Source of the DNA: Leucoraja ocellata
Taxonomy: Eukaryota
Assembly: GCA_036785375.1 (NCBI GenBank)
Contig: JAWMAR010000402.1
Span: 744,001-808,000, forward strand
Length of the DNA: 64,000 bases
Direction: 5' to 3'
The notes beneath the pieces are model-generated. The model was not told the DNA's origin. It saw only the letters and a program-made list of their open reading frames with translations, and made no database searches. Position 1 is the stretch's first letter, and each line of letters opens with the position of its first letter. This document shows, piece after piece, positions 1-64,000 of the stretch. The position numbers were made by a program, and so were the translations under genes.

Positions 1-9
1 CTCACTTAC

Positions 10-34
10 TTCGCTGATGAGAACAGGTCTTTAT
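10..34 (-). CDS. COL21A1: COL21A1 25-nt micro-exon (IKTCSHQR, phase 0 to 1)
   Basis: Minus strand reads ttgtttatAG|ATA AAG ACC TGT TCT CAT CAG CGA A|GTAAGTGAG. It is in phase with the preceding exon and puts Cys at the position of recalled human 'NGEC'. Confidence 0.72.
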
Positions 35-341
35 CTATAAACAATATATCTTGAATGATTTAATGGGGATGAAATGTTTTTAAATATCTAATTGAATAAT
101 AAATTGATTAATCAGTATGGGGAAAATGGGTAAGAGGCTAATCAGATTCACATCACTAGGATTTTGTTTCCTGTAAGATTTTCAAAAATGAAGATCTATT
201 GAATAGTTAACATTTTTTTGTTATTGCAAGCTAAAAATACTAAATACTCTACATTACACAGGCTAATGGAGTTTTGTTGCACAATTGTTAATAGAAGTGA
301 TTTCTTACCATTTTCAATGGCCTTTAATGTACTTAATGTAG

Positions 342-1270
342 TTATAGAAACTTGCAAAATTCTTAAGGGGTTGGACAAGCTAGATGCAGGAAGATTGTTC
401 CCGATGTTGGGGAAGTCCAGGACAAGGGGTCACAGTTTAAGGATAAAGGGGAAATCCTTTAGGACTGAGATGAGAAAACCATTTTTCACACAGAGAGTGG
501 TGAAACTCTGGAACTCTCTGCCACAGGTTCAGATTCAGATTCAGATTCAGATTCAACTTTAATTGTCATTGTCAGTGTACAGTACAGAGACAACGAAATG
601 CATTTAGCATCTCCCTGGAAGAGCGACATAGCATATGATTTGAATAAATATTTACATTAGCATATATACAGACATAGTGTTTTTCCTGTGGGAGGAGTGT
701 CCGGGGGGGGGGTGATTGGCAGTCACCGAGGTACGTTGTTGAGTAGAGTGACAGCCGCCGGGAAGAAGCTGTTCCTGGACCTGCTGGACCGGCAACGGAG
801 AGACCTGTAGCGCCTCCCGGATGGTAGGAGGGTAAACAGTCCATGGTTGGGGTGAGAGCAGTCCTTGGCGATGCTGAGCGCCCTCCGCAGACAACGCTTG
901 CTTTGGACAGACTCAATGGAGGGGAGCGAGGAACCGGTAATGCGTTGGGCAATTTTCACCACCCTCTGCAATGCCTTCCGGTCGGAGACAGAGCAGTTGC
1001 CATACCATACTGTGATACAGTTGGTAAGGATGCTCTCGATGGTGCAGCGGTAGAAGTTCACCAGGATCTGAAGGTAGTTGAGGCCAGTTCATTGGCTATA
1101 TTTCAGAGGGAGTTAGATGTGGCCCTTGTGGCTAAAGGGATCAGGGGGTATGGAGAGAAGGCAGGTACAGGATACTGAGTTGGATGATCAGCTATGAACA
1201 TATTGAATGGCGGTGTAGGCTCGAAGGGCCAAATGGCCTACTCCTGCACCTATTTTCTATGTTTCTATGT
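342..1270 (+). mobile_element. CR1-type LINE 3' fragment, split by a Rex/Babar insertion
   Basis: ORF2 C-terminus KILKGLDKLDAGRLFP...FFTQRVVKLWNSLPQ resumes at ~1072 as VVEASSLAIFQRELD...GY*, ending in a (tttctatg)n tail. Confidence 0.85.
527..1070 (-). mobile_element. Rex1/Babar-type LINE 3' fragment
   Basis: Encodes FYRCTIESILTNCITVWYGNC...LLPSGRRYRS...SFFP and ends in a (tctgaa)n tail at 527-555. Confidence 0.8.
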
Positions 1271-1680
1271 TAAGAGACAATGGTGTGGGAGGTGACATAA
1301 ATTGTTTTTTTTCCCCAAAGATTTATTTCTCTAAGGAAGTATTTTTTCTGCTTGGCAATTTCCAAACAAAATGTCAAGTGATTCACCAATTCACGATCAA
1401 AATCGTGTTATAACTAATTCGACCTGTGTAATGCTAATAATGTCTCATTAATCCGTGACATCCTATTGATTTATGGAAACACAGGTTACAGCAGAGTTAC
1501 ATTGTCAGATGGTGTTGCACGAGGTGAGTCAGAGAAGTTACATTTTAATGACATATTTATAGAATATTTATTATGCAATCATATTATCAATCACATGTGG
1601 CAGCAGAAGTGTGATAGGACAATAGTAAGATTTGCAGTAAGTTATGTTACACACAAATTAAAGTACATAGAGGTACTTAC

Positions 1681-1758
1681 AACAGTTGGAATTTCACAAG
1701 CAGTTTCTCGCTGATTTTGTTCTGGGTCACAGTAAATCCTTAATTTTTGGACGTCAAA
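1681..1758 (-). CDS. COL21A1: COL21A1 exon (end of TSPN domain)
   Basis: ttgcAG|FDVQKLRIYCDPEQNQRETACEIPTV|GTAAGT; 78 nt, phase 0-0; nearly identical to recalled human FDVQKLRIYCDPEQNNRETACEIP. Confidence 0.93.
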
Positions 1759-1863
1759 CTGCAATCAACGTGTTAAACAAAAATAGCAATTATAATGTTT
1801 TCCTTAATAAATTAAGGACATTTTTCTTCAGTACTTTAGTGATTGAGAAAAAGTTCAACTTAC

Positions 1864-2037
1864 TGGTACAGTTGCTTCTTTGTCAAAGTACTTTCCAATC
1901 TGAGTTTTTCCACTGATGAAGATACCAAGAATAGGTTCTAGTTGCCTTGTCTCAATTAATTTATCGTCTAAATACAATGTAGCATCTCTCTCTGTTACTA
2001 GGACTCGCAAAAGGTGCCATTCTTCATCAAACAGAGC
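1864..2037 (-). CDS. COL21A1: COL21A1 exon (TSPN)
   Basis: ctccAG|ALFDEEWHLLRVLVTE...GKTQIGKYFDKEATVP|GTAAGT; 174 nt, phase 0-0. Confidence 0.93.
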
Positions 2038-4284
2038 CTGGAGCAAAATAAATAGAAATAAATTGGGAGCATTAATGTATATTTAGTTTGGAAATTTTTA
2101 CTCTCTTCATACCATAACATCAGAAAGCAGTCTACTTTGATCATTAAATTCAATTAGCAGGAATATCACCCGCATATTCATTCTTTCAAGTGATAAATTA
2201 ATCTGTTAAAAGTAATTCATTAGATAGTCAATTACATAAAAATTAAAAATAAAGGAATTCCCTGAATTGCGGGTGACGTGACAGTTCATGTAGTAACAAT
2301 AAATGTATTAGATAGAGTACTGGCCAAGTTAGTGCAAAATATGGAACAGGTTTTCTTTTGGCTAGTTAGCAAAATTAATTTCTGATAGAACTGCTGTTAC
2401 ATCATTACTTTGGCGATATGTAACAATTCATAAAAATTCTAACACAGCATTTTTAAAGTTGTTACTGGTTCTTATCTTGTTCTTGGAGGACATGTCTGCA
2501 TTATAACATTGCAGCCTACCACGCTTCGTGCATCACTGAATCACTGAGCCACATGCATCTTTAAACATGAATCTCAAAAATATGTAGAGTATGCACTGGT
2601 GACAATTATCCTCAGGCAACTTTGAGATGAGGCTGCCGGCAAAATTTGGATGTAGACAAAAATGCTGGAGAAACTCAGCGGTTGAGGCAGCATCTATTTC
2701 CTCTCACTGCAAAATTTGGATCTTCTTTCCACCCAAAAGACTGTTTGAGTCACCCACAGGAACCCAGTTCTGAACTGCAGGAAGGAATATTAATGAAGGA
2801 AACATCCAATCTTCCACATTTAAATGGATCTTTCACTACTTGCAGAGATGAGGAGAAAGTAAGCTGGAAGAGACCTGCTGCTTTCTGTTGCTGAAAGGAG
2901 GAGCTGTAAAGATTGCAGAAATGTGTGCTCTGAGACAAAGACTTTCAAGACTTCAATTTTTTTTTCCAACCACTATGGGAATCTTCCAAGCCTTCCATTG
3001 GTACCAGATTCAGGAGGATAGGCAAGTCTACATTGCTAGAGGAGTCAGGAGGAGTACAATGAGAAGGCCTCTGGGTAGATCCTAAAAAAAAGGTATATCC
3101 TACAAGAGTTTCCCCGGAATAATTCTCATTTTACCACATGTACTTAGAAACAATGATTTTCAAAATAACTGGTCACTGACAAGCAAAGTTTAAGCCATAA
3201 AGCCCTGTCTGAATAATTCTACCTATGGAGGTGAAGATTATCTTAACACTGACAATTTCTAGGTCATTGCAAAAGTGACTATTCATACATGCAATGTGTG
3301 TTGCCTTCTGCTAAATGTACAATATGATTGAGCCTCTCTATTCAAGCAGAAGAGATTTCACCTTCATCATGACCAGGGTTCAGCTAGCATCATGGCATAA
3401 GGATTTACCAGAAACTAGGTTTCAAATGCTGATGGAGTGACATAATACAAAAGGCATTTTTTTGCACCAGATTTGGCTATCAACCTGCTTTGAAACAAAA
3501 AATAAATGATTGACCCTCTCAAAATAATTTAATAGTTAAATATAAGAATCCACAAAACTTAAATGAGTTTTTCCCATTATGATGTCAAAGTGTTAAACTC
3601 ACAGATGGCTCTTAGGAATGTGGAGTATCCCCTGACCTCTAAGTTTTCATTCCTGTGCAGGATACTGCAGACGCAAGATCCAGACCAAAGCATAAACGTC
3701 CTAGCTTTAGAGGGCACTTTTCTATTTTATCTATCAGTTGAACACTTAAATCCACAGTTAAAACACCAGCGAATGTGTTTTCAACAGTATGAGATTCCAC
3801 CACAATGTTCATGCTTGTACATGTGAAGCTTCTTTCCATGAGAGGTGAAATATTACCTGCAAATTGCTGTACCATCAAAATGAACAAAAGACGCAGATGC
3901 TGGAAAATTAATTTTAAACAGTTAATGCTCAAACGCTCAGTAGGTTCTCAGTACCATATAAAGGGAATTTGATAGGGTCTTGAAAGGGAATGATTTGTTG
4001 TTCATCCCTAATTTCCTCTGAAATGAAGAAGCAGTTAAGTGCCAAACTCATTAGTGGGTCAGGAGTCACATAGATATAAGTAATGAAGACAAATTTCCGT
4101 CCCTGAAGGATATTTGTGAGCCAGATTGTTTTTTATGATATTGAATATATTCATAGTTGCCATTAGCGTGACTAACATTTTTCAATTTCCAAACTTAATT
4201 ATTTGAATATATATTCTCCAGGTGCCATCATGTGATTTAGTTAGTTAGCATCCGCCTTTCTGCAAAAGATGATGGTGCGGCTTT

Positions 4285-4566
4285 GATGTTGTCCTGTTTG
4301 GAGAGGGGAAGGTACAGGAACCTGAAATCGGTTACATCCAGGTCCAGGAACAGCTTCTTCCCCACAGCCATCAGGCTATTAAACTTGCCAACAAACAGAC
4401 TCTGAACTGTAACAGCCTATTGCACTTTAGCTGCTTATTTATGTGCATATTGAACTGAACTGTTCTGTATTTTTGCTTGCAATGTTCTGTTGCGCTGCAG
4501 CAAGCAAGAATTTCATTGCCCTATCTGGGACACATGACAATAAACTCTCTTGACTTGACTTGACTT
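4285..4566 (+). mobile_element. Rex/Babar LINE 3' end fragment
   Basis: aggtacaggaacctg...aacagcttcttccccacagccatcaggct motif, AATAAA and a (cttga)n tail. Confidence 0.65.
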
Positions 4567-4569
4567 GAA

Positions 4570-4997
4570 TCGTTCATCTATGGTTACATTTCCCACTTGG
4601 TTGACTGGGCATATCCTTGAGAGTCAGACTCTCCCACAACTTCCACAGGTGAAGTTGTCTCTGGTCGTTGGATTGGGGACTGTGTTGCCGCTGCCAATGA
4701 TCAGTTTGTGGCGTTGGCAACTGGCCTCCAGGTTCTTGAACCATATGCTGTTGTGGTGCTTCATATTTACCCGGAGGTCCTTTCTCCACCCCACCCCCCC
4801 CCCCCCCCTCCCCCCCGATCTTCTGCAACCGCTTCCCAGTTGTCAGTATCAATGTTAATGTTTGTCATATCTCCTTTAATCATATCCTTGTAGCGAAACT
4901 TTGGTCTTCCTCTTGGCCTCCATGCATTGGTGACCTCCCCGTATAGCACATTTTTGGGGATGCGTCAATTTTCCATCCTGTGTACATGTGCAAACCA
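4570..4997 (-). mobile_element. RTE-clade LINE 3' fragment
   Basis: W.AHVHRMEN..R.PK.MLYGE...RPRGRPKFRYKD...WEAVAEDR motif typical of the RTE ORF C-terminus. Confidence 0.65.
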
Positions 4998-4998
4998 G

Positions 4999-5640
4999 GG
5001 GATAGACAAAAAAAGCTGGAGTAACTCAGCGGGACAAGCACCATCTCTGGATAGAAGGAATGGGCGACATTCCGGGGTGAGACCCTTCTTCAAACTGGTT
5101 AGGGATAAGCGAAACGAGAGATATAGACGATGTCGAGAGATAAAGAACAATGAATGAAAGATATGCAAAAAAGTAACAATGATAAAGGAAACATACCATT
5201 GTTAGCTGTTTGTTGGGTGTAAATGAGACGCTAGTGCAACTTGGGTGCGGGGAGGGTTGGAGAGAGATGAAATGCCGGGGCTACCTGAAGTTAGAGAAAT
5301 CAATATTCATACCACTGGGCTGTAAGCTGCCTAAAAGAAATATGAGATGCCGTTTCTCCAATTTAGCCTCAATCTGACAATGGAGGAGACCTAGGACAGA
5401 AAGGCCTGTGTGGGAATGGGAAGGAGAATTAAAGTGTCCAGCAACCGGGAGATCGGGTTGGTTCAGGCGGACTGAGCGAAGGTGTTCAGTGAAACGATCG
5501 CCCAGTCTACGTTTGGTCTCACCGATGTACAGTATAAATTCCACATCTTGAACAATGAATACAGTAAATGAGATTGGAGTAGGGGCAAGTATACCACAGA
5601 ATAGAGGAAGGAAGTAACGTGACAGGTGTTGCATCCTAGT
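4999..5640 (-). mobile_element. Penelope-like element 3' part (GIY-YIG endonuclease and terminal repeat)
   Basis: LYIGETKRRLGDRFTEHL...VAGHFN...GMNIDFSNFR* followed by a terminal repeat with a degenerate hammerhead-like motif at ~5065-5097. Confidence 0.85.
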
Positions 5641-7177
5641 TAAGAGGAAAGTTGGACCCTTGAAGACTGAACCAGTTGAATTTATTATGGGGAACAAGGA
5701 AATGCCGGACGAGTTGAACAGATACTTTGGATCTGTCTTCACTGCGGAGGACACAAACAATCTTCCTGATGTACTAACCAGAGGATCTGGGGTGACAGAC
5801 GAACTGAAGGAAATCCACATTAGGCAGGAAATGGTGTTGGGTAGACTGATAGGACTGAAGGCTGCTAAATCCCCAGGGCCTGATGGTTTGCATCCCAGGG
5901 TACTTAAGGAAGTAGCTCTAGAAATTGTGGATGAATTGGTTATCATTTTCCAATGTTCTGTAGATTCAGGATCAGTTCCTATGGATAGGAGGGTAGCTAA
6001 TGTTATCTCACTTTTTAATAAAGGCAGGAGAGAGAAAACAGGGAATTAAAGACCAGTTAGCCTGACATCAGGGGTGGGGTAGATGCTGAAGTCAATTATA
6101 AAATATGAAATAGCAGCATATTTGGATAGCGGTAGCAGGATCGGTCCGAGCAGGCATGGATTTACGAAGGGGAAATCATGCTTGACTAATTATCTGTAAT
6201 TCTTTGAGAATGTAACTAGGAAAATGGACAAGGGATGTAGTCCCACATAGGAGATTAGTGGGCAAAACATAGTATTGGGGCTAGGGTACTGACATGGATA
6301 GAAAATTGGTTGGCAGACAGGAAACAAAGAGTAGGGATTAACGGGTCCCTTTTAGAATGACAGGCAGTGACTAGTGGGGTACCGCAAGGCTCGGTGCTGG
6401 GACCGTAGCTATTTACATTATACATTAATGACTTAGATGAAGGGATCAAAAGTAACATTAGCAAATTAGCAGATGACACAAAGCTGGGTGGCAGTGTGAA
6501 CTGTGAGGAGGATATTATGAGGATGCAGGGTGACTTGGACAGGTTGGGTGAGTGTAGATGCATGGCAGGTGCAGTTTAATGTGGATAAATATGAGATTAT
6601 CCACTTTGGTGGCAAAAACAGGAAGGCAGATTATTATCTGAATGGTGTCAAATTGGGAAAAGGTGAAGTACAACGGGATCTGGGGGTCCTTCATCAGTCA
6701 CTGAAAGTAAGCATGCTGTTACAGCAGGCAGTGAAGAAAGTGAATGGCACGTTGGCCTTCATAACAAGAGGAGTTGAGTATGGGAGCAAAGAGGTAATTC
6801 TGCAGTTATACAGGGCCCTTGTGAGACCACACCTGGAGTATCTTGTGCAGATTTGGTCTCCAAATTTGAGGAAGAACATTCTTGCTATTGAGGGAGTGCA
6901 GTGTAGGTTCACGAGGATAATTCCCAGGATGGCAGGACTGTCATATGTTGATAGAATGGTGCAGCTGGGCTTGTACACTCTGGAGTTTAGGAGGATGAGG
7001 GGAATCTTATTGAAACATATAAGATTATTAAGGGCTTGGACAAGCTCAGTGCAGGAAACATGTTCCCAATGTTGGGAGAGTCCAGACCAGGGGCTACAGT
7101 TTAAGAATAAGAATAAGCCACTTAGAACGGAGATGAGGAAAAACCTTTTCACACAGAGGGTTGTGAATCTGTGGAAC
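5640..7177 (+). mobile_element. CR1 LINE ORF2 fragment (degenerate RT)
   Basis: KSPGPDGLHPRVLKE, GVPQGSVLGP, LADDTKLGG and RPHLEY motifs, with stops and frameshifts. Confidence 0.9.
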
Positions 7178-7640
7178 ACCCGTTCCCTAAAGAATGGAAC
7201 ACCTCATCTTGGGTGCAGATTCGACGAAGACAGAGGAATTGGGAGTAGGGGATAGAGTCTTTGCAGAAAACAGGGTGGGAAGAAGTGTAGTCGAGATAGT
7301 TGTGGTAGTCAGTGGGTTTGTAATAGACGTCAGTTAATAGTCTATTTCCTGTGATATCAAGAAAGGGGAGGGAGGTGTCAGAGATGGTCCAAGTAAATTT
7401 GAGTGCAGGATGGAGATTGGTGGTGAAGTTGATGAAGTCCATGAGTTCTGCATGGGTGCAGGAGGTAGCACCGATGCAGTCGTCAATGTAATGGAGATAG
7501 AGTTCGGGGACAGGGCCAGTGTACGCCTGGAACAGGGATTGTTCAACGTACCCTACAAAGAGGCAGTCGCAGCTGGGGCCCGTGCGGGTGCCTATAGCTA
7601 CGCCTTGGTCTTGGAAGAAGTGGAAGGAGTCGACAGGGAG
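7177..7640 (-). mobile_element. Penelope-like element RT fragment
   Basis: GVAIGTRTGPS...YIDDCIG...LKFT...LPFLD...VYYKPTD PLE RT motifs; continues the element at 4999-5640. Confidence 0.85.
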
Positions 7641-7980
7641 TTGCTTCTGCTTGAGGATCGCAGGGATGCCAGGCATGTTGGTCAGGGAGAGGGTCGATTC
7701 ATCTTGTATTTTGTCCTGCCAAGAAACTCCCACGATGCAACGAAGACAGCTGAAATAAATATTATTTGGTTACCGTTCTTGATGTAGGTAAGTCATCCAA
7801 GCTTCACCTCTGCACAGCAATGTGCTCAAGATGAATATTTTGTGGACAGTTATCTTGGTCTTGATCGTGAATTTCTTATTCTGCCATGCCCACTTGGTTA
7901 ACCTCCCAAAAGTGATCACTGCCTTTCCTGTACTTGAATTGATTTCCTCATCCAGAGAGAGGTTATCAATCACTGTAGAT
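7640..7980 (-). mobile_element. RTE-clade LINE fragment (5' continuation of 4570-4997)
   Basis: LDEEINS..GKA..TFGRL...TKITV....LSTLL.RGEAW...VSWQDKI motifs. Confidence 0.65.
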
Positions 7981-8134
7981 CCTGTGAATCTGTTGACAGT
8001 TTACAGCGGAGCTGTATTTAGGATTTTTTTTTTGATTGAGCTCACATTAATAGTTCATTGTCTCAGAACTCTGGCTGCTTGTCATGACGTTAACCACTGG
8101 ACATTGTAACTAGTTGTAACTAGTTGTTCATGTT

Positions 8135-8470
8135 AGGGCAGCACAGTGGCCAACCGAACATCAACAACTCTACTGCCCTGGTAGAACTGCTGCCTCACTG
8201 TGCCAGAGACGTGTTCAATGCTGACTTCAGATGTGTGGAGGCTTCACGTTCTCTCTGTGACCACTTTGGTTTCCCCCGAATGTTCCGGTTTTCTACAACA
8301 TGCTAAAGAACACGTGGGTTTGCAGAATAATAGGCAACTGTAAAATAAAGTTGCCCCAAATGTGTAGAGAGTGATTGAGAAAGTCTGATAACACAGAACT
8401 AGTGTGAACAGGTGATGAACGGTCAGCATGGACACGGCGGGCCAAAGGTTCGGCTTCTGGGCTGCATCTC
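8135..8470 (+). mobile_element. tRNA-derived V-SINE (HE1-like), diverged
   Basis: gggcagcacagtggc...ggtagaactgctgcctcac tRNA-like head, V-domain-like gtgtggagg...gttctctctgtgacc...ggtttcc, and a CR1-like tail. Confidence 0.55.
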
Positions 8471-8628
8471 TAAATATCTCTAAATATCCACATGCAAATG
8501 GCTTTGGTTTATTTTCTGGAATTGATCATCTACAAGATAATAAAATTCTGAAAAAGAGATGTCAATAAAATAAATGGTAGTTTCATTTATACATACAAGT
8601 GGCCCACAACAAATAAAATATTTTTTAC

Positions 8629-8854
8629 CTTTATACGTGCTGAAGTGAAGGTCACAGACTGCGTATCATTCACTACTTGAGTTGTATGAAAAATGACTGT
8701 GTTGTCTTCGCCATTCAGTGTAACAGCAGTTTGAATTGTACCATCTAAAGATAAGATTCTCCACAAATCCCATTTTTCTTTTGTTGTGGGTCTCTTGAAT
8801 CGTAATGTGGATACAAAGACATAGGAAGGTGGAAGGCCATCAGGAAAGATATCA
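8629..8854 (-). CDS. COL21A1: COL21A1 exon (TSPN)
   Basis: ttacAG|(S)DIFPDGLPPSYVFVSTLRFK...WDLWRILSLDG...AVTLNGED...TFTSARIK|GTAAAA; 226 nt, phase 2-0. Confidence 0.94.
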
Positions 8855-8971
8855 CTGTAATCAAAATCCTTGTTTTGTAAATAAGAGAAAACTCCATAAA
8901 AATCTTAGCATTGTTGTTTGTAAAAATACAAGGAAATTATTTTGTTATAAGTAGATTCTGAAAATTAATAC

Positions 8972-9137
8972 CTTGTTTTTTCTGTTAAATCATCCTCTGC
9001 GGTAACCCTGTAACCTCTTTTGCCATGATAAGAGCCTTCAATTCTAAGGGCTTTTTTCCTAATGTCTAATCCAACAAGGATATCAAATCCCTTTTCATCC
9101 CGAGATGCCACAGGTATTCTTGTGGGGCAGACAGTTT
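8972..9137 (-). CDS. COL21A1: COL21A1 exon (vWA-TSPN linker and TSPN start)
   Basis: tttcAG|(E)TVCPTRIPVASRDEKGFDILVGLD...DLTEKT|GTATTA; 166 nt, phase 1-2; matches recalled human SVCPTRIPVAARDERGFDILLGLD. Confidence 0.95.
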
Positions 9138-9399
9138 CTGAAAAGAACAGTAATTTTTTTTCTCTTAAAGAAACAAATATACTATAAATAGACATATTGG
9201 ATAATATCTAGAGTGTGGCAGGACAATGTTACATCAAAATACACTTTTCGATTATAATTGTTAGGTTAAATAGTTAAAGAGATGTTTAATATTTGACCAA
9301 TTTTCAATATGAAATCTCAAGAAAGTTAACTGTACACCAAGCAAGAGCTCAAGACTAGTTAATTTTAACGCTGTGTCACTTGGTTCTGGAAATGAGCCA

Positions 9400-9670
9400 A
9401 TAGACAATAGACAATAAGTGCAGGAGTAGGCCATTTGGCCATTCGAGCCAGCACCACCATTCAATGTGATCATGGCTGATCATCCACAATCAGTACTCCG
9501 TTCCTGCCTTCTCCCCATATACCCTGACTCCGCTATCTTTAAGAGCTCTAACTAACTCTCTCTTAAAAGCATCCAGAGAACTGGCCTCCACCGCCTTCTG
9601 AGGCAGAGAATTCCACAGACTCACAACTCTCTGGGTGAAAAAGTTTTTCCTCAACTCCATTCTAAATGGC
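9400..9670 (-). mobile_element. CR1 LINE 3' end
   Basis: FFTQRVVSLWNSLPQKAVEA...GEKAGTEY* plus the conserved 3' UTR and an (atagaca)n tail. Confidence 0.85.
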
Positions 9671-9673
9671 TTA

Positions 9674-9975
9674 AACCCCTGTCTCACCGTGCGAGTCCAC
9701 CCACGAGTGACCCCGAGTTAAAAACAAATCAAACTCTTGGTAATCACGTAGAATTAACGAGGCGGGAACGTCGGAACTCGCGGACGTAACTTAGCGACTC
9801 GTAACGCTAACAACGTACTCGGGAAACTTTTTAACTCGTAAAAATTTTTCAACATGTTGAAAGATTTCCACGAGTCAAATTTACTCTTGAAGGAAAAATT
9901 TGAAACTTTCAAACTCGTTGTAATACCGTAGTTGCCTGTGAGTTTACCGTAGTGACTCGCGAGTAACTCGTAGAT
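9674..9975. mobile_element. Truncated Harbinger-like MITE
   Basis: Begins TAA|acccctgtctca, the same TIR family as 11325 and 12094. Interior is rich in actcg repeats; no second TIR found. Confidence 0.5.
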
Positions 9976-10621
9976 TTGGCCTGAGTGCCAGAAGTGAAAT
10001 GTTTAAGATTAGTCAGATGTTAATGGAAAATTTACAGTGATTAACAATTCATTGTTAAGGAGCAAAAAGCACTCACCGGGAATCTGAGAAACAGTGGCAA
10101 AAAGAATGAACCATGCAGTGTGGGGAAAGCCGCATTGTGAGAGTTAATTAGTTCCCTTCAGAACTTTAACTTTTCACATTGAAACGGTGCCATGAATCCT
10201 TGTTAGGTTAATGCACATTTTATAGAGAAGCAGATATATGGGACAGGTGTCCCGTCTCAGGATTTATATCCGACAAATTAACATCAGTTATTGAAGGCTG
10301 ATGCGTTTATACAGGGGATTTTCTCAGGCATCACTTTCCACCCAGTCTGTCCATGTTAGAGATTATAAATGGGAAGGAACTGCAGATGCAGGTTTAATCC
10401 GAAGAAGGGTCATGACCTGAAACGTCACCTATTCCTTCTCTCCAGAGATGCCGTCTCTCCCGCTGGGTTACTCTAGCTTCTTGATAAATGAATCGTTGGA
10501 AGCTCCTTCGTGGCGTGTTGCTATTCAGAGTTTTAAGTGTATTTGTACTAACCCGTGCAATATGCTTGCCAAAGATAGGAGGCGTTCAGTGGGGAAGTTC
10601 ACAAAATAAATTCACAAGTTC

Positions 10622-10812
10622 AAGAAGGAACTGCAGATGCTGGAAAATCGAAGGTAGACAAAAGTGCTGGGGAAACTCAGCGGGTGCGGCAGCATCTATG
10701 GAGCGAAGGAAATAGGCAACGCTTCGGGTTGAAACCCTTCTTCAGTCTGAAGAAGGGTTTCGGCCCAAAACGTTGCCTATTTTCTTCGCTCCGTAGATGC
10801 TGCCGCACTCGC
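10622..10812. repeat. Palindromic Penelope terminal-repeat element
   Basis: Inverted repeat centred on ttcag-t-ctgaa at 10746, with arms of ~65 bp. Confidence 0.8.
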
Positions 10813-10984
10813 AAATATGTTCACAAGCTGCATTGGTAATTAAGACCACAATTATTTTTGTGTGTTATGTAAAATAAATTAATTTCAGGTTCTTTACATC
10901 ACAAGTATTCTCCTAAAAAGTTGGAAGAGAATGGGCTAATTGGGGATAGTCAACATGGCGTTGGCAGCAGCAAGTCATATCTTT

Positions 10985-11200
10985 TAGAAACATAGAAACA
11001 TAGAAATTAGGTGCAGGAGTAGGCCATTCGGCCCTTCGAGCCTGCACCGCCATTCAATATGATCATGGCTGATCATCCAACTCAGTATCCCGTACCTGCC
11101 ACAAGGGCCACATCTAACTCCCTCTTAAATATAGCCAATGAACTGGCCTCAACTACCCTCTGTGGCAGAGAGTTCCAGAGATTCACCACTCTCTGTGTTT
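10985..11200 (-). mobile_element. CR1 LINE 3' end
   Basis: (catagaaa)n tail and the conserved CR1 3' UTR, as at 44000. Confidence 0.8.
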
Positions 11201-11324
11201 TAAACTTGACTGAGTTGTTTGAGGAGGTGGCGAAGGTGATCGATGAGGACAGTGATGTTGTCTGTGTGGATTTTGTAGAAACATTTTATAAAATCTCTCA
11301 TGGTAGGCTGATCCAGAAGATTAA

Positions 11325-12012
11325 AGGGCCTGTCCCATTTACGTGTGTGTGTGTTCTAGGCGCGCAAATTATGCGATCTCGACATTGCGTTGAGGCGCTC
11401 GGGCATGGTGTGGCCGCGTGGTGCTGGTCCCACTGAGAAGCGCGGAGGGGTATGGAGTTGTGCGCGTTATCGCGCGGCGCTCCGAATTTTTGTAGCGAAT
11501 AAAATCTTCATGCACCACTGGCCTGTCGCGTAACTGACGGCCAAAGTGGGACAGGCCCAAGACCCTGGCGCGGCGCAGTGTCTCACCTCCAACAGAAGCA
11601 GAAGCCGGCAAAAGATCGCCAAGCTCGGCCTGGGGCTCACGGCCGTTGCGGTCCGGATCCGCCTCCACTTCTACTCCCAGAGCGGGGCCAAGAAAATTAA
11701 AGATAGACTCAAAATGCTGGAGTAACTCTGCGGGAACAGCTGCATCTCTGGAGAGAAGGAATGGATGACGTTTCGGATCAAGACCCTTCTTTCAGACTGA
11801 AGAAGGGTCTCGACTCGAAACATCACCCATTGCTTCTCTCCAGAGATGCTGCCGACCCCGCTGAGTTACTCCTGCATTTTGTGTACATCTTCAAATGACA
11901 TCACGTGCTCCAGATGGCTGTGCAGATGCATGAAGTCGCGCGCGACCTTCGCGGGACTGTCGCGCCTCAACGCGACCACGGCACGTAAGGACACGTACGT
12001 GAGACAGGGGCT
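11325..12012. mobile_element. Composite PIF/Harbinger-type MITE inside an old CR1
   Basis: TAA|agggcctgtccca ... tgagacaggggct|TAA. An extra internal right TIR (gtgggacaggccc) lies at ~11546-11558, and a PLE palindrome sits inside at 11700-11892. Confidence 0.7.
11700..11892. repeat. ~190-bp palindromic Penelope terminal-repeat element
   Basis: Arms mirror about ttcag-a-ctgaa at 11796; each arm has a CTGAAGA/stem/GAAAC motif. Confidence 0.8.
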
Positions 12013-12093
12013 TAAGATGCACATAATTCATGGTGACTTGATAGTTTGGATTCAGAATTGGTTTACTCATAGAAGAAGAGGGATGTAGTGTAA

Positions 12094-12320
12094 TGCCCCT
12101 GTCCCACTTAAGAAACCTGAACGGAAACCTCTGGAGACTTTACGCCCCACCCAAGGTTTCTGTGCGGTTCCCGGAGGTTGCACGTGGTTGCCGGAGGTTG
12201 CAGGTAGTGGAAGCAGGTAGGGAGACTGACAAAAAACCTCCGGGAACCGCACGGAAACCTTGGGTGGGGCGCAAAGTCTCCAGAGGTTTCCGTTCAGGTT
12301 TCCTAAGTGGGACAGGGGCA
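12094..12320. mobile_element. PIF/Harbinger-type MITE, 227 bp
   Basis: Near-perfect ~85-bp TIRs (tgcccctgtcccactta...taagtgggacaggggca) and a TAA target-site duplication. Confidence 0.9.
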
Positions 12321-12497
12321 TAAAGGTGTTATTCTGGCTGGAGGTCTGTGACCAGAGAGTTCTGCAAGGATCTATGCTGGTACCTCTGTTTGTTATATAT
12401 ATAAACAACTTGGGTATAAATGAAAGTTGATTGATTAGTAAGTTTGCAAATGATTCCAAAGTTAGTGGAGTTGCGGGCAGCGATGAAGGCTGTAAAA

Positions 12498-13265
12498 ATA
12501 TCATAATCATAATTATAATCATAATCATACTTTATTAGCCAAGTATGTTTTGCAACAAATGAGGAATTAGATTTGCCATACAGTCAAACCAATAAAAAGC
12601 AACAGAATACACAAAATATATTTTAACATAAGCATCCACCACAGTGACTCCTCCACTGTGATGGAAGGCGAAAAAAAGTTCAATATCTTCCCTTCTTTGT
12701 TCCCCCATGGCCAGGGACCTCGAGCTTTCCGTTGACGGGGTGATCTTGACTCCTGTAGCGGGCAGTCGGGCTTTTCGTGTCGGAGCGATCAAGCTCCTGC
12801 ATCAGGGGAGAATATCAGCTCCCCCGCGCCAGGTGATCCAACCATGGGTCGGGGCTGGTCGAAACCTTCTGCGTCATTTGGAGCTTCCCGACATCGGTCT
12901 CTACCCGAGACTGCGAGCTCCTCGATGGTGAAAACCGCAGGCCGTGGTTGGAGCGTTGATCCCAGGCAAGGGATTGCAGGCTCCGATGTTAAGTCCACGT
13001 CAGCGTGGTGGGGCTTAAAGTCAGTCCCAAGTAAGGTCTCCAGCTCCATGATGTTAGGCCGCAGAGCAACTGGAGATATGATCCGGAAAACAACCGCATC
13101 TCCGGCAAGGTAACAGCTTGAAAAAAGTTTCCCCCGACCCCCTCCCCTATCCCCCACATAGAACAAACCAGAGAACTTTAACACATACTTCTAAAACACA
13201 CTAAAAATAACAAAAAAAAGACGAAAAGACAGACACGCTGTTGGAGAGGCTGCCATCGTGCGGCA
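12498..13265 (-). mobile_element. Non-autonomous LINE-derived retroposon (GC-rich body)
   Basis: Rex-like 3' end (gcaaaacatacttggctaataaagt) and a (gattat)n tail; the same 3' end recurs at 26190-26345; no credible ORF. Confidence 0.55.
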
Positions 13266-14711
13266 TTCCCTTGGTGGTAGAATGGTGGTATACAGTGAGA
13301 TAAAGATCAGCTGCAAAAATGTTGCACTTTGGGAGGTTGAATGTAAAATCTCTGGGGCGGAAATCGCTATCAAAACATAGGAGGGACACAATTTGAGGGG
13401 GACACCATTTCTTGGTGGCCACGCACACGCGCATGCGCGCGCACACACACGCAAAGCTTTGGAGGCTTCAGCCGTGGGCCCTGTGCTGTGGATGGTAACA
13501 TCGGGAGCTGACCTGGTTGGTGACCAACTCCAACAACAGCAGCTTAGTCCGTCCCGAATCGTGGGGCTTGATTGGGGATGGGGGGGGGGGGGGGGGGGGG
13601 AGGAGAGAGAGAGGAAAAAAGTACTAAATAACGTGTGACCATGAATGAGGGACTTACCTGCAATCCAGCCAGGAAACCCATTCAAACCCGAAACCCTTAA
13701 TGACCTGACCCGTTTAAATCCGATACCCATTTAAATCTTTCCCATCCACCAATACATCCAATTAGTTCAAATGGTAATTGTCCTCGCATCAGACAACTTT
13801 ACGGAATTCGCCATGAATACCTTCAGTAATACTTGAAGGTCAAAACACAATTGGAGACACATTATGTTAATACGATGTTAATAGTGTAATTTAACAAGTG
13901 CTTAATCGTGACTCCCCCACTGTCTCGCGGAAAGCAGAGATTTTAATCGTTTTTTTTCACCGAAATTCAATATCCGGATTACAAAACATGTCCCCCCACC
14001 TCTCAAAACATGGGAGCGAAGCTCTCTTTAAGATCAGAGAGGCAATGTTTAAAGGAGAGGCGCAGGGCAAATCTTTTTTACACATGGAGTGGTAGACGCC
14101 TGGAATGTGCTGTCTGGAGAGGAGGTGTAGGCAGATATGATAGCGGCATTTAAGGAGTGTTTAGAAATGCAGGGAATTGGGAGATTTGTGTCACGTGCAG
14201 GCAGTGAATATTATTTTAACCTGGCATCAAGTTCTGCATGGTCATTCTGGCAAAGGGTCTGTTCCTGTGCTGTATGTACTGTTCTATGTGTGAAAGACTA
14301 AATAAAAATATGCAGAAAGTCCACCTGGTTTTAGGCTTTATCATAAAAATATTTAAATAAACTAACACCAAAAATTACCACCTTATGAATAAAAATGATT
14401 TACTTCATTATTTTTGAATTTTTTAAATATGTTCATCACAAAAGAAACTAATGAACATATGCTGTGTCCATTTGAATTCTTCCCTATTTTGTTTCAAATT
14501 TCAATGGCTGGAACGGGTAGGCCTTACGGATTGTATAACAGATTAATTAACATATTATCAATGTCGCAGCTGACCCATTGTTATTCTCAAGTAGTGCAGT
14601 GCATACATTTCCATTTTAGTGCTTTGTTACAAGTGTAGCAACACTGCACTTTAAAATAATATGACTGTAAACTGAAGGAATGAAGTAAGTTTAAAAAAAG
14701 ATTGTATTTAC

Positions 14712-15272
14712 CTTCACAAAGTTTCTGTTTCATTATTTCTCTAATTCTGGATATTCCAGTGTAATCCTTCACATGGAAAACATAAGTGGATGATGGCTTA
14801 TTGGCAATTGTTTGAAGTTCTGTGTCTTCTATTTCCTGACCAACTCCAATTGCAAATAATATAATTTTCTTTTTCCTTGCTGCTTCTGCTGATTCCTTCA
14901 CATCATCCTGGGATCTTCCATCCGTAAGTACAATTGCTACTTTGGTAACGGCATTAACAGCCCTGGTTGAGGTAGCAAACACATTATCAACTCCAAATGT
15001 TATGGCTTTTCCCGTTCTGGTGTTTCCACCCCTATATAAGATTGTTTCCATTGCTTCCATCAAGTCTTCATTGGACCTATGTTGTTCCAATAGGATTTCT
15101 AGCACAGGATCATCACTATATTGTACAACACCAACTTGTGTAAATGAAGTCCCTATTTCAAAACTGCTGGATATGTTAATAATCCAGTTTTTGACTATTT
15201 CAAAATTATCTGGTCCGACACTGAAGGAACCATCCAAAATAAAAACTAGGTCATTTGGAGCAGTTCTGCAGC
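14712..15272 (-). CDS. COL21A1: COL21A1 exon encoding the whole vWA domain
   Basis: ttctAG|(S)CRTAPNDLVFILDGSFSVG...VLTDGRSQDDV...KQKLCE|GTAAAT; 561 nt, phase 1-1; intact MIDAS motif DxSxS. Confidence 0.96.
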
Positions 15273-15587
15273 CTAGAAGAAAAATAAATATATAACTACT
15301 AAAAATAAATAAAATGCATATTCTGCAGTACAGAATCAACATTATGAATTTCACAATAATTTTACAGTAATTTTTAAGATTTGAAGTTTTACACAGTTGT
15401 TAACTAAAAGATTACACCTGGTTTATATATTATAACTATGCTGGTTGGCCATAGTAGATGTGAATTTCTAAACTGAAAATCGCAAATCTTTTTTGTAAAA
15501 CATATAATCAGGCATTTCGTACTTTCAAAATCTTAAAACCTTTACAGTAATACTCAAAATTAAGGTTTACAAGTATAAATCAAAATT

Positions 15588-15725
15588 AGAGAGGATCTAT
15601 AACATAGATCCTCTCTAAAGAAGGGTCTCTGAAGAAGGGTCTTGACCCAAAACGTCACCCATTCCTTCTCTACAGAAATGCTATCTGTCCCGCTGAGTTA
15701 CTCCAACTTTTTGTGTCTATCTTCA
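15588..15725 (+). repeat. Penelope terminal-repeat fragment preceded by a 13-bp-stem hairpin
   Basis: agagaggatctat-aac-atagatcctctct, then ctgaagaagggtcttgacccaaaacgtcaccc... Confidence 0.65.
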
Positions 15726-15927
15726 TATATAACAAAGAAACTGATTGGCATTCATAAAGGTACATTAATAGACTAGTAATGGTCAATGATTATTTTTCTA
15801 AAGGGTCATTATTACAATATTCCATAGTACACAATGCCCAAGGACATTGTGTTTCACTGAATTGGTATTGTGTTCTCAAAGGCTTTTCTTGCCATCATTG
15901 TAGACCAGGCAAAAGAAATAGTCTGTT

Positions 15928-16100
15928 TAAGAAGGAACTGCAGATGCTGGAAAATCGAAGGTAGACAAAAATGCTGGAGAAACTCAGCGGGTGAGGCAGC
16001 ATCTATGGAGCGAAGGAAATAGGCAACGTTTCGGGCCGAAACCCTTCTTCAGACTCAGACCAGTCTCATCCGCTTAGTTTCCCCAGCATTTTTGTCTACC
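15928..16100 (-). mobile_element. Short Penelope-derived insertion with target-site duplication
   Basis: Flanked by aaagaaatagtctgtt and aaagaaacagtctgtt. Partial inverted tail; intact CTGAAGAAGGGTTTCGGCCCGAAACGTT on the minus strand at 16025-16052. Confidence 0.8.
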
Positions 16101-17774
16101 CAAAGAAACAGTCTGTTCATCAGCCATTAATTCTGTTTCTGGAATTGGTTTGTGGGAGGATTTTTAGCAGCAGATTGGGAAGGGACGTGGGATAGGTGGG
16201 GGTTGTGATAGTCTGCAGAAATCAGGTGGGTATCTGAGAGCAGTGTGGAATGGAGATGTTGCAGGGCTGCAATTCAGTTGGGCAAATGGCATAGTGCTGG
16301 GGACACAGGGCCAGTTAGTGGATTGGTGGAGTTAAAAGTTGGGGGACTTGAGGGAAAGACCCCACAATAGGAAAGTATTTGACGTGAACAAAGTCTACAT
16401 GAGAAGGTATCTAAATACCACAAACTGAGAACTTTTTGACATTGTCTATCACAACTGCACAACTGCTTCTGCATTTTCATTATCTGTAGGAATTGTTTAT
16501 GCCATCTTCTTATGTCAGTCAAAATCAAGCAGATCAATTCTTGGAAGAGAAAACCTGACAAGTTGCATTTAGGGGAAGAAACAAATTCCAGTGGCAAGTG
16601 AGGGTCAGCACTTTACTGAAGTTTGGGAGAGTGGGAAAGATGCAGATGCTGCATAGAATAGGATGGATAGAAGAGAAATTGGGGTTAGAGCATTAGGGAG
16701 TAGTCAAAGGTTGGGCGTGCAATCAGATGGAGACATTGAATAAGGGCTGATGTCTGGGATACCAGTCCAGGTACATGATTGGAATGGCAATGGTGATTGG
16801 GGGAGGTTGGGTTGTTGGCTCGATATGTAATAGGCAGCCTTTGGATATTGCCATATTGAGACAATAACCCAACCTCACCCTATCATCATTGCCATTCCAA
16901 TCATGTATCTGAACTGGTAGGATATTGCCAAGTAAGTTGCTGGGCAAGGTTGCTGAAAGAAAACACCAAGGGAAATACTTAAAGGACAACCTACCTACAT
17001 TGTAATATCTCAGACTCCATGACTGTGAACTAGGTAAGTCAAACATTCCTCAAATATCCAGTTGCACCCTGCTTCATTCAGAATATGTCCTGGAAGTCAT
17101 AATACTATTTTACACAGATGTGCACTGCAGCCATTTGAGGACTTCACATGCTTGGTGGTTTCCATGTCTTCTATACATTGAGAGGCCAGATTGAATTTGT
17201 AGAAGTGAGGTACAACAAATGAAATGTAAACTGGTTTTAAATAAAATTAAATTGCATTTTCCGACCAATTTTTCTGACAAGGTATGATTGCAAAGTGTAA
17301 GAGGCATTTAGACAACACATGGGCAGGCAGTGAATAAAATGATGCAAAGTGTAAGAGGCATTTAGTCAACCACATGGACAGCCAGATGGGATTATTTAGA
17401 CTGGTATCATAGTTGTGGCAGACATGGTGGCTGAAGGACCTGTTTCTATGCTAGGTTAAAATGTTTTTCTTTCAGTGCAGAATTTTAAAATTATATGATG
17501 GTTCATAAACATAGAGCGAATATTTCCAGTTGTGAGATTCCAACTAAAGGGACCAACAATATAAGGGCCTAAAAAAAATCCAAAAGGGAATTCAAGAGAA
17601 ACTTAACCTAAACAATTGAATATGGAACTTTCATCTGTACAGGATACTTGAGGTGAAAGGCACGTGCCTTTAAGGGAAATTAGTTAAGAAAAACTAGATA
17701 AATACATGAGGGAAATGGAATTAAGATATAGAGACACGCATAGTTGAGGTCAAATGAAGAAAACTTTCCAGAAG

Positions 17775-18035
17775 AACGGAGACGAGGAACCACTTTTTCT
17801 CACAGAGAGTTGTGAGTCTGTGGAATTCTCTGCGGCAGAGGGCAGTGGAGGCAGGTTCTCTGGATTCTTTCAAGGGAGAGCTAGATAGAGCTCTTAAAAA
17901 TAGCGGAGTCAGGGGATATGGGGAGAAGGCAGGAACGGGGTACTGATTGGGGATGATCAGCCATGATCACATTAAATGGAGGTGCTGGCTCGAAGGGCTG
18001 AATGGCCTACTCCTGCACCTATTTTCTATTGTCTA
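17775..18035 (+). mobile_element. CR1 LINE 3' end
   Basis: cagagagttgtgagtctgtggaattctctg... and the conserved 3' UTR. Confidence 0.8.
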
Positions 18036-19498
18036 ATAAACACTGGAACAGGATATCTGTTCAAAATGGTTTGTTTCTATGCTGTTAGTTCTTCGCTGTT
18101 CTATGTAATTATGTATTTGAATAAAAAACACGGATCAGTGGTTTGCCCTGATCTTCTATCACTACACCACTATCAACAAGGCTTCCATTGAATATTATTG
18201 AATCCATTGTGGCATGTTGGCCAAGAAATTTAAGACAATTTTGTTTGCATCAATGTCAAGAATATAACGGATACTAGTATAAATGTTTCTGTTGTTGTGC
18301 CCGGGATTGTAGTAACACTGAGCACAACCCAGGTAAGGACAAAGAAAAGAATCTCTCCTATTTTATTACTAATATGAAGATTTGCTCAGCCATATTAGAT
18401 ACACTTGCTACACTCCTTTGACATTTTTCTCTATGTGCTATAATTAGTTGAAGTTCAAAATGTAAGAACACGTTCTCTACAATTTTCGTATAATTATAAC
18501 ATAATAACCATATAACCATATAACAATTACAGCACGGAAACAGGCCATCTCGGCCCTACAAGTCCATGCCGAACAAATGTTTTTTCCCCTTAGTCCCACC
18601 TGCCTGCACTCATACCATAACCCTCCATTCCCTTCTCATCCATATGCCTATCCAATTTATTTTTAAATGATACCAATGAACCTGCCTCCACCACTTCCAC
18701 TGGAAGCTCATTCCACACCATAATGGCCATACTTAATCCTGCTTAACAAAAATATTGCTCCTTGGTTTGATTAAAGTTCCTTTCCAGAGTTTATCTCTAT
18801 GAGGCCGCTGAGATGGATATGTAGGACGTGCCAAACAATAGTCTTTTCCTGGGGACCTATGATCTTTAGGAATTTGATTGTGATAGCCAACAAAAAATTT
18901 AATATGTTGTTCGTTGGCATGCATGCAAACATATTGGAAAACGATACACTTCTAGCTTAGAATTTTCTTCTTATTTGAACAAAAAAAGATGAGGCCTCCA
19001 GATGCATAATTTATTCTTAAAAATAGTGGCCAATGTACTCAAGCTGCAAATATAATAAAATAGTTCTGCTTTAAATTCACATCAGGTCTGTTGTTATCTT
19101 AAAAGAAGAGAAATAGGATATCTCTTGTAATATTTTTGATGTGAAGGCCTGGTTTTGTAAATCAGATGAAACAGTGAGGTAAACCAAGTCAGCAAATTAG
19201 TGCATTGGGAGAGAAAGGCAGCAGGAATGCATGGCAGACAAGTTTTAAGCTTTTAGACTGAGGCTGCTGAAGTTCCTCTCAGAAGAAGAAAGAGACCATG
19301 ATAACAATCTTCTTTCTTGAGTCAGGTACTGATGCTGTTGCTGGCCTGTCACCTGCTCGGGAAGCCCTTTTTGCAATGCACAGATGCAGGCCTCACAGAC
19401 ACTGTGAGACACAAAGCATAAAGGTGTTTTGCTGTTACCAGTCTCATTCATGAATGCGACAATAAATTCAGAATAAAAAGAAAATATTGAGTTCTTAC

Positions 19499-19577
19499 TG
19501 GATCTTACGTCATCGTCCATAGCTGTACTGACTTCTTGTAGCAGCAGAAATAGAAAACTTTGCAGGACAAAATTCAT
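19499..19577 (-). CDS. COL21A1: COL21A1 first coding exon (signal peptide); acceptor at 19641
   Basis: ATG at 19577 gives MNFVLQSFLFLLLQEVSTAMDDDVRS+A|GTAAGA, which joins the vWA exon as VRSSCRTAP, as in recalled human COL21A1. Upstream acceptor is ttcttcatttcAG. Confidence 0.88.
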
Positions 19578-20279
19578 GTTTTTTTATGTTCAATACCACA
19601 TCATATGTTTTTAAAGTAGCTGTCCAGATGCACATTAAAAACTGAAATGAAGAAAAATGGCAAGTACTATGCAGTTTATATTCACATGAAGTAGCATCAT
19701 AAATGTTCTTTCATATATATAAGAAAATGTTTTTAGAATTTTCAACGCTGAATTATCTAATATATTTGTAATTGAAGCTGAAAGAAATTCAAAACACTGG
19801 AATTAATTTTTACTGAATATCACGTGTAAGTCCTGCAACTTCTTCCACCGGAAATTTATCCGGTGAAGAAATTAAGAAAATGGAATATGTTAAGACAACT
19901 CTGAACAATAACAGCATCACTAAGGACACAAAGTGCTGGAGTAACTCAGCAGGCCAGGCAGCCACCTTGGAGAACATGGATAGGTGACATTTCAGGTCGG
20001 GACACATCTTCAGTCTGAACTTTGTGTCATTCTTTGTAAATCAGCATCATTAGTTTCTTGTTTCTTGCAATATCACTTAGTTGCTTTTAATAAATCATGT
20101 GAGCCAATTTCCTTTGGTTATATTTTATATCTCTAATTATTACTCAAAATGTATAACTAATGTTAAAAAGCTCAGGGTGTCATCCACATTGTAAAGAGTA
20201 GATCTATTTTCATCCAGCCCCAGTCTATCTTTAAAGATCCTCATGTCTGTGGATGCCCAATAGGATTTACATCACCAGG

Positions 20280-22320
20280 ACCCTGTTGAACAGAGGGACC
20301 TAGGGGTAAAAGTAAATAGTTTTCTGAAAGCAGCACCATAGGTAGACTGGGTGATGAAGAAGGCATTTGGCACACTTACCTTCATTGGCCAGGGCACTGA
20401 ATACAGGAGTTGGTTCCTTATATTACAACATTATGTACATTGGGGAGTCCACACTTGGAGTACAAGAATGTCAATGTTGGAAAGAATGCAGAAAAGATTC
20501 ACAAGAACATTACTGGGACTGGAGGGCTTAAGTCATAAAGAGAGACTGGATAGCCTATGGCTTTAACTCCGGTGAATAAAAAGCTGAGGGGTGACCTGAG
20601 GTACATAAAATCATGAGGTGCACAGCTACGCATCATCTGCATCATCTTGGACTATTCTGCAGTAGTCAGGGATCACTGACCTTGGACACATACAAGGGCA
20701 CTTCTGTATGATCCAGTATGCATGTTCCTATTAGAGTGAAAGGCAACACAGCTACTGTGAATGGCCATCGTTTTTTTTCCCCCAGGGTAGGGGCATTTAG
20801 AACAAGCGGGCATAAATTTAAATTGAGAGGGGGAAAATATAAATGGGGCCTAGGGAACAACTTTTTCATACTGAGCTGCCAGAGGAAGAACAATTACAGG
20901 GTTTATGGGAGATTTGGAGAACTGCCTGCATCGGAAAGGTTTTGGAGGGATAGGGCAAAATGCAGCCAAATGAGACTAGTTCTGGTAGGCAACTAATTTG
21001 GCATGGACGAGTTGGCTGAATGCATGTTTCCATGCTGTATAAATAACTATTATTCTAGATTATTTCAATTGTCTCTAGATAGCAGGCCCATCTGATAATG
21101 ATCCAAAGTCGCAATAAGAGACAATCACCATGTGATGAATATTCACGATCCAGGCTCAAGAGGTTTATGACTAACCTCAATTTTTCAGCATAGCAACAGA
21201 AATTGTCCAAGGTGAATGAATGAATGAATGAATAGTTTATTAGGTTCGTTAATTAGGTTAGACTTCTAATACTGGTGGAAAACAACTCATTTCTAATGAT
21301 TACAGATGGCCATGTTGGACAATTACAAGCAGATTTAGGCCTCAATGTAGACTGCATCATCTTGGACTACCCTTCAGTAGTCAGGAGTCACTGACTGTGG
21401 GTACATGCAAGGGCACTGCTGTAGAACCAAGTATGCATGTTCCTTTTAGAGTGAAGGGCAACACAGGCTTTAGTAAGGAACCTTGGATGATAGGAATTGA
21501 AGCTTTGGCCAGCTGGGATCAAGTGTATTCCTGAAGGAGTATAGGCAATTGAGGAGCATACTTAAGGAAAGCAAAAAGCTCTGGCAGATAAGATTAAGGA
21601 GAATCCAGAGATTTTATAAATATAGTAACGGAAAAAAGGATAATTAGAGAAATAACAGGGTGCCTCGGAAACCAATGTGGTTATCTATGTGTGGAGATGC
21701 AGGAGAGGGACAAGGTCCTCAATGAAGATTTTGCCTCTGTTGTTTATGAGGAGAAAGGTATGAAGACTCAGGAACTTGACATATGATGAAAGAATGGGTC
21801 GACTGGGTTTGTATTCACTGGAATTTAGGATGAGAGATCTTATAGAAACATATAAAATTCTGAAAGGATTTGTTTAACTTGGCCATGTTTGGAATGGAAA
21901 TTGCAGGCCGAAGGACCTGTTCCTGTGCTGTACTGTTTTATGTATGAAGTTAGATAAATCTCCTGGGCTTAATCAACTATGTCCAAGGACATCATGGGAA
22001 ACTAGGCAAGAAATTGCTGGAGGCCCCGCTGAGGTATATGAATCATCATTAGAAACGCATGAGGTGCTGGAAGACTGGAGGATGTTAATTTTCTGCCAGT
22101 ATTTAAACCTTTGAACTATAGAACAGTAAGCCTAGCATCTGTGGTAGGAAAGTTACTGTTGAGGATTCTGCGGGATAATATATACTGTACACAGATTTGG
22201 AAAAATGGGAGTTCATTAGGGATAGTCAGCATGGTTTGTGTGTGGGAGATCGTGCCTCTTGTATTTGATTGAGTTTTTTTAAGAAGTAACCAAAAGGTTG
22301 ATAAGAGCAGTGTGCTAGTC
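20280..22320 (+). mobile_element. Old, fragmented CR1 relics
   Basis: KKAFGTLTFIGQGTEYRS and LERMQKRFTR motifs; degenerate kspgl and ggaaagttactg segments. Confidence 0.55.
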
Positions 22321-24741
22321 AACTAGAATTCCTCCCACCCTGCTACCTGGAAGGACTCTATTCCATAATCATAGTTTCCGTTTCCATTGCATCTGTTCTG
22401 ATGCTACCCTTCATACTAGTCTCCAGATATACCTTGCTTTATTGTGCTGTCCTCCTATTCAGAGCATGGACGGGGTTTCCATCGTAATCACCTTCTACCC
22501 TACGAACCTCCATAGTCAAAGGGCTATCCTCAGAAATTCCTCCAACACAATATCACCTCCAAATACATTTTCCCTGTCCTCCCCGCTCAACATTCTGAGG
22601 AATCATTCCACCAGGATACTCGGGCTCATACTTATATCCCCACAATACCTTTTCATAGCATACTGCACACAATTTCAGAATTTGTAACACCTCCCTTCCT
22701 ACTTTCCAGGGCCTCAAACCTTTTCCAGTACTAATGAAAAGTCATCTGCCCGAAACATTATTCTGCTTGTCCCTCCACAATTCTCCTTGTGTGTTTCCAG
22801 CATTTCTTGGTTTTATTTCAGATTCTCAAGCCATATTTTCCTTTATTGTTTAAATGAACTGATGTTCCATGTGAGCTTCAGCTTCTGGAAACGGAGGTCA
22901 GATTTTTCTGCTTACCACCCACTACATTATTCCTGAGACTAACTTCCAAAAATGTATATTCAGCCAATCCGTAGGGGATGCTTTGGCAAAGATTTCTGTC
23001 AATGATTAGCAATGTTGTAGGAGTTGTAGGAAACTCAAGAGAAACAGCAGGCATCTTCTGGAATCTTAATTTAGTCTCCCTGAAGATAAACAATTTCCCT
23101 ATTAATAGTTGTTTTTAGTATGTCCAGATGTACGTCAGAAAATATTATAAACAACAAGAAATAATGTATCATTCTTTTTGAGTCATTTAACAGTTACTTT
23201 ATTACACTGTAATAGTTGGAGCTGCACAAGTTAATTTCGCAGCCATGCAAATCGCTACCAGCTGTTTATAAATCCAATTTGACAAAAGTCTGATTCCTTG
23301 GAACCTTAAAAAATATTCCCTATAAAGTTATCCTTGCAAATTTTGAAATGTTACATTTTCTTCCAAAGCATTAAAACCCATTCTTAAAAATAAAATTAAT
23401 TAAAAAATCAGCTCATAAAACTATATTGAAGAACAAAGCACTGGTAAATATTTATGTATTGGACATTCGCAATATTTAAAACCTGATGAAATAGAAATGA
23501 TGGGCAATGTGACATTCTAAGATATTAGAAGTTTAAATAACTTGTTTTATTTTTAATGTTAATAGGGATACAATTAATAGTTAATTGAATAATCAGTGAG
23601 AACATTTATGAAAATTACTTAGCCATTAAATACTTGACATTTGACCTTCATAGGTATACTTATAGATTTTTATTTTCCTGATTAGGTAATTTTCAGACTG
23701 CCAAAATGCTCATCTACCGTCAAGATAATAATCTAACTTCAAACAGATTTCTGCAAAATTAACAAATTATTGGGATTGTCTGCCTGATCAGCATAATTAA
23801 CTTTTACAGCAATAATTCAAATATTATTAATGCATCAAATTACCCAAAGTTCCCAAATGCTTCCAATCATTAATAGGAATTTACAGATTCAGAACATATA
23901 TTCATTTGAACACCAAGTAACTTTCCTGTTTGTAACAAAATGGATCATTTATAATGATTTGATTTTTAACAATAATTATAATGTGCAATTTTAATGGATT
24001 GCTGAATAAATTATTAGGCATGACTATAACATTACCAGCAAATCATATGTCATAACTTTTTTTAATTCATTACTAATTACAATTATAAATAATTAATTAG
24101 TATGTGAGAGCAAGGCATAATCACATTTCAACCACAGAGCAAGTTTTGGAAATAGTTCAAATGTTCTTTAATGCATTGGCAGGTATTCTTTTAGTAATTA
24201 CATTTTTAAATCTTAACTTCACAAATTAATTAGAAGGCATTTAATCAATCCTCTGTGAATGTTATCATTTTTCAAATCATTCATTTGGATGTCACTAGCA
24301 TTTATTGTCCATTTTTAATTATCCCTGGGGCAACCTCAATGCTGGATCTGGAGCTTCATACAGGCAATCCCAGTTAAGGACAGCACATTTCCTTTCTAGA
24401 AATACATTGATGACCCAAATGTGTCACAATCACTTTCACTGCTAAATGGGCATTAAGCCAATGTTAAATGTAAATTGCTCATCTACCACAAACAGTATTC
24501 AAACATGTCTACAGACCAATTCTCTGGATGCTAATCCAGTAAGATAACTAATATTCCACCATATGTTAGCACCTATGTTTTCAAAGCATGCCCATCAGAA
24601 AATTAGATCAGAAAAGCAGAAAGCTTAATGATTTCTTACTTTCACCTTTTTATGAACTTACTTTAGCTACGCACAATTACATAGGTAGAAGTCAGTGACA
24701 ATGAAATGCATTACAGCATGCAGAGCCTGACAATATCTTAC

Positions 24742-24950
24742 CTTCCAGAGGAACTAACAGTAAATTTTCTACCAACTGCAAACTCTAAGTTGGAGGCATG
24801 GAATGATGTGTTAAAGTCTCTCGGCACAATCTTGATTCATTCTCACACTATTCCATGTGGATTTGGCAAACTTCCATTTGCCAACAGTCACACACGCAGC
24901 ATTAGAGAGGCGTATCTCTAAGGGAGAGATCTTGCATTTGGTATATTTAA
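24742..24950 (-). promoter_or_regulatory. Candidate COL21A1 non-coding exon 1 and core promoter
   Basis: Strong donor AAG|GTAAGA at 24742 and a TAAATATA element at ~24942-24949, within TE-poor unique sequence upstream of the first coding exon. Confidence 0.35.
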
Positions 24951-26866
24951 GGACTGTTCCTCATTTGCTTTGGTGAATCCAGCAACATAATTATTTTTAA
25001 GTGCAGATTGACAATCCCCATGGTAACATCTGTTGCTTAGTCATAAACCAAACATTCCAATAGTTATGTTTTCTGCTTTTCCAGATCATATTGGAACTAC
25101 CAATTATCATTTCCATTCTACTCTGTCCTGAAACACTTCATGGAATAAAAATATCAGCATTTCTGCATTAAATTTCCAAACAGAACTGCTTGCTGATAAC
25201 ATTAGAAGCAATATCCTTTCTCCAAAGTTAGTGCCTAATTGAATTTACTCATTGTTTTAGTGATTTTAAATGAAAAACATAATTAAACATTATTATGTTG
25301 AATAGTTGATTTTACATTGAGCCAAACTATTGTAACAGTGACCTCTAGAGGGACTGGATTGCAGATAGCTCTAAATGGGATAATGTGTGCTGGAATGGAA
25401 AAGCTCAAGTTATCCTGACTTGGTGCAGAATGATCTCAAAATTTATGTCTTTATCTCATTGTCATAATATTAGCTCTCAGTCAATACTAACTTCTACATG
25501 AAGGAGTTGATGTCATGAAGGAGTTGATGGTGGCGTAGAGGTGGAGGGGGGAGGGTGGTAGATTTGATTTTCATTATAGTTGTGTACCAGATGAAAGTGC
25601 TCTACATGTTTAGGGAACTTGCCAGAAAATGCCAGACCATGGGGATGCGAAGGAATCTTGAATTTTAGACCTAATGCATCACAAAAACTATTTAATAACC
25701 TCCGTATATCGATTTTCTAAAAATACACCATCAAGTCTGAATTCATACCAATTGTGTGACCAACCTTGCATACTGCTCCAAGCATACACACTTATCATTA
25801 CTTACAAATAATCGTTGTCAAATAGGATTTCCTCATTATGTTCTTACACAACCTCTACATCTTTACACAATTAACAGTTCCAACCCTCCCGACCACATCT
25901 CAAGTGTTTCCAGGCAGTGAAATATTCAAGTATGGGAGAAACAGTATATTCCAAAATATTCACAACAGACCAATGGATGCAAAGTATGAGCCTAACTGCT
26001 CACTGCTTCAAAGGATTCGGGTTGTCCAATCTGAGTCGCCACCACTGGGTCCGTAGCCAAATGTGTCACAGAATCCACTGGAGCTGATATTATAGGCCTC
26101 CTCAAATTCCATTTCCTTCTATCCAATAATCTTTTATTCTGATTTGCAAGCTGCGTTGCAAGTGGTCATAAGGTCATAAGTGATCACAATCTCAATCACA
26201 ATAATACATACCAAGTATGTTTTGCAACATACGAGGAATTTCATTTGCCAAGTCAGTCATATAAATAAAAAGCAATGGAACCCACAAAATACATTTTAAC
26301 ATAAACGTCCACCACAGTGACGCCTCCACATTCCTCACTGTGATGGGGCGGGGGCGGGCAGAGGGTGGGTGGGGGGTTTGGGGGAGGCCCGATGAGAGTT
26401 GCCTCCCCCCCCCCCCCGATCTGCCCTCCCCACTCCCTGCCTTGTGCCCAAAATGCAACCAGAACTTGATGAGCAGCCACATCAGATATTGGTAGAGGGG
26501 CAGAAACCTCGTTACTGTTGGCAACATCCCATTGTGATGTCATTGTGGCAGTTGGCAGCCAGCTTGAGAGCTCATTGTTACCGTTGGCAATGTCCCATAT
26601 GATGTCATTGTGGCAGTCAGCAGCCAGCTTGAGAGCCCATTGTGATTGTTGCACTGTGACATCATCACTGTTAGAAGGCTGGAAGCTGTCTGTGAGAAAG
26701 CAGTTTTGGCTGTTTTTAAACTTTCAACGATTAATAACTTCGGAAATATAGGTGGAAATGCGACGGGAAGATGTTTATTTCCACTAGGGGAAAAATGTGA
26801 GTAATATGTGTGAAAATGGGAAGGCTGTGGCCTAGCGTTTGGAAGAACATAGGAATTAACCAGATT

Positions 26867-26867
<1 letters not shown>

Positions 26868-26930
<63 letters not shown>

Positions 26931-26937
26931 TACACAA
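26868..26937. repeat. (CA)n microsatellite within an unclassified interspersed repeat
   Basis: About 30 CA units. Confidence 0.95.
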
Positions 26938-27454
26938 ACAAGACGAAGACTTTTAGTTATATTGAGATGGTTCTCCAACAATTTGCTCTCTAATAAGGGA
27001 TCGGATGGGGGAATGGCAGAGGCATAATCGAGTGGAAAATCTGGTGGATTCTCTCAGGATTTTCCCATTTCTGCACTTTACTCAGTGCATTTGCTGTCCG
27101 ATAACCTAAATTGCTATCTCACGTGGCGAAGAAAAATTAATTCAAAGCCAAGCCATTTAAGCTCAAAACTCCTGGGCGTTTGCCCTATAAGACCATCTGA
27201 ACTCTTTTCCACTTCCAGTAAGTCTTCCACCATTCATTTTACTGGCCCAGTGGATTACAGTAAACGAGAAATAGGATATGCTTGTTGAAGGCAGGCATTG
27301 CAGCCATGCACAAGAGCAGTCAATTTACATTAAAAGTGTCTTTGCTTGTGTAAATAAGGTTTAGAATGTTGAATTCCTTTGGTTTAATAAACACCAAAAA
27401 TAATCTGCTGATCAGCAGAAGCAAGATAACTTAATTAAAACATTAAAAAAATGT

Positions 27455-28390
27455 TACTATACGATAGAACTTTATTTATCCCAGGAAGGAAATTGGTCTG
27501 CCATCAGTCATGAAACACAAAATACATGAAACATTAAATTAACGAGTGGAAAGGATTGGGGATGTGCAAAGATTGGAGAGGTGGAAGGGGAGTCAGTCTA
27601 CCCCAGTGATCCCAACCTGGGGCCATGGCAAATTTCAGGGGGGGGGCCACAGACATTTTTTGGGAGTTAGGGGGCCACAGGTTCAATGAAGGGGGACACT
27701 TTTGTTCCGCTAATAATGTCGGGGGAGGGGGGGGGGGGAGACAGAAAAATTAAAGATCCCAAGGGGGCCATGAACTAAAAAAGGTAGGGAACCACTGGTC
27801 TACCCCACGAGGAAGGGGGAGGAGTTGTACAGTTTGATAGCCACAGGGAAGAAGGATTTCCTGTGGCATTCTGTACTGGATCTTGGTGGAACTAGTCTAT
27901 TGCAGAAGGTACTCCTCAGGTTGACCAGTGTGTCATGGAGGGGGTGAGCTGTATTGTCCAAGATGCTCTGCAGTTTGAGGAGCATCCTCCCCTCCAAGAC
28001 CACATCCCATGAATCCAACTCCGCCCCCAGGACGGAGCCATCCTTCTTCCCAGCAGCAAGAAGTTGGCAGCGAAGAAGATGGCACTGGCTATCACTAATT
28101 GGTAGAACATCTGCAGTATCTTACTGCAGACATTGAAGGAGCGGAACCTTCTCAAAAAGTACAGTCGGCTCTATCCCTTCTTGTACAGGGCTTCAGAGTT
28201 CCTGGACCAGTCTAGTTTACTGTCCAGGTACACTCCAAGGTATTTGTACTCCCTAGTAAATTACGCATCCACAATTGGGGAGACAGGGGACAGGGGTGTT
28301 CCTCTCCCCCTAGACTCCACCACTAACTCCTTAGTCTTGTCGGTGTTGAGCTGCAGGTGATTGAGCCCACAGCACTCAACAAAGTTACTC
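27455..28390 (-). mobile_element. Rex/Babar LINE 3' fragment
   Basis: FRSFNVCSKILQMFYQ, ILDNTAHPLHDTL and KSFFPVAIKLYN motifs. Confidence 0.8.
27604..27797. mobile_element. hAT (Charlie-like) MITE
   Basis: cagtgatcccaacc...ggtagggaaccactg TIRs and an 8-bp TSD, GTCTACCC. Confidence 0.85.
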
Positions 28391-28524
28391 CCTCGTGGTA
28401 CATGCCATAGGTGGCAAGGCCAACATTTAATCATAACCCCTGATTACTCTTGAGAATTTAATGAGTCGCTGGATTGGATTGGGAGATAACATTGAATTGG
28501 GAGATTTTTACATATTTTCATGCT

Positions 28525-29730
28525 TAAATCAATCAATCAATCAATCAACCTTTATTGTCATCTTGCAAGCAACAGTTGTTACAGTGCAAAATGAAAAGAC
28601 ATTTCCCAGTGAATAGCGGAGCATCGCACATGAAATTTAAAACACTTCACACATAATAACACTAAAAAACAATCCAGTCCCTGATGGAACAGTATAAATA
28701 GTTAAAAGCAGGTAAAAAAAACACAATGTTAAAATACAATAAACCAATCATAAAAAAATGTCCGGGGCCGCTGATTTGAGTGGCCAGTGCCAGTATTAAA
28801 GTGTCCGTGCCAGCCGCAGAGTCAAGTCAAGTGACTGTGGGTGCAGAGTGACTGTTTAGCAGCCTCACAGCCTGTGGTAGGAAGCTGTTTAGCAGCCTCG
28901 TAGTCCGGGCTTTGATGCTTCGATATCTCTTGCCTGATGGCAGGAGATCCAGGTGTGTGTGGAGGGGGTGCAGTTTGTCCTTGGCAATTCTCTGTGCTTT
29001 CTTCAGACAGCGGCTCTGGAACAGTTCTTGTACCGAGGGTAGGGAGACGCCAATGATCCTCTCTGCTCCCCTCACTACCCTCTGCAGAGCCTTCCTGTCC
29101 GAGCAGTTGCAGGTGCAGTACCACGTATTTATGCAGTACGTGAGTACAGACTCCACCATGCCCCTGTAGAAAGTCCTGAGGATGTTGGTGGGGAGTGAGG
29201 CCTGTTTTAGTTTCCTCAGGAAGTGCAGTCGCTGATGGGCCCGTTTGACGGTCCCAGTGGTGTTCCTGGACCAGGTGAGGCTGTCCGTTATTTGCACACC
29301 GAGGAACTTTATGCTCTCCACTCTCTCCACTGCAGTGCCACTAATGTTGAGCGGTGTATGCTTTGGCTGCGCCCTCCTGAAGTCGACAACCATCTCCTTA
29401 GTTTTGTCGACATTCAATTCTAGGTTATTTTTACCGCACCAGTCCACCAGTTGTTCTACTTCCTCCCTGTACATTGTTTCGTCATCTCCACTGATGAGTC
29501 CCACCACTGTAGTGTCGTCCGCGAATTTTATGATTTTATTTTCCCTGAATCTGGCAGCACAGTCATGTGTGAGCAGTGTGAACAACAGCGGGCTGAGCAC
29601 ACAGCCTTGAGGGGAGCTGGTGCTCAGCGTGATCGAGCCTGAAGTGTTCTTGCCAACACGGACTGACTGCGGTCTCTCTGTCAGAAAGTCCAAGATCCAG
29701 TGACACAGGGTGGTGTTGAGGCCCAGCAGG
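28525..29730 (-). mobile_element. Rex1/Babar LINE 3' part with an open RT C-terminal frame
   Basis: 288-aa frame with [21 protein letters not shown] and [10 protein letters not shown] motifs; (ttga)n tail. Confidence 0.9.
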
Positions 29731-30050
29731 GTTAGAAGATTTGAAGTGTGATTTGAAGATAGATTTGCAGGTGCTCATGTTTCAAATGCCTATTGCCCTC
29801 ATGTTTTTGATTAGTAAAGATAATGGCTTTCAAAATGTTATTGAAAAAATTCTGGTAAGTTGCTGCAGTTCATTTTGTGAATGGCACACAATGCAATATG
29901 TGATGTATTGGTAGCAATGAATTGGAATACTCAAGTTGGTGGTTGGGTGCCGATTAAACCGTTTGCTGTATCATGTTGTTAAGAAAAATACCTGAATACT
30001 ACTGGTGCTGCATTCATTCTGGCTGGAATTGGGAATTCCAAAAAACATAG

Positions 30051-32866
30051 TGTAGATGGTTTATGCATGCAACCTATAACGTAGCTACCTAAACACCACT
30101 AACCACGCCCAGCCATATCAGTATAACTGTGATATCCTCCCCTTGTTCCTCCCTTTTGGTTCCAGTACGCCTGAAGACTAGATGCAGTCAGTGCTGGGAC
30201 GTGTGTGCCATGTGCTTTAATAAAAGACTCAGTAAAGGTCACTGTGTCAGACTTGACTCCTTTACATGGTGTCAGCAAGTTAAACGCGCGTTTCCTGTTT
30301 ATCGGGTTTTATTTGTCCCTAGTGTAACTAGTGTTTAATTCCCCATTCATTATGACATCCTCATGCCGAAAGCCCTCTCCCCTTGTCTTTGACGCTGACA
30401 TTGCGGAACGATGGGCTACTTTCGTGATGGACTACAACCACTTCATCAACATCGCGCACCGAAATGACCCAGATGCAGTCAAAGCTTCCCTCCTGCTGAA
30501 CCTTGCCGGTCCCGACGCCATTAAATGAGCTCAGGCTTTCATCTACAATCCAGCGGTCCTGGATGACAACGACCAGGTCGTCGAGCCGGCGGAATCTGCC
30601 AATGACCCGGTATGTCTCTTACGCAAGTTTGCGGAGATTTGTAACTTGCCCTCCAACCGCATATTGGAGCGGGCTAGATTTTTTACACGGAAGCAGCAGC
30701 CTGATGAGCCTGTTGAATGTTTTATCGCTGACCTGCGCTACCTTGCTCAGCGGTGCCGTTTCGAGACCATGCGTAATCAGCTCACCAGATATCCTTGTCA
30801 CCGGCATGCTCGATCAGAAGCTACGTGCTGATCTACTGCAAAGACCAGACCTCACCCTGACTCAGGCAATGCATGCCGTATTGCTGAAGTAGTTGCCCCG
30901 CCACATGGGCAGAGGGGATCTGACAACCGAGCTATAAATCTGACTGGCGTTGCTATGCCCCGTCGAAAGCAAGACAACTTTCGCCCTCCGCCGCGGCCCA
31001 TTCATGCTCCACAACTGCAATTATGTCCACTCCATGCAATCCCAGTGCCCAGCATTTGGCAAAGCTTGTAATTTATGTAGGAAGATGAACCACTTTGCAG
31101 CTGCCTGTCGCTCCCGTGGGAACGTTCCCCCACCTCCTAGACAATTCTTAAACAACCTTCAGCAAGTTGATAATGAACTCGATTCCCAGTCTTCTGTCGA
31201 CACTGCCCCCGACTCTGAGCCCAGCATTTCCATGGGAGATACTAGTGTTTACACTCCTTCATCGCCGATCTCGCCTCCCCGATCCTTCTGTGCTCATTAC
31301 TGTGAACAACAAGTCCTTCTCCGCGAAGCTCGACACGGGGGCGAAAGTGAATGTTATGTCAACATCCCTATTCAACCAGATAAGAAATAATGAGCTGTTG
31401 ACTGCTGATCGCTCTGTATTGCGTGCTTATGGAGGAGAGGAGCTAACACATGTGGGGAGGGCCACCTTCCATTGTGTGCTGCAGAAATCATCCCGTGACC
31501 TGTCGTTTTTCATTCTGGACTGTGACTGTGTAACTCTATTGAGCAATCAAGCCTGTCAGGATCTCGGTCTAGTGTCTTTCGACCGTACGGTCCACGAAGT
31601 GCGGGTGATGCTGAATCCACTCTCCGAGTACCCTGACCTCTTCGACGATAAGTTGGGGAAGCTACCACTTGTGTACAAGATCGCAACTGACCCCTCGGTA
31701 GTGCCTGTGATCTGTGCCCCACACAGGGTGTCGTTTGCCATGAAGGGCAAGGTGGAAGCCATGCTGAAAAACATGGTTGACATGGGAGTGCTGGAAGCCG
31801 TCAGCGATCCCACCGAGTGGGTCTCCACCATGGTCGCCACCATGAAGAAGGGTAGGAACGAAATACGGGTGTGCATCAACCCCAAGGATTTGAATCTGGC
31901 AATAAAACGTCCCCACTACCCTATGAGGACTGTAGAAGATGTTGCTGCCCAGGTCGGACAGGCCACGGTGTTTTCCGTCCTCGATGCCAGGAGCTCGTTC
32001 TGGCAAATATCCCTAGACAAACGCTCCTCGGATTTAACCGCTTTCGGCACACCCTTCGGAAGATTCAAATTTTTGCGGATGCCGTTCGGCATCAACTCCG
32101 CTAGCGAAGTGTTTCAGCGCTCCATGGAGCAACTGTTTGCTGGTCTGCTATGTGCCATTATTGTGGATGACATTCTTGTTTATGGGAGAGATGCTGCTGA
32201 GCATGATCGCCACCTCCGACGGATTCTAGACCGTGCTCGCCAGATCAACTTAAAGCTTAACCCGTCAAAATGCAGGTTCCGGGAAGCTGAGGTACCATAT
32301 GTTGGCCACATTTTCACGGCCCACGGGCTGAAACCTGATCCGCAAAAGACAAACGCTATCTCCGAGCTGCCTGCACCGACAGATGTTACCAGCCTGCAGC
32401 GTTTCCTGGGTATGGTCAACTATTTGGGCAAGTTTATCCCCGACCTCAGCGAGTTGAGCGCACCCCTGAGGCAACTGACGAGAAAAGACATTGCCTGGTC
32501 CTGGTTTCCACACCACCAGCAGGCTTTCGATTTCCTCAAAACGAAGCTGATCAGCACGCCGACTCTCAAATTCTTCGATCTGCAGCGTCCAATTGTGGTT
32601 ACGTGCGACGCTTCCCATTTTGGACTAGGTGCTGCCTGCCTGCAGCTCTATGATGATGGCTCGCTGCAGCCCATTTCCTATGCCTCGCGAACCATGACAG
32701 ACACTGAGCAGCGCTATGCACAAATAGAGAAAGAAGGAGCTTCTGGCGGTTGTGTTCGCCTGCTCCAAGTTCAAGCACTTCCTTTTCAGTACCAGGTTCA
32801 CTGTCGAGACGGATCATCAACCCTTGGTGACGATCCTCAACAAGCCTATCCACATCGCTCCAGCCA
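30051..32866 (+). mobile_element. Gypsy/Ty3 LTR retrotransposon, 3'-truncated (LTR, PBS, gag, PR, RT, RNase H)
   Basis: LTR tgta...taca at 30051-30266 with AATAAA; PBS TGGTGTCAG at 30267; disrupted gag from 30352 with CCHC knuckle CNLCRKMNHFAAAC; LDTGA protease; IVDD RT; CDAS RNase H. No integrase or 3' LTR. Confidence 0.92.
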
Positions 32867-33990
32867 GACTCTACGATGAAGGTGAGAACAGACTCTACGA
32901 TGGCCGTGTAGAATTGTACCATCATTGTTTAAGAAGGAACTGCAGATGCTGGAAAATCGAAAGTACACAAAAATGCTGGAGAAACTCAGCGGGTGCAGCA
33001 GCATCTATGGAGCGAAGGAACTGCTTCAGACCCTGAAGGGTTTCGGCCCGAAACATTGCCTATTTCCTACGCTCCATGGATACTGCTGCACCCGCTGAGT
33101 TTCTCCAGCATTTTTGTGTACCATTGGACCATCATTGCCTGTGGCAGATTGTGCTTCCTCAGCTGCCGCAGGAAGTACATCCTCTGTTGTGCCTTTTTGA
33201 CTGTGGAGTCGATGGTAGCCCCCCACTTAAGGTCCTTGGAGATGATGGTTCCCAGGAACTTAAAAGACTCCACAGATGTGACTGTGGTGTTGTTAATAGT
33301 GAGTGGGGTGAGGGGAGCGTGCGCTCTCCTAAAGTCTACAATCAATTGCAGTGTCTTAAGAGCATTGAGCTCTAGGTTGTTGCTATGCCACCAGGGCGCC
33401 AGCTGTGACACTTCCTGTATGTAGGCAGATTCCTCCCCATCCTGGATCATTCCAATCAGGGTTGTGTTGTCCGCAAACTTGAGAAGCTTGACAGAGGTGT
33501 CTGTGGTGGTGCAGTCGTTGGTGTAGAGAGAGGAGAGGAGAGAGTAGGCAGCCTTGCGGTGCTTCTATGCTGAGCGTTTGCGGGTCCAAGATGTGCTTTC
33601 CCAGCCTCACATGCTGCTTCCTGTCTGTCAGGAAGTTGGCGATCCACCGACAGAGGGGTTCAGGCAGTCAACTCGGAAAGTTTGGAGTGTAGTAGCTCTG
33701 GCACAATGGTGTTGAATGCAGAGCTAAAATCAACAAACAGGATCCTCGCATAGGTCCCCTGGCGGTCTAGGTGCTGTAGGATGAAGAGCAGGCCCAGGTT
33801 GACTGCGTAATCCACAGATCTATTGGCCCGATATGCAAACTGCAGAGGGTCCAGCAGGAAGTTTGTGATATTTTTCAGCTTGGCCAGCACAAGCCTTTCA
33901 AGTGTCCTCATGACTGTAGTCATTAAGACGTCATCCTTGCCTTTTTTGGTACAGGGACAATAGTGGAGACTTTGAAGCAGCCTCCAACCT
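32867..33990 (-). mobile_element. Rex/Babar LINE RT fragment
   Basis: LDPLQFAYRANRS, LFVDFSSAFNTI and FKFLGTIISKDLKW motifs. Confidence 0.85.
32928..33122. mobile_element. Palindromic Penelope-derived insertion with TSD
   Basis: Inverted arms gctggagaaactcagcgggtgcagc / gctgcacccgctgagtttctccagc, flanked by attg(t/g)accatcattg. Confidence 0.8.
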
Positions 33991-35169
33991 GCTCTTGCAC
34001 TCACAGTATATATGTGGCTGGTCCAATCCAGTTTCTGGTTAAATGGTGAACCCCAATATATTGATATTGGAGGACTACGTGATAGTGATGCCATTGAATG
34101 TCATAGATATGTGGTTAGATTATTTTCATGGGGATGTTCACTGGCTGGAATTTCTCTATCATAAGTTACTTATCACATAGCAGTCTATGCCTGAATGTGG
34201 CTTAGGCTTTGATGCATTAAGCTGTGAACTTCTTTATTTATTGAGGAAATGCAAATGGATTAAATATTGTGCAATCATTAATGAACACCACCTTTTTTGA
34301 CTTTATGATAAAGGGAAATTAACTTATGAAGTAGGTGAAGATGCTGAAACCTTGGACACTATCCTGCAGAACTCTTGCAGTGATGTCCTCTCTTGGGATG
34401 ATTAACAACCAACACAACCATTTGAGCTTGTAACTCCAACCATATCTTCTTGATGCCTTTGATTTGAGTTTTACAAGGGCTTCTTCAAGACAACATTAAG
34501 GAGCACCCCTAAAACTGATATCAATAGGTTTCAAGGGGATAACATTTCAATGGTTGGAGTGGCAGCACTAGCTTCTATCACTTTGATTCAGAATAGATGC
34601 ATTGTCGGATCATTACATGGTTTGGACATTATTCTTTTCCTGAGCTGAAAATACCTGAACAATTCTCCCTACTATCTAATAGATTCTTTTGTTTAGGAAT
34701 ATTCTGGACCAAATGTCTTCAGTACTACAGCTGGGATGGTGTCTGGCCCCTTTGTCTTTTCCAGTGCTCTCAGCCATTCCTTGATGCCATGAGCAGTGAA
34801 TTAAATAGGCTAAATACTGCCTTTTGCAATGGTGGATATGCCAGGAGAAAACCAAAACAGATCATCCACACTTCTGTTTAACACAAATATTTCAGCCTGA
34901 TTTTAAAATTCACAGTAAATAAAATACCATGGACTTATTTTACTCATAGTGTTTTACAACAATGGCTTGCTTTTGCAAAAACTTTTTTTTATATAGCAAA
35001 GGAAATGGAACCAGCCATAAAGTAAGAAGTGGGGATGTTCACTGATGATTGCACAATATTCAATCCATTTACAATTCCTCAGTAAATAACAATGTCCACA
35101 GTTTAATGCAAGAAACCTAAGCAACATTCGGGCATGGAATGATACCTGTATACTTTCTATGTTGCAGGT

Positions 35170-36970
35170 GATAGACTTCTGACCAACATCGACTATAAAC
35201 CCACTGACTCCCATGGCTATCTAGACTACACATCTTCCCACCCTGCTTCCTGTAAGGACTCCATCCCCAACTCCCAATTCCTCCGTCTACGCCGCATCTC
35301 TCCCTGCACTGGAGACCCGACCTTTTCTCGTCGGGTTTCCGTTGTCGTTGGGGCCGCAACGAGGAGCGGCCTCCAACAGGAAGAAGCCGGGGACTCTGGT
35401 GCTACGACTCACCGTCGCCGTCGCGGGGCTGGCCGAGTCCGGAGCGGGTGGAGCGGTGGAAGAGCGCTGCTGCTGCTGCTGCTGCGGCCCGACCGGAGAG
35501 TCGGAGGCTCCAACGGCAGGTCTGTGGACGGCGGCACCGGGAGCCCGCGGCTCCCTGGAGGGAGACCACTTTTCAGGGCTCTCGCAACGGCGACTTCCCC
35601 CGCCCGAGTTGCGGGGTCGAAGAGCTCCTGGAGCGGGGCCTACATCACTGCCCCGAGCGGCTTGAAATGGCCGCGGGACTCTGCGAGCGCACGCCGGGGG
35701 CTCTAACACCAAGACCCGGTGTGCGACCTCGCACCACCCGGCGTGGCTTTAATGGCCGCGGGACAATCGCCATCGCCAGCCGGGGGCTTTGACTTTGACT
35801 CTGACATGGGGGGGGGGGGGGGGGAGAGTGCAGTGGAGAGATAAGTTTATTTGGCCTTCCATCACAGCGATGTGATGGATGTTTATGTAAATTATGTTGT
35901 GTCTTGAGTCTATGTGTTTGTAATGTATGGCTGCAGAAACGGCATTTCGTTTGGACCTCAAGGGGTCCAAATGACAATTAAATGTATCTTGTATCTTGTA
36001 TCTTGTATCTGCTCCCAGGATGAGGTGTTCCACACCAGTGCATCGGAAATGTCCTAATTCTTCAGGAAACGGGGGTTCGCCTCCTCTATTATAGATGAGG
36101 CTCTCACCAGGGTCTCTTCAATACCCCCCAACACTGTTCTCTCCCCATCCGCCCACTCGCAACAAGGGCAAAGTGCCCCTGGTCCTCACCTTCCACCCCA
36201 CCAGCCGTCACATACACCAAATAGTCCTCTGTCATTTTCGCCACCTCCAACGTGACCCCACCACTCACCACATCTTCCCATCTCCCCCCCATTGTCTGCT
36301 TTCCGTAAAGCTCCCTCCGTAACTTCCTGGTCAATTCTTCCCTTCCCACCCGCACCACCCCCTCCCCGGGCACTTTCCCTTGCAACCACAGGAGATGCTA
36401 CACTTGTCGCTTTACCTCCCCCCTCGACCCCATTCAAGGACCCAAGCAGTCGTTCCAGGTGCGACAGAGGTTCACCTGCACGTCCTCCAACCTCATCTAT
36501 TGCATCCGCTGCTCTAGATGTCAGCTGATCTACATCGGTGAGACAAAGAGTAAGCTTGGCGGTCGTTTCGCCGAACACCTCCGCTCGGTCCGCATTACCC
36601 AACCTGATCTCCCTATGGCTCAGCACTTCAACTCCGCCTCCCATTCCGAATCCGACCTTTCTGTCCTGGGCCTCCTCCATGGCCAGAGTGAGCACCACCG
36701 GAAATTGGAGGAGCAGCACCTCATATTCCGCTTCGACAGTCTGCACCCCAGCGGCTTGAACATTGACTTCTCCAATTTCCGGTAGCCCTTGCTGTCTCCT
36801 CCCCTTCTCAGCTCTCCCTCAGCCCGCTGGCTCCTCCTCTTCCTTTCTTCTTCCCGCCCCCTCCACCCTACATCAGTCTGAAGAAGGGTTTTGGCCCGAA
36901 ACGTTGCCTATTTATTTCGCTCCATAGATGCTGCCTCACCCGCTGAGTTTCTCCAGCACTTTTGTCTACC
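35170..36970 (+). mobile_element. Penelope-like element (RT C-terminus, GIY-YIG, terminal repeat)
   Basis: YKPTDSHGYLDYTSSHP and FTCTSSNLIYCIRC..C.LIYIGETK...FAEHL...NIDFSNFR*; hammerhead-like core at 36878-36905. Confidence 0.9.
35300..36010 (+). mobile_element. GC-rich non-autonomous retroposon inserted in the PLE
   Basis: Interrupts the PLE at catct|gctccc; CpG-rich body; (cttgtat)n tail. Confidence 0.6.
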
Positions 36971-37309
36971 CTACTTTCCATATAATTTATGTTTTTATGT
37001 GTTGGCTGAGTCTGTTTGCCTGTGATGTTACCTGTATTTCACCATTCCTGCCTTGGTAATATTGGCAATTCCATTTTTTAGGCCTGTTGGTCAATTATAG
37101 TCATGCATACCAAACCTTGATTCCACTTTATCCAGGCCAGATCTATTCTTATCCCACTGAAGTTGTCCCTCCCACAAATGGATATTTTTACATAAAAGTT
37201 ATCTATATCTCTTTCCATATTGATTCTAAACCTTATGTTATTTTAATAATTGATTCCTAGATGTTCCCCACTGACATTTGCTACAGTTCACATTTCCCAA
37301 AACAAAGTC

Positions 37310-37408
37310 GACTATTCCTTCGCTCCATAGATGCTGCCTCACCTGCTGAGTTTCTCCAGCATTTTTGTCTACCTTCGATTTTTCCAGCATCTGCAGTTCT
37401 TTCGTAAA
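37310..37408 (+). mobile_element. Short Penelope terminal fragment with TSD
   Basis: Flanked by an acatttccca(a/g)aacaaa(a)gtc duplication. Confidence 0.7.
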
Positions 37409-37546
37409 CATTTCCCAGAACAAAAGTCACCAATGCCATTTTGGCTTCAGGTAAGAAATGCACTGATCAAGAAAATTCTAAGTAACATACTTACAAAGCA
37501 TACAATCATGTCATTGCAATCCCAATTTATATTTGAATACTAAAGT

Positions 37547-37757
37547 TGTGGCGCCACCTGGTGGTTAGGTCACTTACTGGGCGAACCCTCGGCCTAGGAC
37601 TGGCAGGGACACGTGACTGTGTTTGGCGGGAAGAAGTCGTCACGTGGTTTAAGTGTGTGCCCTGATACACATACATAGAACTGGGAGAACCCTCCCCAGT
37701 GATTCTCTGTATACCACAATAAAGATCACTTTGTTTCACAACACGTGTCTCGCTATA
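37547..37757 (+). mobile_element. Probable Gypsy solo LTR
   Basis: tgtggcg...cgctata imperfect inverted ends, a 4-bp TSD (AAGT) and AATAAA at ~37718. Confidence 0.6.
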
Positions 37758-37807
37758 AAGTAATCATTGTTGTTACTCCTTTGAACATACTTACAATATC
37801 CCTGAAG

Positions 37808-40800
37808 ATAGATACATAGATACATAGAAAATAGGTGCAGGAGTAGGCCATTCGGACCTTCGAGCCGGCACCGCCATTCAATATGATCATGGCTGATCAT
37901 CCAACTCAGTATCCGTACCTGCCTTCTCTCCATACCCACTGATCATAGAAATTAGGTGCAGGAGTAGGCCATTAGGCCCTTCGAGCCTGCACCGCCATTC
38001 AATATGATCATGGCTGATCCCTTTAGCCACAAGGGCCACATCTAACTCCCTCTTAAATATAGCCAATGAACTGGCCTCAACTACCCTCTGTGGCAGATAG
38101 TTTTAGAGATTCACCACTCTGTGTGAAAAATGTTTTTCTAATCTCGGTCTTAAAGGATTTCCCCCTTATCCTTAAGCTGTGACCCCTTGTCCTGGACTTC
38201 CCTAACATCGGGAACTATCTTCCTGCATCTAGCCTGTCCAACCCCTTAAGAATTTTGTACGTTTCTATAAGATCCCCCCTTAATCTCCTAAATTCTAGCG
38301 AGTATAAGCCGAGTCTACCCAGTCTTTCTTCATATGAAAGTCCTGACATCCCAGGAATCAGTCTGGTGAACCTTCTCTGTACTGCCTCTATGGCAATAAT
38401 GTCCTTCCTCAGTTTTGGAGACCATAACTGTACGCAATACTCTAGGTATGGTCTCACCAAGACCCTGTACAACTGCAGTAGAACCTCCCTGCTCCTATAC
38501 TCAAATCCTTTTGCTATGAAAGTTAACATACCATTCGCTTTCATCACTGCCTGCTGCATCTGCATGCCTACTTTCAATGACTGGTGTACCATGACACCCA
38601 GGTCTCGTTGCATCTCCCCTTTTCCTAATCGGCCACCATTTAGATAATAGTCTGCTTTCCTGTTTTTGCCACCAAAGTGGATAACCTCACATTTATCCAC
38701 ATTATAATGCATCTGCCAAACATTTGCCCACTCACCCAGCCTATCCAAGTCACCTTGCAGTCTCCTAGCATCCTCCTCACAGCTAACACTGCCCCCCAGC
38801 TTAGTGTCATCCGCAAACTTGGAGATGTTGCCTTCAATTCCCTCATCCAGATCATTAATATATATTGTAAATAGCTGGGGTCCCAGCACTGAGCCTTGCG
38901 GTACCCCACTAGTCACTGCCTGCCATTGTGAAAATGACCCGTTTACTCCTACTCTTTGCTTCCTGTTTGCCAGCCAGTTCTCTATCCACATCAATACTGA
39001 ACCCCCAATACTGTGTGCTTTAAGTTTGTATACTAATCTCTTATGTGGGACCTTGTCGAAAGCCTTCTGAAAGTCCAGATACAACACATCCACTGGTTCT
39101 CCCCTATCTACTCTACTAGTTTTATCCTCGAAAAATTCTATAAGATTCGTCAGACATGATTTACCTTTCGTAAATCCATGCTGATTTTGTCCAATGATTT
39201 CACCATTTTCCAAACACCAACACCACTTCCCGACTAACCTGAATTTCACTCAGTTCTTCCATCTCCTTTGACCCGCGGCCCCCTGCTATTTCCGGCAGAT
39301 TATTTATGTCTTCCTTAGTGAAGACGGAACCAAAGTAGTTATTCAATTGGTCCGCCATATCCTTGTTCTCCATGATCAATTCACCCGTTTCTCACTGCAA
39401 AGGACCCACATTTGTTTTAACTAATCTCTTTCTCTTCACATATCTATAAAAACTTTTGCAGTCAGTTTTTATGTTCCCTGCCGGTTTTCTTTCATAATCT
39501 ATTTTCCCTTTCCTAATTAAGCCCTTTGTCCTCCTCTGCTGGTCTCTGAATTTCTTCCAGTCCTCTGGTATGCAGCTTTTTCTGGCTAATTTGTACGCTT
39601 CATCTTTTGCTTTGATACTATCCCTGATTTCCCTTGTTATCCACGGATGCACTACCTTCGCTGATTTATTCTTTTGCCAAACTGGGATGAACAATTTTTG
39701 TAGTTCATCCATGCAATCTTTAAATGCCTTCCATTGCATATCCACCGTCAACCCTTTTAGAATTAATTGCCAGTCAATCTTGGCCAATTCACGTCTCATA
39801 CCCTCAAAGTTACCTTACTTTAAGTTCAGAACCCTTCCTCATTACTCAATACCCAGTCTAGAATAGCTCGCTCTCTCGTTGGTTCCTCTACATCTTGGTT
39901 TAGAAAACTATCCTGCATACATTCCAAGAAATCCTCTTCCTCAGCACCCCTGCCAATCTGATTCACCCAATTTATATGTAGATTGAAGTCACCCATTATA
40001 ACTGTTTTACCTTTGTTGCACGCATTTCTAATTTCCTGTTTGATGCTATCCCCAACTTCACTACTACTGTTCGGTGGCCTGTACACAACACCCATTTGCG
40101 TTTTCTGCCCCTTAGCGTTTCGCAGCTCTACCCATACCGATTCCACATCCTCCAAGCTAATGTCCTTCCTTTCCATTGCGTTAATCTCCTCTCTAACCAG
40201 CAATGCTACCCCACATCCTTTTCCTTTCTGTCTATCCCTCCTGAATATTGAATCTCCCTGGATGTTCAGCTCCCAGCCTTGGTCACCCTGGAGCCATGTC
40301 TCCGTGATCCCAACTATATCATAATCATTAATAGCTATCTGCACATTCAACTCATCCACCTTATTACGAATGCTCCTTGCATTGAGACACAAAGCCTTCA
40401 GGCTTGTTTTTACAATTATGTTGAAAAGTGGCCCTTTTTGATTTTTGCCCTGGATTTGTCTGCCTGCCACTTTTACTTTTCACCTTGCTACCTATTGCTT
40501 CCACCCCCATTTTACACCCCTCTGTCTCTCTGCTCACCGATTTAAGAACCCCACCACCTCTTATAGTCTGTTTATTATTGTTTTCTTCTTTCCCCCCTAC
40601 ATATTGGGTCTGAGTGCTTTCCTTCTCTGCCTCCTGCCTCACACACTGTCTACTAGCGTTCTCTATTTGAGTCCCTCCCCCCAACCGTTCTAGTTTAAAG
40701 TCTCCCAGTAGCCTTTGCAAATCTCCCCGCCAGGATATTGGTCCCCCTCGGGTTCAAGGGCAACCCATCCTTTTTGTGCAGGTCGCACCTTCCACAAAAG

Positions 40801-40905
40801 AGGTCCCAATGATCCACAAAAGAGGTCCCAATGATCCACAAAAGAGGACCCAATGATCCACAAAAGAGGTCCCAACGATCCACAAAAGAGGTCCCAACGA
40901 TCCAC
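37808..40905 (-). mobile_element. CR1 LINE: ORF1 end plus ORF2 (APE endonuclease and RT) with internal deletions and a doubled 3' end
   Basis: LNARSIRNK, GITETWL, MGDFN, YLDFQKAFDKV, GVPQGSVLGP and KFADDTK motifs; ORF1 esterase-like end KDGLPLNPRG; two tandem 3' UTR copies. Confidence 0.93.
40791..40905. repeat. 22-bp tandem repeat, ~5 copies
   Basis: (tccacaaaagaggtcccaaYga)x5, with no spacers. Confidence 0.92.
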
Positions 40906-41754
40906 TTATTAGCAGCCAGTAGATTAGACCCATTTATACAATCACAGCTCTATTGTTTCTAAATTCTAAAGAGGACAAATTCTTCTCTCAGCTTTGAAAC
41001 GTTCTCCTTAATCAATGTTATCAATCTCCTTCCTTTATTCTCTTTTCTATTTAACCAAATACCATGCATCCAGGTGTATTCCTAATCTTTTTTATCACCA
41101 TTAAGTGCTTTTGCAAGAAATTGTTATCTCAACTGGTTAATTACAACAAAAAAGTCTACACCTCTTGGTTGAGACAGAGGTTTACTTGAATTTCTTCCAA
41201 CCTCACCTGATGCATTCGGTGCTACCGATGTGGCCCCTACAATGGCAAGGTGCTTCCGGTTGCTCGCTATTTTAAATTGCTTTCCCATAAATATCTCTGT
41301 CATCGGCCTCCTCCACTACCATAGTGCAAATGCAAACTGTAAAAACCAGCACCTCATATTCTGCTTGGGCAGCCTAAAACCAAACAAGATGAACATTAGA
41401 ATTTCACCTAAACTGTTCCCCCTTCTCACCCGTTTTGTTTCCCCACTACTTTAGTGCATACCTTTCTCCGATTATACCTATCACCCAGTTCATTTTCTCT
41501 CCTCCTTCTGTTCAGCCCATTTTCTTTTTATCCCTTACGCTTCACCCACTATATTCCTCCATTCCAGTCTTATGTTTCCCTATTTACTTCTTTATTTTGA
41601 ACCCTTTTATCTCCATTTCACCTATGGCCTATTACTGTTTGCACCCAAATGCCAATCAGCCTTCCTCACCTGAATCTACCCAACACTTGCCAGTTTTCAC
41701 TCTACTGCTTCCCCTCGCCTCCTTTTACCACGGTTTTTTTTTGGGGGTTTTTTA

Positions 41755-43695
41755 AACTCCGCAAAAAAGGATATACCAACCGTGTTTTTATTAAAAATTT
41801 ATTTTATACCCCCCGTTACCAGGTCCTGGTAGCCTTTATGTTTTAACTTATTATTGTACCTTATGCTTGTAATAGTTCCATAAATGCAGACCACGTCTTT
41901 TGGAAGTGATCTGCTTTGCCTGCTAGGAGGAGTCTCATCTCTTCCAAGTGTAGTGTTTCGAACATGTTTGAAATCCACATTTTTGTTGTTGGTATTGGAG
42001 CATTTTTCGAAAATTTAAGTATAAGCTTTTTTCCCATTATTAGCCCATAATTAAGTAAGTTCTTTTGAAACATGTTTAATTCTGGGTTACCTTCCGATAT
42101 TCCAAAAATGATCCATTCTACTTTGGGTAGTAGTTTTGTTTTAAATAATTTTGTAAAGATTTCAAATATTTCATTCCAGAATTTTTGAATTTTTATACAG
42201 AAAACAAAAGAGTGTGCTATGTTAGCTTCTTGTGACTGACATTTATCACAAATGGGTGAGACATTGGGGAAAAGTTTATTAATTTTAGTTTTTGAATAAT
42301 ATAGTCTATGTAATGTTTTATATTGGATTAGAGTATGTCGTACGTTGATCGAGCATTTATGCACATATAATAAGTGTTTATCCCAGCTCTCTTTTGAAAT
42401 TTTTATAGCTAGTTCTTGTTCCCAGTCTCTTCTAATATTATCTGTTGTAGGTATTTCTATATTCAATATAATATTATATAAGTATGATATTAGATTTGCT
42501 GATTCAGCCTTTATCTTCATGGCTTCATCTAATAAGTCTGGGGGCATATTATAATAGTCTTTTGTATATTTTTTCAGCTAATCACGATTTGAATATTGAT
42601 TATTTTTCAAGTTATATTTCAGTTGTAATTGTTGAAATGGTAATAATTTCCCTAATTCATACAAGTCTCCGAGCGTTTTGATTCCCGTTCTTTCCCATTG
42701 TGTAAATGATTTATCTATAATTGAGGGTTTAAACGAAGGGTTATTGGCTATTGGCATTAGCAGAGATAGATTTCTTAATTTTAAGTTCTGTTTTATTTGT
42801 TTCCAAGTTCTAATTGTACTATGTATCATTGGATTTTTATTATAATTTTTGTTATTCAAATTCGTTGGTGAGAGGAGAGTCGCTCCTGTATTACCAGGAG
42901 CGCAGTCCTCTCTCTCCATTATAATCCAATTCACCTGCTGGGCAGAGTTGTCCAGCAGGTGAATCATATTTTTAATATTTACCGCCCAATTATAGTACAT
43001 AAAGTTAGGGAGCGCTAGACCACCCATCTCTTTTGGTTTACTAAGGTGTGCTCTTTGTATTCTGTGGGATTTATAATCCCATATAAAATTTGTGATGTCT
43101 GAGTCTAATTTTTTGTAAAAAATTTTTGGAAGATATATTGGAATTGATTGAAATAAATATAGGATTTGTGGTAAAAAGATCATTTTTATAGCATTTATTC
43201 GACCTATTAAAGAATCGGCAGCGTTTTCCAGAATTTAATTAGATTGTTTAATTTCTTAAGTAAGGGGCTATAATTAGCATTAAACATACCGTGGTAATTT
43301 CTAGTGATTTCAATTCCTAAGTTTTTAAATTTTTCTGTAGCTATTTTAAAGGGGAATTTCAAAAGATGTGTTGAGTCTTTCGGTTTTATCGACATAATTT
43401 CACTTTTGTTCCAGTTTATTCTGTATCCTGAGAAAGATCCGAAATCCTCGATTAGGTTTAATATGTTTGGTATACTGATTTGGGGTTTTGTGATATACAG
43501 TAGTACATCATCTGCATATAAAGATATTTTGTTATTTGAATGTTTTGTATTATAACCATAGATGTCAGGATGTGTTATAATTTTTTCAGCTAAAGGTTCA
43601 ATTACCAAAGCGAATAATAGTGGTGATAATGAACACCCTTGTCTATTGCCCCTTGTTAATTGGAATTTCATAGATAGTATATTATTAGTTACCAC
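41755..43695 (-). mobile_element. L1-clade LINE ORF2 3' half, frameshifted
   Basis: RGNRQGCSLSPLLF, LYADDVL, GGLALPNF..Y motifs and C-terminal CDKC...HSFVFC; AT-rich. Confidence 0.88.
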
Positions 43696-43999
43696 GGTGT
43701 TGTACGTGGGAAATTGTGTCTTACAAATCTGATTGAAATTTATGAAATAACTAAAAAGGTTGATGAGGGTCGAAGCTGCAGTCGTTGTCTATATGGACAT
43801 CATTAAAGCATTTGATGTTTACCATCATAGGTTGCTCTGGAAGATTAGATTGCAAAGGATTCAGGGAGAGCTAGCCGACTGGAAAGAGAAATGGTTTCAT
43901 GGAAGTAAGCAGATAGTGATGGTGAAAAGTTGATTCTCGGACCGGAGGCCTGTGACCACTGGTATTCCTTGGAGATCGGTGCTTGGGTTATCACTGTTT

Positions 44000-44775
44000 A
44001 GAACATAGAAACATAGAAACATAGAAATTAGGTGCAGGAGTAGGCCATTCGGCCCTTCGAGCCTGCATCGCCATTCAATATGATCATGGCTGATCATCCA
44101 ACTCAGTATCCCGTACCTGCCTTCTCTCCATACCCCCTGATCCCCTTAGCCACAAGGGCCACATCTAACTCCCTCTTAAATATAGCCAATGAACTGGCCT
44201 CAACTACCCTCTGTGGCAGAGAGTTCCAGAGATTCACCACTCTCTGTGTGAAAAAAGTTCTTCTCATCTCGGTTTTAAAGGATTTCCCCCTTATCCTTAA
44301 GCTGTGACCCCTTGTCCTGGACTTCCCTAACATCGGGAACAATCTTCCTGCATCTAGCCTGTCCAACCCCTTAAGAATTTTGTAAGTTTCTATAAGATCC
44401 CCTCTCAATCTCCTAAATTCTAGAGAGTATAAACCAAGTCTATCCAGTCTTTCTTCATAAGACAGTCCTGACATCCCAGGAATCAGTCTGGTGAACCGTC
44501 TCTGCACTCCCTCTATGGCAATAATGTCCTTCCTCAGATTTGGAGACCAAAACTGTACGCAATACTCCAGGTGTGGTCTCACCAAGACCCTGTACAACTG
44601 CAGTAGAACCTCCCTGCTCCTATACTCAAATCCTTTTGCAATGAAAGCTAACATACCATTCGCTTTCTTTACTGCCTGCTGCACCTGCATGCCTACCTTC
44701 AATGACTGGTGTACCATGACACCCAGGTCTCGCTGCATCTCCCCCTTTCCCAATCGGCCACCATTTAGATAATAA
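44000..44775 (-). mobile_element. Young CR1 LINE 3' fragment
   Basis: Open 216-aa frame with RPHLEYCVQFWSP...GY* and a (tttctatg)n tail. Confidence 0.92.
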
Positions 44776-45429
44776 ATATGGTTTATGGCTTATATGAATG
44801 ATCTAACTCAATTTACAAATTTACAGACATCATCGTGGTGGGTCGGATATTAAATACAGCCTGAACACCGGTTTTCAGGGAACCCTCAGTTCCAGAGCCT
44901 TTCTAGATTATCTATTTTCCCAGGCCAACAGAGGTAACGTGATAATGAAATGATAATACACCCTTGGCCTGCTAATGGCACATTTTCTGTGTCTCTAAAG
45001 CACCATGGAGTGCCAGAAACCTTAAAAAACAAATATAAAATGTAAACAGAATGTAAACGGAATGATGTACTGACTCATCCCCAGCTCCCACCATCTCTCT
45101 GGCCATTTAGAACCCTGGCTCCTGACCCCACTCCCGACTGGCAAGAAGCACCAGTGAGTCCCTCTCACCTGCTGCTGTTTCTTCCTGTCGGCTGTGGCTT
45201 TATCCGCTCCCTGATTGACTACCGCCGCATGCTGCTCTCCTTGCTCTGTCCAGTTGTCCTCTTCCCCCCCCCCCCATCCCACCCTTATCCTCCTTCCACC
45301 GCTACAGCTGAGGCTCTAAACGGCTGGTGAGACGGTGGAGGCTGGGGATGGTCATTCCATTCACATTCACTTTAGAATGCCATCTGAAGCCGCTCAGGGA
45401 ATTTCAAATGAACTCTTGTCCAGATTATA

Positions 45430-46050
45430 GAAGTATAGAAGTTGGGATGTAATGTTAAAATTGTACAAGGCATTGATGAGGCCAATTCTGGAGTATGGTG
45501 TACAATTTTGGTCGCCTAATTATAGGAAGGATGTCAACAAAATAGAGAGAGTACAGATGAGATTTACTAGAATGTTGCCTGGGTTTCAGCAACTATGTTA
45601 CAGAGAAAGGTTGAACAAGTTAGATCTTTATTCTTTGGAGCGCAGAAGGTTAAGGGGGGACTTGATAGAGATTTATAAAATGATGAGAGGGATAGACAGA
45701 GTTGACGTGGATAAGCTTTTCCCACTGAGAGTAGGGAAGATTCAAACAAGAGGACATGACGAGAATGAAGGGACAGAAGCTTAGGGGTAACATGAGGGGG
45801 AACTTCTTTACTCAGAGAGTGGTAGCTGTGTGGAATGAGCTTCCAGTGAAGGTGGTGGAGGCAGGTTCGATTTTATCATTTAAAAATAAATTGGATAGTT
45901 ATATGGACGGGAAAGGAATGAAGGGTTATGGTCTGAGTGCAGGTAGATGGGACTAGGGGAGAATACGTGTTCGGCACGGACTAGAAGGGCCGAGATGGCC
46001 TGTTTCCGTGCTGTAATTGTTATATGGTTATATTATATGGTTATATTATA
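45430..46050 (+). mobile_element. CR1 LINE 3' fragment (second subfamily)
   Basis: RPILEYGVQFWSP and FFTQRVVAVWNELP motifs; (ttatatgg)n tail. Confidence 0.88.
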
Positions 46051-46419
46051 GGGGAGGCTGGACCACCAGTTCACAGAAAATCAGTGTAATGATGAGATGG
46101 AAGCCAGGAAGGAGACTGAGACCTCGTTTCCTGGTGACAAGACAACACTGTTTCCCTCAATATCAGCAAGACAAAGGAGATTGTGATCGGCTTCTGGAAG
46201 CGAAGCAGTACATATGGCCTGGTATACACCCCTGGCCTGCTGATCACACCTCATAGAGGGATCTATTCTAAAGTAGAGCTAGTTGAAAGCTTCAAGTTCT
46301 GAGGAGTAAATATCATCAGCAACTAGTCCTGGGCCAGCCATATTAAAGCAATGGCCAAGAACACACATCAACAGCTATACTCCATAGAACACTTAGGAAG
46401 TTCGGCATGTCATAACGTC

Positions 46420-47050
46420 ATGTGATAGGAGCAGAATTAGGCCATTCGACCCATCAAGTCTATTTCACCATTCAATCATGGCTGATCTATCTCTCTCCTA
46501 ACCTCATTCTTCTGCCTTCTCCCCACAACCCCTGACACCCATACTAATCAAGAATCTATCTGTCTCTGCCTTGAAAATATCCATTGAATTGCCCTCCACA
46601 GCCTTCTGTGGCAAATAAATCCACATATTCACCACCCTCTGACCAAAGAAATTCCTCCTGATCTCCTTCCTAAAGGAACATCCTTTAATTCTGAGGCTAT
46701 GACCTCTAGTCCTGGACTCTCCCACTAGTGGAAACATCCTCTCCACATCCACTCTATCCAAGCTTTTCACTATTCAGTAAGTTTCAATGAGGTCCCCCTC
46801 ATTCTTCTAAACTCCAGCAAGTACAGTCCTAGTGCCGTCAAACGCTTATCATATGTTAACCCACTCATTCCTGGGATCATTCTTGTAAACCTCCTCTGGA
46901 CCCTCTCCAGAGCCAGCACATCCTTCCTCAGATATGGTGCCCAAAATTACTCACAATACTCCAAATGCGGCCTGACCAGCACCTTGTAGAGCCTCAGCAC
47001 TACATCCCTGTTTTTGTGTTCTGGTCCTCTTGAAATAAATGCTAGCATTA
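46420..47050 (-). mobile_element. CR1 LINE 3' fragment (third subfamily)
   Basis: LDRVDVERMFPLVGESRTRGHSL motif. Confidence 0.85.
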
Positions 47051-47983
47051 CGTCTGAACATTCTCACCAACTTCCACAGGTGCGCCATTGAAATAATTTT
47101 AAGGGGATGCATCACAACATGGTTTGGGTAAGCTCTATCCAAGGCAACAAGAAATAGCAGAAAACTGTGGATGCAGCCCAGACCATCACGCAAACCAACC
47201 TCCCTCCCTTTCATTAAATCCATCTACACTTCCAGCTGCCTCGGCAAGACCAGTAGCACAATCAAGGATGAATCTTACACTGGACATTCCTCTTCTCCCC
47301 TCTCCCAACAGGCAAGAGGTAAGAAGTGTGCATCATAGATCATACTGGCATTGCAGTATCACATTCACTCAAATGCCGTTGTCTCAGACCTCCAGTGATT
47401 GGAGCCTGATCCTAGCTTATGGTCTGTGTGGAGTTTACATGTTCTCTCTGCTACTGTGTACATTTTTAGAGGCCCTTCAGCCCACCGAGTCCAGGTAAAT
47501 GACTGATCAACCATTCACATTAGTTCTATATTGTCCTATTTTCTCATGGACTAGACACTAAACACACTAGAAGCAAATTACAGAGCATAATTAACCTACA
47601 AACCCACACGACTGGAATGGAGGAATAAAACGGAGTACCCAGAGGAAACCCACATGGTCACAGGGAGAATGTACAGAAGTATCCGAGGCCAAGATTCAAC
47701 CCAGGTCTCTGGTGCAGTTAGCTCCACAGTGCCTCCCATTTTTTGAGTCAATGAGCATGTGAGAGATAATAGTTTACAGGGAAGTAAAATGGTGGAATGG
47801 GATTGATCATGTTGCTCTTAGAGTCAGCATTAGTTTGATGGGCCAAATGACCTCCTACATCATGATAAATGTGAAATGTTAGCTGATGTTCAAACTCTAA
47901 AACTCATAACTTGAGTTCTTCCAGTCCTGTAGCTGTTGTGATCCAGAGCAGAGGAAACACCACCAACTCCTTGCTTAAAAAGG

Positions 47984-47989
47984 TTTATT
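47984..47989 (-). terminator. Candidate MSH5 poly(A) signal (alternative at 48469-48474)
   Basis: AATAAA on the minus strand followed by a GU-rich tract, gttggtggtgttt. Confidence 0.45.
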
Positions 47990-48579
47990 TAAACTTATTG
48001 GATTCTGGTTCCTGCAAATACGTTTCATCACCGGCACACCTTTAGAATTCATCAGAGCTATTTTCTGGATTTCTTTTAATGATCACAATTCTCTTTTCTC
48101 TGGTGCACTTAAACTCATTTTACTGCACTCCATTTTTGAGCATTCTTCTTGTAAGTGAGAATTTAGGAAAGAGTTCCACTTAGTTTCAAAACATTACCAC
48201 AGTAAATTCACATATGTTTAAACATTCACCTAAACCAGGCATTTTTAAACTATTGCATTGTCAAATCCAAATCAATAATTAAGACATATCTATAATTAAA
48301 AATTACCAACTTTATCCATCCCAACTCACGTGGAGATAACTGCAGCATCGCCAAATGTTTTAATGTTACGATCGACAAATTTACCAGATTGGTCAAACCA
48401 AACCAATTGCTCTCAGTGCAATTTTAATACACTAACCTCAAAGCTTGATCAATTGCAAATCCTAGATTTTTATTTTATCCATTAAAAATCGTTGGGAACG
48501 GAGATAAAATTCTTGAATAGTAACAGTGTGTTCAATATGTTTTAGGTCATGGCCTGAAGCAGCTCAGCAAAATGCCATA

Positions 48580-51000
48580 TCAAACCTCTGACGCTGTATA
48601 TGCCAGAACACTCTTGTTCAAAAATTCCTGTAGATTCACATTAGGATCACTGAGGTCCAATTGAAGGAACGTATCTGCCAATGCTTTGTATGTTTCCAAC
48701 TGGTTTGCTTTTGTAGGACAGTCAAGACGACAAATGGGTTGTCCACTGCGATATAGTTCAGATATCTGTGTCCCTCGCTTCACCACCTCTGGTGGCATCC
48801 CAGCCAGTGTAGCTATATTGGCAGCGTAGCTGTCGGTAGAAACACCGTCCTTTAGCTGGTAGAAAAACACCAGCTCCTCCCCATCCTGTATGGTCTCCAG
48901 CATTAGGTAACGTATTAGGTTAATAGTAGGGAGTAGTTGTAGCTGAACTAAACTATGAAAATTGGTAGATACAAAGATATGCGGGCACTTCACATCTTGC
49001 TGCACCCAATGCCTTAAAACAGCTGCAAGAAGTGATAAGCCATCAACACTGTTGGTTCCTTTTCCAAACTCATCAATTAGTACTAGAGATCTCTCTGTAG
49101 CACTGTTAACTGCAGCAGCCACCTGATTTAAGTCTATGATAAATGTGGAGAGCCCCACAGACACTGATTCACGACTTTGGATCCTCGTGTAAATACCATC
49201 TATTAATCCAATTTCTGCATCTGTGGCAGGTACATAACTACCTATTAGTGCCATGAATACTATTAGGCCAACCTCCTTGAGATATACACTTTTGCCACTG
49301 GAATTTGGACCAGTGAGGATACTTATCTTTCCATGTTCTCCACCAGTACTGATAGGGTTTGAAACAAATGTCCTTGTGCACATTTCCATGAGAGGATGTC
49401 TTCCATCTTTAATATTGATTATATTCTTGCTGGTTAACCTTGGCCTTATATAGGTATTTTCTCGGGCCACAACAGCCATGGCAATTAAGCAATCCAAATG
49501 AGCTGTATATTCCATCACATCGAAAAGAACTGCAGACTTCTCCAAAACCTTTACCTGCAGCTGGTACATGACAGCTGTCTCAAGGTCCCGGATTTCACAA
49601 TGCAAGTCTCCCAACATTGTATCAAGCTCTTTGGTTCTGGCACTTCTATAATGAAGCCTACCCTCGGATAGAAACATGAAATCCAGTCCCTCTATTTCAA
49701 AATCATCCTTGTCTACCATGCTTGGAAGGCGTGGAATAGTGAGAAGAAATCCTATCAGAGGGATGTAGATAACACAGCATGAAGGAATCCTGCTGTCTAG
49801 TAGGGTTAGTTCATTCCTTGCTACTTCAGTTAAGAAATCTGACAGACCCATCAGTTTACGTTTTTTCTCATCTATAGCTGGGTCCACGTTTGGCCGAACA
49901 GTGAATCTGTTCTCCGTATTACTACCTTCAAAATCCACCACTTTTGTTATGAGACTGGCAATATAATGAAGATCATCTGTGAAAGTGTGAGAGATCTTTG
50001 CAAAGAGCTCTACAGATCTGGGCAGGGATGTGCAAGTGTCTCCAATGCACACAGCGTTGTACACTGTCTTATAAAGGGCTTGCCAGTCACTCACTTTGGT
50101 GTACGATAGTGTCATCCTTTTCAGAATTGATGGGACATTTCTGATGTGTTTCAAGCAGTCCTGAAGCGTCTGCACTATCTCAGTGTTTCTTGCCAGCATG
50201 AAAAACTGGATGGCATCCAGCCTCTTGTTCAGCTCCTCCGGGTTTATCGTAGGACGCATGAACCACAGCCTCATCAGCTTTGTCCCCCATTGGGATCTGC
50301 AGCGATTCATAACTCCGAACAAGCTGAGTCCTTCTTTCACCCCTGACGCCAGTTTGTACACAGATGGGTGCACCTCTGACTTAAAAATCTGCAACACGCA
50401 GTAAGCGTCTTGGTCAATGTGAACGATGTCATTAAGGACAAATTTCTTGATTGCCAGGATGGGGACGCTCACGCTGGGATCTTCTAATTCCACTCCAATC
50501 CTCCTCCTCTCTATAAACTTCAGAAGCCCCCCGAGTGCTCGCAACATGGTGGTGCACTCGAATGGGATGATTGCCGCCAGGTACACGATCTTCTCTGCTT
50601 CGGTCAGATGAGAGGGGACAAAGGGCAAGTTGGCAGACAGCACCCGCTGCTTGCTGATATTGAGCCCAAAGTCCACGTTGGGGAAGAGAGCTATTTCTGG
50701 CTTCCCATCCTCTCCGTTGTTGGCCGTCCCCATTGCTTGGAGGAAGTCCGCCATAATGTGGTCTTGCTTCGCACTTGTTAAGATGCACCGGGGCTGGATT
50801 TCTTCCAATACTTTCTTCAGCAACTTGAGATCCTGTGAGTCGGGGGTATCGGACATGATGTAAACGGTACAGTCATTTGCGTTGTAGTAAGCGAGCCCGA
50901 GCTGTCCGCTGTGCCACAGGACGCTCGCATACACCTCGGGCTGGGTGGAGGCATCCGCGTCATCCACCACAGCCGTTGTCGGTGGAGCAGAGTTATTCAT
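48580..51000 (-). CDS. MSH5: MutS homolog 5, single-exon ORF, 806 aa
   Basis: Uninterrupted ORF with MSH5-type HPSVYK...[17 protein letters not shown], Walker [12 protein letters not shown] and Walker [10 protein letters not shown]. No mismatch-binding domain I, as expected for MutS-gamma. The ORF-track start at 51027 is GTG; the first in-frame ATG is 51000. Confidence 0.95.
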
Positions 51001-51039
51001 TGGGGCATTCGTTTTATAATCCTGCACACGTTAGGCTTC

Positions 51040-51335
51040 ATCCCCGCGGTTTATTTACACCGCCATTTCCGACTTCCAGGGCGGCCACGAATGTGACCGC
51101 GGTTGGCTGCAGTCGCGCGTGGGGGCGATTGGCATGGAGTGTCGTGCGGTCCCGGTCTCCCGAGCGAGGGAGGTGGCGGTTGGGCACGTGTCGCGCGCGG
51201 TCCGGTTCCCCGAGCGAGGGAGGCGGCGGTTGGGCCCGTGTCGCGCGCGATCCGGTTCTCCCGCGCGAGGGAGGTGACGGTTGGGCCCGTGTCGCGCGCG
51301 ATCCGGTTCTCCCGCGCGAGGGGGGAGGTGGCGGC
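51040..51335 (-). promoter_or_regulatory. CpG-island promoter of MSH5
   Basis: Very CpG-dense. YY1-like AAATGGCGG at ~51060-51068, CCAAT at 51128-51132, CACGTG at 51185-51190, TCCCGC at 51259 and 51310. Confidence 0.7.
51139..51334. repeat. ~50-bp GC-rich minisatellite, ~4 copies
   Basis: Unit gtgtcgcgcgcgatccggttctcccgcgcgagggaggtggcggttgggccc at 51139, 51188, 51238 and 51289. Confidence 0.9.
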
Positions 51336-51625
51336 TTCTCCCCATATCCCTTGACTCCACCTGCCCCGAGAGTAACACTCCCTTAAATCCATCCAGTGAC
51401 TTGGCCTCCACTGCACTCTGTGGCAGGGTATTCCATAAATTCACAACTCTCCGAGTGAACATTTTTTTTCTCACCTCAGTCTTAAATGACCTCCCCTTTA
51501 TTCTAAGACTGGCCCCTGGTTCTGGACTCGCCCAACATTGGGAACATTTTTCCTGCATCTAGCTTGTCCAGTCCTTTTATAATTTTAAATGTTTCTACAA
51601 GATCCCCCTCATCATTCTAAACCCC
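51335..51625 (-). mobile_element. CR1 LINE 3' fragment
   Basis: FKTEVRKKMFTRRVVNLWNTLPQSAVEA motif. Confidence 0.8.
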
Positions 51626-51628
51626 AGG

Positions 51629-52352
51629 TGTCCGGGGCAATTAATCAATGGATGAGGAATTGGGACACAGAGAGAATGGCATTTCGTTTGCACGAGTGCC
51701 TTTGATGAAGTTGAATTTTAGTTAAAAATATAAGAAGATATTAAATTGGCTTCTGGGCTAGCTTACAGCTTATATTTAGTCTCAAATTAGGCTTGCCTCA
51801 GGTTGCGGTGTGTGAGATAATAAATACTATAACATTGTCTCCCAAGTGGCAAGCAGAGAGGAGCTAGATCTCTTTGATGTATTGGATGTAAGGTGTCGTA
51901 AACCAAGTGTCCTATGTTTATGAGGGACCAAGTGACGAGAGAGGAAGCAGAGGAGCTAGCTAGAGTCATCTCTTTGAAGTACGATGTCGTAAACCAAGTG
52001 TCCTATGTTTATGAGGGAGGAGGTGACAAGAGAGGAGAAGCTAGACTGATCTAAGGGATTGTGACAAAATGCCTTTGATGTGATGCCTTTTCCTGTACCT
52101 CTGACCATGACTAATGTCTGTGGAATGTGCTAAGGTGACAAAGAAACATTATAAAATGCGATGTAATTCTGTTGTTCAAAGAAGGTGGATGAGGACGGTG
52201 AAGTGTCTGTAATTGCTCACTTGACTGGAGTTCTCCCTCCCTTCCATCGGCCGATAATAAATACATTTTTGAACTGGTCTACCAAACAGTTTGTGTGGTG
52301 TCTGTTTATTAAGAAGCGAACCTGTTTAGTTGTTATAAAATTAACTTTTTCA
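51629..52352 (+). mobile_element. Probable retroviral-type LTR
   Basis: TG...CA ends, internal ~90-bp enhancer-like duplication (gtcgtaaaccaagtgtcctatgtttatgaggga twice), TATAAAA at ~52150 and AATAAA at ~52256. No clear TSD. Confidence 0.45.
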
Positions 52353-52529
52353 CCTTGGGACTCGGTATACAAGGCAAGGCCATGAATGGCATTTTCAACT
52401 CGACTGGGACATGATGAAGGTTCCAAAGACTGTAACTAGGGCAGGGTGATGGCAAGTTCAGTACTTTCAAATTAGAAGCACTCAGTATTTAATAAGATCA
52501 TGTCTATGAGTCATAGAGTATAGAAGTGA

Positions 52530-53355
52530 GATCGACCGACTGACCGAATGGTGCCAACACAACAACCTGGATCTCAACATCAGTAAGACCAAGGAACTGA
52601 TTGCGGACTTTAGTAGGGGAAGGACGAGTACCCACAATTCTGTTTATATCAACGGGACAATGGTGGAGAGAGTCAATAACTTCAAATTCCTGGGCGTGCA
52701 TGTAATCAGAAGATCTTTCCTAGACCCAGCACACCAATGCAATTATAAAGAAGGCACATTAGCGACTCTACTTCCTGAGAAGATTACGGGGATTCAGCAT
52801 GTCGAAGAGGATTCTCCTAAACTACAGGTGCATGGTAGAGAGCATTCTGACTGGTTGCATCGTGGCCTGGTTCGGCAACTTGAATGTCCAGGAGTGAAAA
52901 AGACTACAAAAAGTTGTGACCACTGCCCAGTCTATCACTGGCTTTGACCTCCCCACCGTCGAAGGGATCTATCGTAGTCGCTGCCTCAAAAAGGCAGCCA
53001 AAATCATCAAGGACCTACACCATCCTGGCCACACACTTATCTCACCACTGGCATCAGAAAGAAGGTACAGGAGCCTGAAAACTGTAACGTTCTGGTTCAG
53101 GAACAGCTACTTCCCCACAGCCACTTCCCCACAGCCACCAGGCTATTAAACACAACAAATAAGCTATGAGCTTTGAACTGCAGAAGACTATTATTTGTTA
53201 TTTGCACTATATTTGTTATTTATTGAACTTTTTGTTTTTTTCCCCGTTATATACAATGTTTACATATTCACATATTCTGTTGTGCTGTAGCAAGTAAGAA
53301 TTTCATTGTCCCATCCGGGACATAAGACAATAAAACACTCTCGAGTTGACTCAAC
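52530..53355 (+). mobile_element. Rex/Babar LINE 3' fragment
   Basis: VERVNNFKFLGVH, RCLKKAAKIIKD.HHPGH and RRYRSLK motifs; AATAAA tail. Confidence 0.8.
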
Positions 53356-55863
53356 TCCACATACCTATCTACTTGCAGTAATCTTTCACCTTCCTTGCTT
53401 ATCAAGTTGCTATTTACCTCAGCCTTAAAATATTCAATTACAGTCCTTCCATCATACTTGGAGAGAGTCCTCGAAAAGCTCACAATCCTCTCATGAGAAA
53501 ACATTTGTCTCTGTCTTAAATAAATGACCCTTTATTTTTAAACGGTGATCACCTAGTGCCAGATTCTTCCGCAAAAAACATCCTGTTCACATTCACATTG
53601 TTCTCTCACAATTGTATATATTTCAATAGCGGCCTCCTTCAATCTTTTAAACTTACAAGACTTGTCTGTCAACCTACCTCATTGACAATTTACCCACTCC
53701 AGATATGACTCGAGTAAACCTGCTCTGAACTGCTTTATTTAAGAAGGGAGCCTAAACTACATGTACTACTCCAGACGTAGTCTCACCAATCCACTGTATA
53801 ATTGAAGCATTATTTCCTAACTTTTGAAATTAATTGTTCTCCCAATAAAAAAAAAATGGCTTTCCTAATTACCTCATTAAGCTTACTAATTTCCTAATCA
53901 AGCTTTCCTAATTACTTGCCATTTTTCTAACACAACTTTTGTAAGATCTGAATATTCAAATCTGTCTACATTTCAGAGCTCTGCCTTTGCTTCATTTAGT
54001 TCATACCAATTTAATTTTCCTGCAAAAATGTACTCGCAGCACTCCATCTGCTAGACCTCTTGTCAGTAAACCCTACTCTTTGCAGCAAATAATTACCACT
54101 AGCTGAGTGGAGGTTATGGATGGTGTTTTTGGAGCTGAACTAATCCAGCAGGTGGAGGATACCGTACTTGATTGGTACCATTTTCTCCATTCTAAACAAT
54201 TGTACTATCAACCATAGATGAAAATGCTGCAGTGTGCACCGTCTACAAATGCAGTTACTCCTCAAGGCTATTCCAACAGCATCTCCCCAAACCCACACGC
54301 TTTACCATAAAGAAAGACAAAGGCAGCATTTGCAAAGGATCACCACGTTTGCAGATTTCCCCTCCCAAGTCCCATAATTCTAAATTGAAAATATATTTCT
54401 ATTCCTTCATTGTTGCGAAGTCTAAATTCTTGAACTGCCTCTCTAACACTTCTGAGCAAAGCTTGGTCACAAGAACTACAGCAGTAAAAAAGGACGCTCA
54501 CTATCAGCTTTCAAAAGGCAATTAATCGTGGTTAGGTAATAAATGCTGGCCCTGCTCAGGTTCTGAAAATGACTTTTAAAAAAAATCCACAACTGTTCAA
54601 GTAACTTCAAATGTTCTCCCGGATTATTATTTCCAGAACTTTCCCCATCAACTCACCATGATGGTCTATAAATAATTTGTGTATGTATAAATTAAGGCTT
54701 TAATCCCAAGAATTTAGCTGTCTAAATATTGTAGATGCTGGAACAAAAGAATGCCTCAATGTGGTTTCTTGAAAGTAGCTGAGAAGCCTTTCAAAACTAT
54801 TATCCCTGTTATAATGGGACACACACAAATCGGTTGTTATTGCATTAGTGATTGTTACCAATAATGCAATTGGTTGTTACAGCATTTCCAGCAGGTATCC
54901 ACAGATCGCAAATTGGATTTGTATTTAAGTGAGTTTCACACGGGGTTGACACACTTAGGAAAGGTGTTTTGATTGACAACTTAATTAGCTGTGCAACAGA
55001 CACGTAATTGGAAGAAATATTGAGTTAATTATTTCTGACCAACTAGGAAAGTGGTAACAGAATTCAATGTTTCAGCTCCTGGACCCGTTGGTCTGCAGCA
55101 CAATTCCATTTAACTGCTATTCAGCAATATATTTCTTGATTCCTTACGAAAGAAAATTCCGTTAATCATTGTATTGAAAAATTCAATTGACCCTGCTTCC
55201 ATAGGTTTTTGTGAAGAGAATTCCAGGTTTTTATGATCTGTATAAAAACATGCTAAGTGCACTGCTAGATATCCTCCCTCTGACATTATGGTCACAACCT
55301 GGATTAACTTACCAGTGGAAATAGTTTAACTATCTGTACCATTAAATCCTTTATAATAGAATTAGAAATTGAGATGCCAGCAATTGTCTACTTTGTGAAG
55401 AGGGGACACGTCATTACAAAGTAGGATGCTCAACGTGTGCATACACTAAATGCAATTTATCCAATCTTCATGTGAATTTGGAAACACTGTCATATTAGGT
55501 CACTCCACAATATTTTTAAGACAACTTTAAAACAGTATCCATCATGGTTGCTATTCAGAATGTTTATTTTGCATCACTCCGAAGTAGAATATTGATGCGA
55601 GTTATTTTTAAATTTCCATTAATTTTCCCTTAATGTATAACTTCTCAATCATTTTGGAAACAGGCACATTCTATTTCTATTTGTTTAAGAAAGAAAAAAA
55701 TAATCAAGAGAATAGATTACCAGTAAAGAACAAGTGATATAAATTAAAGTTGGTCTTACCATACATAACCTTCTTGTTGGAGTTTTAATATTCTAATGAG
55801 ATTCTTTTGAATTTAAGTATTTTAGCACATACCCAAAGGATTTATGCAAACTGTTTAAATATA

Positions 55864-55869
55864 TTTATT
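55864..55869 (-). terminator. Candidate poly(A) signal of the upstream FACIT collagen
   Basis: AATAAA ~100 nt after the stop codon. Confidence 0.4.
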
Positions 55870-55971
55870 CAGAAAGGTGCTTCAAAAAAGTCATTATTAT
55901 TTACACATATTCTTCAATAATAGTGTAATTTTTTTAGGTGGAATGTGTTGTTGCTCAGGGTTGTCAGCATT

Positions 55972-56114
55972 TTAGTTGCATACTGTTGGCCTACAGACAC
56001 CTGGAGTTCCCATATGTCCTGGATATCCTTGTAAACCTTGTTGCCCTGTGTGACCTCGTTGACCTTCTTGCCCTGATTGTCCAGGTATGCTTGATCCAGG
56101 CTTTCCATGGTCAC
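55972..56114 (-). CDS. Terminal exon of a second FACIT collagen (COL21A1-like)
   Basis: cacatAG|(G)DH GKP GSSIP GQS GQE GQR GHT GQQ GLQ GYP GHM GTP GVCRPTVCN*: Gly-X-Y repeat plus the FACIT G-X-C-X4-C motif. Confidence 0.9.
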
Positions 56115-56922
56115 CTATGTGAATAGCAACATCAATAACGCCAGGAAATACAAAAGGCTAGAAATAATAATATATCTGCAAAGGCTTAGTGAGCAGAACA
56201 TATTCAACTAACATATTTAGTATGATGGTCCGACACTGCAAATGTTTGTGCACGTAAAGATAAGATTTGTAAATAGCAAATTATTAATTGTGATTGGGGA
56301 TCAGGCATCCAAGTGCGGGAATTGGAATGATCCTTGGGGGTAGAATAGGATTGTGACGAGCTGATAAGGGGTCAAGCAGCAGATCATTGGGATGAATTTG
56401 GACCAGCGATGGGTAGGGATTGACAAGAATTGTGCAAGAAAGAGTTTGGCTGGAATGAAGGTCAGATGAGGAATTAATAGGGGTATCTGGCAATGATTGG
56501 ACATGAAATTTGAGGGGCGAAAGGCCAGGATGGTAATTGGGGTGGGAATTAGAGATTGCAAATTGAAGATGAAGGGTTTTAGGACAACAAGGGAGAACTG
56601 CCCAAAGGTGTTTTATTTATAGGAGACCAGGCTGAGGGAATTGGAGTACATGACTTGGGACCCGCTCAGGTAGGTGCTATTATAGCTAACTTTAAAGCAG
56701 GTCTCACATTCTCAGAATGCTTACTTTGATTAAGAATTGAATGACAGTAGCTATATCCAGACCACTTCAATTGTTAGCATTCAGAGGATTTGCGGTCTGC
56801 TTACAATTTTCCTTCATGATCGTTTTATTTTTTATTATAACTAAATTATGTTGTGCATAAATGTGGTACAAGATAGGCCACAGCTGATTTTAATGCACAA
56901 TATCAAATGTATGAAAAATTAC

Positions 56923-57000
56923 CTCTTGAGCCCTGTGCTCCTATAAAACCAGGGTGTCCAATACCTTGAGAGCCTTTGTCACCAAGGACTCCATGTTCCC
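56923..57000 (-). CDS. Penultimate exon of the second FACIT collagen
   Basis: catttcAG|(G)EH GVL GDK GSQ GI GHP GFI GAQ GSR G|GTAATT; 78 nt, phase 1-1. Confidence 0.9.
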
Positions 57001-57306
57001 CTGAAATGAGAAATGCAGAAACATGTGAAATGTTAATTAAGAAACCCTTCTCCACAAACAATTATTACTTTGAGATTAACAGGCAGCACAAATCTTTCCT
57101 ACCCTAACACCATCATGAGGTCGATGTCCTGAAATGAAATTGGGAATTTGTCTGCACAAGGATGAAGCAGTGGTCACCTTAAATAAAACTACCGTGGACA
57201 CGCCCTGAGCTGGTGCAAGCATTGGGGAACCAGTGTGAGAGAGTTGTGGCATTTCAGAGAAGGATGGTACTTCCAAGGCTCATAGGTACATAGAAACCTC
57301 CATGTA

Positions 57307-58905
57307 CAGTGCATTCTGAAAATATTCAGACCCCTTCACTTTTTCTACATTTTGTTCTTACAGCCTTATTCTCAAATGTATTAAATTATTTTGTTTTTAT
57401 CATCAATCTACACACAATACCCCATAATAAAAAAGTGAAAACAGGCAAAGTAATTAAGTGAAATTTTAAGTGAAAAGTAATTAAAAAGAAATAACTGAAA
57501 TATCACATTTACACAAGTATTCAGTTAGTACTTTGTTGAGGCACCTTTGGCAACGATTACAACCTCAAGTCTTCTTGGGTATGACGCTACAAGTTTGGCA
57601 CACCTGTATTTGGGTAATTGCTCCCATTCTTCCCTGCAAATCCTCTCAAGCTCTGTCAGGTTGCATGGGGAGCGTTGATGCACAGCTATTGTCAGGTCCC
57701 TCCTGAGATGTTCGTTAGGGTTCAAGTCCGGGCTCTGGCTGGGCCACTCAAGGACATTCACAAGCTTGTTAGAAAGCCACTCCCGCGTTGTCTTGGCTGT
57801 GTGCTCAGGATTGTTGTCCTTTGGAAGGTGAACCTCCGCCCCAGTCTGAGGTCCAGGACACTCTGAAGCAGGTTTTCATCGATCTCTCTGTACTTTGCTC
57901 CGTTCATCTTTCCCTCGATCCTGACTAGTCTCCCAGTTCCTGCAGCTGAAAACCATCCCCACAGCATGATGCTGCCACCACCATGCTTCACCATAGGTAT
58001 GATATTGGCCAGGTGATGAGCGGTGCCTGGTTTCCTCCAAACATTACGCTTGGCATTCAGGCCAGAGTTCAATCTTGTTTTAATCAGTCCAGAAAATCTT
58101 GTTTCTCATTCCTTTTGGCAAACTCCAAGCAGGGTGTTATGTGCCTATTAATGAGGAGTGGCTTTCGGCTGACTACCATAAAGGCCTGATTGGTGAAGAG
58201 CTGCAGATATAGTTGTCCTTCTGGAAGGTTCTCCCATCTCCACAGAGGAACTCTGGAGCTCTTTCAGAGTGACCATTGGGTTCTTGGTCACATCCCAGAC
58301 CAAGATCCTTCTCCCCTGATTGCTCAGTTTGGTCAGGCGGCAGTTCTATGAAGAGTCCTGGTGGTTCCAAAGTTCTTCCATTTAAGAATGACGGAGGTCA
58401 CTGTGCTCTTCGGGACCTGCAATGCTGCAGAAATTGTTTTATACCCTTCCCCAGATCTGCGTCTCGATACAATCTTGTCTAGGAGGTCTATGGACAATTC
58501 CTTTGTCTTCATGGCTTGGTTTTTGCTCTGACATGCACTGTCAACTGTGGGGCCTTATATAGACAGGTGTGTGCCTTTCCAAATCATGTACGATCAATTT
58601 AATTTACCACTGGTGGACTCCAATCAAGTTGTGGAAACATCTCAAGGATAATCAATGGAAACAGGATGACCCTAAGCTCAATTTTGAGTGTCATAGCAAA
58701 GGATCTGAATATTTATGTAAATGTGATATTTCAGTTATTTCTTTTTAATTACTTTGGAAAAATTTCAAAACACCTGTTTTCGCTTTTTCGTTCTGGGGTA
58801 TTGATGATAAAAAACATGAAATTTAAATTTACATTTTAAAACAAGGCTGTGACGTAACCAAATGTGGAAAAAGTGAAGAGGTCTGAATTCTTTCTGAATG
58901 CACTG
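57307..58905 (-). mobile_element. Tc1-like DNA transposon, full length, with a frameshifted transposase
   Basis: TA|cagtgcattc...gaatgcactg|TA with long TIRs; ATG at ~58512; VKHGGGSIMLWG and WPSQSPDLNPNEH motifs, ending TKY* at 57525. Confidence 0.93.
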
Positions 58906-59498
58906 TATAGAGGCCAGGATAAGTCTCCAACTTTCTTCTTTGTCTAATTAAGCTTAAATGAAAATTGGAATCATATACAACTATAGATCAATGCAGTGCT
59001 AAGAACTAATCCACACAATTGGCAATAGCATCATGCATTCCTCAAATTTTAACTATGCCTTCCAGTTTAGTTTAATGTATTATTACCACGAGTTCCGAGG
59101 TACAGTGCAAAGCCTCTTACGGTTAGTCTATATTTAGAAAGAGGACTAGTCTAAGATGAAGGTCTGGAGCAGTAATTCATTATAACAATAAAGTAATAGA
59201 AGAGCACTTAGAATAGACTTCATGGTCTTGCAATCTAATGTGACGGGCAGGAAGCGGAAGATTAGAAAGAGTTAAAAGCACACAATATTAATTTATGGCC
59301 AAGAAATGGCATCCAAGCTCAGACTTCCAATCTAGGTTTAGGTTTATTGTTGTCACTGCCGTCACCAGCCCAATTAAGATCCAGTGATTACAATATCTTG
59401 ATATCTTTGAATGTGATTGGATGTTTTTATTGCTATCAAGTGAGTGGCTCAAAGTTGCTGGGTAGAAATTTAATACAGGGTTTATGGAAGGTTTAGAA

Positions 59499-59956
59499 CA
59501 GGGGTCGCAACCTTTTACTGCATAGGGGCCAGGACCCATGTCTGTGAGCGGATGGCGGGCTATATCTATCGCCTTAGTTAATAAATGGAGGTAATAATAA
59601 TACATACTAACTAAATTTGAAATTAGTTACAATACATATTAATAATACATGCATACTAATAATCCATACTAACTAGAATGATATGGTGTTGTTTTTCGCA
59701 TTAGTTTTCACGTGTTTTTCAAATAGTTTCCTGCAGTTCCCAGATCCCTCGCGTGCCTCGGGACTGGCTGAAGTTCCCAGGTCAGCTCGCGTCCCTGAGA
59801 TTAGCTGCAGTTCCCAGGTCAACTCACCTGTCCCGGGACTGGCTGCAGTTCCCAGGTCGCAAAAACTAATTGAAAAAAAAAAAATACGCCTGCGGGCTGG
59901 ATGATTTCGGGTTACGGGCCGGATTCGGCCCGTGGGCCATAGGTTGCCGACCCCTG
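59499..59956. mobile_element. hAT-family MITE
   Basis: caggggtcgcaacc...ggttgccgacccctg TIRs and a perfect 8-bp TSD, GTTTAGAA. Confidence 0.9.
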
Positions 59957-60163
59957 GTTTAGAAGTAGAGGGTAAAGACTTACATGAGTAAAGATATGCA
60001 ACAGAGTAGCAAATGAACACACATCAAAAGTGATCCAACTAATGAGATTGGTGCAAACTGACATATGAACTCTACTATTATAACATGAAGCTGTCAAAGT
60101 GACATCAAAGACGGACAAAATACACAAAGAAACATTGTTTATACTAATTAAAACCAAACAGAC

Positions 60164-60254
60164 CCTTCAACCCTTGCAATCCTGGATCACCCAGTTCTCC
60201 AGTGAATCCTTCTGGTCCTTGTTCTCCATCCCTTCCATTGATTCCTGGCCTACC
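60164..60254 (-). CDS. Antepenultimate exon of the second FACIT collagen
   Basis: ttttaAG|GRP GIN GRD GEQ GPE GFT GEL GDP GLQ GLK G|GTCTGT; 91 nt, phase 0-1; ten perfect Gly-X-Y triplets. Confidence 0.88.
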
Positions 60255-60760
60255 CTTAAAAACAGATTTTGATAGTTTAGTCAGAGTAAAAAAAACTCAT
60301 GATCAAATTAAATTAGCAAAATTCCTAAAAGTAAAAATTATCCACAGGGTTCAGGCGCAATGCCAATAAATAAAATAATTTGATGAATGAAGATCAGTTA
60401 TAACTGGGAGATAACAGCAGGATCAAAGTGTGCAGGAAGATGTTATCAACTGAATTTCAAATTGGCATGGGTTGATCCTCAAAGATCAAATGTTTGGCCT
60501 GGACACATTACCTTGCAGGTCATGAGCTATCTTGTTTCCATTATCGTAACCGCAGAATTCTTGTGATTTCTAAGTAAATTTGGTGCCAGCAAAGAATGAT
60601 GAGTCAATATCTGCAGTGGTCTAGTGATTGATTATACATTTAAGAAACACAATCTGTGTATCCAAAAGAAGATTTCTTTTAGATATTTGATATTTGGGAG
60701 TACCCAGGCTCTTCACTAATAATTTCCATTAAGTTTGCTTTTTTGCCAATTACTCGTGTA

Positions 60761-63700
60761 TTTTACTTCGGAGTCACGCGAGTGACTACGTGAAGATGGC
60801 CGTCCAGGCGCATGCGCGTCATCTCGTCAGACGCATTGCGCTGTGACCGCGGGAAGGAGGTACGCAACCTCCAAGCGGTGAGTAAAAGAAAACCTGAACG
60901 TAAGTATTTTTACTTTCACTTTCAGGCTGCTTTTCTCCGGGGAGACTACGTGCAGAGACGTGCAAGTCTTCATTTATGGAGAAAGGTGGGAGGAATAAGG
61001 GAAAGCGCACCGCAGTAAGCACTCAAGAAGACAAAATGTCTGAGAATAGCGGGCGCCCGACTAAAAAGTCGACGGTAGGAAAACTGAGTACTTCTAAACC
61101 GGGAGAAAAAAGTCCCGTTGAAACTCCCACAGAGAGCAAGGCCAAAAAAAAAACTAATAGGCCTATAGACTCGGACGAGTCCAAGCCAGAGATCATGTCA
61201 GACAGAGTTTCTCAACTGGAATTCCTCATGGGTAAAATGATTTATAAAGGCAAACTCCAGAAGGAGTATAAAAAACGCGGGCTTAAAGAGCAACCGCATG
61301 GAACACCCAGGAGAGGTTCTGGGAAACGCTGGCCCAGATTTGAGCCAGTAACCGAAATGCCTGATGATGAAGATGAATATGTTGGCTGGCCTAGCATGGA
61401 GGCAGCAACAGAAATGTCTGAAAGAAAATACAGACGCTGGTCTACAGGAGACCCAGAATATGGAACAGCACCCAAAAGTGGGCTGCCAGTATACAGCTCA
61501 ATGGAAGAGCTTGATATACCCCAAAGAGGGGGAAAAAAGCGGAGGCCGATAAGATAGGCATCACATGAAATACCTGGTGAAGAAATGCCAGGTGAAACCC
61601 ATTATGAGGAGGAATATCCAGAATTCTCTGACAATGAATCTATTGAGGACCAGAGCCCAACACAAAAAAGGCAAGTACCAGGGCTGGCCCAAAAGTTCTC
61701 TAGTCCCAGTTACAAGGGACCACCTCTATCAGAGGATATAGCAGAAAGTATAAATTACCTGCTTTCCCATCATTTGGAAGAACCAACAACGGATGATATT
61801 GTGAACAAATATGAAGTCCCGCAAAATTGTGCTCTGCTAGCAGTTCCATCTGTTAACAGTGAAGTGTGGAGTTACAAGGGCACAACAGTACGTGCTCAAG
61901 AAATGAAGTTACAGCGGGTACTAAGATTAATTGGGTCAAGCATTACGGCATTTGCCAGAGACCTGGAAGAAGGAAATGTGACAAAGTCACAGCAGGATGT
62001 GATGGGAATGATGTGGAATGCACATTTTGAAATAAACTGTATTCTTAAAACTGCGATAAGACCTAACATACATCCTAAGTTTGCAGGGCTCTGTAAACCA
62101 TCTAATATACAATTGCCACACTTACTCTTTGGAGAAGAGCTAGCCAAAAAGCTGAAGGTTCTCAACGAAGAATCAAAAACTATCGGGATGATGAAACCAC
62201 CAATGTTTGGCAGCACAGCTAGAAGGCAATATCCATATCGAAGGGGAACTGGTGAAGGAACAAGTCGCTCGTACCCGCATACACGATATTGGCGTGCGAC
62301 CTCAGGAAGTGGAGGACATGGTATTTCCACAAGGGGCAAGGTACAAAAAGTGACACCAGGAACCCCTGAGGTAGGTGGTTCTGGTTCTGAGAGAAACATA
62401 TCAGATGAGTCCTACTCACAAATTGGGGGAAGGTTACAATTCTTCCTAAAAGAATGGCAACTAATAACATCTGATGCATATATACTGTGCAGTATAATGG
62501 GGTTTAGAATTGAATTCTACCAAAATGAAAATCCCCCTACTCAACATATTCCAAGACGAATACATTCTTTCTCTAAAAAAGAGATTAGAATCATTCAAGT
62601 AGAAATTGACTTATTGAGTAAAAAAGGGGTAATTGAGAAAACAACTTATCAAAACCACCAGTTCATATCTAGTATTTTCTCTAGACCAAAAAAGGATGGT
62701 GGCTGTAGACTCATTTTGGACCTTACAAGTCTTAACCCTTTTGTACAGTATAAACATTTCAAAATGGAGACATTTACTAATGCTTTGCAATTAATTTCAA
62801 CAGAATACTATATGGCAAGCATAGATCTCCAAGATGCATATTACTCTGTGGCCGTGCATGTTAAAGATCGTAGATATTTGAAATTTGTCTGGATGAGTCA
62901 ATTGTGGCAATTCAAAGCATTGCCTCAGCCCCTAGATTGTTTACAAAACTGCTAACACCAATCTTAGCATTGTTAAGAACCCAAGGCCATTTGATAATGG
63001 CTTATTTGGATGACATTTTAATTGTGGGAGAAGCCATAACAACAGCATCAGTTTTAAAAGTCAAATTAACATTTCAAAAGTTGGGCTTTGTGATCCACCC
63101 AGATAAATCCAGACTGACATCAAACAAAATAATTGATTACTTGGGGTTCACTATTAATTCAGAGCACATGAAAGTGACCTTACCCAAGGACAAAAAGCTG
63201 CAGCTTATTGAGGGTTGTAAGGAACTAATTGCAGGCAAACAACCATCAAGAACAACCAACAACAGTGGCAAGGTTACTTGGCAAACTAATTGCTGCTTTT
63301 CCAGCTGTTCAGCTTGGCCCACTGCATTATCAGCAGCTGCAGCGAGCAAAGGTATTGGCTTTGAAAAGACATTCTGGTCATTTTGATAGACCCATGCAAC
63401 TACCAAACATAGCAATTGAGGATATAAAATGGTGGATTAAAAATGTTGATTGTTCTTACAGAAAAATTCTGATTGAATCACCAGCTATCATCTTACAAAC
63501 CGATGCAAGTGCACTGGGTTGGGGAGCTGCTGGTGACATCTCAAGCTGTGGAGGTAGATGGAATGCAGAGGAAGAACCTTTGCTCGAGACACATGGCATT
63601 AATTATCTTGAATTATTAAGTGTATTTCATGGCTTGAAAGCCCTTTGCCGCAAGGTACAAAATTTGCATGTACAGGTTCAGATTGACAACACTACGGCAG

Positions 63701-64000
63701 TGGCATATGTCAATCATATGGGTGGAATCAAGTCAGAAGCATGTAACAGATTGGCAAACATGATTTGGCACTGGTGCATTAAGAAAGACATTTGGCTTTC
63801 TGCAATTTACCTGCCAGGTAAATTCAACATAATTGCAGACACTAGGTCACGAACGTTTAATGACAATACAGAATGGATGTTAAATTGTGACATTTTCCGT
63901 AAAATTGTGAAAAGATTTGGGAAACCAGAAATTGACTTGTTTGCATCCAGATTGAACCACCAGTTACCTCAATATGTTTTGTGGGAACCAGATCCAGGTG
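60761..64000 (+). mobile_element. DIRS1-type (tyrosine recombinase) retrotransposon, 5' part
   Basis: Gag-like ORF at 60976-62300; RT motifs GGRLQFF..EW, RLILDL, HFKMET, SIDLQDAY and AYLDDIL; RNase H TDAS..GWG, INYLEL and DNTTA; then DLFASRLN, the start of the methyltransferase-like domain. Several frameshifts; runs off the window. Confidence 0.88.

Follow-up and report, generated by a model that had tools for sequence, protein, structure and literature searches.

The window, a stretch of 64,000 nt of the Leucoraja ocellata genome, holds the 3' end of an unnamed collagen gene, an MSH5-type gene and five exons of COL21A1 (Table 1). The unnamed gene is called X here as a working label – it is a FACIT collagen gene and the orthologue of teleost zmp:0000000760 – and its sister, also unnamed, is called Y.

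Table 1. Features found in the 64-kb window, with positions counted from its first base
Feature	Position	Strand	Details
X third-last coding exon	60164..60254	-	91 nt; enters in phase 0 and leaves in phase 1; Gly-X-Y of COL1; splice sites present
X penultimate exon	56923..57000	-	78 nt; phase 1/1; first COL1 imperfection
X last coding exon	55972..56114	-	143 nt including TAA; second imperfection, 10 triplets, Cys-x4-Cys and one further residue
Candidate polyadenylation signal AATAAA	55864..55869	-	about 100 nt past the X stop
In-frame read-through past X stop	55897..55971	-	possible remnant of the ~35-aa NC1 tail kept by sharks and chimaera
Decayed Tc1/mariner-type transposon	57305..58907	-	in intron between the 91-nt and 78-nt X exons; Pfam DDE_3
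Retrotransposon-like ORFs	60904..64000	+	fill intron upstream of the 91-nt X exon; contain no X exon
MSH5-type gene, intronless, stop-free	48580..51000	-	806 aa; between X and COL21A1; not a collagen
COL21A1 first coding exon	19499..19577	-	ATG at 19577; hydrophobic leader
COL21A1 vWA exon	14712..15272	-	Pfam VWA 161 bits; joins COL21 vWA at 95/91 and 100/99
COL21A1 TSPN exon 1	8972..9137	-	
COL21A1 TSPN exon 2	8629..8854	-	
COL21A1 TSPN exon 3	1864..2037	-	gene runs on past base 1

The original prediction of three phase-compatible exons encoding 103 aa of Gly-X-Y was borne out. All three have an AG acceptor, both introns have a GT donor and are of phase 1, and the spliced product is 103 aa and a stop, with no internal stop or frameshift. 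The donor site of the first intron, GTCTGT, fits the consensus poorly. An annotated protein of the thorny skate Amblyraja (P0001, ‘collagen alpha-1(IX)-like’) spans both junctions without a gap column and is identical at 99 of 103 residues. The last exon accounts for all four differences, and the proteins do not differ over the first two; the 91-nt exon matches residues 940–969 of P0001. The last exon is 91% identical to Amblyraja and 61% to Callorhinchus, and matches Pfam Collagen with 27.5 bits. In 60 order-2 Markov shuffles of the whole window, runs of five Gly-X-Y triplets occurred at 0.033 per window and none was longer, while the actual window has, at the three X exons and nowhere else, one run each of 12, 10 and 5 triplets; the run of 12 includes two triplets of intron. 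These exons are the 3' end of a real X gene, and its COL1 domain is intact.

FACIT collagens are defined by a C-terminal COL1 helix with two conserved imperfections of the Gly-X-Y repeat and by a pair of cysteines, spaced by four residues, where COL1 meets NC1. The window peptide has the two imperfections, in the same register as the other FACIT rows, and the G-V-C-x4-C end, both as described earlier. The in-frame read-through past the stop resembles the NC1 tails of sharks weakly, with a local score of 36 that was reached by 0.006 of 2000 shuffles in frame 0; the fractions for the other frames were 0.74 and 0.095. When the 64-kb window was searched by tblastn with full-length X, no other X exon came up, so the NC2, COL2 and TSPN domains would be located past base 64000. 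The window holds 103 of about 1040 X residues, and the remainder is inferred from orthologues.

The transposon in the downstream intron has inverted ends of ~220 bp with 77% identity (self-blastn). The retrotransposon-like ORFs of the upstream intron are presumably DIRS-like; a Pfam scan of two of them gave no match. The MSH5-type gene, missing from the original prediction, contains Pfam MutS_III and MutS_V, has ‘mutS protein homolog 5’ as its top Atlas cluster (score 0.99), and has a CpG-rich stretch upstream. The main text of PMC10751288 has no mention of MSH5. The five COL21A1 exons encode 402 aa without a stop that fall in the COL21 clade (100/100). This product shares 64–68% of its residues with proteins named COL21A1 and, across 147 aa, only 29% with X. 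The distance from the end of X to the COL21A1 ATG, on the same strand, was measured as 36.4 kb (~36 kb predicted).

Orthologues of X and the names they carry

X was found in lamprey, chimaera, sharks, rays, sturgeon, teleosts, amphibians, turtle and gecko. The window peptide is 68–75% identical to the orthologues of sharks, stingray and chimaera, and 53–58% identical to those of turtle, frog and teleosts. The gnathostome X rows form a single clade (100/100) that includes proteins named zmp:0000000760, and this UniRef name is carried by 11 of 63 matches to an NC2 profile. Zebrafish zmp:0000000760 (cabz01044297.1) and the Amblyraja, Terrapene and Microcaecilia proteins called ‘collagen alpha-1(IX) chain-like’ are the same gene, with the NC2 motif and COL1 geometry of X. 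Other orthologues are named ‘collagen alpha-1(IX) chain’, ‘(XXI)’, ‘(XXII)-like’ or ‘(VI)’ at NCBI. On sequence grounds, the window gene is the orthologue of zebrafish zmp:0000000760, which has been described as uncharacterised (PMC10793473, section 7).

The gene had been called hidden, and either lineage-retained or lineage-specific. Because orthologues are annotated from lamprey to gecko, under wrong names, ‘hidden’ and ‘lineage-specific’ were in error and ‘lineage-retained’ stands. A literature search, with most subscription journals outside its reach, found no description of the X/Y lineage. Zebrafish matrisome and collagen reviews presumably list X by its zmp name. The text and eight supplementary files of a catshark cartilage study contained no identifiable X, which may have another label there. 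The TSPN branch of gecko X is long (0.78 in the 88-row quick tree), and the gene may be decaying there. None of 45 named NC2-profile matches was from a bird or mammal, a weak negative from a word-indexed search of 4720 candidates; the earlier statement that no collagen is known at this position in mammals agrees with it.

Domain architecture and position among FACITs

In its close relatives the X chain consists of a leader, a Ser/Thr-rich stretch in chondrichthyans, a vWA domain in lamprey and chimaera models, then TSPN, COL2, NC2, COL1, Cys-x4-Cys and a short NC1. The vWA-TSPN-COL2-NC2-COL1 layout was seen in lamprey P0194 and chimaera P0002; vWA is missing from the elasmobranch, teleost and tetrapod models seen, and is taken to be an ancestral domain of X. 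Both P0001 and P0002 start with a hydrophobic stretch, as judged by eye, and the chondrichthyan Ser/Thr-rich stretch adds 180–320 aa with 31–32% S+T. The TSPN domain of P0001 and other orthologues is recognized by a match to 2uur and by profile matches, with Laminin_G_2 under its curated cut-off. Full-length X has two helical domains, and the lengths of COL2, NC2 and COL1 are 339, 41 and 112 aa in lamprey, chimaera and frog (339, 40 and 109 in gecko COL21A1). All 12 X and Y rows keep the same three cysteines in NC2; COL21 has three as well, and other FACIT rows have at most one. The terminal cysteines are three residues apart in turtle, caecilian and gecko X. In the skate and stingray X proteins seen, the chain ends one residue beyond its last cysteine; Amblyraja and Hemitrygon share this short NC1, so it is an old batoid trait. 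Imino acid content per triplet is 0.29–0.45 in all but one of 12 X proteins and 0.52–0.59 in five COL21 proteins. As had been predicted, X and COL21A1 stand in tandem, and X is a second FACIT collagen, an intact one.

The main tree was made by a careful search under LG+G4, without mixture, from the TSPN and C-terminal parts of 34 rows picked from TSPN matches; eight rows lacked the C-terminal part, and two COL19-like C-termini were aligned out of register. A first TSPN tree of 88 rows was a quick tree, and conclusions rest on the 34-row tree. The anchored rows are COL9A1 (by 2uur) and COL21A1 (by named matches); the labels COL16, COL19, COL20, COL22 and COL12/14 on unnamed rows are provisional, some of them taken from domain layout. 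For the AU test the groupings with COL21 and COL9A1 were fixed beforehand, and the omission of Y was chosen after the 88-row tree.

X and Y form a clade with 100/100 support, and the deep nodes that place them among FACITs have 79/69 and 87/79. Their vWA domains also group together (100/100), apart from those of COL21, in a tree for which 12 of 18 proteins tried supplied 14 domains; COL22-like and COL20-like domains escaped the motif search. A grouping of X with COL21 without Y was rejected (p-AU 0.005), and X, Y and COL21 together, absent from the free tree, were not (p-AU 0.27). The original prediction called X a COL21A1-like paralogue from its COL1 sequence and its triplet spacing to the cysteines. 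The spacing is as claimed, but it is also present in COL9A1-like, COL16-like, COL12/14/20-like and Y chains, and non-Gly identity of the X peptide is 12–17/71 to COL21 versus 10–16/71 to other FACITs. Since both are common to other FACITs they were rejected as signs of a tie to COL21, and ‘COL21A1-like’ is unsupported on that evidence; the closest relative of X is Y. A deeper tie to COL21 is still likely, from the layout, the three-cysteine NC2 and the tandem position.

Sister gene, synteny and chain assembly

Y members include Amblyraja P0027, Hemitrygon P0035, caecilian P0025 and gharial P0026, with lamprey P0029 and P0060 weakly placed. Y resembles X in its NC2 of 41 aa, COL1 of 112 aa and cysteines, and differs in having an NC2 with 32–41% identity and a shorter N-terminal stretch, which is Ser-Gly-rich in Amblyraja. 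The two genes are on different Amblyraja contigs (121.8 Mb for Y, 115.6 Mb for X). Zebrafish zgc:113232 is possibly Y; no sequence link between them was found, and no teleost Y is among the named NC2-profile matches.

The order X then COL21A1 recurs in one sturgeon gene model, the fused P0011, which continues into a TGF-beta/BMP protein and whose X part ends at the same boundary as the 78-nt exon. PMC10416458 (Table S1) lists three relevant frog genes. LOC100497103 (‘alpha-1(IX)’, chr5) is listed in 0/3 non-placental mammals, 0/4 birds, 3/6 reptiles and 6/6 fish, and LOC100488932 (chr6) in 0/3, 0/4, 2/6 and 6/6. LOC100491712 (‘alpha-1(XXI)’), with LOC100488932 14 kb before it on the same strand, is listed in 0/3, 0/4, 0/6 and 5/6. 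By name, chromosome and taxon pattern, LOC100497103 is probably X and LOC100488932 probably Y. An ancestor of X and Y may have stood in tandem with the COL21 ancestor before a vertebrate genome duplication, which would have given an X-COL21A1 pair and a Y-COL21-like pair; the COL21-like gene would then have disappeared in amniotes, and both X and Y in birds and mammals.

NC2 is the FACIT trimerisation domain according to PMC7034273, PMC5126661 and PMC12562938. A three-copy model of Amblyraja NC2 with its flanks scored 0.34 (best control 0.02), barely passing a mark of 0.32 that was reached by 21 of 30 calibration pairs (7 of 16 from animals) and by none of 23 single chains. Runs agreed in at least 83% of contacts, with a pLDDT of 67 and heptad-spaced contacts; the best-defined contacts were in the Gly-X-Y flank, and the model may remember the solved collagen IX NC2. 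The expression evidence for X is from zebrafish only, where zmp:0000000760 belongs to a notochord collagen module with col2a1a/b, col9a1b/a2/a3 and col11a1a/a2 (PMC10793473, section 7, Table S3). By analogy with FACIT biology, a helical NC2 bundle would select and register three chains, by default three X chains, and the terminal cysteines would lock them. The secreted trimer would lie along the collagen II/XI fibrils of notochord sheath and cartilage via COL1 and COL2, while TSPN would extend away from the fibril and serve as a bridge or spacer. X probably coats collagen fibrils in these tissues. The reading preferred here, with a probability of roughly 0.7, is that the window carries the 3' end of a FACIT gene that is functional, ancient and unnamed, and whose product is an NC2-trimerised fibril-surface chain derived from an ancient X/Y-COL21 tandem pair.

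Most FACITs are homotrimers, which counts against the next reading – that X and Y are chains of one heterotrimeric FACIT (X2Y or XY2), selected by NC2 as in collagen IX. The equal NC2 and COL1 lengths and cysteine spacing of X and gnathostome Y fit such a pairing, but would also be expected of recent paralogues. The NC2 identity of X and Y is within the 30–54% range of collagen IX chains, though IX is the only heterotrimeric FACIT listed (both from PMC12562938). Amblyraja and Hemitrygon have both genes. The probable X and Y share a pattern of bird and mammal loss, and in the regenerating tadpole tail the expression of both drops (logFC -1.64 and -2.11; PMC10416458). The zebrafish notochord module has exactly two uncharacterised collagens (PMC10793473), which suits a pairing. 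Against it, no sequence link tied zgc:113232 to Y, no named teleost Y was matched, and the X homotrimer passed the model mark. The heterotrimer is possible but unlikely. A wider form of it, in which X and Y are chains of an unrecognised vertebrate notochord and cartilage FACIT type – as ancient as the divergence of lampreys, derived from an X/Y-COL21 tandem pair that was duplicated with the genome, joined via the three-cysteine NC2 and lost independently in birds and mammals – is also unlikely. That the proline-poor X helix is unstable at endotherm body temperature is a doubtful reason for the loss.

It is improbable that, as suggested in the original prediction, X arose by duplication of COL21A1, diverged, and now forms a collagen XXI heterotrimer with its neighbour. 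The tandem order here and in sturgeon, the common COL2 length, an NC2 plus COL1 within four residues, the three NC2 cysteines and the p-AU of 0.27 are all consistent with it. Against it stand the rejection of X with COL21 without Y, the NC2 cysteine spacing (C-x3-C in X, C-x2-C in COL21), the different imino acid content and, between the two genes, an MSH5-type gene that has a CpG-rich stretch of its own upstream. Mammals, in which no X was found, retain COL21A1, and col21a1 lies outside the zebrafish module that holds X (no mention in the text and not in the Table S3 row; PMC10793473).

A decaying remnant in Leucoraja ocellata is highly improbable: the one-residue NC1, the weak first donor, the transposon-filled introns and the four last-exon differences from Amblyraja would suit decay, but 103 codons are free of stops and frameshifts, two exons are protein-identical to Amblyraja, and Amblyraja and Hemitrygon have an equally short NC1. 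Least credible is that X is a COL9A1 or COL22A1 copy, as the NCBI names and the best non-helical PDB match of turtle X (2uur, the COL9A1 N-terminal domain) might suggest, or a mis-assembled COL21A1 3' end: X with COL9A1 was rejected (p-AU 0.0004), 2uur scores 96 bits with X versus 234 with a COL9A1-type protein, X has two helical domains and not three, COL22-like TSPN rows (unnamed, without C-termini, and provisionally labelled with the help of a vWA-TSPN layout) form their own 100/100 clade, and X is a full-length protein whose own TSPN is 29% identical to its neighbour's.

Comparison with known FACITs

PMC9161575 gives eight accepted FACIT types, all defined in mammals. X and Y are a further well-supported FACIT lineage. 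Because its members are annotated as IX, XXI, XXII and VI, they could be miscounted in cartilage studies of fish, amphibians and sharks. If the frog matches hold, both birds and mammals have lost the lineage, and what remains of the two tandem pairs in mammals is the COL21A1 locus alone. The surprise is limited, since the gene can be found in databases already and its mechanism is one usual for FACITs; X is directly testable in zebrafish, whose orthologue is a notochord collagen.

COL21A1, directly downstream, is like X in its two helical domains, COL2 of 339 aa, three NC2 cysteines, and a vWA-TSPN head as in lamprey and chimaera X. It differs in its separate TSPN and vWA clades, more imino acids, retention in mammals, and an NC2 of 40 aa with C-x2-C and COL1 of 109 aa (41 aa with C-x3-C, and 112 aa, in X). 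COL9A1 is like most X models in its TSPN head without vWA, its FACIT COL1, and its co-expression with collagen II/XI in zebrafish notochord. It differs from X in its three helical domains (PMC12562938), a shorter NC2 with one cysteine, and its separate clade.

Collagen exons in tandem with COL21A1

The three 3' exons of an unnamed FACIT collagen, here X, are a real finding. They lie exactly where the original prediction placed them, and splicing reproduced the product it described, a 103-residue Gly-X-Y peptide that carries two imperfections and has a Cys-x4-Cys terminus. The real Gly-X-Y runs in the window (12, 10 and 5 triplets) are all located at these exons; Markov shuffles (n=60) gave 0.033 five-triplet runs per window and none longer. 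An AATAAA lies ~100 nt past the stop. No further X exons were found in the window by tblastn with full-length relatives as queries, and the 3.7 kb upstream of the exons holds mainly retrotransposon-like ORFs. After the last cysteine, NC1 has one residue in skate and stingray X and ~35 more in sharks and chimaera. The frame past the skate stop has a weak likeness to the shark NC1 tail (0.006 of 2000 shuffles), and batoids seem to have inherited a truncated tail.

Features of the window
Feature	Position	Strand	Description
X third-last exon	60254-60164	minus	91 nt; AG acceptor, GT donor; phase-1 intron next
X penultimate exon	57000-56923	minus	78 nt; AG acceptor, GT donor; phase-1 intron
X last exon	56114-55972	minus	143 nt including stop; AG acceptor
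Possible NC1 remnant	55897-55971	minus	in-frame read-through past X stop
MSH5-type gene	48580-51000	minus	806 aa; full-length, intronless, stop-free; between X and COL21A1
CpG-rich stretch	51050-51300		upstream of MSH5-type gene
Tc1-type transposon	57305-58907		inverted ends
DIRS-like ORFs	60904-64000		presumably a DIRS-like retrotransposon
Gypsy-type ORF	31152-32879		RT/RNase H/protease

The neighbouring gene, said to be COL21A1, has five exons here (ATG at 19577 to 1864), which together encode a stop-free stretch of 402 residues. It is 68% identical to sturgeon COL21A1, 63-64% to gecko COL21A1 and just 29% to the TSPN domain of X, and falls inside the COL21 clade at 100/100 (TSPN + NC2/COL1), with the vWA tree in agreement. 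These identities and this placement identify it as COL21A1, as predicted, and rule out the X exons as a displaced piece of it.

The same order is found in P0011, an Acipenser ruthenus protein model in which X is fused to COL21A1 and then to a TGF-beta/BMP protein, X joining the COL21A1 vWA exon precisely at the boundary equivalent to 56923. P0011 is an annotation error that merges three adjacent genes yet preserves their order. From this order, the tandem is judged older than the shark/bony-fish split.

Vertebrate MSH5 is a multi-exon gene of the MHC class III region; the copy in the window is probably a retrogene. The Tc1-type, DIRS-like and Gypsy-type elements, and LINE-like fragments among many shorter ORFs, are ordinary repeats.

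Range and relatives of X

The last exon matched two proteins among 3 candidates: at 91% a 1042-aa 'collagen alpha-1(IX) chain-like' protein of Amblyraja radiata, and at 61% a 1264-aa 'collagen alpha-1(XXI)' of Callorhinchus milii; 99 of the 103 spliced residues are identical in the Amblyraja protein, which makes a skate the probable source of the window. With the X TSPN, 16 of 1261 candidates matched. Thirteen are close matches, found in chondrichthyans, turtle, medaka (UniRef Zmp:0000000760), goby and sturgeon; the other three are gecko COL21A1 (28-31%). An NC2 profile gave 63 matches among 4720 candidates, 11 with the UniRef name Zmp:0000000760. The 45 with names span lamprey, chimaera, sharks, rays, sturgeon, teleosts, frog, caecilians, turtle, gecko and gharial, and none is from a bird or mammal, in keeping with the original prediction, which knew of no mammalian collagen at this position. 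The gene is not "hidden", its relatives being annotated, under wrong names ('alpha-1(IX)', 'alpha-1(XXI)') or as Zmp:0000000760. It is lineage-retained, not lineage-specific: with orthologues from lamprey to gecko the lineage is older and broader than was supposed, which is a useful finding.

The other FACIT rows came from an unfiltered search of 50% representatives, which also exposed Y, a second unnamed collagen and the sister group to X. In the main tree (34 rows, TSPN + NC2/COL1), X+Y and gnathostome X each had 100/100. COL21, COL9A1-like, COL22-like, COL16-like, COL19-like and COL12/14/20-like rows formed separate clades, deep branching being without resolution; labels beyond COL9A1 and COL21A1 are our assumptions, in part taken from domain layout. 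X thus stands outside the COL9A1-like and COL22-like clades, and in the vWA tree X and Y group at 100/100, apart from COL21. X as a COL9A1 copy is rejected (AU p 0.0004 for X+COL9A1 without Y; 96 bits with the solved COL9A1 N-terminal domain vs 234 for a COL9A1-type row). X+COL21 without Y is also rejected (p 0.005); X+Y+COL21 is not (p 0.27).

Y is named in Amblyraja (on a contig other than that of X), Hemitrygon, caecilian and gharial (P0025, P0026, P0027, P0035, P0046, P0059, P0099, including skate and stingray proteins); lamprey P0029/P0060 are placed less firmly. Zebrafish zgc:113232 is possibly Y. A TSPN tree also holds a second COL21-like subclade (P0040, P0058, P0085).

Full-length X (lamprey, chimaera, frog) has COL2 of 339, NC2 of 41 and COL1 of 112 residues, and chondrichthyan X a long Ser/Thr-rich stretch. 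A vWA domain is present in lamprey and chimaera X and absent from the remaining X models examined; it is retained in P0002, P0194, P0024 and P0060 (lamprey, chimaera) and missing in shark, ray, bony-fish and tetrapod X/Y models, through either repeated loss or an alternative exon left unannotated.

Gene loss and the published record

PMC10416458 used homology together with synteny to list frog genes that fish share and placentals lack. Its entries include LOC100497103 ('alpha-1(IX)', chr5; other mammals 0/3, birds 0/4, reptiles 3/6, fish 6/6), LOC100488932 ('alpha-1(XXII)', chr6; 0/3, 0/4, 2/6, 6/6) and LOC100491712 ('alpha-1(XXI)'; 0/3, 0/4, 0/6, 5/6). In its Table S1 the last, absent from the amniotes listed, lies 14 kb behind LOC100488932 on the same strand, and col9a1 is an entry separate from LOC100497103. 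Names, range and arrangement suggest that these are X, Y and the COL21-like paralogue, respectively, and we infer that the two tandem pairs (X-COL21A1, Y-COL21-like) arose from a genome duplication. The table gives Anolis, Notechis and Pogona without an orthologue of the probable X. Gecko X (P0030, Paroedura picta) has a long TSPN branch (0.78). X may be decaying in squamates. Imino acids per triplet are 0.29-0.45 in 11 of 12 X proteins (0.55 in a partial sturgeon protein), 0.52-0.59 in COL21 (n=5) and 0.39-0.56 in Y (n=5), in species not matched with X; across these unmatched sets, a proline-poor helix may be tied to loss in endotherms.

In the parts of the sources covered, zmp:0000000760, the zebrafish orthologue of X, is in print just as a list entry (PMC10793473, PMC6212880), and X probably also as a row of the loss table (PMC10416458). 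No description of the lineage was found in the literature searched, subscription journals being mostly beyond reach; X was not identified in term passages of PMC7461916, PMC10751288, PMC3002383 and PMC13508929, or in term passages and supplements of PMC13188829 and PMC12111994. X is a FACIT lineage annotated yet misnamed and unstudied, with ordinary FACIT mechanics.

Assembly and comparison with known FACITs

FACIT precedent, in the portions of PMC7034273, PMC5126661, PMC12562938 and PMC9161575 covered, underlies the proposed assembly. NC2 would pick three chains and set their register, the helices would then zip, the terminal cysteines would lock the trimer end, and the trimer would attach to fibril surfaces with TSPN facing outward. 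When three copies of the Amblyraja NC2 and its flanks were modelled together, the score was 0.34 vs 0.02 for the best control (mark 0.32), a marginal pass in which memory of collagen IX is possible; runs shared at least 83% of contacts, which were heptad-spaced, at pLDDT 67. A homotrimer is the default. An X/Y heterotrimer is the main rival because X and Y have equal lengths, NC2 domains 32-41% identical and a common loss pattern; pairing with COL21A1, as first proposed, is least favoured. In PMC10793473 (section 7, a figure label, a Table S3 row) zmp:0000000760 belongs to a zebrafish notochord module with col2a1a/b, col9 and col11, as one of two uncharacterised collagens (the other is zgc:113232); therefore the likeliest sites, carried over from zebrafish to skate, would be notochord sheath and cartilage.

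The original prediction called X COL21A1-like. The features it cited are, on sequence, pan-FACIT, because non-Gly identity of the X peptide is alike to COL21 (12-17/71) and to other FACITs (10-16/71). Other characters do show a likeness: all 12 X/Y rows share three invariant NC2 cysteines, and COL21 likewise has three, with at most one in other FACIT rows. This and the two-helix layout point X toward COL21; gecko COL21A1 has a COL2 of 339 residues, as in X, and differs in having an NC2 of 40 and a COL1 of 109 vs 41 and 112.
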